Below the pieces are notes generated by a model. That model was not told the DNA's origin and did no database searches. It was given only the letters and a program-made list of their open reading frames with translations. The position numbers were made by a program, and so were the translations under genes. A stretch of DNA of 64,000 nt from an uncultured Planctomycetota bacterium (GTDB lineage Bacteria; Planctomycetota; Planctomycetia; Isosphaerales; Isosphaeraceae): positions 32,001 through 96,000 of the forward strand of contig CAWJTV010000034.1 in assembly GCA_963845755.1 (NCBI GenBank), given 5' to 3'. Below, piece after piece: positions 1-64,000 of the stretch. Every line of letters begins with the position of its first letter. Within the stretch, counting starts at the first letter, position 1.

Positions 1-3000
1 CACCTCGATCTACGACGATGCGGCGTCCACGCCCTTCGTGCCGGCCCTCGATGCATTCAGCGAGCCGAGCACGAAGACCCTCGCGCCCAGCCTGTGGGGC
101 AGCGTCGGGATCATCAGTGGCGGCGTCGTCGTCATCAACGACGCCACCTTCAGGTACGGCGGCGGCCAGGTCAACTCGCGGACCTTCACCATCCCTTCGC
201 AGTCGGTGCTGGCGTTCATCACGTTCGATTGGGACGGCTACTTCTTCGTTTCTGCCGACCCGACACTCGGCACGCACGCCTACATCACCAACAACAACTT
301 CATCGACAACTTCGACTCCGCGATGCAGATCGAGCCCGACGGCCTGCTGGCGGGCGATCCGCTCCGGCCGCTGCTCTCCGGCCATCCATTCCTCCGCGGC
401 AACGTGATGCAAGGCAACGGCATCGATGGACTCGGCGTCGTGGCCAATCGCGTCTATCAATACCTGGACGTCAATGGCGTCCCGAACTTTGATGACTACC
501 TCGGTCCCCGTGACGCCATCGCCGTAAGTGCCGCCTACGAAAACCTGGACGTCAACTCGGTCTGGGATCTCACCGACATCACTTACGTCGTCCGTGGAAC
601 GATCGTCCTCGGCGGCGCGGACAGCGCTTTCGGTGCCGGCGATGATGGCCTACCGACACCCGGGACCACCTTCACGGCGCCGCCTGCGCCGGTTGTGTCG
701 TTGACCATTCAGGCCGCGCTGCCCGGCACCCTCCTGGCCGACGGCGAGACCATCCCCAGCCCAGGGCAGTCGGTGATCGTGAAGATGTTGAATGACGAGC
801 CCGTCCAGGGCGATGGCCTGGCCATCAACGGCGTGGGCGGGCCCCCCTCGATCCAGCAGAACGGCGCCGGGTTCGTCGTCGGCGTGGATGACGGCCTCGA
901 TCCGCCGACCCCGCTCGAGGGCGCTTTCGACCCGGGAGCCTATTCCGAATTCCGCCTCCTCGGCATTCCAGGCAACCAGACCACCGGCCAGGAGCGCGTA
1001 CCGGTGATCATCACCTCGCTCCGCGACGACACGGTCGGGACGACCGTCCGCGGCGTGAAGATGTACGACATCCTGGAGAACGATCCGGTCTACCAGCAAG
1101 TCGTCAACACCAATACCGCCACCAACTCGCTGACCACGCCCGAGCCCGGCGACGCTGGTGTCATCTACATCGGCGGCAACTCGATGCCGGAATGGGACCC
1201 CACCAATCCCTTCGATGGCAGCCTCATCCAGGATGCCGACATCTCCTATATGACCCGGATCGAGGAGCAAGGCGCCGGCCTCATCTACACGGTCGAGGGC
1301 TCGAGCGTCACGGCCGGCGAGTGGCAGGATGAGAAACAGGGCTATGGCGAGGGTGGGATCATCGGGCCGGGCTTCGGGTTCAAATCCCAGCCGGAGAACC
1401 AGCTCAACTCCCCCATGATCTTCACCATCTCGAACTCGAACCTCGCCGACTTCTCCGACGCGGGTGTCTTCGTCCATCCGTTGAACGGCGGGCGGACTCA
1501 ACATGACGGCACCGCTCTACTCACGCCCCTTCGACCCCGAGGGTGCTTACCTGTACATGTATAACGACACGGTGTCGAACATGCCTCAGGGGGTGCACAT
1601 CAACTCCCGGAGCGATAACGACACGTCCGCGCCCAGCCCCCAGGAGGCCGTGATCGAGAACACGACGTTCTACAACGACACCTTCGGCGTGCAGACGATC
1701 GCTCCGCAGTTCAATGGCCAGAATAATCTGTCCGAAGTCACCACGTTGCTGATGAACGACATCTTCGACGGCTCGTCGCAAATCGCGGTGAATATCCAGG
1801 GACAGGCGGGCTTCAGCGAGCTCCAGTACAACCTGTTCTTCAACAACGGCCAGAACGACGTCATCACGACCACCGATGGGGATTTCGGCGGTGCCGCCGG
1901 CTCGTTCGAGGGCGATCCGCAGTTCGTCGGTCCGGTCGGCGCGACCAACGACGCGACCGCCGAGAATTTCGAGCTGGAGTCAACCTCGCCGGCGATCGAC
2001 GCGGGCCGCAGCGAAATCGGACCGATCCCGGTCGCCAACGCGATCTATCCGTCCGTTACCCTCTCGCTCGGTGGCGGCCTCATCTCCGAGCTCATCACCG
2101 ATCCCAACACGTTGCCGGGCGACGAGGAGCCGGGACACTTCAACCCAGACGGCGGATTCGTCGAGATCCTCGATCAGCGCCAGCTCGTCACCTTGCCGGG
2201 GAGCGGCTCTTTCAGCTTCCCCGACGAGTGGCAACCCGTCCTGACCAGCAACCCCAATGGGTTTACCACGTCGTACGCCGCGGCAGGGACTTACAACTAC
2301 GAGCAGATCACGGGCGTGCGCGACATCCTGGGATATATCCGCGTCCCCGACCCGAACGTCCCCGGCGTCGGCTTCGGCAGCAACCCGTTCATCGACATCG
2401 GTGCTTATCAGTACGTCAACCTGAACCCGCCCAAGGTGACCGCGGTCCAGGCGACCGTGTCCAGCTCCAGCTCCAGCACCGGCACGACCACGGTCCCGTT
2501 CTACACGGTCGGGGGCCAGGCGGGGAGCAACACGACCCCGTCGACCATCTCCGTGACCTTCAACGAACCGATCGATCCCACCACGCTGAACGGCAACACC
2601 ATCCAGCTCGAAGAGCTCGGGCTCGCCCCCGGTACGAAGCAGCAGTTCATCAACCTCGCCGGCAAGGTGTCCTACAATAGTGTTACCGACCAGGTGATCA
2701 TCAGTCTGGGTGCCAGCGGGCTGTCGTTGCCGACGGACGAGTATGAGCTCATCCTGTTCGGCAGCGGCTCGCCGGTGATCGCCAACACGCAGGGCATCGC
2801 CCTCGATGGTGAGGACCTCTCCAACGGCGACAATCCCAATAGCGGCGTCACTCAGGCGCTCCCCTCGGGTAACGGCTATCCGGGCGGCAACTTCTACGAT
2901 CCGTTCATCATCAACACGACACCGCCCTCGGTCACCACGGGCACGTTCCAGATGTCGTCCACCACCGATTCCAATATCGTGGGCGACGACATCACCAACG

Positions 3001-5948
3001 TGGGCCAGCCGACGTTCGTCGGCACGATCACCGAGCCGAACCCCACCCTGGTCCCGCTGGCCGGCCAGACGGCCATGGTCAACGTCGGCCTGGACATCAA
3101 CGGAGTGACGTACTTCTCGGCCAGTCAACTCCCCGCCAACCTCGCGCAGTATGCGGCGTACATCCGTCCGGACGCGGGGAGCGGCCTGACCGACGCCAGC
3201 GGCAACTTCTCGGTGACCATCGGCATCGATGCCGCCGGCACCGGCCTGGTGACCAACACGTCCGCCCTGCCCGACCTGTTCCCGATCTACAACGTCGGGT
3301 CCAGCGGCGACCTCACGCCGGTCTCACCGACGGCCGGCGGCACCAACGCCATCTACTACGTGGCGCAGGCGGTCGTGACCGACCAGAGCGGCAACACGTC
3401 CGATCCCGCCAATCCCAACGCCCAGTTGCCTTTCATCGTGGACCAGACGGCTCCCACGGCCTCGTTCGTCAGCCCGACCGCCAACCAGGTCTTCACGTCG
3501 CTGACCAACGGCGGCGTCCAGTTCACGATCATTACCAGCAAGAACATCGACCTCACCCACTTCACGGCGGCGTCGATCCAGGTGACCAGCGCCGGGCCAG
3601 ACGGCATCCTCGGGACGGCCGACGACGTCACGATCCCCATCAACCCCAGCTCGCTCAAGGGCACCTACCTCGACCAGGGGATCGGGGGCAAGGGCGCCGA
3701 GGAGTTCACGTTCTCGACCGAGGGCACGCTCACCAACGACCTCTATGAGGTCACGCTGCTGACCACGGGGACGGACAGTGTCCGAGACATCGCGGGCAAC
3801 ACGCTGTCCGGCACGGTCAGCCAGGAGTTCGCGGTCGCGATCCCGTCGCTGGCTCACAACCTGTTCGTCGGGTCGGCCGCCTTTGTCACCAACACGGCCG
3901 CCGCGGTGGGCACGAGAGAGAACCCGTACCCGACCATCGGCGCGGCGATGACCGCGGCCAACGCGGGCGACGTGGTGGCGGTCCTGCCCGGCCTCTACAC
4001 CGAAAATGTAGTGCTCAAGCAGTTCGTGCGACTCCTCTCCGTCGCCGCGTCGAGCACGGATAACAGCGTGTTCGCCACCAGCACCGGCGATGCGCTCTCG
4101 ACGGTCATCCGGGCCCCGGCCGTCGCCTCCGGGACCACGAACGTCACGATCTCGGCCACGAATCTGCAGAGCTTCACCGGCCTCGAGACGGAGGTCGCCG
4201 GCTTCACCATCGCCAGCCCGCTCGTCGGCAATGCGGCCCTCGGGCCGATCAATCCGACGGGGGTCGGCGTCTGGGCGAACGACTCGAACATCCTGATCGA
4301 CAAGGACTACATCGCCGACGCGGGTATCGGTGTCCTGGCAACCACCTACGAGGGCAGCTCGCTCTCGCCGCAGGTCGAGAACGACGTGATCGCCGGGAAT
4401 ATCTATGGCGTCGAGATCACCGATGGCGGATCGACCCTACCGTCGCCCACGCCGACGCCCACTCCGACGCCGACGCCCACTCCGACGCCGACGCCCACTC
4501 CGACGCCGACGCCCACTCCGACGCCGACGCCCACTCCGACGCCGACGCCCACGCCGACGCCCACTCCGACGCCGACCCCAACGCCACCAGTGGGGGGGTC
4601 GCGGCCCCTGCAGACCGGGTCGAGCACACCCAATCCGGTCCAGTTGATCAATAATGACTTCGTGTTCAACACGGTCGGGCTGTACGTCAACGCCCTGGCC
4701 AGCTCGCCCGACGAAGCCTACGTCGCCAGCAACATCTTCTGGCAGAACCACGACCAGTCCAATGCCAGGAACGGGTTCGCGATCTTCGCGACGTTCCCGA
4801 ACAAGCAGAACCTGCAAAACAACCTGTTCTACGCCAACGGATTAGGTGATGCTAACCAGACCAACGCGACCAACGAGCTGGGCAATGGGTTCAATTCGGC
4901 CAATCTGACTTCGACGCCGGATTCCGAGGGGAACTACGTCGGCAACCCGGCGTTTGTCTTCCCCGTCGATCCCCGGCCCGGCTCGGATGGACCAGCGGCC
5001 CTCTTCGTGGACGGCGATTTCCAGTTGACCTCCCAGTCGGCGGCGATCGACAACGCCTGGGAACCCACGGCGATCCCGACAGACCTCCTCGGCAACTCGC
5101 AGGTGAAGATCGACGACGACGGCTTCGGCCTGGCCAACTTCGGCCCTCGCGACGTCGGTGCCCTGGAGTTCGACGGCACCGGCGGCACGCCCGTCGGCGG
5201 CTCGTTCCGGGTCGTCACGTCCTCGGTGGTGCCCATCGGCGGGGCCGAGTATGCCGGCGGCTCCACGCTCGTGACCTCGACATCACCCACGGCCATCACG
5301 CTGACCTTCTCCGGGAACGTCAATCCCAACAGCATCAACGCCACCGACCTGGTACTCTCCGGAACGGCCGTCAACCCGGCGGCGCCCGTGCATGCCACGA
5401 GCCTCACCTGGATCGACGGCGACACGGTGCAGTTCAATCTATCCGGCGGGCTCAATCTGCCGGGGACGCTCAATGTGGCCGTCCAGCCCGGTTCGATCGA
5501 CAGCGTCAGCGGTCAGAGCAACCTGGGCTACTCGGACAAGGTCGTGATTCAGATCGGCACGCCCCCGGCGCACGTGAATCCGACGCCGATGCCGATCTCG
5601 CCGACGCCAACCCCAACCTCGCCGACGTCGCCTCCGGGCACGATCGTGGTCACGCCGACCCCCGGACCGGCGCCCTCGCCCGTGTCGGTCTCGAAGAAGA
5701 AGCATCACGCGGTCGTCAAGAAGGTCGCTCATCCCAAGCCGGTCAAGCATCACGTGCACGCCAAGCCGGTCAAGCACGTCGTGCACGCCAAGCCGGTCAA
5801 GCACGTCGTGCATGCCAAGCCGGTCCATCACACGGTCAAGCCGGCCGTCGTGCATCCGGCCGTGGTGAAGATCGCCAAGGCGGCCACGACGCATCATCAG
5901 GAGACCAGGGCGATCGAGGTTCCCCACAACCACAAGCACAAGGCTTGA
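1..5948 (+). CDS. Giant secreted/surface protein, 5'-partial: beta-helix repeats, choice-of-anchor-Q-like motifs, Ig-like domains, PT linker, basic His/Lys tail. One frameshift near 1490-1503
   Basis: ORFs 38..1564 and 1503..5948 have the same acidic G/T/N-rich composition and overlap. Motifs: SPAIDAG...[14 protein letters not shown]...[52 protein letters not shown]. Confidence 0.75.
4446..4587 (+). repeat. Coding tandem repeat (18-nt unit ACGCCGACGCCCACTCCG) encoding a (Pro-Thr)n linker
   Basis: Directly visible in the DNA and in the translation. Confidence 0.95.
5733..5845 (+). repeat. Coding 27-nt repeats encoding (K-P-V-K-H-V/H-V-H-A)n in the basic tail
   Basis: gccaagccggtcaagcacgtcgtgca repeated; translation [30 protein letters not shown]. 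Confidence 0.9.
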
Positions 5949-5982
5949 CATGCCGGGAATCGAAGCCCCGAGATGACGATCC

Positions 5983-6019
5983 ACGGGCGGCTCCCTTGCG
6001 GAGCCGCCCGTTTTCATTT
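5983..6019 (+). terminator. Intrinsic terminator between convergent genes
   Basis: acgggcggctcc-cttgc-ggagccgcccgt followed by a T-rich tract. Confidence 0.75.
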
Positions 6020-6035
6020 CGCCCCCGGCCCGGCT

Positions 6036-7028
6036 TCACCGCGCCGGGAAATCCTGGATCAGGGCTCTCATCTTCTCGAGGCCCGTACGCGCGACGGTGA
6101 GCGGGTCCTGCGTCCAGTACTTCCTGTTGAACAGCTCCAGCGACAACATCACGCGAAAACCGCCCGCGGAGAGGTCCTTGAGCAGGGCCTTCAGCGGGGC
6201 CGAGCCGTCGCCCGGATAGACACGATCGGCATCGGTCAGCTTCTCGCGCGCGGCTCGGCGGGGTAGTCGTTGAAATGGAACACATGGATGGCGCTCGGCG
6301 ACAGGAGCTTCACTCCGCCCAGCCCGGAGCCCCCTCGATGTAAGTGGTAGACGTCCGGCAAGATGCAGGCGTTGGGATGCTTGGCCTCCATCGCGACGAG
6401 GGTTGCCTCGCCCAATCGGCTCAGGGTCCGCGAGGATCCCCAGACCTCGACCTGGGGGACCACGCCGATCTGGTCGCCGATCTCGAGCAGGTCTCGATAC
6501 GCGCCCGGCGACCTTGAGCAGGTCGGACATCGCGCGATCGGTCGCCCCGACCGGAGGTGCGGCCAACCGTTTCCCCCCAGCCCGGCGCACCAGCTCCATG
6601 CTCCGCCTGGCCGCCTCCAGTCCCTTGCGACGACGCTCCGGGTCGTCGACGATCCATTCGAAGAAGCCGATTGCGCTCTCGATCGAGATGCCGGCATCGC
6701 GAAACCGCTTCGCGAGGTCTTCCAGCGAGCCCCCCGACGCCGCGTAACGTTCCAGCTCCTCGACCCAGGGCTCCATCCCCTGATAGCCGGCCTTCTGGGC
6801 GATCGCGAGCTCTTCGAGGATCGAGAGCCTCTGGCCCCGGATGGTGCTGGTATTCAACCCCAGCAGGAAGGCGGCCGACTGCGACGCCGAGTTCGGACCG
6901 GCGCGCGCCACCTCCGCGGCCTGCGAGCTGGGTCCCTGGGCACCCGCTGCCCGATTCATCGAGCCTCCGACGAGGGCCGCCGTTCCCGCAGCCAGCCATT
7001 CCCGTCGCTTGAACTCTGTCTTGAACAT
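6036..7028 (-). CDS. Tat-exported sugar phosphate isomerase/epimerase (xylose-isomerase-like TIM barrel), frameshifted
   Basis: [15 protein letters not shown] twin-Arg signal; [35 protein letters not shown] spread over two frames. Confidence 0.8.
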
Positions 7029-7060
7029 CGGTCTTCGCCCCCCTTGACGGTGTCCAGCAT

Positions 7061-7817
7061 TCAATAGGTCAAGTCGCGCCGAAGGCCGCGCCACGCCTCC
7101 AGCCGGCAGTCTTCCATCCGCTGTCGGATCAGGGCGGTGATGGCCTGTGTCTCCATGCCGGAGAGCTCCTCCGGGTAGATCGCAGCCCCAAAATGGATGC
7201 GGACCGGATGACCCAGCGGAAAGGGCCGGGTGCGGGGCCAGACTTCGAACAGTCCCGCGAGCCCGACCGGGACGACGGGGACGCCCGCGCGGGTCACCAG
7301 CACAGCGATCCCCGCCTTGAGAGGCCCCAGCTCGCCATCGGGGCTGCGCGTGCCCTCGGGGAAGAGCGTGACGATGCCACCGGCGCGGAGTCGGCGCAGG
7401 GTTTCCTTCATGCCCGAGGCTCCGATGCCCTCGCGCTGGATCGGGAAAGCACCGACCGACCTCATCAAGCAGGCCAGTACCGGGAAAAACAGGGTTAACC
7501 GTGCCATGAAGTTCAGCGGCCGGCGCGGAGATGCCCAGGAAGAAGACATCGAGGAAGCTCAGATGGTTGGAGATCAGCAAGAGGCCCCCCGATTCCGGGA
7601 TACTCTGCCGACCCGTTGCCCGCCAGCCCAGCAGGACCATGGCGAGCGTGCCCGTCATATACTGGACAGTCCGATACCAGAGCAAGCGCGCAAGCGACCG
7701 ATCTCGCGCAGGGGGGCGAGTTCCGGAGTGCTCCGCGGCAGGGGCCGGAACGGTCGCGGCTGATGGTTGGGGAGCCTGGGCTGAATCATTCACGAGCGAA
7801 GGCTCCGTGGGCCCCAT
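7061..7817 (-). CDS. plsC: 1-acyl-sn-glycerol-3-phosphate acyltransferase, frameshift near 7525
   Basis: SNHLSFLD (HxxxxD) and FPEGTRS motifs; lies downstream of cmk. Confidence 0.85.
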
Positions 7818-8486
7818 CTCGCCTCAAGAGGTCCGCCAGGCGGTCCGAGATGTCGGCCGCCAGCCGTTCGACCACGGCATCGATGCTCAAGCCCGTCGTA
7901 TCGACGGTCGTGGCATCGTCGGCCGGCTTCATCGGGGCGATCGCGCGCCCGGCGTCCTGGGCATCGCGCTGGCGCTGGTCCCCGAGCACCGACTCGAAAC
8001 TGACGGACTCGCCTCGGGCCTGATAATCGGCCAGCCTCCGTCGAGCGCGTTCCTCGTCGGTGGCCGTCAGGTAGTACTTGCGGAACGCGTCGGGGAAGAC
8101 CAGGGTTCCCTGGTCGCGCCCTTCGGTGACGATGTCGTGATCTCTTGCAAAGTCCCGTTGCCAGTCCATGAGCTCGCGACGAACGCTCGGGCTATCGGCG
8201 ATGAATCGCGACGCCTGGGTAATCTCGACGCGCCGGATGGATTGTGTGACATCGTGGCCGCCCAGCCAGATCGCATCGGGCAAGAGCTCGACCTGGAGTG
8301 AGGCCGCCAGCTTGCCGAGATCGGAATCGCTCGTGAGGTCCGTGCCCGATTTCAGGGCCGCGAGGGTGACCGCTCGATACATGGCCCCGGTGTCGAGGAA
8401 CCGCCAGCCCAGCCGGACAGCCAGCCGCGCGCCACCGTACTCTTCCCCGCCCCGGCGGGACCGTCGATCGTCACCACACGCCGCAT
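7786..8486 (-). CDS. cmk: Cytidylate kinase, frameshift near 8430
   Basis: VVTIDGPAGAGKSTVA, DTGAMYRA, EGRDQGTLVFPDA. Confidence 0.92.
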
Positions 8487-8682
8487 CGTCTCCGCACCCT
8501 CGTTGACCGTGATCTCGGTAACCTCAATACACAATGGCCCAGCCATCCGGAGTTTTCCAGAGGCTGGGCCAGGAGATTCTCTCGGTCGAGGACGGTCGCG
8601 GTGGCTCCCGAGACGCTCTTGCGGCGCCGGTCGGGTGAGACCTCGGTCACCGATCCGCCCATTGCGGGCGGTTCGGGGTGGA

Positions 8683-9144
8683 TCAATGGCGGTTGCTCGT
8701 CTTGGTCGAACCGGTGTGCGACGGCAAGGGTTGACGACCGACGTAACCGGCGTCCAGGTCGTGCCAGTACGACACTTCAGGCTCGCCGAGCCGCCAGCAT
8801 AGGAACACTTCGCGGCCATCCATGATACTGTAAAAGTCGCAGAGGCCGTCGGTCCCCTTGAATTCGACGCCCAGGCGTTTCAGCTCATCGATGTACGATC
8901 TCAGTTTGGCGTCTTCCGACTCGAGCTCCGCTTGGCTCTGGGCCAGCTCCTCGGTGTAAAGATCGTTCGAGGGACGGCGCCGTTCGCGTGCGACGATCGA
9001 CAGTCGTTGCTGGAGATCCTCCACGACACGGGACTGGCGAACGATGTCGCCGAGGATCATGCGAACCAAAGGCAGTGCTCGATTTGCTTCCTCCACGGTG
9101 AAGTACTTGCGTTTCTTCTCAACGATGGGCTTTGCTGGGGCCAT
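8683..9144 (-). CDS. DUF2203 family protein
   Basis: FTVEEANRALPLV...GLCDF...GREVFLCWRLGEPEVSYWHDLDAGYVGRQPL. Confidence 0.85.
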   Translation of the reverse strand: MAPAKPIVEKKRKYFTVEEANRALPLVRMILGDIVRQSRVVEDLQQRLSIVARERRRPSNDLYTEELAQSQAELESEDAKLRSYIDELKRLGVEFKGTDGLCDFYSIMDGREVFLCWRLGEPEVSYWHDLDAGYVGRQPLPSHTGSTKTSNRH

Positions 9145-9467
9145 GTCAGTTACCCTGGGAAAAGATCGATGATAGCAATCAGCATGAGGATGATCGTTCC
9201 ATCGGAATGAGGCACGACATCCGTGCCGACGCGACAGTTCCAGCCGGCCGGCCCGGCCCGGCTCAAGAGCCCCGTGTGGGATCGTCGTATCGAACGCCCC
9301 CTTTCTCCTCTCGGATCGAAACGACAGGGCAGATCGAAGACATCGGGAATGTGGGCCGACTCTGATCCACGCACCCATCCCAGTTCGCTCATTGATCATT
9401 ATAGGTCACCCCCTCCCCCCCGCAAGGCCCCGTCGGGGGAGGCCGGAGGATTGGCAGGGGTTCGACC

Positions 9468-11195
9468 TCATGGACGCCCCGCGCGATCGCGGATCTGTCG
9501 GAGCATGCCTTTCAGGGAAAGCGTGTTCCAGACGTCCGTCGATTCCAGCCATCCGCGACGGGCTACGGAGATCCCGTAGTCCAGATCGTCGAAGCCGGAG
9601 ACGGCATGAGCATCGGGATTGATCACGAGTTTCACTCCTTTCTCTCGCGCCCTGCGGCAGTGGATCGCGTCGAGATCCAGCCGGTGCGGGCTGGCGTTGA
9701 TCTCGATCATCGTGCCGGCCTTGGCGGCGGCCTCGATCACGGCATCGAGGTCCACGGCGTAGGCGTCGCGCGCCAGCAAGAGCCGGCCGGTCGGGTGGCC
9801 GAGCATGGTGACTCGCGGGTGGGACGCCGCGCGGACCAGGCGCCGGGTCATCTCGTCTCGCGGGAGCTGAAAACTGGAATGGATGCTAGCTACCACGTAA
9901 TCGAACCCCTCCAGCAGATCGTCCGGATAATCGAGCGAGCCATCCGCCAGGATGTCGCACTCGGTTCCCTTGAACACGTGGAACGTGGCGCCGAAGGACG
10001 CGTTGAGCGCGTCGATCTCCGCCCATTGCGACCGGACGCGTTCGATGCTCAGGCCGCCGGCATAGCCGGCCGATCGCGAATGATCGGCGATCCCCAGATA
10101 ATGCAGGCCGCGCAGGCGCGCGGCTTCGGCCATTTCCGCGAGCGTGGCCGATCCATCGCTCCAGTCGGTATGGCAATGAAAGGTACCCGCCAGGTCGTCG
10201 CGCTCGATGAGTTTCGGGAGCCTTCCCGCTTCCGCGGCAACGATCTCGCCGGCATCCTCGCGGAGCTCGGGCGGGATCTCCGCAAGTCCCAGCGCCGCGA
10301 AGAGATCGGCCTCTGTCTGGCAGGCGATCGACCGGTTCTCCCCGGTCAGGGCATATTCGTTCAACGACAGTCCCTGCACAGCGCCCGCCGCCGCATCGCG
10401 ATATTGTGGGCCTTCGAGCCCGTGAAATAGTGGAGAGCGAACGGGAACTGGCTGTCTTCGACGGCGCGAAGGTCGCACTGGACGCCGTCCGCCAGGCGGC
10501 ACGCTGGCCTTGGTCGGGCCGTGCGCCAGCACGGTGGCCACGTGAGGGAGCTTGACGAAGGCGTCGATCACCGCGGAGGCGTGCTTCGAGCTGCAGAGCA
10601 CGTCGAGATCGCCGATCGTCTCGGCCCGGCGGCGCAGGCTGCCGCAGTATTCCGCCCGGATGACCTGCGGATGGGCGCGAACCGCCGCCATGATCGGTGT
10701 GACCAATCGCAGGGCGTGGCTCTGGAGGATCCGATCCCCCGACTTTTCCACGAAGGCGATCCCTTCGAGAATCTTCGCCTCGGTCTTCTCGCCGAACCCC
10801 TTGAGTTTGGCGATCTCACCCGATTCACCCGCCTTGCGCAGATCCGCAAGACTCTCGATCGCCAGGGTCTCGTGGAGCGCCTTGATTTTCTTGGGGCCCA
10901 GCCCGGGGATGCGCAGCAGGGCCACCAGGCCCGGCGGCGTGCTCCGCCGCAGGTCCTCATAGGCGGGCAACTGGCCCGTGGTCGCCAGTTGGACGATCTT
11001 TGCGTACATCGTGTCGCCGATGCCGGGGACTTCCTTGAGCCGGTTCTCCGCGATCACCTCCGACAGCTTATCGGGGAGGTTCAGGAGCGCTTGAGCGGCG
11101 GTGTGGTAGGCGCGACACCGGAACGGGTTCTCACCCCGAATCTCCAGCATCGTCCCCATCTCGTCGAGTACCTGGGCAATTCGCGCGGTTTCCAT
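9468..11195 (-). CDS. polX: DNA polymerase X / PHP 3'-5' exonuclease, compensating frameshifts near 10500 and 10380
   Basis: ENPFRCRAY, HhH motifs, [17 protein letters not shown] motifs [22 protein letters not shown]. Confidence 0.92.
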
Positions 11196-11206
11196 GGCAG
11201 TTCGTC

Positions 11207-12541
11207 TCAATGGCTGCGCGGTTTGATTCCCAACAGCGTCTGCGGACTGTCATACAAGATGGACCGCGCGAATTCCAGTGCCAGCGCGTCGTCGAGTTGA
11301 CCGAGATCAACACGTTCCGCCAGCACCTGGGCCAGGATCTTCCGAACGATGACCGCCTTCGCGTACGACCACTCGGCACAATAGGCGTCGGAGAAGAAAC
11401 CGACTTGCTTGTTGGCCGGGAGCATTTCCAGTCGCTCGCGGATCACCTGACCGATCGTGTCCGGGAAGAAGTTGTGCCACCAGTATCCGGCCAGGCTGAG
11501 GTTCGGCAATTCGCGCGCCAACGTGCAAAGGGCCTGGTTGGCCGACCGACTGGCCAGGAAACACTGGAACCGCAGCCTGGGGTGACGTCCGATCAGGGTG
11601 GCGACCTGGCCGATCGTGCGCTGAGACAACCGGCTGGCCGTCTCGAAGGGGAGCGGCTCGGCTCCGAAGCTGAACTGGAAGACGATTTCCTCCGCGTGTT
11701 TCTCCAGGGCGGTCAGGAACACCTCGTTGACATACGAGGCGTAACAATCTCGCTCGGTGGGCCCGGCTCGATCCCTTCGCCCGATCGCCGCGTCCATCTC
11801 CGCCTCGGTGACATCCCGGTAATCGATGTCGGTTGACAGATGCGTCGCGGTCGAGACGATCTGGCCGTAGGGAATGTGTGAGACATAGTGGGCGATCGCG
11901 TCGTGGACATCTGCCACGTTTCGGATCCGTCGCTCGGTCGACGGCCGGTCACCTCCTCCGATCGGCGCGGGGCTCTCGGGCGACCTGCCCCAGCAACGCT
12001 CCAGCTCGTAGAGCGCCGTGTCATATTCGCCCCACTGGCATCTCGTGAAAAAGCCCCATTCCAGCGCGTACTGGAGCCGGTCGTCATCCTCACCGGTACC
12101 TCGACGCGCGATTTCGGTCCCCGTGCGCTCGATCCTGGCACGGTCGAGGACCGCGCGCGGCCAGCTCCGGTCGTCGGCCCGCTCGCGAATCATCCCGTCC
12201 AGCCTTTTCCAGTTGGTTTCGTCGATCGGAGCCGTCCAGCCGTAGAGGTCGCGGAGGATGATCCGTACGCCCCATGAGGAGCTGGTATTCTGGATAGACC
12301 GCAGATAAGGCAGGGCCTCTCCGATCCGCGCGTGGGCCTCGGCCTCGCTCGGCCAGCCAGGAAACTGCGTCAGCCGGCCTCCGGACGGGCAGCCGGCGGA
12401 GTACAGGTCCGTGACGACCATGTGATAAAGCAGAATGTCATGCAACCCCCGCGCCGCCAGTTTGCCGCCAACGAGGTGCGTGTGCACGTCCAGGATCGGG
12501 ACATCACCCAGGGCCTGCTCCAGATCTCCTGCCATCATCAT
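11207..12541 (-). CDS. Amidohydrolase-superfamily protein resembling uronate isomerase
   Basis: ILDVHTHL (HxH), ILLYHM, GYWWHNF...RLEML...GFFSDA are similar to UxaC-type motifs. Confidence 0.6.
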   Translation of the reverse strand: MMMAGDLEQALGDVPILDVHTHLVGGKLAARGLHDILLYHMVVTDLYSAGCPSGGRLTQFPGWPSEAEAHARIGEALPYLRSIQNTSSSWGVRIILRDLYGWTAPIDETNWKRLDGMIRERADDRSWPRAVLDRARIERTGTEIARRGTGEDDDRLQYALEWGFFTRCQWGEYDTALYELERCWGRSPESPAPIGGGDRPSTERRIRNVADVHDAIAHYVSHIPYGQIVSTATHLSTDIDYRDVTEAEMDAAIGRRDRAGPTERDCYASYVNEVFLTALEKHAEEIVFQFSFGAEPLPFETASRLSQRTIGQVATLIGRHPRLRFQCFLASRSANQALCTLARELPNLSLAGYWWHNFFPDTIGQVIRERLEMLPANKQVGFFSDAYCAEWSYAKAVIVRKILAQVLAERVDLGQLDDALALEFARSILYDSPQTLLGIKPRSH

Positions 12542-12576
12542 TCTCGTCCCGCCGCAAAGTTTCAGACAGAGTGTTT

Positions 12577-12628
12577 TTCACCGCAGAGACCGCAGAGACC
12601 GCAGAGACGAAGACAGAGAGAAAAGAGA
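12577..12628 (+). repeat. Left inverted repeat: (CCGCAGAGA)3 plus purine tract
   Basis: ttca-ccgcagaga-ccgcagaga-ccgcagaga-cgaagacagagagaaaagaga. Confidence 0.9.
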
Positions 12629-12672
12629 GAACAGAAAAAATCGCTAAATCTGAATTATTTCATAAATTATGA

Positions 12673-13065
12673 TTAACTGTCTTGATAACCATTGACGACG
12701 CGTCTCACGCCCTCGGTAGCCAGGATCCTGACGTTGAAATTCATGAGCAGGCCAACGGTCTTCCCTGAGAGTTTCAAATAGGACAGTAATTGAGCCAGGT
12801 GGATCGGGATGATCTTGTTGACGGATTTGAGTTCAACGATGACCGTGTTTTCGACCAGCAGGTCGAGCCGATAGCCGCAATCGAGGTAAATTCCCTTGTA
12901 AGCAACAGGTAGCTCTTTTTGTTTTTCGACGAAATACCCGCGCTGACGCAACTCGTAGACCAGGCATGCCTCATAAGTCGATTCCAGGAGTCCCGGGCCG
13001 AGGGCTCTGTGGACGTCGATCGCAGCACCGATGATTGCCTCGGTCAACTGGTTGATCTCGATCAT
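12673..13065 (-). CDS. GxxExxY protein (PD-(D/E)XK nuclease superfamily)
   Basis: [11 protein letters not shown] signature; [19 protein letters not shown]-richer than its neighbours. Confidence 0.92.
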
Positions 13066-13166
13066 TGCGGTAAACAACTCCTCGGACTTTCCGAGGTGAT
13101 GCTCCGAGTCTCGGGAATCTCTGATAGCGACTCTCTACTTGAGTTCGTATCCTTCTTCTTGATGAG

Positions 13167-13218
13167 TCTCTTTTCTCCCCGTCTTTTCTCTGCGATCTCT
13201 GCGGTCTCTGCGGTGGAA
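13167..13218 (-). repeat. Right inverted repeat matching 12577..12628
   Basis: Reverse complement reads ttcca-ccgcagaga-ccgcagaga-tcgcagaga-aaagacggggagaaaagaga. Confidence 0.9.
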
Positions 13219-13249
13219 ATTCTTCGGGATGTTCACTGTGGTTCGCGGA

Positions 13250-13891
13250 TCAAAGCGACGACAACCACTGGCGCATCGCGGCGGGGTCTTCGCCGAACAG
13301 GAGCGAGCCCGGTACGATCCAGTCGGCGCCGGCTTCGTTGATCAAGGGGACGGTGTTGCGCCGGATGCCGCCGTCGAGCTGGATATCGACCTGGGCCCCC
13401 TGCTCTGCCATCGCCTTGCGGGCTTCGCGAATCTTCGACGGGATCGAGGCGTCCATCGAAGTTCCTTTGGTGCCCATCGGTGTCCCCACGATCGTGACTT
13501 GATCGATCGAGCGCCAATAGGGTTCGAGGAGCGTGACGGGCTCGGTCACCAGCAGCGAGATGCCCACGAGCTGGCCGAGCGACTTGGCCTGACCGATGGC
13601 CGCGGCGGGATCGCTGAGCGAGTCGAAGCAGAAGATCACGCCATTGGCGCCGGCCTCGGCAAACGGCTCGATCCAGGCTGTGGGATCGGTCGTCATCAGG
13701 TGCACTTCGAACGGCCTCGTCGTGTGCTTTCTCAGGGCTTTGACCAGGTCGGGGAAGAAGAGCAGGCTCGGGACATAATGGCCGTCGGCGACGTCGAGGT
13801 GGAATCGCTCGGTGAACGGCTCGACGCGGTGGATCTCGGCGCCGAGGTTCGACAGATCGGCCGACCAGAGCGAGGCGGAGCATTTCAGCAT
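13250..13891 (-). CDS. rpe: Ribulose-phosphate 3-epimerase family protein
   Basis: SASLWSAD, HLDVADGHYVP, EVHLM, QLDGGI, VPGSLLF. Confidence 0.85.
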   Translation of the reverse strand: MLKCSASLWSADLSNLGAEIHRVEPFTERFHLDVADGHYVPSLLFFPDLVKALRKHTTRPFEVHLMTTDPTAWIEPFAEAGANGVIFCFDSLSDPAAAIGQAKSLGQLVGISLLVTEPVTLLEPYWRSIDQVTIVGTPMGTKGTSMDASIPSKIREARKAMAEQGAQVDIQLDGGIRRNTVPLINEAGADWIVPGSLLFGEDPAAMRQWLSSL

Positions 13892-14709
13892 GGCGTGACC
13901 TTCTCGCGAAAGTGGTGGATCAAGAACGCATCGAGCGCAGACTTCACATCGGCGGCATGGTTTTCGACACTCACCGATTTCGGCGTGATCTCGCGAAGCT
14001 CGGCGCCGGGGATGAGCTGGGCGATGGTCTCCGCGAAGGCCCAGGGATGGATCGGGTCCTGGCGATTGCCCAGGATGAGCGTGGGAGCGTGGATCTTGTG
14101 ATAGTCGTCGCGGGAAGCTACACGGCGTATCGCCGGGCAGTCGCTCCAGCCTCGCGACATAGTCCTCGGCGCGCGGCTGTTCGAACTGACCGACGAGCGA
14201 CCGGGCGCAGTCGGGCGATTCCAGATCTATCGCCTGGTATTCGGGTGTCTTTCGGAAGTGCTCGAGCCCTTTCTTGCGCCCAGGTCGCGGATCAGTCCGG
14301 CGATCGTCGAATAAATACGGACATTCTCCGGAAGCGGCCCATCAATCCACGCTGGCCGCGAGAGGACGAGCCCGAGCACCCGCTCGGGAAACCGCAGCGC
14401 GGTGTTCACGGCCACCGCCGACCCGAGCGAGATGCCGCCGATCACGGCGCGATCGATCCCCAGGTGATCGAGGAACGCGATGAGATCCTCGGCCAGAATG
14501 GCGATACTCAGCCGGTTCGGATCACCTAGCGGATGCGTCTGGCCATGCCCTCGGCTGTCGAAGCCCAGGAGTCGAATCCCCGGCGCCGGGTTGTAGACCG
14601 AAAACGGCTGGCTCACGTCACCGCCGAGTCCGTGCTGAAATACCAGCGGAAGCCCCTGCCCTCGCTCGCAGTAAGGGAAGTCCAGGCCGTCATGATTAAA
14701 TAGTAACAT
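13885..14709 (-). CDS. Alpha/beta hydrolase, frameshifted
   Basis: FQHGLGG, DSRGHG, GISLG nucleophile elbow, PTLILGNRQDPIHP. Confidence 0.8.
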
Positions 14710-14732
14710 AATCTGTTATTTCGTCGATAGGC

Positions 14733-15686
14733 TTACATGATGTCGCGTAGAACGAGAACCATCCGGTCAACTTCCCGCTCTTCCAGCCCGTGAATGATCA
14801 TGCCGCCGGCATATGCCATTCGACTCATGGAATCGAAATAAGTGCGGTAGAAGGCCTCCAGGAGAAAATGTTCCAACAGATCACGGTCATCGACTTCTCC
14901 GTGCTCTCCCGCCTGGCCCGGCGAAAGACGGTGGCGATTGATGAAGAGCTTGAGTAACGTGCCGTGATGCGCCTTGTCCGATTCGATGGCTTTCCGCACC
15001 TGTTCCTCATCAAGTTCCTCTCCGCGGGCAGGGTTCTTGGCGTGTGCGAGGACGATGTCAGGACCAAGCCAATCGAAGGCCTCCTCGAGAATCTCCGCCA
15101 TCCGGTGCAGCTCACCGGGACGGATCAGGTTCGCCGGGTCGATCACCACCTTGAGCCAGGGAGAGTCGACCTCGTCGAGCAGCATGCGGGCCTTGGTCAC
15201 CGAGTTGACCACATTGTTGATCTCGGGCTCGAAGGCCAGTGTGACCTCGTTCCGATCGGCGATGCTCACAGCTTCCTGTATCGAGTGCCGCAAGAGGTCC
15301 CAGGTGCTACGGCAAACGTTGTCGGGATGCCATCGCCACATATCTTCCGGGTCGCGCGTGCCCGTGCAGATCGTGATGATCCGCGTATCCAGCCAACGGC
15401 AAGCCGCAGCGAGGGCCCCAAGACGATGCAGGTTCTCCCGGAGGCGAGTCTCATCGGGATCGCAGAGGTTGAACGTGCCCGAGATCGCGGCCATCGTCAA
15501 GCCGCGCTGGCGGAACTCGCGGGCGATCCAGATGCAACGGTCCTCGTCGAGTCGTTCGGGGAGTGTCGGCAATCCCGCGCACGACGTATTGAACTGCACG
15601 TGAGTCAAGCCACGGTCCGCGATGGCGTCGAGGGTTTCCTCGAGGGTCGCCCGCGGGAAAGTCTTGGCGAAGATCCCCAGATGCAT
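14733..15686 (-). CDS. Sugar phosphate isomerase/epimerase (TIM barrel)
   Basis: MHLGIFAKTF, SGTFN, CTGTRD, FEPEINNVV, DPANL, HAK. Confidence 0.85.
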   Translation of the reverse strand: MHLGIFAKTFPRATLEETLDAIADRGLTHVQFNTSCAGLPTLPERLDEDRCIWIAREFRQRGLTMAAISGTFNLCDPDETRLRENLHRLGALAAACRWLDTRIITICTGTRDPEDMWRWHPDNVCRSTWDLLRHSIQEAVSIADRNEVTLAFEPEINNVVNSVTKARMLLDEVDSPWLKVVIDPANLIRPGELHRMAEILEEAFDWLGPDIVLAHAKNPARGEELDEEQVRKAIESDKAHHGTLLKLFINRHRLSPGQAGEHGEVDDRDLLEHFLLEAFYRTYFDSMSRMAYAGGMIIHGLEEREVDRMVLVLRDIM

Positions 15687-16765
15687 CAGACACCTCCGCT
15701 GACGTCCGCCAGCCGGACAAGCTCCCCGGATTCGACCGAGCGCGGCAACGGCGACCATCGCCTGCATCGCGGCCAGTCCATCGTCGAGGCTCGCCCCGGT
15801 CTGGGGTGCCCCATCCAGGATCGTCGCCGCGAACCCCTCGATTTGCCGCTTGTACGTGTGCGCGCATCCTCGCCGAGCACCCGATGGAACTGCCGGTCCT
15901 TCGTCGAGAAGCATTCGACGTCGCTGGACTTGTGGAACCAGGGCAGATAGACCCGGCCGCTGACGCTGCCGTGCTCGCCGAAGACCTGGAAGCCCTCCTG
16001 GAAGTCGCCGCGGACCGGGATCTGGAGATCCAGGTGTCCCAGCGAACCGTCTTCATAGTCAACCGCGATGAACCAGCAATAGGCGCCGAATCGTTCGAGC
16101 AGCCGGGCGCGGACGCCGACAATCGGTCCGCCCAGGAATCGCGCCGTATCGATCAGATGGCTGCTATGAGTCAGGATGAAATCGCGCCTTCGATCCGCCT
16201 TGGGATCACCCTCGGGCCGGAGCGCCTTCTGGCTTGCCAGCGGGATCGGCTGGAGGTTGTCGGTCATCGCGTAACGATAGATCGAGTCGTAATACCAGGC
16301 CTTGAGCGCGATCCGCTCGCCCATCTCCTCGTGGATGAACTGGCGAGCGAAGGCGATGCCGGGGTCGAAGCGCCGGTTGTTGCCGACCTGGACGACCAGG
16401 CCGGTCTGCGCCGCGCGGTCGCGGAGCTCGCGGCAGGACTCGACCGTTGTACCGAGCGGTTTCTCGACGAGGACGTGCTTGCGCACCTCGAGTGCCTTCA
16501 GGGTCGCGGCCACGTGGAACTGGTCGGCGATGGCGATGATGACGGCGTCAACCTGCGGCTCGGCCAGCATGGCGTCGTAGTCGCGATAGGCCATCTTCGG
16601 CCCATGAACGGCGTCCATCCGATCGCGCAGGTCGTCGGCGAGGTCGCAGATCGCGAACAGCTCGGCGTTGCGCGCCTTGCGGCAGGCGTCGAGGTGGGCG
16701 AACTGCGCGATCGGGCCGCAGCCCAGCACGCCGATCCGTACGCAGCGCGGGTCCTTGACGATCAT
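15686..16765 (-). CDS. Gfo/Idh/MocA family NAD(P)-dependent oxidoreductase, local frameshifts near 15860 and 15745
   Basis: GVLGCGPIAQFAH, HVLVEKP, NRRFDP. Confidence 0.9.
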   Translation of the reverse strand: MIVKDPRCVRIGVLGCGPIAQFAHLDACRKARNAELFAICDLADDLRDRMDAVHGPKMAYRDYDAMLAEPQVDAVIIAIADQFHVAATLKALEVRKHVLVEKPLGTTVESCRELRDRAAQTGLVVQVGNNRRFDPGIAFARQFIHEEMGERIALKAWYYDSIYRYAMTDNLQPIPLASQKALRPEGDPKADRRRDFILTHSSHLIDTARFLGGPIVGVRARLLERFGAYCWFIAVDYEDGSLGHLDLQIPVRGDFQEGFQVFGEHGSVSGRVYLPWFHKSSDVECFSTKDRQFHRVLGEDARTRTSGKSRGSRRRSWMGHPRPGRASTMDWPRCRRWSPLPRSVESGELVRLADVSGGV

Positions 16766-18186
16766 CAATGGTCCCCCGCATAACGCTGCCGGAGGGCCTC
16801 GCGAAGTGCCGTCAGGTTCTTCCGCTCGGCGAGGGCCGCCAGGGCCGCCAGGTGTTCCTTCATCGGGATGTCCTTGAGCTCACCGGATCGATGGACCTCG
16901 ATGGCCTGCATGAGCGACTCCAGGCCGATACGCGGGTCGGTCTTACCATCTCGGCCCTTGATCGAGTTGATCGCCGAGCCGGCCAGGAACAGGATGTTCT
17001 GGGCATTTCCCTTGGATTCGACGTCCTGGAGGTTGAGGATCAGGTTGCCCTGATCGAGCGCCGGCGCGGGTGATCATGGTGGGGTTGATGCCCGCGATCG
17101 GTCGTGTGAGGGCGTCTTCCGAGGCGATCCATTCCGCGCCATAGGGACGGATATAAGGCGCACCGGGCCGTACCGGGGCGGTCTGACGAAAATCGATCCC
17201 GTCGAGCCGAGCGAGCATGTCGATGACCTCGCGCAGATCGCACGGGTCTTGATCCCGATGCCGGCATTGTGCCCGTAGATGGCCGGGGGATTGGCCAGAT
17301 TGCGCGTCGCCTCCCGGACCATGCGCACGGTCCCGCCCGCATAGGTCTCGCTGAACATCACCCCCGAGGCGCCCGCGTCGACGACCGCAAGGACAATGTC
17401 CACGATCTGATGGGGCGCGGCGGTCACATGGGGCGAGTAGACCAATCCCAGCCCGCCGCGTCGATCCTTGACCCGATCGATCGCCGCGACGGCGCGTCGG
17501 GTCCGATCGGCGACCGGCGAGTAATCGAGGTCGGGATAGAGGTCTTCATCCTCCTTGATGAACATGAGGAGCGGGCTCCCGGCCACTTCCTCCACCAGCC
17601 GTCCGACGTCGTCGGGAGTGATCCCAGCCGTCGGTTTGAGGATCGTCCCGAATGCCGGCTGATCAAGGGCAAAGCCCGTCTTCTTGCGGATCCCGACCGG
17701 TCCGTACGCCGGGCCGGGGAACGTCGCGAGCACATCATCCGGGATCTGGAGCGCGATCAGGCGTGCGTCCTGATTCTCGTGCATGTCGAAGATGACGGCA
17801 CCGGCCAGGGTGTGGAGCAGGTCGCACGAGGTCAGGTGGCCGTCGGGGTGCCTCATCATCTTGAGCGGGAATGCGACGTGGAGCAGGCCGATCCGGCCGG
17901 TCGCGTCGAAGGCGTCCACGCCGGCCGCCCGCGCCGAGCATTGCTCGAGCAGCGAACCCCGGGGCGGGTCCTTGATCCCACTCGTCGCGTGATAGCTGAT
18001 TTCTCCGACAGCTTTGGCCAGCGTCTGGGAGCGGAAGGCGAAGTAATACGTCGCCACCACGTGATCGGACACCTTGGGTGGAGGATTCGCTCCTAGGCGA
18101 TCCCCGATCACCTCTCGCAAGAGCTCCTCGCGCACGTCGAAATCATCCCATAGCCGTGCCAGGGTCTCGGTCGTCAACGAACTCAT
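16765..18186 (-). CDS. RuBisCO-like protein (form IV/RLP), frameshifts near 17235 and 17060
   Basis: VVATYY, FPGPAYGPVGIR, GTILKP, FIKEDED, IYGHNAG, LARLDGID; the rejoined C-terminus ends in a TGA overlapping the next ATG. Confidence 0.85.
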
Positions 18187-18371
18187 GATGGCCTTTGCTC
18201 CCGGCCGAGCCCGTGATGTTGGCAGGAAATCTCGGTGAGGGCTCGGTCTCCTGGCTTCTCAGGATACTGCACCGCGCCTCATTTTGCACCGGTGTCACCG
18301 ATCCGTCGCGGGCTCCCCGGCCTTCTTCTCTCATCGATACATCGATTCAGTCGAGCTGCGGTTTTCTCGGA

Positions 18372-18400
18372 TTGACAGGATTTTGACGGGGGGATAGAGT
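18372..18400 (+). promoter_or_regulatory. Putative sigma-70 promoter
   Basis: TTGACA-17 nt-TAGAGT. Confidence 0.4.
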
Positions 18401-18747
18401 TCCCCGCGTGAGACGGTCAGGCGCGACACGGACCGACTTCCGCCGGCCGCTCAATCCGCGTGATGTCGTACAGCTTCAGAAGAATCCAGGTACCCCGGAG
18501 GTCAACTCGCACGGCTCTGGTTTCGGCCCACTCCACTGACAAACACCTCGAACGCCGCCCAATCACCCTCGCGTCGACTCTCCATGTTGTCGCACGATCC
18601 GCGTACGCCCGCGCCGTGGATCGCTCCGAGTGTTGCCGGCTCACTCCTTCGAAAAAGGAGGACGGACCTCGGAGCGAAGACCGCCGCGCACCCGTAGGCT
18701 CATCCAGGACGGCGGATCACGACGCGAACGGCCGAGAGGGCGTTCTC

Positions 18748-19527
18748 ATGCAACGGATGCGCAGCGTCATCGTCAGGGCAGGTCTTGTGTTGCCCCTCTT
18801 CGTGCTCGGCAGCGTCTGGCTCCCCGCGCGTGCCGACCTGATCCGCACCAAGCCGGGCCGGTCCTTCCCGGATATTGCCGGCGATATTGCGGGCAGCCAG
18901 ACCTACAGGTACGACCCGGCCACACAGACCGGTACCTTCTCCCTGGTCAACGCGCCCCACCTCATCTCCCTGGGACCTTCGGACAAGGACCTCGTCCCGA
19001 TGCAGCCGGAGAAGGATGGGACGCTCACCCAGTCGCTCAAGATGAAGCTGGACCGCGAAGGACGACTGATCCAGAGCCCGCTCAACCGGTTCGAGATCCG
19101 CGGCACGGTGGTGATCGGCGATCGGACGTACCAGGGTCTGCTGCTCGAAGGGAAGCCGACGGCCTTCGGCGCCGGTGGCCCGAACGCCTCCACGGCGCGG
19201 AGTTCGGACGTCTTCGACCTGAATATGAACATCACCGGGGGCGAGCTGGCCGGCGCATTCGGAACGGAGGCCTATCTACGCATCACGCCCCAGGCCAATA
19301 GCACGTTCCAGGGCGAGTTCACGACCGACTTCTCGGGAGAGCGGCCCCTCACGAACCTCCGAGCCCTCAACCAGCTTCCGAGGTCGGTCCCTGGGCCGAT
19401 GACCCTGATCGCCATGCTGACCTTCGTGGCCGGGTTGCTGGCCTACCGGATGCGCCGATACCTGATCCGGATCGAGCGCCGTCGGTATCATCCCACGAAT
19501 CGGAAGCCCAGTCTCTGGGTCTCCTAG
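18748..19527 (+). CDS. Secreted protein with PEP-CTERM-like C-terminus (VPGP variant)
   Basis: Signal peptide ending ARA-D; SVPGPMTLIAMLTFVAGLLAYRMRR. Confidence 0.65.
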   Translation: MQRMRSVIVRAGLVLPLFVLGSVWLPARADLIRTKPGRSFPDIAGDIAGSQTYRYDPATQTGTFSLVNAPHLISLGPSDKDLVPMQPEKDGTLTQSLKMKLDREGRLIQSPLNRFEIRGTVVIGDRTYQGLLLEGKPTAFGAGGPNASTARSSDVFDLNMNITGGELAGAFGTEAYLRITPQANSTFQGEFTTDFSGERPLTNLRALNQLPRSVPGPMTLIAMLTFVAGLLAYRMRRYLIRIERRRYHPTNRKPSLWVS

Positions 19528-19546
19528 CCCGGCCGGAAACCGGCTC

Positions 19547-20382
19547 TCAATCCGCCTGCAACGACGCCGACAGTTTCCCGAGCGCCTCGTTCTCGATCTG
19601 GCGGACGCGCTCGCGGGTCAGGCCGAGCGATTCGCCGATCTCCTTGAGCGTCTTGGGTGGGCAATCGTTGAGCCCGAACCGCATCCGCAATACGGTCGCC
19701 TCGCGCTTGTCCATCTCGTCGAGCCGGTCGAGGACCAGCTTGAGGTTGTCGGCCTCGACCATCGCGACGTCCGGCGTGCGGGTCCGCTCGTCCATCAGCA
19801 TTTCGCCCAGGCTCCAGCCGTTCTCCGGCTGATCGGTCTGAGGGACGAGGTTATACACTTTGATGGCTTTCTTGACGATCGCCAGCTTCTTCTTCGGGAG
19901 TTTTAGGGCCTTGGCGATCTCCTCGATGCTCGCCGGACGACCCAGATCTTCCTGGAGGTCGGCGGCCATCCGCCGCCACTTGAACAGCAGCTCGACCATG
20001 TAGGCGGGGATGCGGATCGGCTTGGCCGTGTTGACCAGGGCCCGCTTGATCGATTGCTTGATCCAGTAGCTCGCGTAGGTGCTGAACCGCGTCCCGACGG
20101 CCGGGTCGAAGCCCTGAACCGCGCGGAGCAGGCCGAGGTTCCCTTCTTCGATCAAGTCCTGGAGCGAGAGTCCCTTTCCGATGTAGCCCCGAGCAATATT
20201 CACGACCAGCCGGAGGTTCGCGCGCACCATCCGGTCGCGCGCCAGCTTGTCGCCCGCGCAATCCGATGGGCCAGTTCCTTCTCCTCGTCGGCGGTGAGCA
20301 GAGCCATCTCGTTGATCTCCCGGAGATACGTCTCCAGGGGGCTCTGAACCGTATCACGGCGATGTCGGCGAATACGGGCCAT
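19547..20382 (-). CDS. RNA polymerase sigma-70 factor (RpoD/RpoS-like), frameshift near 20255
   Basis: LETYLREI, ANLRLVVNIA, DLIEEGNLGL, RFSTYASYWIKQ, LTRERVRQIE. Confidence 0.92.
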
Positions 20383-20425
20383 GAAGATCCTCTTTGAGTC
20401 GATCGCAACTGGGTCCGCTCATCTG

Positions 20426-20706
20426 GGTCACTGGTCATTGGTCATTGGTCATCGGTGGCAAGTTTCCGAGCCGAGTTCACCGGCGGTACCGCCTACGTCG
20501 TACCACGCCACAGATGGAGGATGCGGGATTCCTGGAAGGACACGGTGCCGTCCCGGCCTCTTGTCGAGGCCGGCTCGGACGCCTCTGCGCCTCTCAGATT
20601 CGATCGCCCATTTCCACGGTCATGTACGGGGAGTGCTTGGGTTGACGAGACAGGCTTCCTTGCTCGCGACAGCGCACCAATGACCAATGACGAATGACCA
20701 ATGACC
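20426..20706. repeat. Inverted pair of heptamer arrays (GGTCATT)4-GGTG ... CACC-(AATGACC)4
   Basis: 20426..20457 and 20675..20706 are reverse complements at 29/32 positions. Confidence 0.88.
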
Positions 20707-21011
20707 ACGCTGACGGTTCGATACCACGATTTATCGGACCGCAAGCCTGAGAACTTAAGCCTGTCCTGTAAATCTAGGGTGTATTGGGGATTTGAGAAGC
20801 ATGGTGAATTTGGAGGTTCTGCGGATTGTATGGGAGAGACCGATCGAGCGAGATAGGCCGAGGCGTGGCGACGGATTGTGGAAGGCAAAGTCCAAAACAA
20901 AAAGCCGTCGTTACTCGACACTTCGGTCGAGACGACGGCTTGGTTGGGGTTGATGTCAACGACGATTCTATGCGGTGGGGAAGGCCCACGGGAAACGGAA
21001 CACGTCGGGGA

Positions 21012-22825
21012 TCAGGATGGCGTTTCTTCCTCGCTGGACTCGGCGGCTGCGGGCGTCGAGCCGCCCATGCTGAAGAGGGGACCGCCACCGCCGAGCCCGC
21101 CCTTGAGCTCCTTGGACTCCTTTTCCTTGTCCTTGGAGGGTTCGGCGACTTCGCCGGTTGGGGCGGCGGATTCTTCCTTCTCGGCCTCGGGCCGGGTCCA
21201 CTGGGCTTTCTTGCGCGAGAGTCCGATCTTCCGCTCGCCCCGGTCGACGCGGAGGATCTTCACCTCGATCTCGTCGCCGACCTTGACGACCTCCTCGGGG
21301 CTGTCCACCTTGTGGTCGGCCAGTTCGGAGATATGGAGCAGGCCCTCCAGGCCCGGCTCGAGCTCGACGAAGACGCCGAAGTTGGTGAGCTTGGTGACCT
21401 TCCCTTTGACCACATCGCCCGGCTCGTATCGGCTGGGGATGTCGGTCTCCCAGGGGTCGTCCCGGAGCTGCTTCAGCCCCAGCGCGATCCGCTTGCGATC
21501 CTGGTCGACATTGAGCACCTGGCAACTGATGCGCTGGCCTTTCTCCAGGATCTCGTTGGGATGGCCGATCTTCCGGGTCCAGCTCATGTCGGAGATGTGG
21601 AGGAGGCCGTCGATCCCCTCCTCGATCTCGATGAACGCCCCGTAGTTGGTGAGGTTGCGGACGGTGCCTTCGACCATGGTGCCCGGCGGGTACTTGCCGG
21701 CGACCTGGTCCCACGGGTTGACCTGGGTCTGCTTCATCCCCAGGGAGATCTCTTGCTTCTCCTTGTTGATGCCCAGGACGACGACCTCGATCTTGTCGCC
21801 GATATTGACCAGCTCGCTGGGGTGGTTGATCCGCTTGGTCCAGCTCATCTCGGAGATGTGGACCAGGCCCTCGATGCCCTCCTCCAGCTTGACGAAGGCG
21901 CCGTAGCTCATGACGTTGACGACCTCGCCGATGACGCGAGTGCCCACGGGATACTTCCGCTCGACGTTCTCCCACGGGCTGGGCGACTTCTGTTTCAGGC
22001 CCAGCGCGATCTTCTCGCGCTCCTTGTCGACGTGGAGGACCATCACCTCGACCTGGTCGTCGATCTTGAGCATGTCGCTGGGGTGGTTGATCCGGCCCCA
22101 GCTCATATCGGTGATATGGAGCAGGCCGTCGATGCCGCCGAGGTCCACGAACGCGCCGAAGTCGGCGATGTTCTTGACGGTCCCCTTGCGTACCTGGCCG
22201 ACGGCGATCTCCTCGAGGAGCTGCTTCTTCTGCTGCTCGCGGGTGATCTCGATCAGCTTGCGGCGGCTGACGACGATGTTCCGCCGGCTCTCATCGATCT
22301 TCAAGATCATGCACTCGATCTCTTGATCGATGTAATCCGCGATGTCGGAAGGGCGCCGGATGTCGACCTGGCTGGCGGGGAGGAAGACGTTGACCCCGAT
22401 GTCCACGAGCAGGCCGCCCTTGATCTTGCGGGTGACGCGTCCCTTGACGACGTCGCCCTCATGGTAGCGGGAGATGACCATCTCCCAGGCGCGCATCCGG
22501 TGCGCTTTCTTGCGCGAGAGGACGATCTCGCCGGTCTCGTCCTCCATCCCCTCCAGGAGGACCTCGACGCTATCCCCGTGCGGGGAGGCGGCTCGTCCTC
22601 CCATTCATTGAGGGGCACGAGCCCCTCGGATTTGTAGCCGACGTCCACGACCACCTGGTCGCCGACGACCTCCACGACCTTGCCCGAGACGATCCGGCCG
22701 ATCTCGAAACTCTGGCCCTCCCCGAGGAAATGGTCGAGAGTGTTGACGCCGTCCTCGCCCATCCCGAGGGCGGTGAGCTCATCGTCGCTGACATCAAATT
22801 CACGAAGAAGATTACGATCTACCAT
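21012..22825 (-). CDS. rpsA: 30S ribosomal protein S1, frameshift near 22575
   Basis: VDVGYKSEG plus repeated S1 domains FGAFVDLGGIDGLLHITDMSW. Confidence 0.97.
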
Positions 22826-23031
22826 GTTGGAGTTCGCTTGCTTGAAAACCGCCCCCGCGACCACGGGAGACGGACCATCGCCTTAGCCGCGGAAGAAGAG
22901 ACAACCTCAACCCGATGCGATCCCTCGATCGAGTGGAGAGGGGACCCTCGTCCGACGCGTCTTCAGCGCATACGAGTTGGTCAATAAAGAAGCCACCCCT
23001 CCACGCAAGGGGCGGACTAATCCAAACTCTC

Positions 23032-23060
23032 ATTATAAACGCGTCAACGGCGAAGAACAA
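23032..23060 (-). promoter_or_regulatory. Putative rpsA promoter
   Basis: TTGTTC-17 nt-TATAAT on the minus strand. Confidence 0.5.
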
Positions 23061-23283
23061 CAGCGGATCCCGCATGGAATAGGGCCGATAACGCGCCGGC
23101 CTTCGGTGTGAGCCATCCGGAGCGTCGCCCCGCGCCAAGGGGCGTGTCCGCGTGTCCCCGTCGGCTCGCATCCGGTATTGACCGTGTCGCCGAGCCGGGA
23201 TAGCCTTCGCCGGCCATACGACCGCTTTGCGACCGGCTCGACGGGATCGCACCATCTCCGGAAATTCGGGAGGGAAGCCCACG

Positions 23284-23836
23284 ATGAGAATCGAGCGCGT
23301 GGCTCTGGTGGCTGCGGTCGCCGGCTTACTCTCGCAAGGTGGTTGTGCGACGATGGGGCCGATGGGCGGCGCGCACGCGCCGCCCGCGGACGCGGAGGGC
23401 GCCAGCGGGAGCCGATACGGCTACTCCACCAGCCGGGGGATTCAAGACTTCGCGGCGCCTCCGTCGGCGGTCAAGTCGGCGGTCAACGAGGCGATGGACG
23501 ACCTCAACTTGACGGTCACTCACCGTCGCCATGACGGTTCCGTTTCTCAGATCGATGGCCGGACATCCGATGACCGGACGGTCGTGGTTACCGTCCGTCC
23601 CCGGCAGGGGAAGATGCAAGTCAGTTGCCGGATCGGTTGGTTCGGCGATGATCCGCTTTCCCGGACCTTCCTCGAGCGAGTCGGCGTCCGCCTGGGAACC
23701 GCCCCCCCCGCGGCCATCCCCCAGGACCTGCCCAGCGCCGGCCTCGAACCCGATCTTCTCCCGCGACGCCATCCCCGACTCCGTCATGCTACGCGACTTC
23801 GCCGACGCTCCCTCTCGGGGTCGGCCGGACTTTTGA
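23284..23836 (+). CDS. Lipoprotein, DUF3568-like, frameshift near 23738
   Basis: Lipobox-like LSQGGC; CRIGWFGDDPLSRTFLERV. Confidence 0.65.
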
Positions 23837-24661
23837 GCCCGGACCGAAACGCGCGACAAGTGAGCCGGACGGATTCGTGCGTGCCTGGACCTGCGGCTTC
23901 AGGAATCTCGGGAAGTGGGGACGCCGCGGGAAACGGTTGGACCGGGCAGACCGCTCGGTCCCGTTTGCACGCCATCGCCTACTTTGGCCTTCCGCGGCCC
24001 GCGCGACCAAGCATCCATGCCGAATCGGGCAGCGGACCGTGCGGCCAGGGGGCGAGGAAAACAATCGGGAATCGGCTCCCCGATCGCCTCGCGACGATAG
24101 GCCGATCCGCGGCGCCACGCATCCTTGCCGCCTGGAATCGACCCTTCTTTTCGGGATTCATTCTCCAATGACCAATGCGTGTAAAAATGAGGATATGAAC
24201 GATTTTTTCACGCAATCACGCTTTAAGCTGATCTTCGTATTGCCGACCATCCGTCGGTTTCCTGCGAGCGATCGTCAAAATACGACGATCCGGGCCGTCC
24301 GTCAACCCTCTCCCGAATTTTTTTCGATAAGGAATCGGAGCATCGGAATCTCGGTTCGACGCGTCAAATTTCGGGCAGCCGGTCGCACCTCGATATCCTC
24401 GGCCGGCATTCCCGGGATCGGCGAGCCAGGAGTTGCGTCGGCCAACAATCCCTGTCAAACTCGGTACCGTGGGGATCGGATCGGTCTCGCAGGAAACGGA
24501 AGGGTTTCCAGAGCCCGGAAAATCGGCCATAATAGACGCTGCACTTTGCCGGCTGTCGGACCCGGTCGTGGAGAGCTTCGCTGGCAGGCAGGGAAAGTCG
24601 GATAGGCGGAACCGGCGAACGATCAGGGGCGGGTCGTGGCGGATCTCGGAGGCCTCGAGCG

Positions 24662-25707
24662 ATGACAGCACGGATCGGATTCGATCATTACACCATCGCG
24701 CACCGGGGATTCACGGCCGAAGCGACCCTGGAGTTCGCCAGGGCCCATCGTTTCGACGGGGTCCAGTTCCTCGAGCCCGCCGCGATCGATCGGTCGCTCG
24801 AGCCCGCTCGGCTCCGGGCGTTCCGCGCCAAGGCCGACGCCATGGGCCTCTATCTGGAGGTGGGCCTCCCGTCGCCGAATCCGGTGCGCCGCTCCCGGGA
24901 GATCGGGAGCGAGGTCTCGCCGGCAGAACTGGCCGTCGAGCTTGGCTCGCACCTCGACGCGCTGAGGGAGCTGGGCTGTGCTCACGCGCGGCTCTATATC
25001 GGCGACCGGCACGATCGTTTCCGGATGGACACGCCGTGGGACCTTCAGATCGCCGCGAGCCTCGCGGTGATCCGGCACCTGACGCCCCTGCTCAAGGAAC
25101 GAGGCATCCGCCTCGCGATCGAGACCCATGGCGACCTGACCGTGGACGAATTGCTCGGCATCGTCGACGCGCTGGATCCCGAGGTCGCCGGCATCACGCT
25201 CGACACGGGGAATCTCCTGATGCGGCTGGACGATCCGCTCACGGCGACCGAGAGGCTGGCCCCCTGGGTGCTGGGAACTCACGTCAAGGACGCCGCGCTG
25301 GAGTTCACCCGCGCGGGTTGTGCTGGCAGGCCCGGCCGATCGGGTCCGGCATCCTGCCGATGCCCGATATGCTGGCCGCGATCCTCCGCCACCGTCCGAC
25401 GATTGCCCTGTCGATCGAGCTTCATCCCCGGACCTACGACCTACCCATCTACGATGCGCGATGGCTGGGCTTCTTCCCCGCGCTGCGTCCGGCGTCCCTG
25501 GCCGCCGTCGTCCACCTGGCGGTCGATTGTGAACGCCGATATGCCGAGGCGTCGCTCGCCCGGCCCGAGGTGATCGAGGCGATTCCCTGGGCGAGTCGCG
25601 ATCTCGACTGGCTCGCCAGCTCCCTCGGCTATCTCCGATCCGTGGTGCCGACCTTGAGCGAGTCCGCGCGCGACCTGGCCGCGACGAACGCGGTCCCTGA
25701 CCGCTGA
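24662..25707 (+). CDS. Sugar phosphate isomerase/epimerase-like TIM barrel, frameshift near 25320
   Basis: LAIETHGD, TLDTGN, THVKDA, IGSGILP, SIELH. Confidence 0.8.
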
Positions 25708-25719
25708 GGCAACCACCCG

Positions 25720-26805
25720 ATGACCGGCACCGCGCCCACCAGAGCCCGAATCGTCTCGCTCGATCAATTCCGCGGCTATACCGTCGCCGGCATGCTGCTG
25801 GTCAACTTCCTCGGCGGGTATCACGCGATCCCGGCCATCCTCAAACATCACAACACGTATTGCAGTTACGCAGACACGATCATGCCCCAGTTCTTTTTCG
25901 CGGTGGGCTTCGCCTACCGCCTCACGTTCCTCCGTCGGCTGGAGATCGAGGGAGCCTGGACCGCCTCCCGGGCCGTCCTGACGCGTTGCGCCGGGCTGAT
26001 CCTCCTGGGTTTCGTCATCTACCATATCGACGGCAAGGTCTCGACGTGGAATGAGTTGCAGCAGTTGAGCTGGGGCGATCTGGTGTCGCGCGCATTCCGC
26101 CGAGAGCTCTTTCAGACGCTGGTCCACATCGCCGTGACATCGCTCTGGGTCCTGCCGGTGATCGCCGCCGGGACGATTCCCCGCCTGATGTTCCTGCTCG
26201 CCTCGGCGGGCCTCCATTTGTGGCTGTCCTCCGTCTTCTATCACAACTGGGCCTGGGCGCCCCCCCGCGTGATCGATGGCGGCCCGCTCGGCTTCCTGAC
26301 CTGGACCATTCCGCTGCTCGTCGGCTCGATGGCCTATGACGCCATGGCCGGAACCGACAGCCTGAGGCTCCCCATCGGCAAACTCGTGCTCTGGTCCGGC
26401 CTCCTGATGCTAGCCGGCTACGCAATTGCATGCGCAGGGGGCCGTTGGGCATCGCCGCCGTTTGTCCCGCCCCCCGAAGGCCGGGCGGTCGATCTCTGGA
26501 CGATGTCCCAGCGCACCGGCAGCGTCTCGTACCTCACGTTCGCATCAGGTTTCTCGCTGGCAGTTTATGCCTTGTTCGTGGTGCTGTCCGACCGGGGCAG
26601 TTATCGGAGTGCAATCTTCCGAATCTACGGACAGAATGCACTGGCGGCATACATCCTTCATCCCATGGTGGCTGCTGCCGTCAAGCCGTATGTCCCCAAC
26701 GATGCTCCGCTCTGGTACGTCGCTGCGGGCTTTGGCCTCTACTTCGCCATCTGCACGCTGTTCATTCGCTACCTGGAACAGCACAAGATCTTTCTTCGGC
26801 TCTGA
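25720..26805 (+). CDS. Heparan-alpha-glucosaminide N-acetyltransferase-like membrane acyltransferase
   Basis: RIVSLDQFRGYTVAGMLLVN, ADTIMPQFFFAVG, YGQNALAAY. Confidence 0.8.
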   Translation: MTGTAPTRARIVSLDQFRGYTVAGMLLVNFLGGYHAIPAILKHHNTYCSYADTIMPQFFFAVGFAYRLTFLRRLEIEGAWTASRAVLTRCAGLILLGFVIYHIDGKVSTWNELQQLSWGDLVSRAFRRELFQTLVHIAVTSLWVLPVIAAGTIPRLMFLLASAGLHLWLSSVFYHNWAWAPPRVIDGGPLGFLTWTIPLLVGSMAYDAMAGTDSLRLPIGKLVLWSGLLMLAGYAIACAGGRWASPPFVPPPEGRAVDLWTMSQRTGSVSYLTFASGFSLAVYALFVVLSDRGSYRSAIFRIYGQNALAAYILHPMVAAAVKPYVPNDAPLWYVAAGFGLYFAICTLFIRYLEQHKIFLRL

Positions 26806-26878
26806 GACCCGTGTGAGACGCCATCACGAGGTTCGGGAGGATGCTCACACAGGCCTTGAGCGGCCCCCCTCCGGCGGC

Positions 26879-28118
26879 TCACCAGAGCTCGTCCTCCAAC
26901 TCGTGGGGAGCTTCCTCCTGCATCGCCTCGGCCTGGAGGGCGAGCCGGCTTCGGAGGGTCTCCAGGGATTCCGGGAGCGTTCCTTCGGGGAACTGGCCGA
27001 GGACCTTGAGTCCCTGTATCGGCCGGTTCAGCTTTTGGATGAGGATCTGGGCGAGCTTCAGGCGGACGCGCGGTGAGGGCTCCGCCTGCTTGCTGACATA
27101 GTCGCGCATGACCAGAACGGCGTCGTCCCATCGGTCTTCTTCCAGCAGGGCTTCGATCAGGTCGCGGCAGTCGCGCTCCGTTGGCTGCCAGCCGGAGGCG
27201 GACCGACTCCACTTCCGGTAAACCGCCAGGGCCGCCTCCACCTCGCCAAGATCGAGATGCTGGCGCAACACCCGCAGAGCGCCCGGCCGATGGGTCCTCC
27301 ACCGATCGCACCGCCGATTTCCCCTTCTCGCCCCGTTTCTTGCGAGTCTTGGTCGGTGTTGCGTATTCGACCGCGACCGGACGACTCACCCGCCGCGCCC
27401 GCTTCGCCTGCTTCCGGGATTGTCCGGCCCGCTTCTCCAGCACGGCTAAGAGGTCCCAGTTCTCGCAATCGACCCGCTTGAACTTGAGGAACAGCACGCC
27501 CACCACGAAACCCAGGATCGCGCCGAAGGTGTGGTCCAGGGCGAGCGCCACGATGACGCCGGGCGATCGATCCGTGACGTTGGCCATGACGACGCCCGAC
27601 ATCCCCGAGGTGAGCACATCCATCACGATATAGAGCACCGCGAACCACAGGATCGACAGGTCGATCTCCATCGGGGTGAAACGCAACCACAGGATGCAAG
27701 TCACTTCATTCCGCGGCGCCCAGACCAGGCAGATTGCCAGGAGACCGAAAATCACCGTCGATGCACCCATCATCGCGATCGAATGCTCGCTCGGCACCAG
27801 GATCTGCATCGCGGCGCTCTCCGTGACGCCCAGGAACAAGTAGACGAGCGTGAAGACGATCCAACCGATCTTTCCCTCCACCACGAACCCGAAGGTCCAC
27901 AGGAAGACCATGTTGCCGGCCAGATGGAAGAACCCCGTGTGCATGAAGAGATTGGTGAGCCACTGGGCCGGATGTACCCCATCCCCGAGAACGAGTGCCC
28001 AGTCTTTATACGCGCCCGAGGGAAACAGGAAGAACGCCAGCACGTTGAGCACGATCAACGCGATCGTGGCCACCGGGCGGTGGTAGATCGGCGCATCAGT
28101 GCCCCAGGGGATGATCAT
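26879..28118 (-). CDS. Rhomboid family intramembrane protease with C-terminal TPR-like region, frameshift near 27280
   Basis: FMHTGFFHLAGNM, MGAS, DHTFG. Confidence 0.85.
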
Positions 28119-28135
28119 CGCGACTCTCGGAAGGA

Positions 28136-28909
28136 TCACCAGTACTTATAGTCACCCGAGACGATCACGTAGATCCCCAGGGCGAGGTTGGCGACGACAT
28201 GACTCACCACGCAAGCGCTCAGCGACTTCGTTTGCCAGAGCAGCCACGCCCAGAGGAAGCCGGTCAAGAGGGCCGGCAGCCACTCGGGGTGGGCCAGGGC
28301 GAACAGCACCGACGACACGACCGCCGCCATCAGCGTGACGCGCCCGATCGGCACGCTCTGAAAATCCTGGTCGATCAGCCAGCGGATCAGGAACGAACGC
28401 CAGAAGAGTTCCTCGATCAGCGGGACCAGCACGGCGAGTCCCAGCATCCTGACCCCGATAAAGGCCCAGCGGAACCCGGTCGAGAGTTGGCGGGGGTCGA
28501 ACGCCGTGCGCTGGCCCATCCCGGGAATTGCGGGGTAATGGTCGTCGAGACCGACCCACAGCCCGATGACCAGCAACCCGGTAACCGTGGCCAGGCCAAG
28601 GCTCGGGAAACTCGGGAACGGCCGCAAGTCCTTCCAGGTTGCCCGATACCACCAGGCGGACGCCGCGACGAGTGCGACCTTCGCCGCATACGCCATCGGA
28701 TACCAGAAGGGACTTGGTTGCTTATCCACCTGGGGGAGATAGCCTTCCACACCGCTCAAGGTCACATAGGCGAAGATGGGTACCAGATAGGGGAGAATCG
28801 CCGGCAACTCCGCGATGGGCCGTTGTTTCGCCGGATTCTCGGACGGGGATTCACGGTCGGCTGTTCCTGAGGCGGCGCCGGGGATCGGAGATTCGTGCTC
28901 GCGATTCAT
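28136..28909 (-). CDS. CAAX prenyl protease-related (CPBP) membrane protein
   Basis: VPLIEELFWRSFL, FALAH, SHVVANL. Confidence 0.88.
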   Translation of the reverse strand: MNREHESPIPGAASGTADRESPSENPAKQRPIAELPAILPYLVPIFAYVTLSGVEGYLPQVDKQPSPFWYPMAYAAKVALVAASAWWYRATWKDLRPFPSFPSLGLATVTGLLVIGLWVGLDDHYPAIPGMGQRTAFDPRQLSTGFRWAFIGVRMLGLAVLVPLIEELFWRSFLIRWLIDQDFQSVPIGRVTLMAAVVSSVLFALAHPEWLPALLTGFLWAWLLWQTKSLSACVVSHVVANLALGIYVIVSGDYKYW

Positions 28910-28923
28910 GGGACCCTCACTGG

Positions 28924-29577
28924 TCAACGGTTTTCGAAGAGACGCAGCAGTGCCGGGTCATCCAGGCGGGGAACGACTAGGACCGCGGTCGTCAGCCCTT
29001 CGGCAGGACTATGCTCGTGCGGGACGCCGACGGCGATGGCGCCGGCCCCGACTGCGGCGGCCAGCCCGGCGGGGCTGTCTTCCAGGACCAGCAGCGCGGC
29101 CGACGGCACGCCGAATCGTTCAGCGGCCAGCCGGTAGATCTCCGGATCCGGCTTGCCACGAGTCACATCCTCCGAAGCCAGCACGAATTCGAACCGATCC
29201 TTCAGCCCGTGGCGGGTCAGGAGCCGGTCCGCGTACGAATGGCTCGACGACGTGGCGACCGCCAGGGGTAGCCGATGCTGCCTCAGCCGATCGAGCAGGA
29301 CATACAACCCGGGCGTCGGATGCACGGCGGTATCCATCTCCGCGTAGAACCGATCCTTCACTTCGGCCTGAAGCCGCTCCACCGGCTCTTCCAGGCCGGT
29401 CATCGCCTTGAGGACGTGCGCGACTTCCGCCGACCGCCGGCCGATCAATGCCCGCATGATCTCGGGCGTGAATCGCTTTCCCCGCGACTCCAGCACTTCC
29501 GAGGAGACCCGAAAAAACAGGGCCTCCGTGTCGAACATCAACCCGTCCAGATCAAAGACCACAGCCCGAATCGTCAT
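28924..29577 (-). CDS. HAD family phosphatase
   Basis: FDLDGLMFDTE, ATSS, KPDPEIY, LEDS. Confidence 0.92.
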   Translation of the reverse strand: MTIRAVVFDLDGLMFDTEALFFRVSSEVLESRGKRFTPEIMRALIGRRSAEVAHVLKAMTGLEEPVERLQAEVKDRFYAEMDTAVHPTPGLYVLLDRLRQHRLPLAVATSSSHSYADRLLTRHGLKDRFEFVLASEDVTRGKPDPEIYRLAAERFGVPSAALLVLEDSPAGLAAAVGAGAIAVGVPHEHSPAEGLTTAVLVVPRLDDPALLRLFENR

Positions 29578-30021
29578 GCTGCTCCTCGACGACATGAATG
29601 CGAAGGCTCGGCTCCACTCGTTCTCGCCTCATCATGACAGAGTCTAGCAACTCGATGGCCATCATGCTCCTGTTTCCTCGTGGCTCGTAGGTCTGGAAAG
29701 TCTGACCTAACGCGGCCTTCGGCCGCACCCAAAGAGGGATTCCGGATTCGCGATTCCGGATTCCCGATGGGGAATGATCCGGGAATCCGGAATCGCGAAT
29801 CCGGAATTCGGAATCCCCAGAGGCGCGACGCGGCGAGGGATCCTACGGAGGACGAATCTAACGCGGCCTTCGGCCGCACCCAAAGAGGGATTCCCGATTC
29901 GCGATTCCGGATTTCCGATGGGGGATGATTCCGGAATCGGGAATCTCGAATCCGGAATTCGGAATCCCCAGAGGCGCGCACGGCGAAGGGATCCTCCGGG
30001 GGAGAACTCTAACGCGGCCTT

Positions 30022-31480
30022 GGAACGCCGACGAAATAACATCCCCATTTCAGGGTGCCAAACTGCTGTTCGCCATGAGAACCTAGGTAAGATAGGAAGA
30101 TCCAGGCTGTTCCTGGGGCGCGACCCGTCTGCCTCCCCGCGATGTCGGTTTTCGGAGGGCCCTTCTGGTCCCGGGGGGCGTGCGGTGGTATAGCGAGGAT
30201 TGTTCCGTATCTGGGTCTTTAGCCGGAGGCCAATCATGTCGCCTTATTCCCCGGACGTCGAGCGGACCATGAGAGCATTCTACCATTCCTTGCGCGAGAA
30301 TGATCGGCGACGGTATGCGGCGGTCGAGGCGGCCAAGTTGGGTCACGGCGGGGTCGAGTACATCGCCAAGGTCTTGGGCGTCGATCCCAAGACCATTCGT
30401 CACGGCCAGCGCGACCTCGAGGATCTCCCCGCCGAACCCGCTCCGCAGGTCCGCCAGCCCGGCGGGGGGCGGAGACGGCGGCTCGATCAAGACCCCGAGA
30501 TCACCAACAACTTCCACAAGGTCCTCCTCGATCGCACCGCCGGCAGCCCAACCGCGGAGTCCCTGATCTGGACCAACTTGACCAAGATCGAAATCGCAGG
30601 TGGCATGCGAGAGTGTGGAAGCTTTGTCAGTGTGCATATCGTCAGCCAACTGCTCGATCAGGAAGGTTTCCATGAACGCAAAGCCCTGCGCATGGAACCG
30701 CTGAGCCGCCACCCCGAGCGAGACCACCAATTCCAGACGATCGGCCGGCTCAAGGGGGAATACCTCGACTCCCCCACCCGGTCCTGAGCATGGACCTGAA
30801 ATCCCGAGAACGGCTCGGCAACTTCTTCCGCGCCGGCACGCTCCAGACGCGACAGACGATCCGGGTGTTCGACCACGACTTCGACGAGTTCGCCGAGGGA
30901 TTCGTGTTGCCCCACGGGATCTACGACCTCAAGCAGAATCGCGGATACATCCACCTAGGCACGAGTCATGATACCAGCGAATTCGCATGCGACTGCGTCA
31001 AGGACTGGTGGGACCGATTCGGCAACGCGGTCTACCCGCAGGCGACGTCGCTGCTGCTGCTCTGCGATGGCGGCGGGAGCAACCCGGCGGACAACGACCG
31101 CTACCAGCAGCACTTGTTCCGGGCCGACTTGCAACGCCTGGCCAACGACCTGGAGTTGGAGATCCGGGTGGCGCACTATCCGCCGTACGCCTCGAAGTTC
31201 AACCCGATCGAACATCGCCTGTTCCCCCACCTGACGCGGGTCTGCAAGGGCGTCATCCTGCACAACATCGACTGGGTCGCCGAACTGATGAGGAAAGCCA
31301 CGACGCGGACGGGCCTGACGGTTCAAGTTGACATCCTGGACAAGGTCTATCAACTCGGCCGAAAGGTCAGCGAAACCGCCAAGGATGCCGTGAAGCTGCT
31401 CCGGGACGCCATCCTGCCACGCTGGAACTACCGCATTTTACCCAATGTGTGAAGTCGGGAAGTTATTTCGTCGGTGTTCC
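30022..31480 (+). mobile_element. ISAzo13-family insertion sequence
   Basis: TIRs GGAACGCCGACGAAATAAC / GTTATTTCGTCGGTGTTCC (18/19) flank a transposase. Confidence 0.9.
30236..31452 (+). CDS. ISAzo13-family DDE transposase, frameshift near 30775
   Basis: RRRYAAVEA, HGIYD, SHDTSEFA, CDGGGSN, HYPPYASKFNPIEHRLF. Confidence 0.9.
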
Positions 31481-31714
31481 TCGGCCGCACCCAGGGAGGG
31501 ATTCCCGATTCGAGCCTCCGGTTACACGAGGGGGATGATTCCGGAATCGGGAATCTCGAATCCGGAATTCGGAATCCCCAGAGGCGCGGCACGGCGGCAG
31601 GGATCCCTACGGGGGAGAACTCTAAGGATTTCCCCCGCGCGGTATAAAAGTGAAACGAGAACTCCCATTTCCAGTCTCTACATCCTCAGAGCGAAACGTT
31701 CAGGGGAGCCAGCC

Positions 31715-33917
31715 ATGGCCAGCGGCGAGGTTGGGGTCGTTCTCAAGAGCATGGAAACCCTCTTCAGCGAGGGAACGGCCGTAGGGCTGACAGACGTCCA
31801 GTTGTTGGACCGGTATGTTGGGCCGAGCGATCACGGCGCCGAGGCGGCATTCACGGTCCTGGTGAAGCGGCACGGCCCGATGGTGCTTCGGCTCTGTCGG
31901 GGCGAGTTGAATGATATGCATGCGGCTGAGGATGCGTTCCAGGCCACGTTCTTGATCCTGGCGCGGAAGGCTCGCTCGATCCGCAAGGTCGAATCGCTGG
32001 CGAGCTGGCTCTACGGCGTGGCTCGGCGGGTTGCCCGGCGGGCGCGACTCGATCGGGTGCGGCGCGTTGCGTACGAGCGGCGAGGTGCACTCATGGTGGG
32101 CCATCCCTCCCGCATGGAGCCGCGAACCGTCCGAGCTGGTCCCGGAGATCCAGGAGGAAGTCGATCGACTGCCGGGGAAATACCGCGAGCCGATTATCCT
32201 CTGCTACCTCGAAGGCCTGACTCACGAGGAAGCGGCGAGCCAGCTCCGGATCCCGGTGGGTACGGTCAAGATCCGACTATCGCGGGGACGAGACCGGCTG
32301 CGCGGTCGGCTCGTCCGCCGTGGGTTGGCCCCGACTCTGGTCGCCTCGGCCCTCTCGACCTCGACCCGAGGCGCCGTGCCCGTTCCCCTGCTGGACCTGA
32401 CGGTCAAGGCCGCGATGCAAGTCGCGGCGGTCCGGGCGGCCGGCGTTTCCGTCGCCGTCACCGCCCTCGTCGAAGGAGTCCTCCGAGCCATGTTCCTCTC
32501 CAAACTCAGAACGATCGCCGCCTTTGTAGCGACCTCCATCACCCTGATCGCGACCTCACTGCTGGTCGTCTCGGCGATGTCTCGGCCGGTCCGGTCGGAC
32601 CAGGGGCCCGATCCCTCGAAAACCCGTGAGGTGTTGCAGCCTCGCCCGAAGGCTGCGGCCACTCCGACTCCGGACAAACCGGAAGTCGAGAAAACCTTCA
32701 CCGTCAAGAAGTCGGTCTTTCATCGGACGACGAGGCAACCGGCGCGCGTCGAGGCGTTCCAACTGGTCAACGTGTATCCCAAGGCTTCCGGCGAGCTGAG
32801 CAAACTGAACGTCGATATCGGCGATGTCGTCAAGAAGGGCCAGATTCTGGCGACGATCGATTCGCCCGATCTGCGTTACGAATTCGACAAGGCGAGGGCC
32901 AGGGTGAGACAGGCCCAGGTACGAATCAAGATGTCCGAGACCAAGATCCGAGAGGCGGAGGCCGGATTGAAGACGGTACAAGCACAGATCGCGGCTGCGG
33001 AGGCTGGAGTGAACGAGATGGAGGCAGCCCAAGCCTTTCGCGAGAAACAGCTCAAACGGATCAAGGATCTGGTCGAGCGGCACGCCGTCGAGGAGCGGCT
33101 GGCCCTGGAGGAGGAAGACCACTTGAGAGCGGCTCAGGCCGCAACGGTCTCGGCCAAGGTCAAGGTGACCCTCGAGAGGGCCGGGCTGGAGAGAGCGAGA
33201 GCCATAATCGATTCGGCCAGGTCCGAGCACATGGAAGCTGAGGAGTATCTCCCCCTCGTCAGGGCGGACTCGAATAAGGCCGAGACGGCGGTCAATTCCT
33301 GCGCGATCCTCTCCCCGATCGATGGCGTCGTGACCCGACGCAATTACCACGTCGGCGAGTTCGCCCGTACCGCTGCGATGGGCGGCTCGGAACCACTGGT
33401 CACGATCGTTGAGGCGAACAAGCTGCGCGTCGTGGTCTGGATACTCGATCAGGACGCGGTCCTGCTCAACAACGGCGATGCCGTGACCCTCCGGGCGGAC
33501 GCGCGGAGTGACCGCGAGTACAAGGGGACGATCTCACGAACCGCGGTCGCTGAGGATCCGACCACGAAGTCCGTTCGCGCCGAGATCGACCTGGACAATT
33601 CCGACGGCAGCCTGAGGCCAGGCCAGGCGGCGAGTGTCACGGTCAATCTCGAGGATTATCCCGATGTGATCACGATCCCGCAGACCGCCCTCTTTGATCC
33701 CAACCCAGGCAACGGGCCCCTGTGCTGCTATCGCGTCGTAGACGGCCGCACGGTTCGTACGCCGATCAGGATTGGAGCGGTCGATTCCGGCGTGGTCGAG
33801 ATTCTGGACGGCTTGAAAGAGGGGGATACCATCTTTCCCGACTGGACGGTCGTCAAGGACCCCGAACGGAAAGGTGGTCTACAGGGTAACGGCCCGATGC
33901 CCGCGCCGAACTCGTGA
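31715..33917 (+). CDS. ECF sigma factor fused via a TM helix to an RND-type periplasmic adaptor (MFP), frameshift near 32125
   Basis: LVKRHGPMV, AEDAFQATFL, LCYLEGLTHEEAA, GTVKIRLSRGR; then DIGDVVKKGQILA, ILSPIDGVVTRRN, LRPG. Confidence 0.85.
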
Positions 33918-33949
33918 CGGTCGTCGAGGACCCCGAACGGAACGGTGGT
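33845..33949 (+). repeat. Direct repeat of ~34 bp at 71-bp period
   Basis: gacggtcgtcaaggaccccgaacggaaaggtggt vs gacggtcgtcgaggaccccgaacggaacggtggt. Confidence 0.85.
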
Positions 33950-34146
33950 TCATAGTCGGCCCCTGGCCATTTCCCGTTCGCCCCCTCTCCTCAAGCGTCA
34001 AGATTCGCCTCGCGCCTGGCCGATAACGGCACGGAGGGCGGCTGGTCCGGTCTGAGCCGGGGACGGCCACGATTGCGTCCATCTTCTCAGCTTCATCCCG
34101 CTGGGCTTCCGCTTCTTCTCCGTGGGACCCGACCATCAGAGCCGCG

Positions 34147-35611
34147 ATGGAAGTCGCGGTGGTCCGGGCGGCCGCCCTCGCCGCCCTTGTCGAAGGAGCC
34201 CTCCGAGCCATGGTCTCCTCGAAGTTCCTGGTGATCGCCGCCTTCGCGGCAACGTCCCTGACCGTGATCCTGACATCACTTCTGGTGATCTCCGCCTCGG
34301 GGCGGCCGGTCCGGTCGGACCAGGGTCCCGCGCCCATCCGGACGGGGATCGTGGCGAGGGCTCCTCGGAAGGACGCGTCGACTCAGGACGCGGACGAATC
34401 GGAGACCGAGTCCATCGTCACGGTGAAGCGGTCGGACTTCCGCCGGACGACGACGCAGCCGGGGACCGTGCGACCTTCCCAACTTGTCGACGTGTATCCC
34501 AAGGTTCCCGGCGAGTTGACGAGCCTCTCGATCGACATCGGCGATCCGGTCCGGCGGGGACAGGTGGTGGCCGTGATCGACGCGCCCGAGGTCCGTGCCG
34601 AACTGGGGAAGAGCCAGGCGATGGTGGAGCTGGCCCAGGCGCGAGCCCATCGAGTCGGGGCGGCCGTCCGGGTCGCCGAGGCGATGCTGAGGTCGGAACG
34701 GGCGAAGGTGGATGTGGCCGCCGCCGAGTTGAAGAGTAGCGACACGGTTCGAGCCCGTCGCGTGATGGAGCGGATACGAGTCAAAGAGCTATCCGATCGG
34801 AACACGGTGGAGCGCCGGGTGCTCGCGGAAGAAGATAAATGGCTGGAGTCCGCCGAGGAGATGCTCCTGGCCAAGAAGGCCCTGCTCGCCGTCGCCAGGG
34901 CCGACGTCCAGGCCGCCGAGGCCAGGGTGGAGGCGGCCCGAGCCGAGCTGGACGAAGCTCGGGCCGATGTCCGACTTGCCGAAGCGAGCCAGGCCGGTGC
35001 CGAGATCCAGGCCGGCGCCGCGGCGTCATCGCCCCGATCGATGGCATCGTCACCCGCCGCAATTACCACGTCGGCGCAGGCCGTCGGGACCGCGGCGACG
35101 GGCGGCTCGCAGCCCCTCCTCACGATCGTTCAGGCGAGCCAGGTCCGCGTCGTGGTCCGGATCCCTCACGCGGACGCCGTCCTCCTCGACAAAGGCGATC
35201 CCGTGACGTTCCGGCCGGACGCTTTCGACGATCGCGAGTACCAGGGAACGATCTCACGGACCGCGGTCGCCGAGGAACAAGGGAGCGTCCAGGCCGAGAT
35301 CGACCTGAACAACGCCGACGCCCAGCTCAGGCCGGGCGAGGCGGGCTGCGTCACCGTGACTCTCGAGGCGCACCCCGATGCGCTCACCATCCCGGTCGAG
35401 GCGATTCTCGGCCGGCGCGACGGAACCGATGGTCTATTGAGCTGCTATCGCATCGCGGACGGACTGCGCCGTCAGGACGACGATCCGACTCGGGATGATC
35501 AATCGGGACAGCGGCATCGCCGAGGTGCTCGACGGCTTGAACGAGGGAGACGCCATCGTCCCCAACGGGAGGATCGTCGCGGACCACAACCAGGAATACC
35601 CACAGCGGTGA
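34147..35611 (+). CDS. RND-type periplasmic adaptor, paralogue of the upstream fusion lacking the sigma domain (frameshifted)
   Basis: ALVEGALRAM...RPVRSDQGP shared with the upstream gene; IAPIDGIVTRRNYHVG in an alternate frame. Confidence 0.75.
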
Positions 35612-35690
35612 GTCCGCGCCCCGCTTCTGAGCGTCCAACGGCCCTCGTCCACGGCCGGGCTCGTTCGAGAAATGCCGTACCAGCCCGCGC

Positions 35691-35738
35691 AAAAAGCCCC
35701 TCGCGACCGCATCCGACGGTCGGGAGGGGCTTGTCTTT
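35691..35738. terminator. Bidirectional hairpin terminator
   Basis: aaaaagcccctcgcgaccg...cggtcgggaggggcttgtcttt between convergent genes. Confidence 0.6.
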
Positions 35739-35818
35739 GCTTCGTGTCTCGTTCCGGAAGCCGATCGGAACACGTCGGCGACCTGGCCGGAGGCCCCTGC
35801 CAGGGGGCGCGGCAGGCA

Positions 35819-36610
35819 TCATGCGGCCTGACGCTTGCGGCGAACGCGATGGGCCAGAGCAATGGCGCCGATGACGCCGGCCCAACCGACCAGGGTGGCG
35901 GGCTCGGGTGCAGGCACCTCGGCGATCGTGCCGCCGTTGGGTGCCCAGGCCACGGGATATCCGGTCTGGGGGTTGGCATTCTGGATGCTGACGAACGGAG
36001 TGGAGGTCGTCGCTTCATTCGTGATGACGACAATCGTGCCGCTCTTGGCCCCAGCCTCGAGGGGACCGGTGTTGGAGGTGGCATCCAGGTACTGGAACGT
36101 GAGCGATCCGGTAACCGTGCCGGGCTGCCAGGCGATCGAGGTCGGCGTCTGGACAGAGTAGCCCGCGGCAGCCGCGGACGCGCTGATCCCGCCGACGGGA
36201 CCGTCGGTCACCGTGTAGACCGCCGAACCCGGGCTGGCAGCCGCCCCGAAGTTAGCCGGCTGCGGCGTGGCATTGAATGTCATCGAGGCGCTGTTCACGC
36301 TCGTCGACTGGCCGCTGTTGTCGACCACGTTGTTCACGTCGAACTGGTAAGCGTAGGCCGTCAGCCCAGCCGCCGCGCCGGTCCCCGTGAACACCTGCGA
36401 CTCCACGAGCCCCGGGCTCGACGTGGTGTTCTTCAGCGTGTAATTGTCGGTCAAGACCCCGGTTGACGGGGCGAACAACGAGTTGAACTGGGCAGAAGTC
36501 ATCGTCCCGGGCGTGAGACTCTGGACGATGGCATCGGCATGGACGGTCGGGGTGGCCAGGCTCAGCACTAGACCAGCCCCCAGGGCGAGAGCGAAAGTGA
36601 ACTTGTTCAT
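35819..36610 (-). CDS. PEP-CTERM sorting-domain surface protein
   Basis: Signal peptide ending VHA-D; C-terminal APEPATLVGWAGVIGAIALAHRVRRKR. Confidence 0.85.
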   Translation of the reverse strand: MNKFTFALALGAGLVLSLATPTVHADAIVQSLTPGTMTSAQFNSLFAPSTGVLTDNYTLKNTTSSPGLVESQVFTGTGAAAGLTAYAYQFDVNNVVDNSGQSTSVNSASMTFNATPQPANFGAAASPGSAVYTVTDGPVGGISASAAAAGYSVQTPTSIAWQPGTVTGSLTFQYLDATSNTGPLEAGAKSGTIVVITNEATTSTPFVSIQNANPQTGYPVAWAPNGGTIAEVPAPEPATLVGWAGVIGAIALAHRVRRKRQAA

Positions 36611-37237
36611 TCTGGCGATCTTCCAGGGTTGATCTGGGTGGTTCGTCGTACGCGAACCGAATTGAGCGAGTCAATCCATAACTCGACTCGCCATCCGGAG
36701 AACGTCTCCGGACGGGCCCCGCGGGCCAGGCTCACGTCGAGCGCGGGTCGGGGGAACCCGGCAAGGACCTCGGGACACGCCCCGAGCCGGCCCTACTGAG
36801 AGGTTGTGAATGAACCGGATCCCCTGATCCAGATCCCACATTCAATCAAGGGAATACCCTTGCCAACGGGGCTTACATCCCTTGTTCGCGAGGATCCGCG
36901 ATCTCGAATCGATGTCTTCACCGCCTCCGAGTCCCTTCCCTCACCGGCCGCCGGTTCGCGAACACCCACCGGCGGGTTGTCGCCGTCCGGGCGCCCTCGA
37001 CACTTGACCGGTCGCGGCCGCTGTTACCGTCTTCCGACGAGAGATTAGGACTCGCCTCCATGAGCTTGCCTTGGACCCAACGCTGTACTTGCCAAGGCGT
37101 CGCGGACCCTATCAGGAACCCTCTCAGGGGTCAACCCGATTTGGGGGAAGATCGATTCAAGATTTGGAATCGGTCTGCCGAATGATCCTGGCGGCCCTCG
37201 ATCGGCGGAAGGTTCGGCCGATGCAAACGGTCTCCCA

Positions 37238-38127
37238 TCACGATCGAGCGGGCGATTCGAGCGACGGCTGGGTCGGTGACGGATTCACACCGATCCCGAT
37301 CGACTCATTCGACCGGGAGGTCGAGGCCGCAGGCTGGGCGCGGCTCGGGGCGATGGCCGTTCCTGCGGGAGGCTCCCCGCCCGCCGCCGCGGTGGCGATC
37401 TCGGGGGCGGCCGGGCCGGATTCGGCCTCGGCGGAATCCGGCGACGCCGCGTGGGAGCTCTCGTCCCCGGAGGGTGTTTCCCTATAGAGTTCCAGCGGAG
37501 GGAGCGGGACTTCGTCGGCCTCCATGACCGGCGGGCCAATCCGAAGCCCGGCGCGCGCTGCGCCCGGTAATATCGGTACAAGAGAAATCCGCCCACGCCG
37601 AGGGCCGCGAGCAGCGTGAGCCATTGCTGGACGTCGCGGATCCCCTTCTGGATCCGATGGGCGAAGAGCCAGCCCAGGCCGAACATCAGCGACGTGCTCA
37701 GCGACGCCGCCACCAGGTCGGTCAGCAATAGCTTCAGCGGGGGCAGCTTGAGGATTCCCGCTGTGAGGTACGCCGCCGTGCGGAAACCCGGGACAAACCG
37801 GCCGGAAACCAGGATCTTGAACCCGTGCCGGTGGAAGTAGCCCTTGATCTGCGCCTCCCGCTGCCGTGTCAACAGCCGGCGGGTCAACGGCAGGCTGAGG
37901 ACTTTCTCCCCGTAGAAGAACCCGAGGAAGTAGACGACGAAGTCGCCGAGCAACACGCCGACGAGGCAGGTCGCGATGGCCACGGGCCCCGACATCTGAC
38001 CGTTGCGGGTCAGCACGGCGGCCAGGATGATGGGCGCCTCCTCGGGGATCGGCAATCCGAGGCCCCCCAGCACCAGGATCAGGGCGATCCCCACATAGCC
38101 AAGCTGTCCGATCAGCTCCTCGGTCAA
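37238..38127 (-). CDS. DedA family membrane protein, frameshift near 37550
   Basis: GLGLPIPEEAPI, LLGDFVVYFLG, GRFVPGFR. Confidence 0.88.
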
Positions 38128-38299
38128 GTCCGGCTCCCCGCTGCGATGGGTCGGTCGGCATGGCGGTCCGGCCAGCGACGATCTCGAACTGCCGGTATCA
38201 TACCCGTTACCGATCCGTCGGACAGCGCCGCCAGGCCCGATTCGGTCCGTTCGCGATGAGTGCGCGCAGCGGACCCGCGGCCGAAGTCGAGGGGTCGAA

Positions 38300-39982
38300 G
38301 GGTGCAGGAACGCTAATGATTTTTCACGCAGCGATGGGTGCTTGCGTGTCGCGACCTGGCCTGCGCGTAGGGATGACCTGGCCGGTTGCGAATCTGGTCG
38401 ATGAATTCCTCGTCGTCGTTGAGCCAAGCCGCGCGGAGGTTGAGCACGGCCTCGGGGTTGGCGTTGTTGTTCCAGAATTTCTCGCTCCCTTTGGCGGTGC
38501 TGGTTGAGCTGCTTGACCCACGATTCCACCGGGCTGCTGGTGATGGGTAATCCGACCCGGCGGTAGCGCGGGTAGTCCATGGCGCGACTGATTATTCTCC
38601 AAGTAGCCGCGCTCGCGATCGAGCACGCACCAGGGATGGTCGGGGTCGTCTTTGGGATTCGTCGGTGGATCGATCCGGCTTTGGTGATCGGCGATCTCGC
38701 CCAGGACGTCCCCGACGCGACCTTCCCAGCACGACTCCGCCCAGTGCCGGCCCAACTCAACGCCTTGGCCAGTGGCCTTGGCCGCGGCGTGCACGTGTTC
38801 CGCGGCGTGGACGAAATCCAGGATCGGCTCGAAGTCGGCGAAGTGACGACGCTGGATCGACCAGTTATACGGCAGGCCGTCGCTGACGAAGGCCTTGGCC
38901 GTGGCGGTGAAGAAGCCGCGCCGGTCCGCGGCGGCAGCCGCCATCCAACCGAACGTCTCGCTGTCATTCAAGGTGGCCAGCCCGGAGCGGACCACCGGGA
39001 CCGGTCTCCAGTCCGGTTTCTCGGCCGGGGTCGCCGATTCACTCGCCGGTGGCAGCTCGACAGCCGATCCCAGAGGTCCAGCAAAGCACGTGGGGAGGTT
39101 CGGCTGTGGATCGACGTCGGATACCTGACGCTTCATCCGCAGCAGGACGGCCGTCTTGGTCTCCCTCCAAGCCGGCTCGTGGACCCCCGGCCCGTGGTCG
39201 GGTTGGCGCACCTGAATACGACCGCCATCGATCATGACGGCGGCCAACTCGATCGGCGGATTCGCGGCCGTCGTCGGCGTCATCAACGGGCGATCTTTAT
39301 AGGCCGTCGTCCGCTCGGTTTGCTCATCGACTCCGATGCCTCCCTGTTCCTGGCAGAGCGTCTGGAGGTGGCGGGGTGAGATCTTCAGTTCCGCAGCGAT
39401 GCCGGCCAATTTCGCGGCCTCGGCGAACGAGCGGGCGGCGATGGCCATCGCGACCAGGATTGCCCGCATCGTCGGGCTATAGCCGCGGTGATCCAAGCCC
39501 TGGCGCGGTCTGATTGGGGGAAAAAGACCCGCCGGCATCGCGGGCAAGAGTGCCGTGCCTCTTTGAGGGAGATCGGCCCGTCGCGGGTCTCCAGCGGTCG
39601 CTCTTGGATGGTTCCGGCGCAAGCCTGGCCGCAACCGGGACAGGGTTGCTCGTGCTCGGCGGACTCGGCGCATTGAGACGCGGTTTGCTCGCAGAGCAGG
39701 CGTGCCACCTTGCGACCGGCTTCGTGAGCGCGTTGCTCGATGGTGGCGAAGTCGAGCCCCGCACCCGTCTGATCAACCGCGAAGAATTCTTCCTTGACCA
39801 TCCCGAGAAGTCGCTGAAGACGGGCATCCTGGGCCGAATCGGTAGGCGAGCCGCGAAACATGACGATCCTCCATGATCAAGCTATCTTGCCCCAACGTCC
39901 TTCCACCCTATCAAAATTCGTCGAGTTCTCCTATTGACGTTTGGCTACACCCGGATGTGGCGACATTAGCGTTCCTGCTCCC
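38300..39982 (-). mobile_element. ISKra4-like insertion sequence with 10-bp target-site duplication
   Basis: TIRs GGGTGCAGGAACGCTAATG / CATTAGCGTTCCTGCTCCC (18/19); AGGGGTCGAA at 38290..38299 and 39983..39992. Confidence 0.9.
38333..39861 (-). CDS. ISKra4-like DDE transposase, split over frames
   Basis: CPGCG...CPRCRRVFFP zinc ribbon; IDGG, WRETK, SDGLPYNW, ILDFVHAAEH, YPRYRRVGLPITSSPVES. Confidence 0.85.
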
Positions 39983-40194
39983 AGGGGTCGAAAGAGCACG
40001 CGAGGCGCCCTTGACCGATTCGCCAGGGACGGTTAAGGTCTGGAAAACCCAAGGACGGGTCGAGAGTCGAGGCTTGCGCGATGCGCCAGGCCGACTCAAC
40101 AGTCGGCCGGAAGCCGTCGCCCTGCCGGCCCATCTCGCCGCCAGACTTCGCTCGGAAGACCGCGAGAGCCGTGATCTCAAGGAGGAGACCAGTC

Positions 40195-41805
40195 ATGCCA
40201 TCCCAGGACCGCCGGGCTGCCGGTCGTCGCCGCGCCTGGGGGCGCGGACCCATCATCCTGAAGCTGGAATCGCTGGAACGCCGCGCCTTGATGGCGGCCA
40301 ACTCCAACTCGAACTCGACGCTTCCCGATCTGGCGAACTCCGCGCTCACGGTTTCGAGTAACGTTTCCGACTGGAATCAATCGGTCGAAGTGGAAGGCAA
40401 GGTCACGAACCAGGGCCATTCCGCGACGACCGCCACGCTCCAGGTTGGCCTCTATGCGTCCCCCGTTCGTGGCATCGACAAGTTCTCCGTGCCGGTTGGG
40501 GAAGTCACCATCCCGGCCGGACTGGCCCCCGGTCAGACGGTTCCCTACGAGACATCAATCCAGCTCCCCGCCACGGCGATCCCCGACGTCAGCAGCAATG
40601 GCGGCACGCTCTACATCGCCGCCTGGGTCAATCCGGGGCGAATCATCGCCGAAAGCAACTACCGCAACGATCGCGACCTCGGCCCCCCTTATGACTCTGC
40701 ACCGATCTCGATCCAGGCGCCGCAACCTTCCAATCTGGTCGGGACGACCCTGGCGGTCACCCCGACCGATCCCACCTGGGGCAGCACGATCACGGTGACG
40801 GCCCAGATCACGAACCAGGGTTCGGGATCGTCGCCCCAGACCGAGGCCCTCCTCGCTCTGTCGCCCCAGGGGCTCACTTACGGCGGTTCGACGACCGTCG
40901 GCATCGGCACCATCACCGTGCCGCCGCTGGGCCCATTTCAGACGGTCAACCTGGTCCAGAACATCACGTTACCGGCGGTCGAGCCCCTCTCGATTACCAA
41001 CTACACCAACTTCGGTCTGACCATGACCCAGGATGCCAACTACCTGACCAACAACCTCTACCCGAATCAGCCCGACCAGGGGATTGGATTCGACCAGACC
41101 GCGATCACCATCACGACCAGCACGACGTCCACGGCGACCGTCGGCGCACTCCCGGATCTGGCCGCCTCCTCCATCATCGCGCCCACTTCCGCGGTCCGCT
41201 GGGGCCAGTCCATCCAGGTCTCGACCGATGTCCAGAACATCGGACAAGGCGACGCGGGCTCGTTCCAGGTCTTCTACCTCCTGACCGGCCAGGCCGGCTC
41301 GATCAACGACGCGCTGTATCTCGGCCAGACGGATATCGCGAGCCTGGCCGCCGGAGCCGATGATCCGATCACCCAGACGCTCGCCCTGCCGAATCGCCTC
41401 CCCTCCGGGGTGACGCTCGATAGCGTGGGCTACGCGCGGATCGCCGTCATCGTCGATCCGGATAACTTCATCAACGAGACGCTCAAGAGCAACAACGTGT
41501 CGATCTCCGGCCCGTTCATCATCCGACTCCCCGGAAACCAGACGACCGTGCCCACGAATCCGGCTGCGGGGTCACTCCCCTCGGTGGCTCAAGTCGCCCA
41601 GCAGGATCAAAATGCGATTAAAGCCAAACGCGCCCTCCAGCATGCGGCGATTGTCCACGCGAAGCGGGCCGCGAAACCCCCCAAGAAACTCCGCCGTCGG
41701 CCGGCGCCCAATAGCAACTCGTTGGTTGACAAGACGGTCAGCCTCGCGACGGAAGTCACCAAGCTGCCTCATCAGATCGCCAGCGTGCTCGGAAAGTCCC
41801 TCTGA
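40195..41805 (+). CDS. Secreted CARDB-like repeat protein with planctomycete LExLExRxL motif and basic tail
   Basis: LESLERRALMA; LPDLA...VTNQG repeats; DPDNFINETLKSNN. Confidence 0.8.
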   Translation: MPSQDRRAAGRRRAWGRGPIILKLESLERRALMAANSNSNSTLPDLANSALTVSSNVSDWNQSVEVEGKVTNQGHSATTATLQVGLYASPVRGIDKFSVPVGEVTIPAGLAPGQTVPYETSIQLPATAIPDVSSNGGTLYIAAWVNPGRIIAESNYRNDRDLGPPYDSAPISIQAPQPSNLVGTTLAVTPTDPTWGSTITVTAQITNQGSGSSPQTEALLALSPQGLTYGGSTTVGIGTITVPPLGPFQTVNLVQNITLPAVEPLSITNYTNFGLTMTQDANYLTNNLYPNQPDQGIGFDQTAITITTSTTSTATVGALPDLAASSIIAPTSAVRWGQSIQVSTDVQNIGQGDAGSFQVFYLLTGQAGSINDALYLGQTDIASLAAGADDPITQTLALPNRLPSGVTLDSVGYARIAVIVDPDNFINETLKSNNVSISGPFIIRLPGNQTTVPTNPAAGSLPSVAQVAQQDQNAIKAKRALQHAAIVHAKRAAKPPKKLRRRPAPNSNSLVDKTVSLATEVTKLPHQIASVLGKSL

Positions 41806-42177
41806 GCCGCAAAATACACAACCGCGACCCCGAACCAGACCCTCATGGAAGTCCAGACGTTGCCGTATCCTTCGCCAAGGGTTTCCCAGACCATCCCGAG
41901 GTCGCCACCTTACCGCATTACGAGGAACGCGCAACCCGCATAATCCAAGCATCTTCCGTCAAATTGTCGGGCTTTTCGGATACCAAATTCCCGAACTTGA
42001 GACAAAATTGGAAATAGTCGGGCGATTTATTGAACGGCGCCCTTCACGTGGCTATGCTTGGCACGGTCGACGTGGTCATTACGGCAAAATGCGTAAGTGA
42101 GCCAAGATGGCTGTCGGGTTCCAAGAGGTTATCGGGAATTGACTTGCGGGCAATGTCGCCAATGGAGACACCTTGAA

Positions 42178-42963
42178 ATGACTTACGACCGGCCCCACGC
42201 ACCTCAGAGCTCGACCTCATCACCGACTCGCTCGCTAGTGGAAGCGCGATTCATCCCGCGGCAATACGAGCCGAACTACGCCTATCCCTTGCTGTCGTTA
42301 TTTCATGCGCGAGGGGGCGACGAGGAGCAATTGGTGCGCGCAATGCCGGCCTTGAGCTGGCGGAATTACGTAGGTCTGGCGCTTCGGGGGCCACAGCCGG
42401 TGGTCAAGCGCGACCGACTGGCGGGTTTTGGCTGGGGCCGCGAGTTCGAGCACCCGGACCGTTGCCGGGGACAGCGCCTGCCGGCCGGGGCGGAGGCCGA
42501 CGTGGTGCGCCGGCTCCTCTTCGACCCGGACCCGGAGGTCTTCGATGGACTCGAGGAGGCGGTCTTTTCCGCGATTCTCCAGACTCGTCAACTGCTTCAC
42601 GTCCACTCCGAGCGGATCTATCTGATGGGTTGCGGCGAAGGCGCCGCCGTGGCTTACTGGCTCGGACTGGCCTATCCCGAGCGGTTCGCGGGCATCGTGG
42701 CCATCAACGGGTGGCTACCAGTGGGCCTCCGTCCACTGGGTCGTCTCCGCGCGTGTCGCGACCTGCCGATCCTGGTCGTCCACGGTGCGTGGAACACCAG
42801 GGCCCCCCTTCACGAAGTGCGCCGAAACGTCGCAACGCTTCGTGCCGGTGGGCTTCGCGTCGCCTTCCAGTCCTATCCTTGCTCACATCGCCTGACGACG
42901 CCCATGCTCGCCGACGTGGATACCTGGCTCATGAGCCATTGCACCGGTCAGATGAATTTCTGA
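42178..42963 (+). CDS. Phospholipase/carboxylesterase-fold protein
   Basis: YAYPLLSLFHARGG, RIYLMGCGEGA, PERFAGIVAING, VVHG. Confidence 0.75.
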   Translation: MTYDRPHAPQSSTSSPTRSLVEARFIPRQYEPNYAYPLLSLFHARGGDEEQLVRAMPALSWRNYVGLALRGPQPVVKRDRLAGFGWGREFEHPDRCRGQRLPAGAEADVVRRLLFDPDPEVFDGLEEAVFSAILQTRQLLHVHSERIYLMGCGEGAAVAYWLGLAYPERFAGIVAINGWLPVGLRPLGRLRACRDLPILVVHGAWNTRAPLHEVRRNVATLRAGGLRVAFQSYPCSHRLTTPMLADVDTWLMSHCTGQMNF

Positions 42964-43551
42964 CGGGTGAACGTGGGGATCGATTGCGCGGGAGCCGGCC
43001 CAGGAAAATGGGGATTGGCTCCCGGCCCGGTGTCGGCCCATCCATCTGGGGCCTTGCGCCCTCGGGCCGGGAGCCAATCTCCTTTTCCCGCGCACTCAAC
43101 CCCGGTGTGATGCTCACGAGACGAACGGCCGGAATCCGCCGACGGGTAGTCGGGTGCTCCGATGCCCAGAAGCGGAGTCGGTGCGCGCAAATCCGACCAG
43201 TGTGACGAACGATCTTGGGCACCAGCGACGGAGATTGAGCACTCGCACTTCCGGGACTGATGCCTCACCTCGCGAAGGTTTGACGCTGGTGGAACAGACC
43301 GGCGCCGCGGTATCATGTGAGGATGGCGATCGCCCGCGCTGTGAACACCTGACTATCATCGCAGGGGGACGTCTTACAAGTGTCCTATGTATAAAGCCTC
43401 AATATTCCCATCGCATCAACAAAATCCGAGACGTCGAATAACGACTTACCTCAAATTTATGGTGTAAAGCCTCGATTAGTAACGACTCTTTACAGATGAG
43501 CGGCGAGCCAGACCCCAACTCTCAGGCAGTAGGCGACGAGGTACCCTAACC

Positions 43552-44109
43552 GTGCGCATTGTCTATCTCCTCGAATTGGTTGGCGGCATGGCGCTCGGAT
43601 CGGCCCTGGTCCGGTGGAGGATCGGGGAGGGGCAGTCCTTCAACGAATGGTTTACGTATAATCACCCATCCTGGCAATTCGACGAATTGGTCTTCAGCCT
43701 TCTGGCCGGAATCGCAGTCGTAGAGTGCACGGGCCTATTGATCGAATCAGTCCGACATAGAGGCCCTCCACACTGGGGAATCGGTAGACGCGTCTGGGCT
43801 GTGGTAGGGATATCGACGTTGCTGGGCAATGCATGGTCTGGGCTGTGGGATATTCTTGCATGCAGAGTTTCCGAGGGATCGTTTCCGACGGTCTCTCGGT
43901 GTATGAGCGATCTGGTGGACCATCTGTTCGTCTACGTAGAGCAGCTCGCCTGGGTCCCGCTCGGTTTGTGTATCGCTGCATGGCTTGGCCGGTGGACGCG
44001 TGACCCTCGACCGGACGGACGTGAATGGGCCGGTCGCGTCTTCGGAGTGGTGATGATTCTCTCGAAACTCTCGGCAGACTTGTACAAGCTTGAGTATTAT
44101 GCTCGTTAG
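43552..44109 (+). CDS. Hypothetical membrane protein
   Basis: Several hydrophobic segments; lower GC. Confidence 0.5.
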   Translation: MRIVYLLELVGGMALGSALVRWRIGEGQSFNEWFTYNHPSWQFDELVFSLLAGIAVVECTGLLIESVRHRGPPHWGIGRRVWAVVGISTLLGNAWSGLWDILACRVSEGSFPTVSRCMSDLVDHLFVYVEQLAWVPLGLCIAAWLGRWTRDPRPDGREWAGRVFGVVMILSKLSADLYKLEYYAR

Positions 44110-44322
44110 AACAAACTATTCAATTTCAGTTGAATTGGTACGGCTCAACTATAGTTGAGACTTGCCACTCGAGCCTCGGGCGAACGCTGGGTCGCAAACG
44201 GCACTCCAATGATGAATGGAGCTGCTGCCATGCACCACGTCGTTGGCCCGGGCAGGCCGGCGCGTGACGATGGTGGAGCGTGGAAGGGGTGATCCAAAGT
44301 CCGAACCTCACGGAGATAATCG

Positions 44323-45192
44323 ATGCACGCCCCTTCGACTGGACCAACCGTCCGGGGGCCGCGCCGGCCCCGCATCAGCCTCCGGGCCATGTTCATGGTG
44401 GTCCTGTTTCTCGGCTGTTCGCTCGGCTGGCTCGTACACCGCGCCCGCGTGCAGAAGGCCGCCGTAGACGCCGTCGAACGGGTCCGCGGCGAGGTTCTCT
44501 ATGAGTGGCAGTACAAGGACGGCAAGTACATCCCCGACGGCAGGCCGTGGTGGCCCCGGTGGCTGGTGAGCGTGCTCGGCGTGGACTACTTGGGGAGCGT
44601 CGCGCGGGTCATCGTCACGCAGGACGGTTCCGACGCGGTCCTGGACGAGATCAGCGGCCTCGGCCGGTTGGAGGAGCTGATCTTCACATCCTCGTCGCCC
44701 AGCGACGGCGGGCTCGCGCGCCTCGGCGGACTGACCGGGCTGAGTTATCTGGATCTCTCGAAGAGTGGGGTCACCGACGCCGGCCTCTCGCACCTGGGAG
44801 GGCTTACGGGCCTTCGCTGGCTGATCGTCAAGAATTGCCCGGTTGGTGACACCGGCCTGGCGCACATCCGGGGCTTGACGCGCCTCGAAGGTCTCGGGCT
44901 CAACGGGACCGGGATCACCGACGCCGGTCTGGTGCATCTGAAGGGTCTCTCAGGCCTGCAGGACCTGTACCTCACGGGGACGAGGATCGGGGACGGCGGT
45001 TTGGCTCACCTTGAAGGGCTCGAGGGTCTCCAGTTGCTCTATCTGAATCACACGGTGGTCACGGACGCCGGGTTGGGGCATCTCAGGGGGCTGAAGCGAC
45101 TGAAGTACCTCAACCTCGAGGGGACGGGGGTGACGGACGCCGGGGTGCAGGAACTCCGGAAGGCCCTACCGAATGCGAAAATCGTCCGTTAA
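44323..45192 (+). CDS. Membrane-anchored leucine-rich-repeat protein
   Basis: RISLRAMF TM anchor; 24-aa repeats LxLxGTxITDAGLxHLxGL. Confidence 0.9.
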   Translation: MHAPSTGPTVRGPRRPRISLRAMFMVVLFLGCSLGWLVHRARVQKAAVDAVERVRGEVLYEWQYKDGKYIPDGRPWWPRWLVSVLGVDYLGSVARVIVTQDGSDAVLDEISGLGRLEELIFTSSSPSDGGLARLGGLTGLSYLDLSKSGVTDAGLSHLGGLTGLRWLIVKNCPVGDTGLAHIRGLTRLEGLGLNGTGITDAGLVHLKGLSGLQDLYLTGTRIGDGGLAHLEGLEGLQLLYLNHTVVTDAGLGHLRGLKRLKYLNLEGTGVTDAGVQELRKALPNAKIVR

Positions 45193-45252
45193 CTTAGTTG
45201 ACAGCCCCTCGGACGACCGATTCGAGGAGGTAGGCGGCAGGAGACATAGGCC

Positions 45253-45621
45253 ATGCCTGGCTCTTCAAGGGGGTCGCGACCGCTCGTCGTGGATGGCCGA
45301 CAGTTGCATTGGCGGGTCACCGACCCTTCACCGCCGAACTCCGGCGGCTGGTTGGCTCAACTTACAGTCTTCTCCCGAGTCGGCGGCACGTCGAGACTCC
45401 TGGCTGGCACGACTCGGGATGATTATCCGTATGCCCCACACATCGAATCGTGGTTCAAGCCGCGATGGGTCGAGGCAATCATCCGTCGGGCTCTGGCATC
45501 CGGCTGGACCCCGGAAGCGCGAGCCCCCGATTACCGCCTGCCTTTGGACTATGCCGAGATCATCGAGGAGTTAGAGGCCGCTTTGACCGCACAGTTCTGG
45601 GCGAGCCCCCGCAAAGCCTAA
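45253..45621 (+). CDS. Hypothetical protein
   Basis: RBS-preceded ORF GSRPLVVDGRQLHWRV...IRRALASGWTP; its TAA abuts the IS. Confidence 0.6.
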   Translation: MPGSSRGSRPLVVDGRQLHWRVTDPSPPNSGGWLAQLTVFSRVGGTSRLLAGTTRDDYPYAPHIESWFKPRWVEAIIRRALASGWTPEARAPDYRLPLDYAEIIEELEAALTAQFWASPRKA

Positions 45622-46952
45622 GGCACTGTTAAACAATAACTTGAACCATTGCGTTGTACTCTGGCACAGGTCTTGCGTCCTGTTTATTGTATGGATGACA
45701 CGACGACGATGGAAGCTGTGCGGACGAAATATCAGCTCTTACAACCGCTGATGACCGAGCGACTCCGCCGGCAATGGGCCGCGTGTGAGGCCGTGTCGTT
45801 GGGACGCGGCGGCGTCCGCCTCGTCGCTGAGGCCACCGGCCTCTCCCGAACCACGATCTGGGCCGGTCGCAAGGAGTTGCAGCGTCGCGCCGAACGCCCC
45901 CGGGACGACCTGTCGCCCGAACGTGTTCGCGCTCCGGGCGGCGGTCGTCATCTCGTCGAACAGGACGATCCGGCTCTCCTGGCCGCCTTGCGGGGTCCTG
46001 GTCGAATCCTCCACCCGAGGGGACCCGCAATCGCCCTTGTGTTGGACCTCCAAGAGTACGCGGAGGCTGGCCGAGGAACTCTCCGCCCGTGGTCATGCGG
46101 TCAGTTACCCGAGCGTCGCCGCCCTGCTCGATGGCTGGGGGTACAGCTTGCAAGCCGATCGCAAGACCGAGGAAGGTCAGGATCACCCCGATCGCGACGC
46201 CCAGTTCGAGTATATCAATCGACAGGTGATCGCCTTCCAACGAGAGGGTCAGCCGGTCGTCTCCGTCGATGCCAAGAAGAAGGAATTGATCGGGGATTTC
46301 CGCAATCCCGGGCGCGAGTGGCGTCGCCGCGGCCACCCGGAAGAGGTCCGCGCCAAGGACTTCCCGGACAAGCAGCTCGGCAAGGCCATCCCCGAAGGGG
46401 TCTATGACCAGGGTCGGGACGAGGGCTGGGTCAGCGTCGGCGTCGATCACGACACGGCCGAATTCGCCGTGGCGAGTCTCCGGCGGTGGTGGCAGGAGAT
46501 GGGGTCGCCGGTCTATCCCAAGGCCCGTCGGCTCCTGATCACCGCCGACGCCGGAGGGAGTAACGGCTATCGGTCGCGGTTGTGGAAAGTCCGGTTGCAG
46601 GACTTGGCGAATGCCTTGGGCCTGCGGATCTCGGTGTGCCACTTCCCGCCCGGGACGAGCAAGTGGAATAAGATCGAGCACCGCATGTTCTGCCACATCA
46701 CGAAGAACTGGCGTGGCCAGCCGCTCCGCTCGCGGGCCATCGTCGTGAACTTGATCGGCCACACGACGACGAAGACCGGGTTGCGGGTTCGATCGGAGTT
46801 GGATACCCAGACTTACAGGACCGGTATCAAGGTCTCGGAGGATGAACTCGGGGCAGTCCGACTGGAGACAGCCTCGTTTCACGGCGAATGGAACTACACG
46901 ATCGCACCGAAAGACTAAACCCTACTGGTTCAAGTTATTGTTTAACAGTCGC
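45622..46952 (+). mobile_element. Second ISAzo13-family insertion sequence
   Basis: TIR core ACTGTTAAACAATAACTTGAACCA / TGGTTCAAGTTATTGTTTAACAGT; TAA on both flanks. Confidence 0.9.
45691..46918 (+). CDS. ISAzo13-family DDE transposase, frameshift near 45995
   Basis: SVDAKKKELIG, DHDTAEFA, ADAGGSN, HFPPGTSKWNKIEHRMF. Confidence 0.92.
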
Positions 46953-47344
46953 TTAATTCTCATAAATCGAGAGAATCTGCCTATCCGACTGAAATACGCC
47001 CATCACTCCAGCCCGCGAGTTCCTCTCGATCGGGCGAATTCCCGCGAACGAACCTCTCCGCAAGCGAGAGTCCCGTTGCCGACGTGGGTCAGCGCAGCGC
47101 CAACCGAGTGCCAACGATCAGCTTGAGACGCACTGCATGGATTCTGAATTGCTTGGACTTTATCGAATGTGGCCACCGGGCGGAAACTTACCTGAGACCA
47201 CTCGTGGCGCGGAGACCGACCCGACGCGCCGCGCGGGGATCGAGGGGCATCCTGGCCGCGCCGGTCCCAGCCACCCCTCATGGGGCGCGTCGGGTCGGAA
47301 CGACCACGATCCCATCGTGCGTCTGTGAATTCCTGCTGGTCGCC

Positions 47345-51054
<3,710 letters not shown>

Positions 51055-51258
51055 GGGGGTCTCGCTCCAGAGGGGAAAGAGGGAGCAGGGCTGCCGGGCG
51101 ATCGCCGTCCCTGGATCGCCCCTCCCTGCGCGCGACAGACCCCGATGCCGGCAATCAAGGCCGCCGGTCTCGGGGCTGGGCGATTTCAAGAAAGCGTTTT
51201 CAGCGTTCAGCCATCTATCTATCAAAGCTTGACTCACTGAACACTGTAAACCGAGCGA

Positions 51259-51668
51259 TTACTTGATCTTGACGGTGGCGCCGGCGTCCTCAAGCTCTTT
51301 CTTGAGCTTCTCGGCGTCTTCCTTCGAGACGCCGGTCTTAATCTCCTTGGGCGACGCCTCGACCAGGTCCTTAGCCTCCTTCAGGCCCAGGCTCGTGGCG
51401 CGCGGACCACCTTGATGACGTTGATCTTGTTGGCACCGATCGCCTCGAGCACGACGTCGAACTCGGTCTGGACCGCGACAGGCTCGGCCTGCGCGGGGCC
51501 ACCACCGCCACTGCCCTGCTGGATAACGGTCGCGGCGGCAGCTTCCAGGCCATAAGCTTCCTTCAGGTACTTCGTGAGTTGAAGCACCTCGAGCACTTTC
51601 ATGTTGACGAGCGAGTCGCCCAGGTTCTTGATGCTATCGGCGAACGGAGTCGCTTCCGCTGTGGACAT
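51259..51668 (-). CDS. rplL: 50S ribosomal protein L7/L12, frameshift near 51400
   Basis: [18 protein letters not shown], then [11 protein letters not shown]...AGATVKIK in the next frame. Confidence 0.95.
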
Positions 51669-51790
51669 CGGAGGATGGATCCTTTCATGAGGAAAGTGGG
51701 AAAGCTGATGTTATCGATCAATCGCGTGATTCGACGCCGATCTGGCCCCGTGACCGGGCCATCGGCGATGTTCGTAACAGGTCGCCCTGG

Positions 51791-52369
51791 CTACGGGGAA
51801 GAAGATGAATCGGGAGTAGGGACCTCGGCGCCGGCATCCGCCGAGACTCCCTCGCCCTCCTGCTTTTTGACGAAGGCTTCGAGCTGGCCGATCAGTGTGC
51901 TGGACGGGGAGGAGACCAGCGCCAGGGCCTCGCGGGCGGGCCCGAGCAAGAGCCCCAGCACCTGGCCGATCAGGACCTCACGGCTGGGCAGCTTGGTGAT
52001 ATCCTCGACCTGGTCCGGGCCGACGACCACGCCGTTGACCGCTCCCCCCTTGATCTGGGGTTTCTTGAGGTTCTTGACCTGGGTGGAGATCTCCTTGGCC
52101 AGCTCGGCGATGCCGTCGCCTCCCCAGGCCAGTACCGAGGGCCCCTCCAGGTATCTGGATAGCCCTTCCATGCCCATGTCGGTGAAGACCCGACGGGCGA
52201 GGGAATTCTTCAGGACCCGGAGGCGGATCGACTTCTTCCGCAGGTCGCGGCGGAGGCCGTGCTCGGCGATGGCATCCAGCCCCTTGAGGTCCAGGATCAG
52301 CACCGAGCGGGCCCCGTCGAGGTCCGTCCGGAGCTGATCCATCATCAGTTCTTTAACATACTTACTCAT
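51791..52369 (-). CDS. rplJ: 50S ribosomal protein L10
   Basis: VLKNSLARR, KLPSREVLIGQ; synteny. Confidence 0.95.
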   Translation of the reverse strand: MSKYVKELMMDQLRTDLDGARSVLILDLKGLDAIAEHGLRRDLRKKSIRLRVLKNSLARRVFTDMGMEGLSRYLEGPSVLAWGGDGIAELAKEISTQVKNLKKPQIKGGAVNGVVVGPDQVEDITKLPSREVLIGQVLGLLLGPAREALALVSSPSSTLIGQLEAFVKKQEGEGVSADAGAEVPTPDSSSSP

Positions 52370-52444
52370 GACTCAGGTTGCTTTCCACGCAGCATTGGGA
52401 TTGTGCCCAGGCGGTCGGGTCGATCGCCCCGTTGAGATAGCAGC

Positions 52445-53125
52445 TCATGCCGAGACCCGGATGCCCGGGCTCATGGTGGCCGAGACGGTAACCGATCGGA
52501 TGTAGGTCCCCTTGGCAGCGGCCGGCTTGAGCGACCTCAAGTAGTTCAGGAAGGCGTTGATGTTGTCGGCCAACTGTTCTTCGGAGAAGGCGAGTTTGCC
52601 GACGGAGACCGCGACGTTCCCCCCCTTGTCGTTGCGGAACTCGATCTTGCCGGCCTTGAATTCGCGGACGGCGGAAGTGATGTCGGTCGTGACGGTCCCG
52701 GACCGGGGCGATGGCATCAGGCCGCGGGGGCCGAGCACGCGACCCAGCGGGCCGACGATGCCCATCATGTCCGGCGTGGCCAACGCCACGTCGAAATCCA
52801 TCGTCCCCCCCTTGATCTGCTGCGCCAGGTCGTCGGCGCCCACGATGTCCGCGCCGGCGGCCCGGGCCTTCTCCGCATTCTCGCCCTGGGCGAACACGGC
52901 CACACGCACGCTCTTGCCGATCCCGTGCGGCAAAGCCACCGAGCCCCGCACGTTCTGATCGGTCTGCTTCGGGTCGATCCCCAGGTGTGTCGACACCTCG
53001 ACCGTCTGATTGAACTTCGTCGTGTTGAATGATTTGAGAAGCCGGAGCGCCTCCGGCAGGGGTACCGGCGCGACCGATTTGACCTTCTCTCTGAGTGCGC
53101 GATAACGCTTCGATTGCTTGGCCAT
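52445..53125 (-). CDS. rplA: 50S ribosomal protein L1
   Basis: [28 protein letters not shown]. Confidence 0.98.
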
Positions 53126-53269
53126 CCGATTCGCTCCTTTCGATGAGATCGACAGAGCTGCCGCCTTGTCCTATTTGGGCTCCCCGGCGGGCGGTCGCAT
53201 CCGGGTGAGTTTTCCGTTCACGGTGACAGAAGGTCTCGTCGTGGATAACTGAACACTGAATATCGAAGA

Positions 53270-53695
53270 CTATCCTTTGATCTCCACTCCCATGCTTCGT
53301 GCGGTGCCCGCGATGATCCGGCAAGCATGTTCGATGTCGCGAGCGTTGAGGTCGGCGATCTTCGTCTCGGCGATCTTCTTGACCTGGTCGGCCGTGACCG
53401 AGCCGACCTTGGTCTTGTGGGGCTCGGCGGAGCCGGAGGCGATCCCGGCGGCCTGCTTGAGGAGGACGGCGGCGGGGGGGCTCTTCGTCACGAATTCGAA
53501 AGTCCGGTCGGAGTAGATGGTGATCTCGACCGGGATGGTGGTCCCCTTCATCTCCTTGGTACGTTCGTTGAACTGCATCACGAACTGACCGATATTCACG
53601 CCGTGCTGGCCCAGGGCCGGGCCGACGGGCGGAGCCGGTGTGGCCTGGCCGCCGGGGCACTGGAGCTTCACTTTCGCCGTCATCACCTTGGCCAT
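53270..53695 (-). CDS. rplK: 50S ribosomal protein L11
   Basis: [22 protein letters not shown]. Confidence 0.98.
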
Positions 53696-53840
53696 CTATT
53701 TGGTCCTTGAGTCCTCAGGGTTCTTAAGTCCATGGGATGATCCCGAGCGATCCGCAATGTCGAATAGCCTGCCCTGTGCCCTCGCCGCCCCGACCGACCT
53801 CGTAACCGGATCGGCCACGAACGACTCGAGGATGGAAGGT

Positions 53841-54611
53841 CTAGATCCGCTCCACTTGCCAATACTCCAGATCCACCGGCGTGGGCCGATTGAAGATGAT
53901 CAGCATGACCTTGACCAGGCCGCGGCCCTCGATGACTTCCTCGACGGTCCCCTCAAAGTTTTCGAATGGGCCGTCCTTGATCTTCACGCGATCGCCACGT
54001 TCCACGTAGATCCGGACCTTCGGGGCCTCCGCGGTGGACTTTTCCTCCTCCTGATGGAGCATCTGGTTGACCTCGGCATCGGTCATCTTGGTCGGAGTGC
54101 CATGGGCACCGACGAAGTCGCCGACCCCGGGGGTCTCGCGTACCAGGAACCAGGTTTTCTCGTTGAGCTCCATCTGGACCATGATGTAACCGGGATACGT
54201 CTTGCGCTCCACAACGCGTTTCTTGTTATTGCGAATCTCGGTGATCTTCTCGGTGGGGACGACGATTTGCCCGAAGTATCGCTGCAGGCCCTGGATCTTG
54301 ACTCGGCGCTGCAAGGCATCGCGAATGGTGTCCTCGCGCGAGCTCTGGACCTTCAGGACGTACCAGACGAGTTCGGGCGGGGGTTCGTCGTCGTCGAGCG
54401 GGCCGGGGGTGTCGGGCGTCGCGCCCGAGTGGCCCGGATCGGGGTCCAAGGCCGGCGTGGCGGCTGCGACCTCAGCGTCCCGGGCAACAGGTCGTCCGCC
54501 GTCGGGCGTCTGTTCGTCGACCTCGACACCGGGGGGATCGAGGGCTTGCGCTTCGTCGTCCGCGATCGGGCCGGTCGGCTCGGTGGGGGGCTCGTGATTT
54601 GATCGGCTCAT
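53841..54611 (-). CDS. nusG: Transcription factor NusG with acidic N-terminal extension
   Basis: WYVLKVQS, YPGYIMV, KOW GDRVKIKDGPFENFEG. Confidence 0.95.
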   Translation of the reverse strand: MSRSNHEPPTEPTGPIADDEAQALDPPGVEVDEQTPDGGRPVARDAEVAAATPALDPDPGHSGATPDTPGPLDDDEPPPELVWYVLKVQSSREDTIRDALQRRVKIQGLQRYFGQIVVPTEKITEIRNNKKRVVERKTYPGYIMVQMELNEKTWFLVRETPGVGDFVGAHGTPTKMTDAEVNQMLHQEEEKSTAEAPKVRIYVERGDRVKIKDGPFENFEGTVEEVIEGRGLVKVMLIIFNRPTPVDLEYWQVERI

Positions 54612-54788
54612 AGAAGGAGTCACTCAGTCATTAATCATGATTCATTCGTCATCGGTGATTGATCTTCGGTTTCGCCCAGGTCTGGCCGCTGGTCCTAGGT
54701 CTGTTATGAGGCTCGGCTTTGCCAACCCGCCCGAGATTCGTGCAGAGCCACCCATGACAAATGACTAATGACCGGTAATGAATGACGT

Positions 54789-55313
54789 TCAGGCCGTGGA
54801 CCCGAATCCGCCTCCCCCGCTGAACTGGAGCACGCCGATTTTCCACAGGATGAACGTCCAAAGCCAGTCCACCACAAAAAGGTACACCGCCATCAGCAGC
54901 ACGGTGCTCAGCACCACCGTGGTTGCGCGGATGAGGTCATCCTTGTTGGTCCACGAGACCTTGTTCATCTCGGCTTCGGTCGCGATCAGGAATTCTGCGA
55001 ATGGCGGGAAGTGGACGATCCGGAAGATCATCCAGCCCAGGACGACCGCGAATGACGCCGGCAACGCGAGCCGCCAGAGCGGGGAATACTCGTACGCTGC
55101 CTCATAAACCTTCCATGCGCCGGCCGCCACCAGGACGCCCAGCGCCAGCCCCGTGTAGACCCGGGCGTACCACCCCTGCATGGGCTTGTAGACCTGGCTG
55201 CGGGTCAGGTTGACGAGGAACTGGGCGAGGAGACCGCTCGGGGCGCCGCCGGGCTTCCCCTTGGCGGGCTTCGCGGACTTCGACGCCGGAACTTCGTCTC
55301 GAACTTTACCCAT
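54789..55313 (-). CDS. secE: Preprotein translocase SecE (three-TM type)
   Basis: FLIATEAEMNKVSW; synteny. Confidence 0.92.
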   Translation of the reverse strand: MGKVRDEVPASKSAKPAKGKPGGAPSGLLAQFLVNLTRSQVYKPMQGWYARVYTGLALGVLVAAGAWKVYEAAYEYSPLWRLALPASFAVVLGWMIFRIVHFPPFAEFLIATEAEMNKVSWTNKDDLIRATTVVLSTVLLMAVYLFVVDWLWTFILWKIGVLQFSGGGGFGSTA

Positions 55314-55440
55314 GGCACCGCTCTCGCTTGCTGGGATTTCCGCGCTGCACGCTCGAAGACGGATCCCCGATCACTTGATTGAATTGGACGCCGAACCGAG
55401 CCCCCATCTCGCCACTGCGCCCAACATCGCCGCGAGATAG

Positions 55441-55513
55441 CACGAGCGGAGGGAATCGAACCCCCAACCGCCGGTTTTGGAGACCGGTGCTCTACCAATT
55501 GAGCTACGCTCGT
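55441..55513 (-). tRNA. tRNA-Trp(CCA)
   Basis: ACGAGCGTAGCTCAATTGGTAGAGCACCGGTCTCCAAAACCGG...GGTTCGATTCC cloverleaf. Confidence 0.96.
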
Positions 55514-55553
55514 TTCTTTCCTTGTATTCACGGAGTCTGCTCACCGGAATGGG

Positions 55554-55588
55554 GGAGACCGGTGCTCCACCGATTGAGCTAAGCTCGT
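55554..55588 (-). pseudogene. Degenerate copy of the 5' half of tRNA-Trp
   Basis: 32/35 identity to 55479..55513. Confidence 0.75.
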
Positions 55589-55634
55589 CTTGTTCGATCC
55601 TCGTTTTGTTGGATTCACCCCGCCGAAATCCGAT

Positions 55635-55787
55635 TCACTTCTTGCGCGATTCCTTGTGGGCCATATGCTTCCGCTCGCGGCGGCAGTATTTTTTCAGCTC
55701 GAGGCGATTGGCGCCTCGGGTTTCCTTTTGAACGCGGTAATTGCGCTCGCCGCATCCGGTACATTCGAGCCAGACATATTCTCGCAT
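55635..55787 (-). CDS. rpmG: 50S ribosomal protein L33
   Basis: Manual translation MREYVWLECTGCGERNYRVQKETRGANRLELKKYCRRERKHMAHKESRKK (absent from the ORF track). Confidence 0.95.
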   Translation of the reverse strand: MREYVWLECTGCGERNYRVQKETRGANRLELKKYCRRERKHMAHKESRKK

Positions 55788-56004
55788 GAAGGTGCTCCTG
55801 CCCGCGCCGGAGGGTCATGATGGCGACCCGCGGATCAACGCAATTCACAAGCCCGCGAAAGGATCGATTCGAGATTACAAGTTCAATAAAAGACCCACCG
55901 GCCGATGAGCAGACGGCCACTCGAACCCCCGGTAGGGCGAGCGGCCGCTTGCCGGCGATCCCGATCACCGTGGGACTGGGTCTCGCGGAGGATCGCGGTT
56001 TCCT

Positions 56005-57216
<1,212 letters not shown>

Positions 57217-57413
57217 TGCTCTGCTCAACGCCTTTCGGCATTCCTTGTGTTTTGCTCAACGCCTTTCGGCATCACTGAGGTCGCTCGCCGAGAAGCCGCC
57301 CCACCGTCAACCTGTTCCATTCGGGACGGCCATCCCAACGGTCCGGGGCGGGAACCGATGGACCCAACTTCCCTCTCGTCCGAATGGTGGACTCGACACT
57401 CAAGAAACCCAAG

Positions 57414-57486
<73 letters not shown>

Positions 57487-57605
57487 ACGTTGTTCGTCCG
57501 TTTCCGCATACTTCACCCGAGCCGGCCATGCCCGCCTCTTCTCCCGTTCGGCGCCGCCGTCTCTGGTTGCATCCCTGCTCGCCCCGATTCTCCCAGCCGA
57601 CGGAG

Positions 57606-57676
57606 AGCGGGTGATGGGAATCGAACCCACGTAGCCTGCTTGGAAGGCAGGTACTCTACCATTGAGTTACACCCGC
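57606..57676 (-). tRNA. tRNA-Gly(TCC)
   Basis: GCGGGTGTAACTCAATGGTAGAGTACCTGCCTTCCAAGCAGG...GGTTCGATTCC. Confidence 0.95.
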
Positions 57677-57819
57677 GGTTGGTCTCCCTTGGCTCCCGGC
57701 AGATCCCTGTCTTTCCGAGTCCGGGAGGACCTTGGCGGTTCGGGTGGGAGTTCCATTTTGACCGTCCCGCGAACACCATCATCAGGTTCCAGTCCGTTCC
57801 ATACCCATCGGGTCGGACC

Positions 57820-57901
57820 TGGGTGGAGCAGGATTCGAACCTGCGAAGGCATTGCCACCAGATTTACAGTCTGGCCCCTTTGGCCGCTTGGGTATCCACC
57901 C
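57820..57901 (-). tRNA. tRNA-Tyr(GTA)
   Basis: GGGTGGATACCCAAGCGGCCAAAGGGGCCAGACTGTAAATCTGG with long variable arm. Confidence 0.95.
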
Positions 57902-58000
57902 ATCGATATCGGTTGTTTCGTTTCCATCCGATCCCAGTGGCATCCCTCGACTTCCCAATCCGGGGTATTTCCGCACCTCGGTCAGACCGGCGGCGGGCAG

Positions 58001-58073
58001 AGCTGGCGGTGAGACTCGAACTCACAACCTTCGGTTTACAAAACCGAAGCTCTGCCGGTTGAGCTACGCCAGC
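58001..58073 (-). tRNA. tRNA-Thr(TGT)
   Basis: GCTGGCGTAGCTCAACCGGCAGAGCTTCGGTTTTGTAAACCGA...AGTTCGAGTCT. Confidence 0.95.
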
Positions 58074-58140
58074 AAGCCGTTTGCAGTCCCACCCCCGGCG
58101 CCGAGACCAGGTCGAGCCCAACTGGGCCGTGAAATCACCT

Positions 58141-58168
58141 AGTATACTCGCACGATACCGCATTGCAA
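58141..58168 (-). promoter_or_regulatory. Putative promoter of the tRNA-tuf operon
   Basis: TTGCAA-16 nt-TATACT on the minus strand, ~65 nt before tRNA-Thr. Confidence 0.55.
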
Positions 58169-58392
58169 CACCTTTCCCGGGCTCGCGGGAAAAAACACCC
58201 ACGACCCCGGAATCGGGGCGCACTACCAGCGCGTCTGAGTCGTATGCGTTTATCATACGATCGGCTCACGGCCCGCGACAAGGGGTCTGTGCGCGGAGAG
58301 GATCAGGAGAGTCCGCTCTCCGGCCAGAGTCATCGCCTCTGCCAGCGTTCCCCCGGGATTGGAGCGTCAGGACGTCCGGTCGGACCTGAACC

Positions 58393-59355
58393 TCACGGGG
58401 AGAGGGTCTCCGCGACGGCTTCGATGGTTGAAGGCGCATGACCTTCCAGGCGATTGTTAATGAAGACGAAGGCGGTCTTGCCGGCGCTGCGCGCCCGCTC
58501 GGCGATTTCATGGAGGCCGGCGCGGGTCGATGGGGCGAGTTCCAGGACGGTGCGATAGGGCTCGAAGCGCGTCACGGCCTGCTCGTAGCTGCGGCCATGT
58601 TGGAGCAGGGCGCGAACGACCGTGAAATCCGCGGTAATGGCCCCGGGCGTTTCGACCTGGTCGATGAGTTCAGGCATGCGCGTCCAGGCGTTGAAGACAT
58701 GCGCGACGCCGTAGGCGGCAAGCATAGCGAAGTATCCGGGTTCGAGGTATTCCGGGTTCCGGATCTCGACCGCATGACGGAATCCGTCGGGCAGTGAGGC
58801 GAGGAATCCGTCGAGCCGCTCCATGAATTCGGCGGCCGATAGCGTCGATTTCGGGATCGTCCCGAACTCGAAGATCAGGGCCGCGATCCGGTCGCGATAG
58901 GGCTCGAGCGGCCGAGTGAACTCGCGGACAAACAACCGGTCATCGAGGAATAACTCATTGACCCGGCCGGCCCGAGGCCCGTAACGGGCATGCCTCGGCC
59001 AGGTTGCGACCGTGATCTCCTCAGGCACCTTGAAGGCGAACTTGAGCGAATCGGGAGTTTCGCCGAAGAGCGCTCGCCAATGATCCGGGGCGGGGAACTG
59101 GTAGAAGCTGAAGTCGCCACAGACGGCGGGGAAGACCTCGGCGTACTCGGCCAGGCACTCGTCCTCGAACTTCCGCCGCGAGAACTTGCCCCGGGCGGTA
59201 TAACGCCCTGGCGTGTAGATCGAGCCCAGCCAGCCCTCGTACTTCCATGAGCTCGTGCCGAAATAAAGCCCCTGATCGGCCAGGGCGCGGAGCCGGGGTG
59301 CCAGCCTCGCCGCTTGGGAGGGCCGGTCGTCATCGAAGAGCGTGAGTTGGGCCAT
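58393..59355 (-). CDS. DUF72 family protein
   Basis: GTSSWKYEGW, FAFKVPEEIT, AVEIRN, FINNRLEGHAP. Confidence 0.88.
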   Translation of the reverse strand: MAQLTLFDDDRPSQAARLAPRLRALADQGLYFGTSSWKYEGWLGSIYTPGRYTARGKFSRRKFEDECLAEYAEVFPAVCGDFSFYQFPAPDHWRALFGETPDSLKFAFKVPEEITVATWPRHARYGPRAGRVNELFLDDRLFVREFTRPLEPYRDRIAALIFEFGTIPKSTLSAAEFMERLDGFLASLPDGFRHAVEIRNPEYLEPGYFAMLAAYGVAHVFNAWTRMPELIDQVETPGAITADFTVVRALLQHGRSYEQAVTRFEPYRTVLELAPSTRAGLHEIAERARSAGKTAFVFINNRLEGHAPSTIEAVAETLSP

Positions 59356-59413
59356 AGGTGGCGAGGATCGATGGGAAGGCCGTCGGGGGAGGACCGACGT
59401 GCCGGGACTTCGG

Positions 59414-60077
59414 TCAGTCATTATCCACGTTGAAGACGTCCTGAACCGGGAGTTGGAAGCCGGGCAGCACGGCGGCGCCATCGAGGACATCGCCGATCCG
59501 CTTGATCACCGACTCCTTGGGCGCAGTGTGGACGCGGACCGTCTGAGTCTTCGGATCCACGACCCAAACCAGCCGCGTGCCTGCGGCGAAGTATTCATCC
59601 AGTTTCCGGGCGATCTCGAGCTTGATGTTCTTCCGACTGATGACCTCGACGGCCAGATCGGCTGCCAGCGAGGGAACGCGCTGGTTCCGATGAGTCTGTC
59701 GCGAGAGCTTCCCACGAGACGTCCGGGATACGGACCAGCCCGCGAACGAGCCGTAACATACCATCGGAACCCAGCACCGTGCCGAGCTTGCGAGTCTGGA
59801 CGAATTTGACCAGGGCGTGGGAGATCAAGACCGCGATCGCTGATTCTTCCCACCCCACGGGTTTCTCCACCAGAGTTCCGTTGACCAGCTCGCCGATCGC
59901 GGTCCGAAACCGGCTCTCGTTGTTGAGGATCAGGTCGTTCTCGGTGGCAGTGCCCGGCGGAGGCTGGAGTCGAACGCGATCAGCCGGTACGTTCCCCAGT
60001 CGGCGGAGGAGGTCGGCCAGAGTTTCCGGCCCGATCTTCGCCGATAGCGGCTTACGACGTGCCGTGGCGGTAGCCAT
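59414..60077 (-). CDS. Uma2 family putative endonuclease, frameshift near 59700
   Basis: ELVNGTLVEK, RIPDVS, DLAVEVIS, YFAAGTRLVWVVDP. Confidence 0.85.
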
Positions 60078-60306
60078 GTCGAAAGACCTCGCCTTGCCGG
60101 GAGAGGTGGGAGTATAGATGTCGAAGGTCGCGGAAGATCCGATCCTGGGCAAGCGGCGGCCCCATCAGGTTGTCGAGCCGCCGCTCGGTTCTTGGTCGCG
60201 ATTCTCTTCTCAACGATCGAGTGGTCACCAATCTCGATGTCGAGGAATATTGCCAGGATGGCACGGTTCGATCCTGATGCGCTTTCCGCGACTTGGCGAT
60301 CCTGTC

Positions 60307-61986
60307 TCACAGCATCGGCAAGTCGAGCTTCTCCTCGCTGGCGATCTTGCGGAGCTTGTCCTGGGCGCGGGACTCGATCTGGCGGACGCGCTCCTTGGTG
60401 ATGCCCAGCTCGCGGCCGAGCTGCTCGAGGGTCTGCTCGCTGGCGCCGCCCAGGCCGAAGCGGCTGGTGATGATCTTCCGCTCGCGCTCGTCGAGCCGGC
60501 CGAGCATCCCCTTGACGGCCTCCTGCATCCGCTTGAGGGCGCTCTCGTATTCGTGCTCGTCGGTCCGGTTGTCGGCGGCAGCCTCGAACATCTCTTCATG
60601 GCCGGTGACGAACCGATCGCGCCGATAGTTCTCCTCGGGGATCGTCCGGGCGAAGTTCTTCATGATCGCCCAGGAGGCATAGGTGCTGAACTTGTTGCCG
60701 CGAGAGAAGTCGAACTTCTCGACGGCGCGGATCAGCGACATGTTGCCGTCGGAGACCAGCTCGAAGAAATTGTTCGACGGTCCGACGTGGCGCTTGGCGA
60801 TCGAGACGACCAGTCGGAGGTTGGCACGGATGATCTGGTTCTTGACGGCCAGAGCCTCTTCCTGGAGTCGCTCGATCTCGTCCAGTTCCGAGGTCCGGGC
60901 GCGGGCCGGATCGACCTTGAGCCGGATCTGGTGAGCCTGGTACTTGAGGTAATTCATCTTGCGGAACAGGTGCATCTCCTGTTCCCGGTCCAGGAGCGGG
61001 ACCTCGTAGAGGCTGGCCAGATACGGCGGCAACCCCTTGGGGGCCTTGGGCCGTCGGGGCGCCTTGCCGTCGGCCGGCTCGGGCATGGCCGCAAGAATCA
61101 CGGACGCGCTGGCCGGATCGCTGAAACTCGAGTTGTCGATGAATTCCAGCTTGGTCCCGAGGATCCGCAGGGCACGCATCTCGTTGAGGACCCGGTACAC
61201 GCTGGAGCGCGTCCGGCCGTACTGCCGGGCCAGGACCTCGGCCGAGACCCCCATACGAAAACGCCGGTAGATCTGCGCCTTGGCGTCCTCGTCCAGCGAT
61301 GGCACCGCGGAAGGAAAGATCGCCCGGTCGGGGTGATCGCGGTCGTAGGCTTTCAGCGTCAGTCGAACTGTTTCTGTTGAGCGTGACATCTTGCGTGCAA
61401 TCCTCCGCGCGATCTCGACCAGACCGGACTGGCCTGGACGGACGAGCGCCATGCGACGGGCGCGACGAATAATCTCGTCTCGCTCCACCTCGGTCAGTTG
61501 CCGAAACCGTGAGCCCCGTTCGACCTGCGTGCGATGGGCCGTGACGAACCGCTGCAGGCTCGACTCGAGGAACCCGACCTTGGTACGGCCGTCGATCACA
61601 AATCGGCGAGCCACCAACCCCTGACGGCGCCATCGCGTCACCGTGCGTGCTGACACGTTGAACCGCCGACTTACCTCATCGACTGTCAAAACGGGTTCGG
61701 CCACGTGTTCAACCGCCTGGCGAGCCGTCGCCGAGACATCCTCGACGAACAGCCGCAGATCGTGCTGAACGTCGCCCCCATCCAGGAGCAGCGCAGGCCA
61801 GCCTTCGGGGCGAAATCCCGTGATCCGGAAACACAGATACTCATAGGGATAACACCGGGCATCCTCGATCTCATTCAGAAGTTGCTCAGCTCGATCGATC
61901 TGTTCCAGACGCCGCTCTTTGGCGGCGTAGCGCGTCTGCTGGTCCTTCAATTGTTTCATCGCGGGATGGCGGTACATCTTGCCCAT
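60307..61986 (-). CDS. Sigma-70 family factor with long N-terminal multi-HTH extension
   Basis: C-terminal ANLRLVVSIAK, KFSTYASWAI, ITKERVRQIE; N-terminal LTVDEVSRRFNVSARTVTRWRRQG. Confidence 0.9.
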   Translation of the reverse strand: MGKMYRHPAMKQLKDQQTRYAAKERRLEQIDRAEQLLNEIEDARCYPYEYLCFRITGFRPEGWPALLLDGGDVQHDLRLFVEDVSATARQAVEHVAEPVLTVDEVSRRFNVSARTVTRWRRQGLVARRFVIDGRTKVGFLESSLQRFVTAHRTQVERGSRFRQLTEVERDEIIRRARRMALVRPGQSGLVEIARRIARKMSRSTETVRLTLKAYDRDHPDRAIFPSAVPSLDEDAKAQIYRRFRMGVSAEVLARQYGRTRSSVYRVLNEMRALRILGTKLEFIDNSSFSDPASASVILAAMPEPADGKAPRRPKAPKGLPPYLASLYEVPLLDREQEMHLFRKMNYLKYQAHQIRLKVDPARARTSELDEIERLQEEALAVKNQIIRANLRLVVSIAKRHVGPSNNFFELVSDGNMSLIRAVEKFDFSRGNKFSTYASWAIMKNFARTIPEENYRRDRFVTGHEEMFEAAADNRTDEHEYESALKRMQEAVKGMLGRLDERERKIITSRFGLGGASEQTLEQLGRELGITKERVRQIESRAQDKLRKIASEEKLDLPML

Positions 61987-62986
61987 CCTGGAGCTCCCTT
62001 GCAGGCTTGCGAGCTCGCAGCTTCCAGATTGTTCAATTTGCCACGATTGTGATGCCGATCACTCACCCATTCCTACAATCACATTGCGTCCTCCCAGGAC
62101 GACGAAATCGTTGACTACACCCCCCGTTTCGCGGGCTTTTCTGACACGCCTACTTTCAGCCATTCGCTCCGCCATCTTGTTTTCTTCGCGACGATTTCGC
62201 CGATAACCCCGTTACACTCTGGCTCGGAACCCACGAAAACGCCTCCTCTTCTCCCAAAGCGCCCACCATACTACGTTCTAAGTCATTCGTTGGATCGCCC
62301 ATCCTGGTGACATCGGGACGACCCCTACTTCCATAAAGAGGCGCCCCGGGTCGTTCAGGTTCTTCTCAATATCAAGGACGACCGTTCGACATCTGAGCGT
62401 CACGTTGATGTTTGAAGAGGCATCCGCAAAAGTTGTACCCGCGCTTCCGCATTTCCCGGGCTCGCTGATCCATCCACCGGCGTTACCCTTTCTTGCCGCA
62501 CTTCCGCATCGAACACCTGTTTTAAACAGACGTTTGAATCATCCATTTGGTTCGATCTTTTCCCTACTAATTATGGGACACCGGAACTGGTACGACTGTC
62601 TTGCAGAGCAGTTCCGTCGCTGGAGAATCGAGTCAGTACTCGCGTTATTCCTTGATGGAGTTGAATTTACAGCAATTTCGCTCCGTCGCTCATACGTTGG
62701 CGACGCAATCCAGTTTTTTTTCAGACGAGCGAGTCGGAACCGAACCCGCGAAGTGTTGAAGCAACTCCACGATACCACTTTGGATGATCGCATTCAACCA
62801 GGGAGAATCAGGACTTGTTTCTGGTAAGGCTCCGTCACGGCGGGAAAAGTCCAACATACAGACCGTGATCGTCGGGACGGTACGACATCACCCCAGGCCA
62901 AATTGACGTGCCGGGGAGACTTTACATAATGTGTCAAGCGTACGGCGGCGGCGGTGCCAGCAGGAGGCGGGAGCAAGGAGCAAAGG

Positions 62987-64000
62987 ATGGCCGAGCGGAA
63001 CAGACGGAGTGATGGCGATCTGTCGGTCTGGTGTCACCGGGTGGTGCTGGGATTAGCGGTGATCTTAGTGGTGTCGTGGCCCACTCGGGTGGCCCGGTGC
63101 CAGTCCGAGACGAGCGTATCGCTGCGCGAGATGGTGCGGCGTGGGAGCACATCGCGGGTCCGCATCGAGCTGAAGGCCCAGGGGTTGTACCGGCCGGGCC
63201 TGCCGCCGGGAAAGGTTTCGTCGGAGGCGCGGCTTCCCAAGCCGCGTGCGCTGGATGTTGCGACGCGGCTGATCTTCAGCGAGCGGATTCTCGACTTGGA
63301 GGAGGATGCGGCGAACGGCGCGGAGCAGGACGGAGGCGCGAAGCGAACGGACGGACGGGCGAGTCAAGGGCACGCGACGAAGGTGGTGCGGCATGTGATC
63401 CAGGCGGCTGCGGCCATCAACGGCGAGGTCCGTCCGTTTGCGACGATCCTTCGTCCGGAAGTCGCCCTCCTGGTCGCGGAGCGTCAACAGCAGGACGGGC
63501 CGGTGGTCGTGGTCAGCCCGGCCGGACCATTGACGCGATCCGAACTCGAAGTGGTGCAGGCCATCGGAGATCCGCTGGCGCTGTCCGACATGCTGCCGGG
63601 TCGCACAACGGGGCTCGGGCGGCACTGGCGGGTGGGGCCGTTCGCCGCTCAGGCACTCAGCGGCTACGACGTCATCACGGCCAACGCCCTGGACGCCTCG
63701 CTGGAATCGATCGACCGGACCAGGGCGCGAATCCAGATCCACGGCCGGATCGAAGGCTCGGCCAACGGCGGAAACGGCCTGATCACCTGCGAGGGGACCG
63801 TCACCTTCGATCGCCAGATGGGCTGGATCGACCGGCTCGAGGTGAACCGCGCCGAGACGCGGAGCCCCGGGCCGGTCGAGATGGGCCTGGATGTCAAGAG
63901 CACGCTCACCATGACCCGATCTGCTGATCCGCCACCAGCCACGCTCACCGACGCCGGTCTGGCCCAGCTCAACCTGGAAATCACCCCACGGAGCCAGCGG
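62987..64000 (+). CDS. Exported hypothetical protein, 3'-partial
   Basis: Frame open from ATG 62987 (AAGGAG RBS) to the window end: hydrophobic VVLGLAVILVVSW, then RVRIELKAQGLYRPG. Confidence 0.65.
   Translation, partial: MAERNRRSDGDLSVWCHRVVLGLAVILVVSWPTRVARCQSETSVSLREMVRRGSTSRVRIELKAQGLYRPGLPPGKVSSEARLPKPRALDVATRLIFSERILDLEEDAANGAEQDGGAKRTDGRASQGHATKVVRHVIQAAAAINGEVRPFATILRPEVALLVAERQQQDGPVVVVSPAGPLTRSELEVVQAIGDPLALSDMLPGRTTGLGRHWRVGPFAAQALSGYDVITANALDASLESIDRTRARIQIHGRIEGSANGGNGLITCEGTVTFDRQMGWIDRLEVNRAETRSPGPVEMGLDVKSTLTMTRSADPPPATLTDAGLAQLNLEITPRSQR

Follow-up and report, generated by a model that had tools for sequence, protein, structure and literature searches.

What does a RuBisCO-like protein (RLP) do at the head of a putative sugar-catabolic operon? 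The question is raised by a window of 64,000 nucleotides (the whole stretch of DNA analysed here) from an uncultured member of the Isosphaeraceae (Planctomycetota). The operon consists of six minus-strand genes encoding the RLP (form IV, unassigned clade; 16765..18186; 474 aa by intact kin; PF00016), a Gfo/Idh/MocA NAD(P) oxidoreductase (15686..16765; PF01408), a TIM-barrel protein whose profile is nearest to D-tagatose 3-epimerases (14733..15686; PF01261), an alpha/beta hydrolase (13885..14709; PF00561), an Rpe-family epimerase (13250..13891; PF00834) and a UxaC-like amidohydrolase-fold protein (11207..12541). As an earlier note on this DNA had described, five closely packed genes are followed by an insert and then by the amidohydrolase: the RLP/Gfo and Gfo/TIM-barrel junctions are both TGATG overlaps, a gap of about 24 nt separates the TIM-barrel and hydrolase genes, and the hydrolase and Rpe-like genes overlap by 7 nt. 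The insert (12575..13219, minus strand; about 50% GC) carries a GxxExxY (PD-(D/E)XK_3) gene at 12673-13068 (PF13366/TIGR04256) between 33-nt inverted repeats (12575-12607 and 13187-13219). It was seen in 3 of 38 genome loci and lies outside the pathway.

The RLP (around 17233 and at 17060), Gfo (near 15865 and at 15745-15751) and hydrolase (14275 and 14119) genes contain two frameshifts apiece. The repair check proposed in the earlier note succeeded at five of the six sites, where short-read contigs of near-identical relatives have an open frame (17060 was uncovered). Since the frames are restored in relatives, and since the genes for S1, a sigma factor, cmk and polX in the same DNA are likewise shifted, the operon frameshifts are most likely assembly errors. 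A decaying operon, with its kinase lost, its TIM barrel drifting and its frameshifts genuine, is very unlikely. Decay would fit the failure to find a PfkB kinase orthologue in the source genome, the varying gene subsets retained among genomes, and the TIM-barrel gene, which is the fastest-changing of the operon and has, in this lineage, a hypervariable, unalignable insertion after its HAK motif. It is contradicted not only by the restored frames and the shifted essential genes, but also by the 89-98% identity of the RLP, Gfo, Rpe-like and UxaC-like proteins to intact kin and by a dN/dS of 0.12 for an RLP pair from operon-bearing genomes.

The RLP belongs to the RuBisCO superfamily (PF00016, 36-39 bits over a cut-off of 30.1). 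An AF2 model built on P0002, an intact relative 94% identical to it (pLDDT 86), was assigned the RuBisCO fold by Foldseek (probability 1.0, TM ~0.7-0.8), no solved structure exceeding 24% structural identity, and an Atlas search returned RuBisCO/RLP clusters only. Alignment to the form I RbcL of C. necator (P0002 numbering in brackets) bore out the residue mapping that the earlier note had made by eye: K175 (K184), H294 (H306) and K201/D203/E204 (KDDE, here KEDE) are kept, while E60 (H66), N123 (A130), K177 (T186), R295 (N307), H327 (Q335) and S379 (A375) are replaced. All motifs quoted there occur in the translation, TRAGA only if it is read across the 17060 frameshift. The alignment adds T65 (I71), K334 (Y345) and G404 (S405) to the replacements. 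With all eight of E60, T65, N123, K177, R295, H327, K334 and S379 exchanged, and a best form I-III NCBIfam score of 79 against a cut-off of 497 bits, the protein is not a bona fide RuBisCO of forms I-III; judged by its sequence, it is non-carboxylating. K184, K211, D213, E214 and H306 are invariant in 233/233 clade sequences, and the clade has an invariant set of its own (H125, H253, N307, R334, Q335, R374, D379, Q380, N382, S405). Loops 7 and 8 retain G376 and G404-S405 (clade alignment columns), residues of a typical TIM-barrel phosphate grip.

In a quick maximum-likelihood tree with SH-aLRT support only, built without the characterised Rhodospirillum rubrum and hamamelose-pathway RLPs and with long-branch joining flagged for outgroup P0244, the RLP falls into a distinct clade (SH-aLRT 100). 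It misses every NCBIfam RLP/RuBisCO cut-off, and the accessible part of the PMC13454268 supplement, a superfamily table from 2026, lists the clade as uncharacterised 'RLP_UNK' in seven named phyla. The earlier proposal of a distinct subfamily is thus upheld. The RLP is present in 50 and absent from 71 of 121 Isosphaeraceae genomes; a sample of 300 other Planctomycetota genomes yielded a single RLP, of another type, so the clade is patchy outside this family. No relative was found when viral contigs were scanned with the most distant clade member, and no characterisation of the clade or operon was found in the full-text literature, in which coverage of subscription papers is mostly missing. The clade probably hides an undescribed reaction of the RuBisCO family.

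The gene neighbourhood is conserved. Gfo is present in 35 of 52 long loci, and the ordered operon recurs in metagenome loci with an RLP identity of 60-70% and unrelated surrounding genes; PfkB and the UxaC-like gene remain with the RLP even after rearrangement (L081, L090, L093, L103, L107, L113, L121). Contrary to both outcomes that the earlier note had named as counting against it, the RLP lies outside the characterised clades compared, and its neighbours co-occur with its homologues across phyla. Another of its points, that no kinase is present, is correct for the window, and no PfkB orthologue was found in the rest of the source genome (rated 88% complete). It does not hold for the family, in which a YihV-like PfkB is a standard operon member elsewhere (22 of 118 RLP loci; 12 of 21 long metagenome loci), and the conclusion drawn from a missing kinase is therefore unsupported. 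With a PfkB orthologue in 9 of the 50 RLP-positive Isosphaeraceae and not in the source genome, another kinase or substrate source is needed in most genomes. The best PDB match of the family PfkB is the sulfofructose kinase YihV (7AG6, E 6e-37), and ketohexokinases were matched as well; YihV and ketohexokinases phosphorylate ketoses at C1. The sulfoquinovose pathway, raised by this match, was set aside: YihV recognises the sulfonate through a Lys-Arg-Asn triad, which in the alignment does not appear to be preserved in the family PfkB (K27 kept, N109>F, R138>Y).

A second arrangement combines the RLP with an MtlD-like dehydrogenase (8/118 loci), a cupin/phosphomannose isomerase (PMI) and class II or DUF2090 aldolases, the last being the aldolase domain that occurs fused to IolC; all of these are ketose-phosphate enzymes. 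ROK kinases occur in none of the 118 loci, and no transporter or regulator names the substrate. ThuA is encoded near the RLP in 6 of the 118 loci and also in the Rhizobium johnstonii cluster described below; its proximity hints at a 3-keto-glycoside route, although all six loci may stem from a single lineage.

Several partner proteins depart from their nearest families. The TIM-barrel protein keeps the first Glu, the Asp and the His, but its second catalytic Glu aligns to an invariant His258, and its earlier label of isomerase is not sustained, as D-tagatose 3-epimerases presumably need two catalytic glutamates flanking the metal. The same applies to the 'uronate isomerase' label of the amidohydrolase. 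This protein (motifs HxH, WWH, SDAY) scores 33.5 against a glucuronate isomerase cut-off of 387 bits (NF002794), and the whole family, like the nearest solved structure (4I6V), has SDAY in place of SDAR, whose Arg, following the metal-binding Asp, we take to serve UxaC catalysis. The hydrolase retains the GxSxG serine, the DPIH aspartate and a late His. The Rpe-like protein preserves the HxD, H and D metal motifs, has an altered substrate loop (GTxMGxKG) and misses the cut-offs of TIGR01163 (140 vs 213 bits) and of the AlsE model NF007266 (115 vs 271 bits); a second Rpe homologue, 35% identical, on contig C31 of the same genome is possibly the housekeeping copy.

Our tentative assignment, which may quite possibly be correct, is that the RLP acts as an Mg-enediolate isomerase or epimerase on a ketose-1-phosphate. 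It would use the retained carbamate-Mg site to enolise the substrate and to shift or invert its carbonyl centre, and would thereby likely make a dead-end sugar phosphate usable for central metabolism. What the analysis shows is the fold (modelled on an intact relative), which residues are kept or exchanged, the clade membership and the neighbouring genes; from these we infer a route of four steps. The Gfo, TIM-barrel and hydrolase proteins would release a free sugar from a sugar or glycoside inside the cell, perhaps via a 3-keto intermediate, and the UxaC-like protein may provide aldose-ketose conversion. A YihV/ketohexokinase-like PfkB, as in the family operon (not found in the source genome), would then phosphorylate the ketose at C1. 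The RLP would hold the phosphate at loops 7 and 8 and remove the C3 proton; reprotonation would give the C3 epimer or a 3- or 4-keto isomer, in parallel with the 1,3-isomerase of R. rubrum acting on methylthioribulose-1-phosphate. Finally, the Rpe-like epimerase, or elsewhere the MtlD-like dehydrogenase with phosphomannose isomerase, would complete the route to pentose-5-phosphate or fructose-6-phosphate. Against this reading, a 1,3-shift yields a 5-phosphate only from pentuloses, whereas hexoses are suggested by the partners ROK, MtlD and PMI. A more far-reaching version, improbable in our view, is that the clade walks the carbonyl from a ketose-1-phosphate to an omega-phosphate ketose. This reaction, on unsubstituted sugar phosphates, would be new to the RuBisCO superfamily and would create a mutase-free link to central metabolism in at least seven phyla; the Gfo-TIM-hydrolase trio would then be an undescribed route, perhaps yielding a pentulose by deformylation of a 3-keto-hexose.

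The gene cluster is modular, and the single obligate pathway implied by the earlier note is not borne out. Rhizobia and 14 of 38 Gfo-positive Isosphaeraceae have partner genes but no RLP; conversely, 21 of the 50 RLP-positive Isosphaeraceae genomes, several of them 95-99% complete, have none of Gfo, Uxa, Rpe and PfkB, and purifying selection acts on those RLP-only pairs that were compared (dN/dS ~0.06-0.14). These partner-free, selectively maintained RLPs weaken any mechanism derived from the operon and favour a stand-alone repair or housekeeping enzyme, acting on a stray ketose phosphate (e.g. the product of MtnA or a kinase side product) and merely heading an independent sugar module. The locus often lies among housekeeping genes (S1, sigma factor, polX, cmk), and the source genome has an mtnA homologue (46% identity). 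We nevertheless regard such a role as unlikely, given the gene order recurring in unrelated contexts and the PfkB and UxaC-like genes that track the RLP; its absence from 71 of the 121 family genomes shows that it is not essential.

It is also conceivable, if rather doubtful, that the RLP cleaves a C-C bond, by retro-aldol or O2-dependent chemistry, in a ketose with two anionic groups, such as a 5-keto-hexonate-6-phosphate or a hexulose bisphosphate. In that case it would take the place of the aldolase in an inositol-like route, with Gfo as IolG, the TIM barrel as IolE, the hydrolase as IolD, the UxaC-like protein as IolB and PfkB as IolC. The best NCBIfam and PDB matches of Gfo are indeed inositol 2-dehydrogenases, but its IolG score is only 95 of 355 bits. 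A DhnA aldolase lies beside a similar PfkB in rhizobia where the RLP is absent, DUF2090 adjoins RLP-PfkB in L104, and close UxaC-like orthologues are confined to RLP-positive genomes (21/21); yet RLP and aldolase coexist in L113, L104 and L075, which shows that the one does not simply substitute for the other, and ROK kinases suit neutral sugars better than acids. The invariant R334 and R374, immediately N-terminal to the positions of H327 and S379, would mean a second anion on the substrate, and so favour cleavage, if they faced the active site. These alignment positions presumably face outward in RuBisCO. A register shift at beta6/beta7 (R334=H327, R374=S379) was considered but seems less likely: hhalign placed no gap at beta6 and loop 7, and sister-clade motifs (F-x-Q, AGGL) favour the ungapped alignment. 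Precedent for cleavage exists in the hamamelose pathway, whose RLP in Ochrobactrum anthropi is described, in the accessible text of PMC8914248 citing Kim 2018, as an oxygenase with O2-dependent cleavage.

Decarboxylation of a beta-keto acid phosphate derived from a branched sugar acid, as by OiaX in apionate catabolism, is clearly unlikely, although the earlier note had entertained it. The dehydrogenase, the hydrolase (a possible lactonase) and the UxaC-like protein suggest sugar-acid chemistry, and RLP decarboxylases are known (PMC6302742, in the part available). However, OiaX and four-carbon-acid references keep the loop-6 Lys (K334), R295 and an acidic residue at position 60, none of which our RLP has; it also lacks the form I residues K177 and N123. 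Its score with the OiaX model is 70 against a cut-off of 700 bits, and the DUF1537 kinase was not found in the 118 loci or the source genome.

RLPs are the main guide to the origin of RuBisCO chemistry, and to our knowledge only a handful of their reactions have been described. The present clade has a long branch, is strongly conserved and occurs widely among soil and freshwater bacteria. Direct testing is feasible, with an intact clade RLP in the cultured Tautonia sociabilis and four partner genes in genetically tractable rhizobia. JGI records give many clade members the label 'ribulose-bisphosphate carboxylase large chain', and such mislabelling can inflate metagenome counts of CO2-fixing potential.

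Among known systems, the 5-methylthio-D-ribulose-1-phosphate 1,3-isomerase of R. rubrum (PMC6302742, accessible text) shares the RuBisCO fold and carbamate-Mg site, and its carbonyl transposition on a ketose-1-phosphate is a precedent for the chemistry proposed here. In contrast to that type, neither mtnK nor mtnA occurs near the RLP in 118 loci, and in a comparison made without the characterised R. rubrum sequence the RLP is separate from its mtnK/mtnA-linked proxies (O. anthropi, R. rosettiformans), both of which still carry a basic residue at position 334. MtnW (2,3-diketo-5-methylthiopentyl-1-phosphate enolase) is also a non-carboxylating RLP, and loss of the P2 phosphate site is common to both proteins. 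The MtnW models, however, score only 51/409 and 29/514 bits (NF007095/TIGR03332), and mtnB and ARD fall below cut-offs in the genome. Methionine salvage was rejected on these grounds, in agreement with the earlier note, none of the 118 loci having a methionine-salvage or DUF1537 context. OiaX/OiaT (3-oxo-isoapionate-4-phosphate decarboxylase/transcarboxylase) and the DUF1537-linked four-carbon-acid RLPs likewise reside in sugar-catabolic clusters with a dehydrogenase and a kinase; our RLP differs in sequence (~25% identity to OiaX/OiaT; NF042437), forms a separate clade and is accompanied by PfkB in place of the DUF1537 kinase. The hamamelose RLP similarly ends a rare-sugar pathway; plasmid RLPs reach at most ~35% identity to the clade.

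The closest match to the partner genes is a rhizobial cluster, found for example in R. johnstonii 3841 (pRL12) and Sinorhizobium meliloti, for which the accessible parts of PMC5118466 and PMC12542648 give only automatic labels. Four genes are shared, with conserved order and identities of 34-56%, and rhizobial Gfo genes of the RLP-free module reach 56-58%. The rhizobial clusters differ in having ABC transporters and, beside Gfo, TIM barrel and hydrolase, a ROK kinase (7/7 regions inspected; Rpe in 5/7), and in the absence of RLP and UxaC-like genes from the seven regions. In two of the seven, PfkB (39% identical to the family PfkB in R. johnstonii) and a DhnA aldolase stand side by side. Rhizobia would likely skip the phosphorylation and RLP steps of the proposed route, using the ROK kinase, or PfkB and the DhnA aldolase, instead.

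The six genes that the earlier note had described occupy 18186 to 11207 on the minus strand, in the order RuBisCO-like protein (RLP), Gfo/Idh/MocA oxidoreductase (Gfo), PF01261 TIM barrel (TIM), alpha/beta hydrolase, Rpe-like epimerase (Rpe), GxxExxY insert and UxaC-like protein (Uxa), and the junctions of the first five are, as claimed, coupled or near-abutting. Frameshifts interrupt the RLP (at about 17233 and 17060), Gfo (about 15865 and 15745-15751) and hydrolase (14275 and 14119) genes, and likewise the S1, sigma factor, cmk and polX genes of the window. Since the frame is open at five of the six operon sites in short-read contigs of near-identical organisms (17060 is uncovered), the operon genes were treated as intact; P0002, an intact kin RLP with 94% identity, replaced the window RLP in modelling. 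The source genome comprises 14.3 Mb in 49 contigs and is 88% complete. With a PolX-PHP gene (9471-11195, minus strand; two probable assembly frameshifts) starting 11 nt past the Uxa stop codon, read-through from the operon into DNA-repair and cmk genes is possible. A conserved 256-aa protein with a signal-peptide-like start and no Pfam match is encoded at 18757-19524 (plus strand), divergently from the operon and in synteny with the sigma factor gene. A very large, repeat-rich protein of surface type, which has a long (PT)n tract and a tail rich in Lys and His, is encoded at 1503-5948 (plus strand).

The GxxExxY insert (12575-13219; 50% GC), found in 3 of 38 genome loci, carries 33-nt inverted repeats at both ends, and similar repeats occur in loci L003 and L037. 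ACCGCAGAG-type inverted-repeat arrays flank the GxxExxY gene (window 12575-13219, L003:6583-7592, L037:14943-15777), reaching 114 nt in L003. In three genomes it sits at one and the same junction, between Rpe and Uxa, and in L007 it lies directly after the RLP. It has the look of a small element, either mobile or repeat-associated.

The closest relatives of the window RLP are Isosphaeraceae and other planctomycete records. Its 120 best homologues are 75-100% identical to it, and in an exhaustive search full-length clade members reached down to 37% identity, followed by other RLPs near 30%. All NCBIfam cut-offs were far from reached (form III, 79 of 497 bits; OiaX, 70 of 700; MtnW, 51 of 409), and a Foldseek search with the AlphaFold model of P0002 (pLDDT 86, pTM 0.89) returned RuBisCO and RLP structures, none above 24% identity. 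In a quick maximum-likelihood tree of 49 rows (25 clade members, 6 annotated references and 18 other RLPs, with neither of the characterised enzymes from R. rubrum and the hamamelose pathway among them), the clade (SH-aLRT 100, stem 2.05 changes per column) separates from the form I, OiaX, four-carbon-acid and mtnK/mtnA-linked references. The distinct RLP subfamily proposed earlier is thus upheld. Sixteen consecutive rows (1034-1049) in the available part of supplementary file 6 of PMC13454268 were recognised by motifs as clade members; all are entered as 'RLP_UNK' with status 'neither', and they derive from Planctomycetota, Verrucomicrobiota, Chloroflexota, Armatimonadota, Latescibacterota, Acidobacteriota and Handelsmanbacteria, plus one Patescibacteria-labelled and one unclassified record. 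These sequences are therefore published in that part of the dataset, but unnamed and unstudied there. Related further, likewise uncharacterised RLP clades (locus L040, G139:C212; sequences P0207, P0214 and P0234; rows 1050-1062 of the same part) have the HIT/HVT, AGG(L) and AG(S/T) motifs in common with this one and also lack K334. Locus L036 comes from a bin labelled Actinomycetota, yet its genes follow the planctomycete order (polX, DUF2203, cmk) and its RLP shares 82% identity; the contig is probably misbinned. No characterisation of the clade or operon was found in full-text literature, in which subscription journals are thinly covered.

Neighbourhoods were compared at 118 loci (38 from genomes and the best 80 of at least 192 confirmed metagenome loci), 52 of which extend at least 6 kb downstream. 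The neighbourhood recurs, with Gfo downstream of the RLP in 35 of these 52 long loci, TIM in 35, the hydrolase in 34, Rpe in 35, Uxa in 25 and a YihV/ketohexokinase-like kinase (PfkB) in 16; nine had none of these six. Because kin loci are not independent, these counts are descriptions, not statistics. The complete order RLP-Gfo-TIM-hydrolase-Rpe-PfkB-Uxa is seen in, e.g., L029, L089, L097 and L105. An alternative arrangement, RLP with an MtlD-like dehydrogenase (8 of the 118 loci), also holds a PMI-type cupin or type I PMI, PfkB, Uxa and class II or DUF2090 aldolases. In one Isosphaeraceae group (L009, L013, L014, L023, L029, L059) a block recurs directly upstream of the RLP, with putative labels, given by eye, of YjhG/YagF-like dehydratase, nucleoside deaminase, kynurenine formamidase-like cyclase and kynureninase-like gene.

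The cluster is modular in structure. Among 121 Isosphaeraceae genomes, 50 encode the clade RLP (five extra matches at 26-29% identity are other RLPs and were excluded). Uxa orthologues (E <1e-100; 22 genomes with only 27-32% paralogues excluded) occur in 21, all RLP-positive, Gfo in 38 (24 RLP-positive), Rpe in 31 (25) and PfkB in 11 (9). In six of seven RLP-negative genomes inspected, Gfo-TIM stands at that same chromosomal position with no RLP, and in several RLP-negative genomes the sole cluster remnant is Gfo with the insertion-bearing TIM described below. All of Gfo, Uxa, Rpe and PfkB are absent from 21 of the 50 RLP-positive genomes. RLPs from partner-free loci are under selection (pairwise dN/dS about 0.06-0.14). 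We consider decay of the cluster improbable. The solitary RLPs would suit a stand-alone repair enzyme, a somewhat less improbable role, set against the recurrence of the ordered operon at metagenome loci.

A Gfo query of plasmid records gave 119 matches at E <1e-60, the best 56-58% identical. All seven rhizobial regions inspected combine Gfo-TIM-hydrolase with a ROK kinase and ABC transporter genes, and five include Rpe; none has an annotated RLP or Uxa gene, and ROK of this type is absent from the 118 RLP loci (38 genomic and the best 80 of at least 192). DhnA aldolase and PfkB lie upstream of this RLP-free module in Shinella sumterensis and R. johnstonii 3841, where the PfkB shares 39% identity with the family PfkB and ThuA lies on the downstream side. 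SMc03810 and SMc03815 presumably belong to the module, by synteny. They bear generic labels alone in the accessible part of PMC12542648, and in that of PMC5118466 pRL120027, an aldolase, and pRL120033, a putative allulose-6-phosphate epimerase, are both neutral for growth; from their position, we infer that these are genes of the 3841 cluster. This uncharacterised rhizobial Gfo-TIM-hydrolase-(Rpe)-ROK cluster with ABC transporters (L062, L063, L064, L155-L158) is tractable for substrate finding.

Of the partner enzymes, TIM and Uxa fail catalytic-residue tests, and no known EC number is assignable to PfkB, Gfo, TIM, hydrolase or Uxa. The closest solved structure to PfkB is YihV; Gfo is closest to inositol dehydrogenases, far under the cut-off; TIM is closest to tagatose 3-epimerases, but its second Glu is His; the hydrolase retains a Ser-Asp-His triad pattern; and Uxa resembles 4I6V, with the SDAR arginine missing. 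In the window lineage (14733-15030; L045, L046, L047, L050, L061) a 30-60 residue insertion, unalignable even among close relatives, stands directly past the TIM HAK motif in place of a conserved glycine-rich loop.

Aligned to C. necator RbcL, in spinach RuBisCO numbering, the RLP retains K175, K201, D203, E204, H294, G380 and G403, and carries the substitutions E60>H, T65>I, N123>A, K177>T, R295>N, H327>Q, K334>Y, S379>A and G404>S; the alignment confirms both the retention of K175/K201/D203/E204/H294 and the loss of E60, N123, K177, R295 and H327 read earlier by eye. In all 233 clade sequences compared (90 once filtered at 80%), K184, K211, D213, E214, H306, N307, Q335, H125, H253, R334, R374, D379, Q380 and N382 (P0002 numbering) are invariant; R334 and R374 are candidates for a new anion site. 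The OiaX and four-carbon-acid references, in contrast, retain the loop-6 Lys, R295 and an acidic residue at 60, all three replaced in the clade. This pattern indicates enolisation equipment for a Mg-bound 2-ketose, judging from sequence probably a 1-phosphate, without carboxylate stabilisers. Decarboxylation, also enolate chemistry, is accordingly doubtful, more so than a repair role, and cleavage of a C-C bond in a doubly anionic ketose is unlikely, though the best of these alternatives.

In the most economical reading, the Gfo-TIM-hydrolase front module would release a sugar with three exits: ROK with Rpe; PfkB with aldolase; or PfkB with RLP and Rpe (or MtlD/PMI). The RLP would tentatively act as a ketose-1-phosphate isomerase or epimerase via an enediolate, the reading that we favour. 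The chief evidence against it is that most RLP-positive Isosphaeraceae, including the source genome, have no PfkB orthologue; other PfkB genes of the source genome (11 matches) might substitute. The 1,3-isomerase activity of the R. rubrum RLP offers a precedent for the proposed chemistry (available part of PMC6302742). RLPs are already known in apiose, tetronate and hamamelose catabolism (available parts of PMC6302742 and PMC8914248); what is new here is an unnamed RLP clade whose active site and partners are its own.
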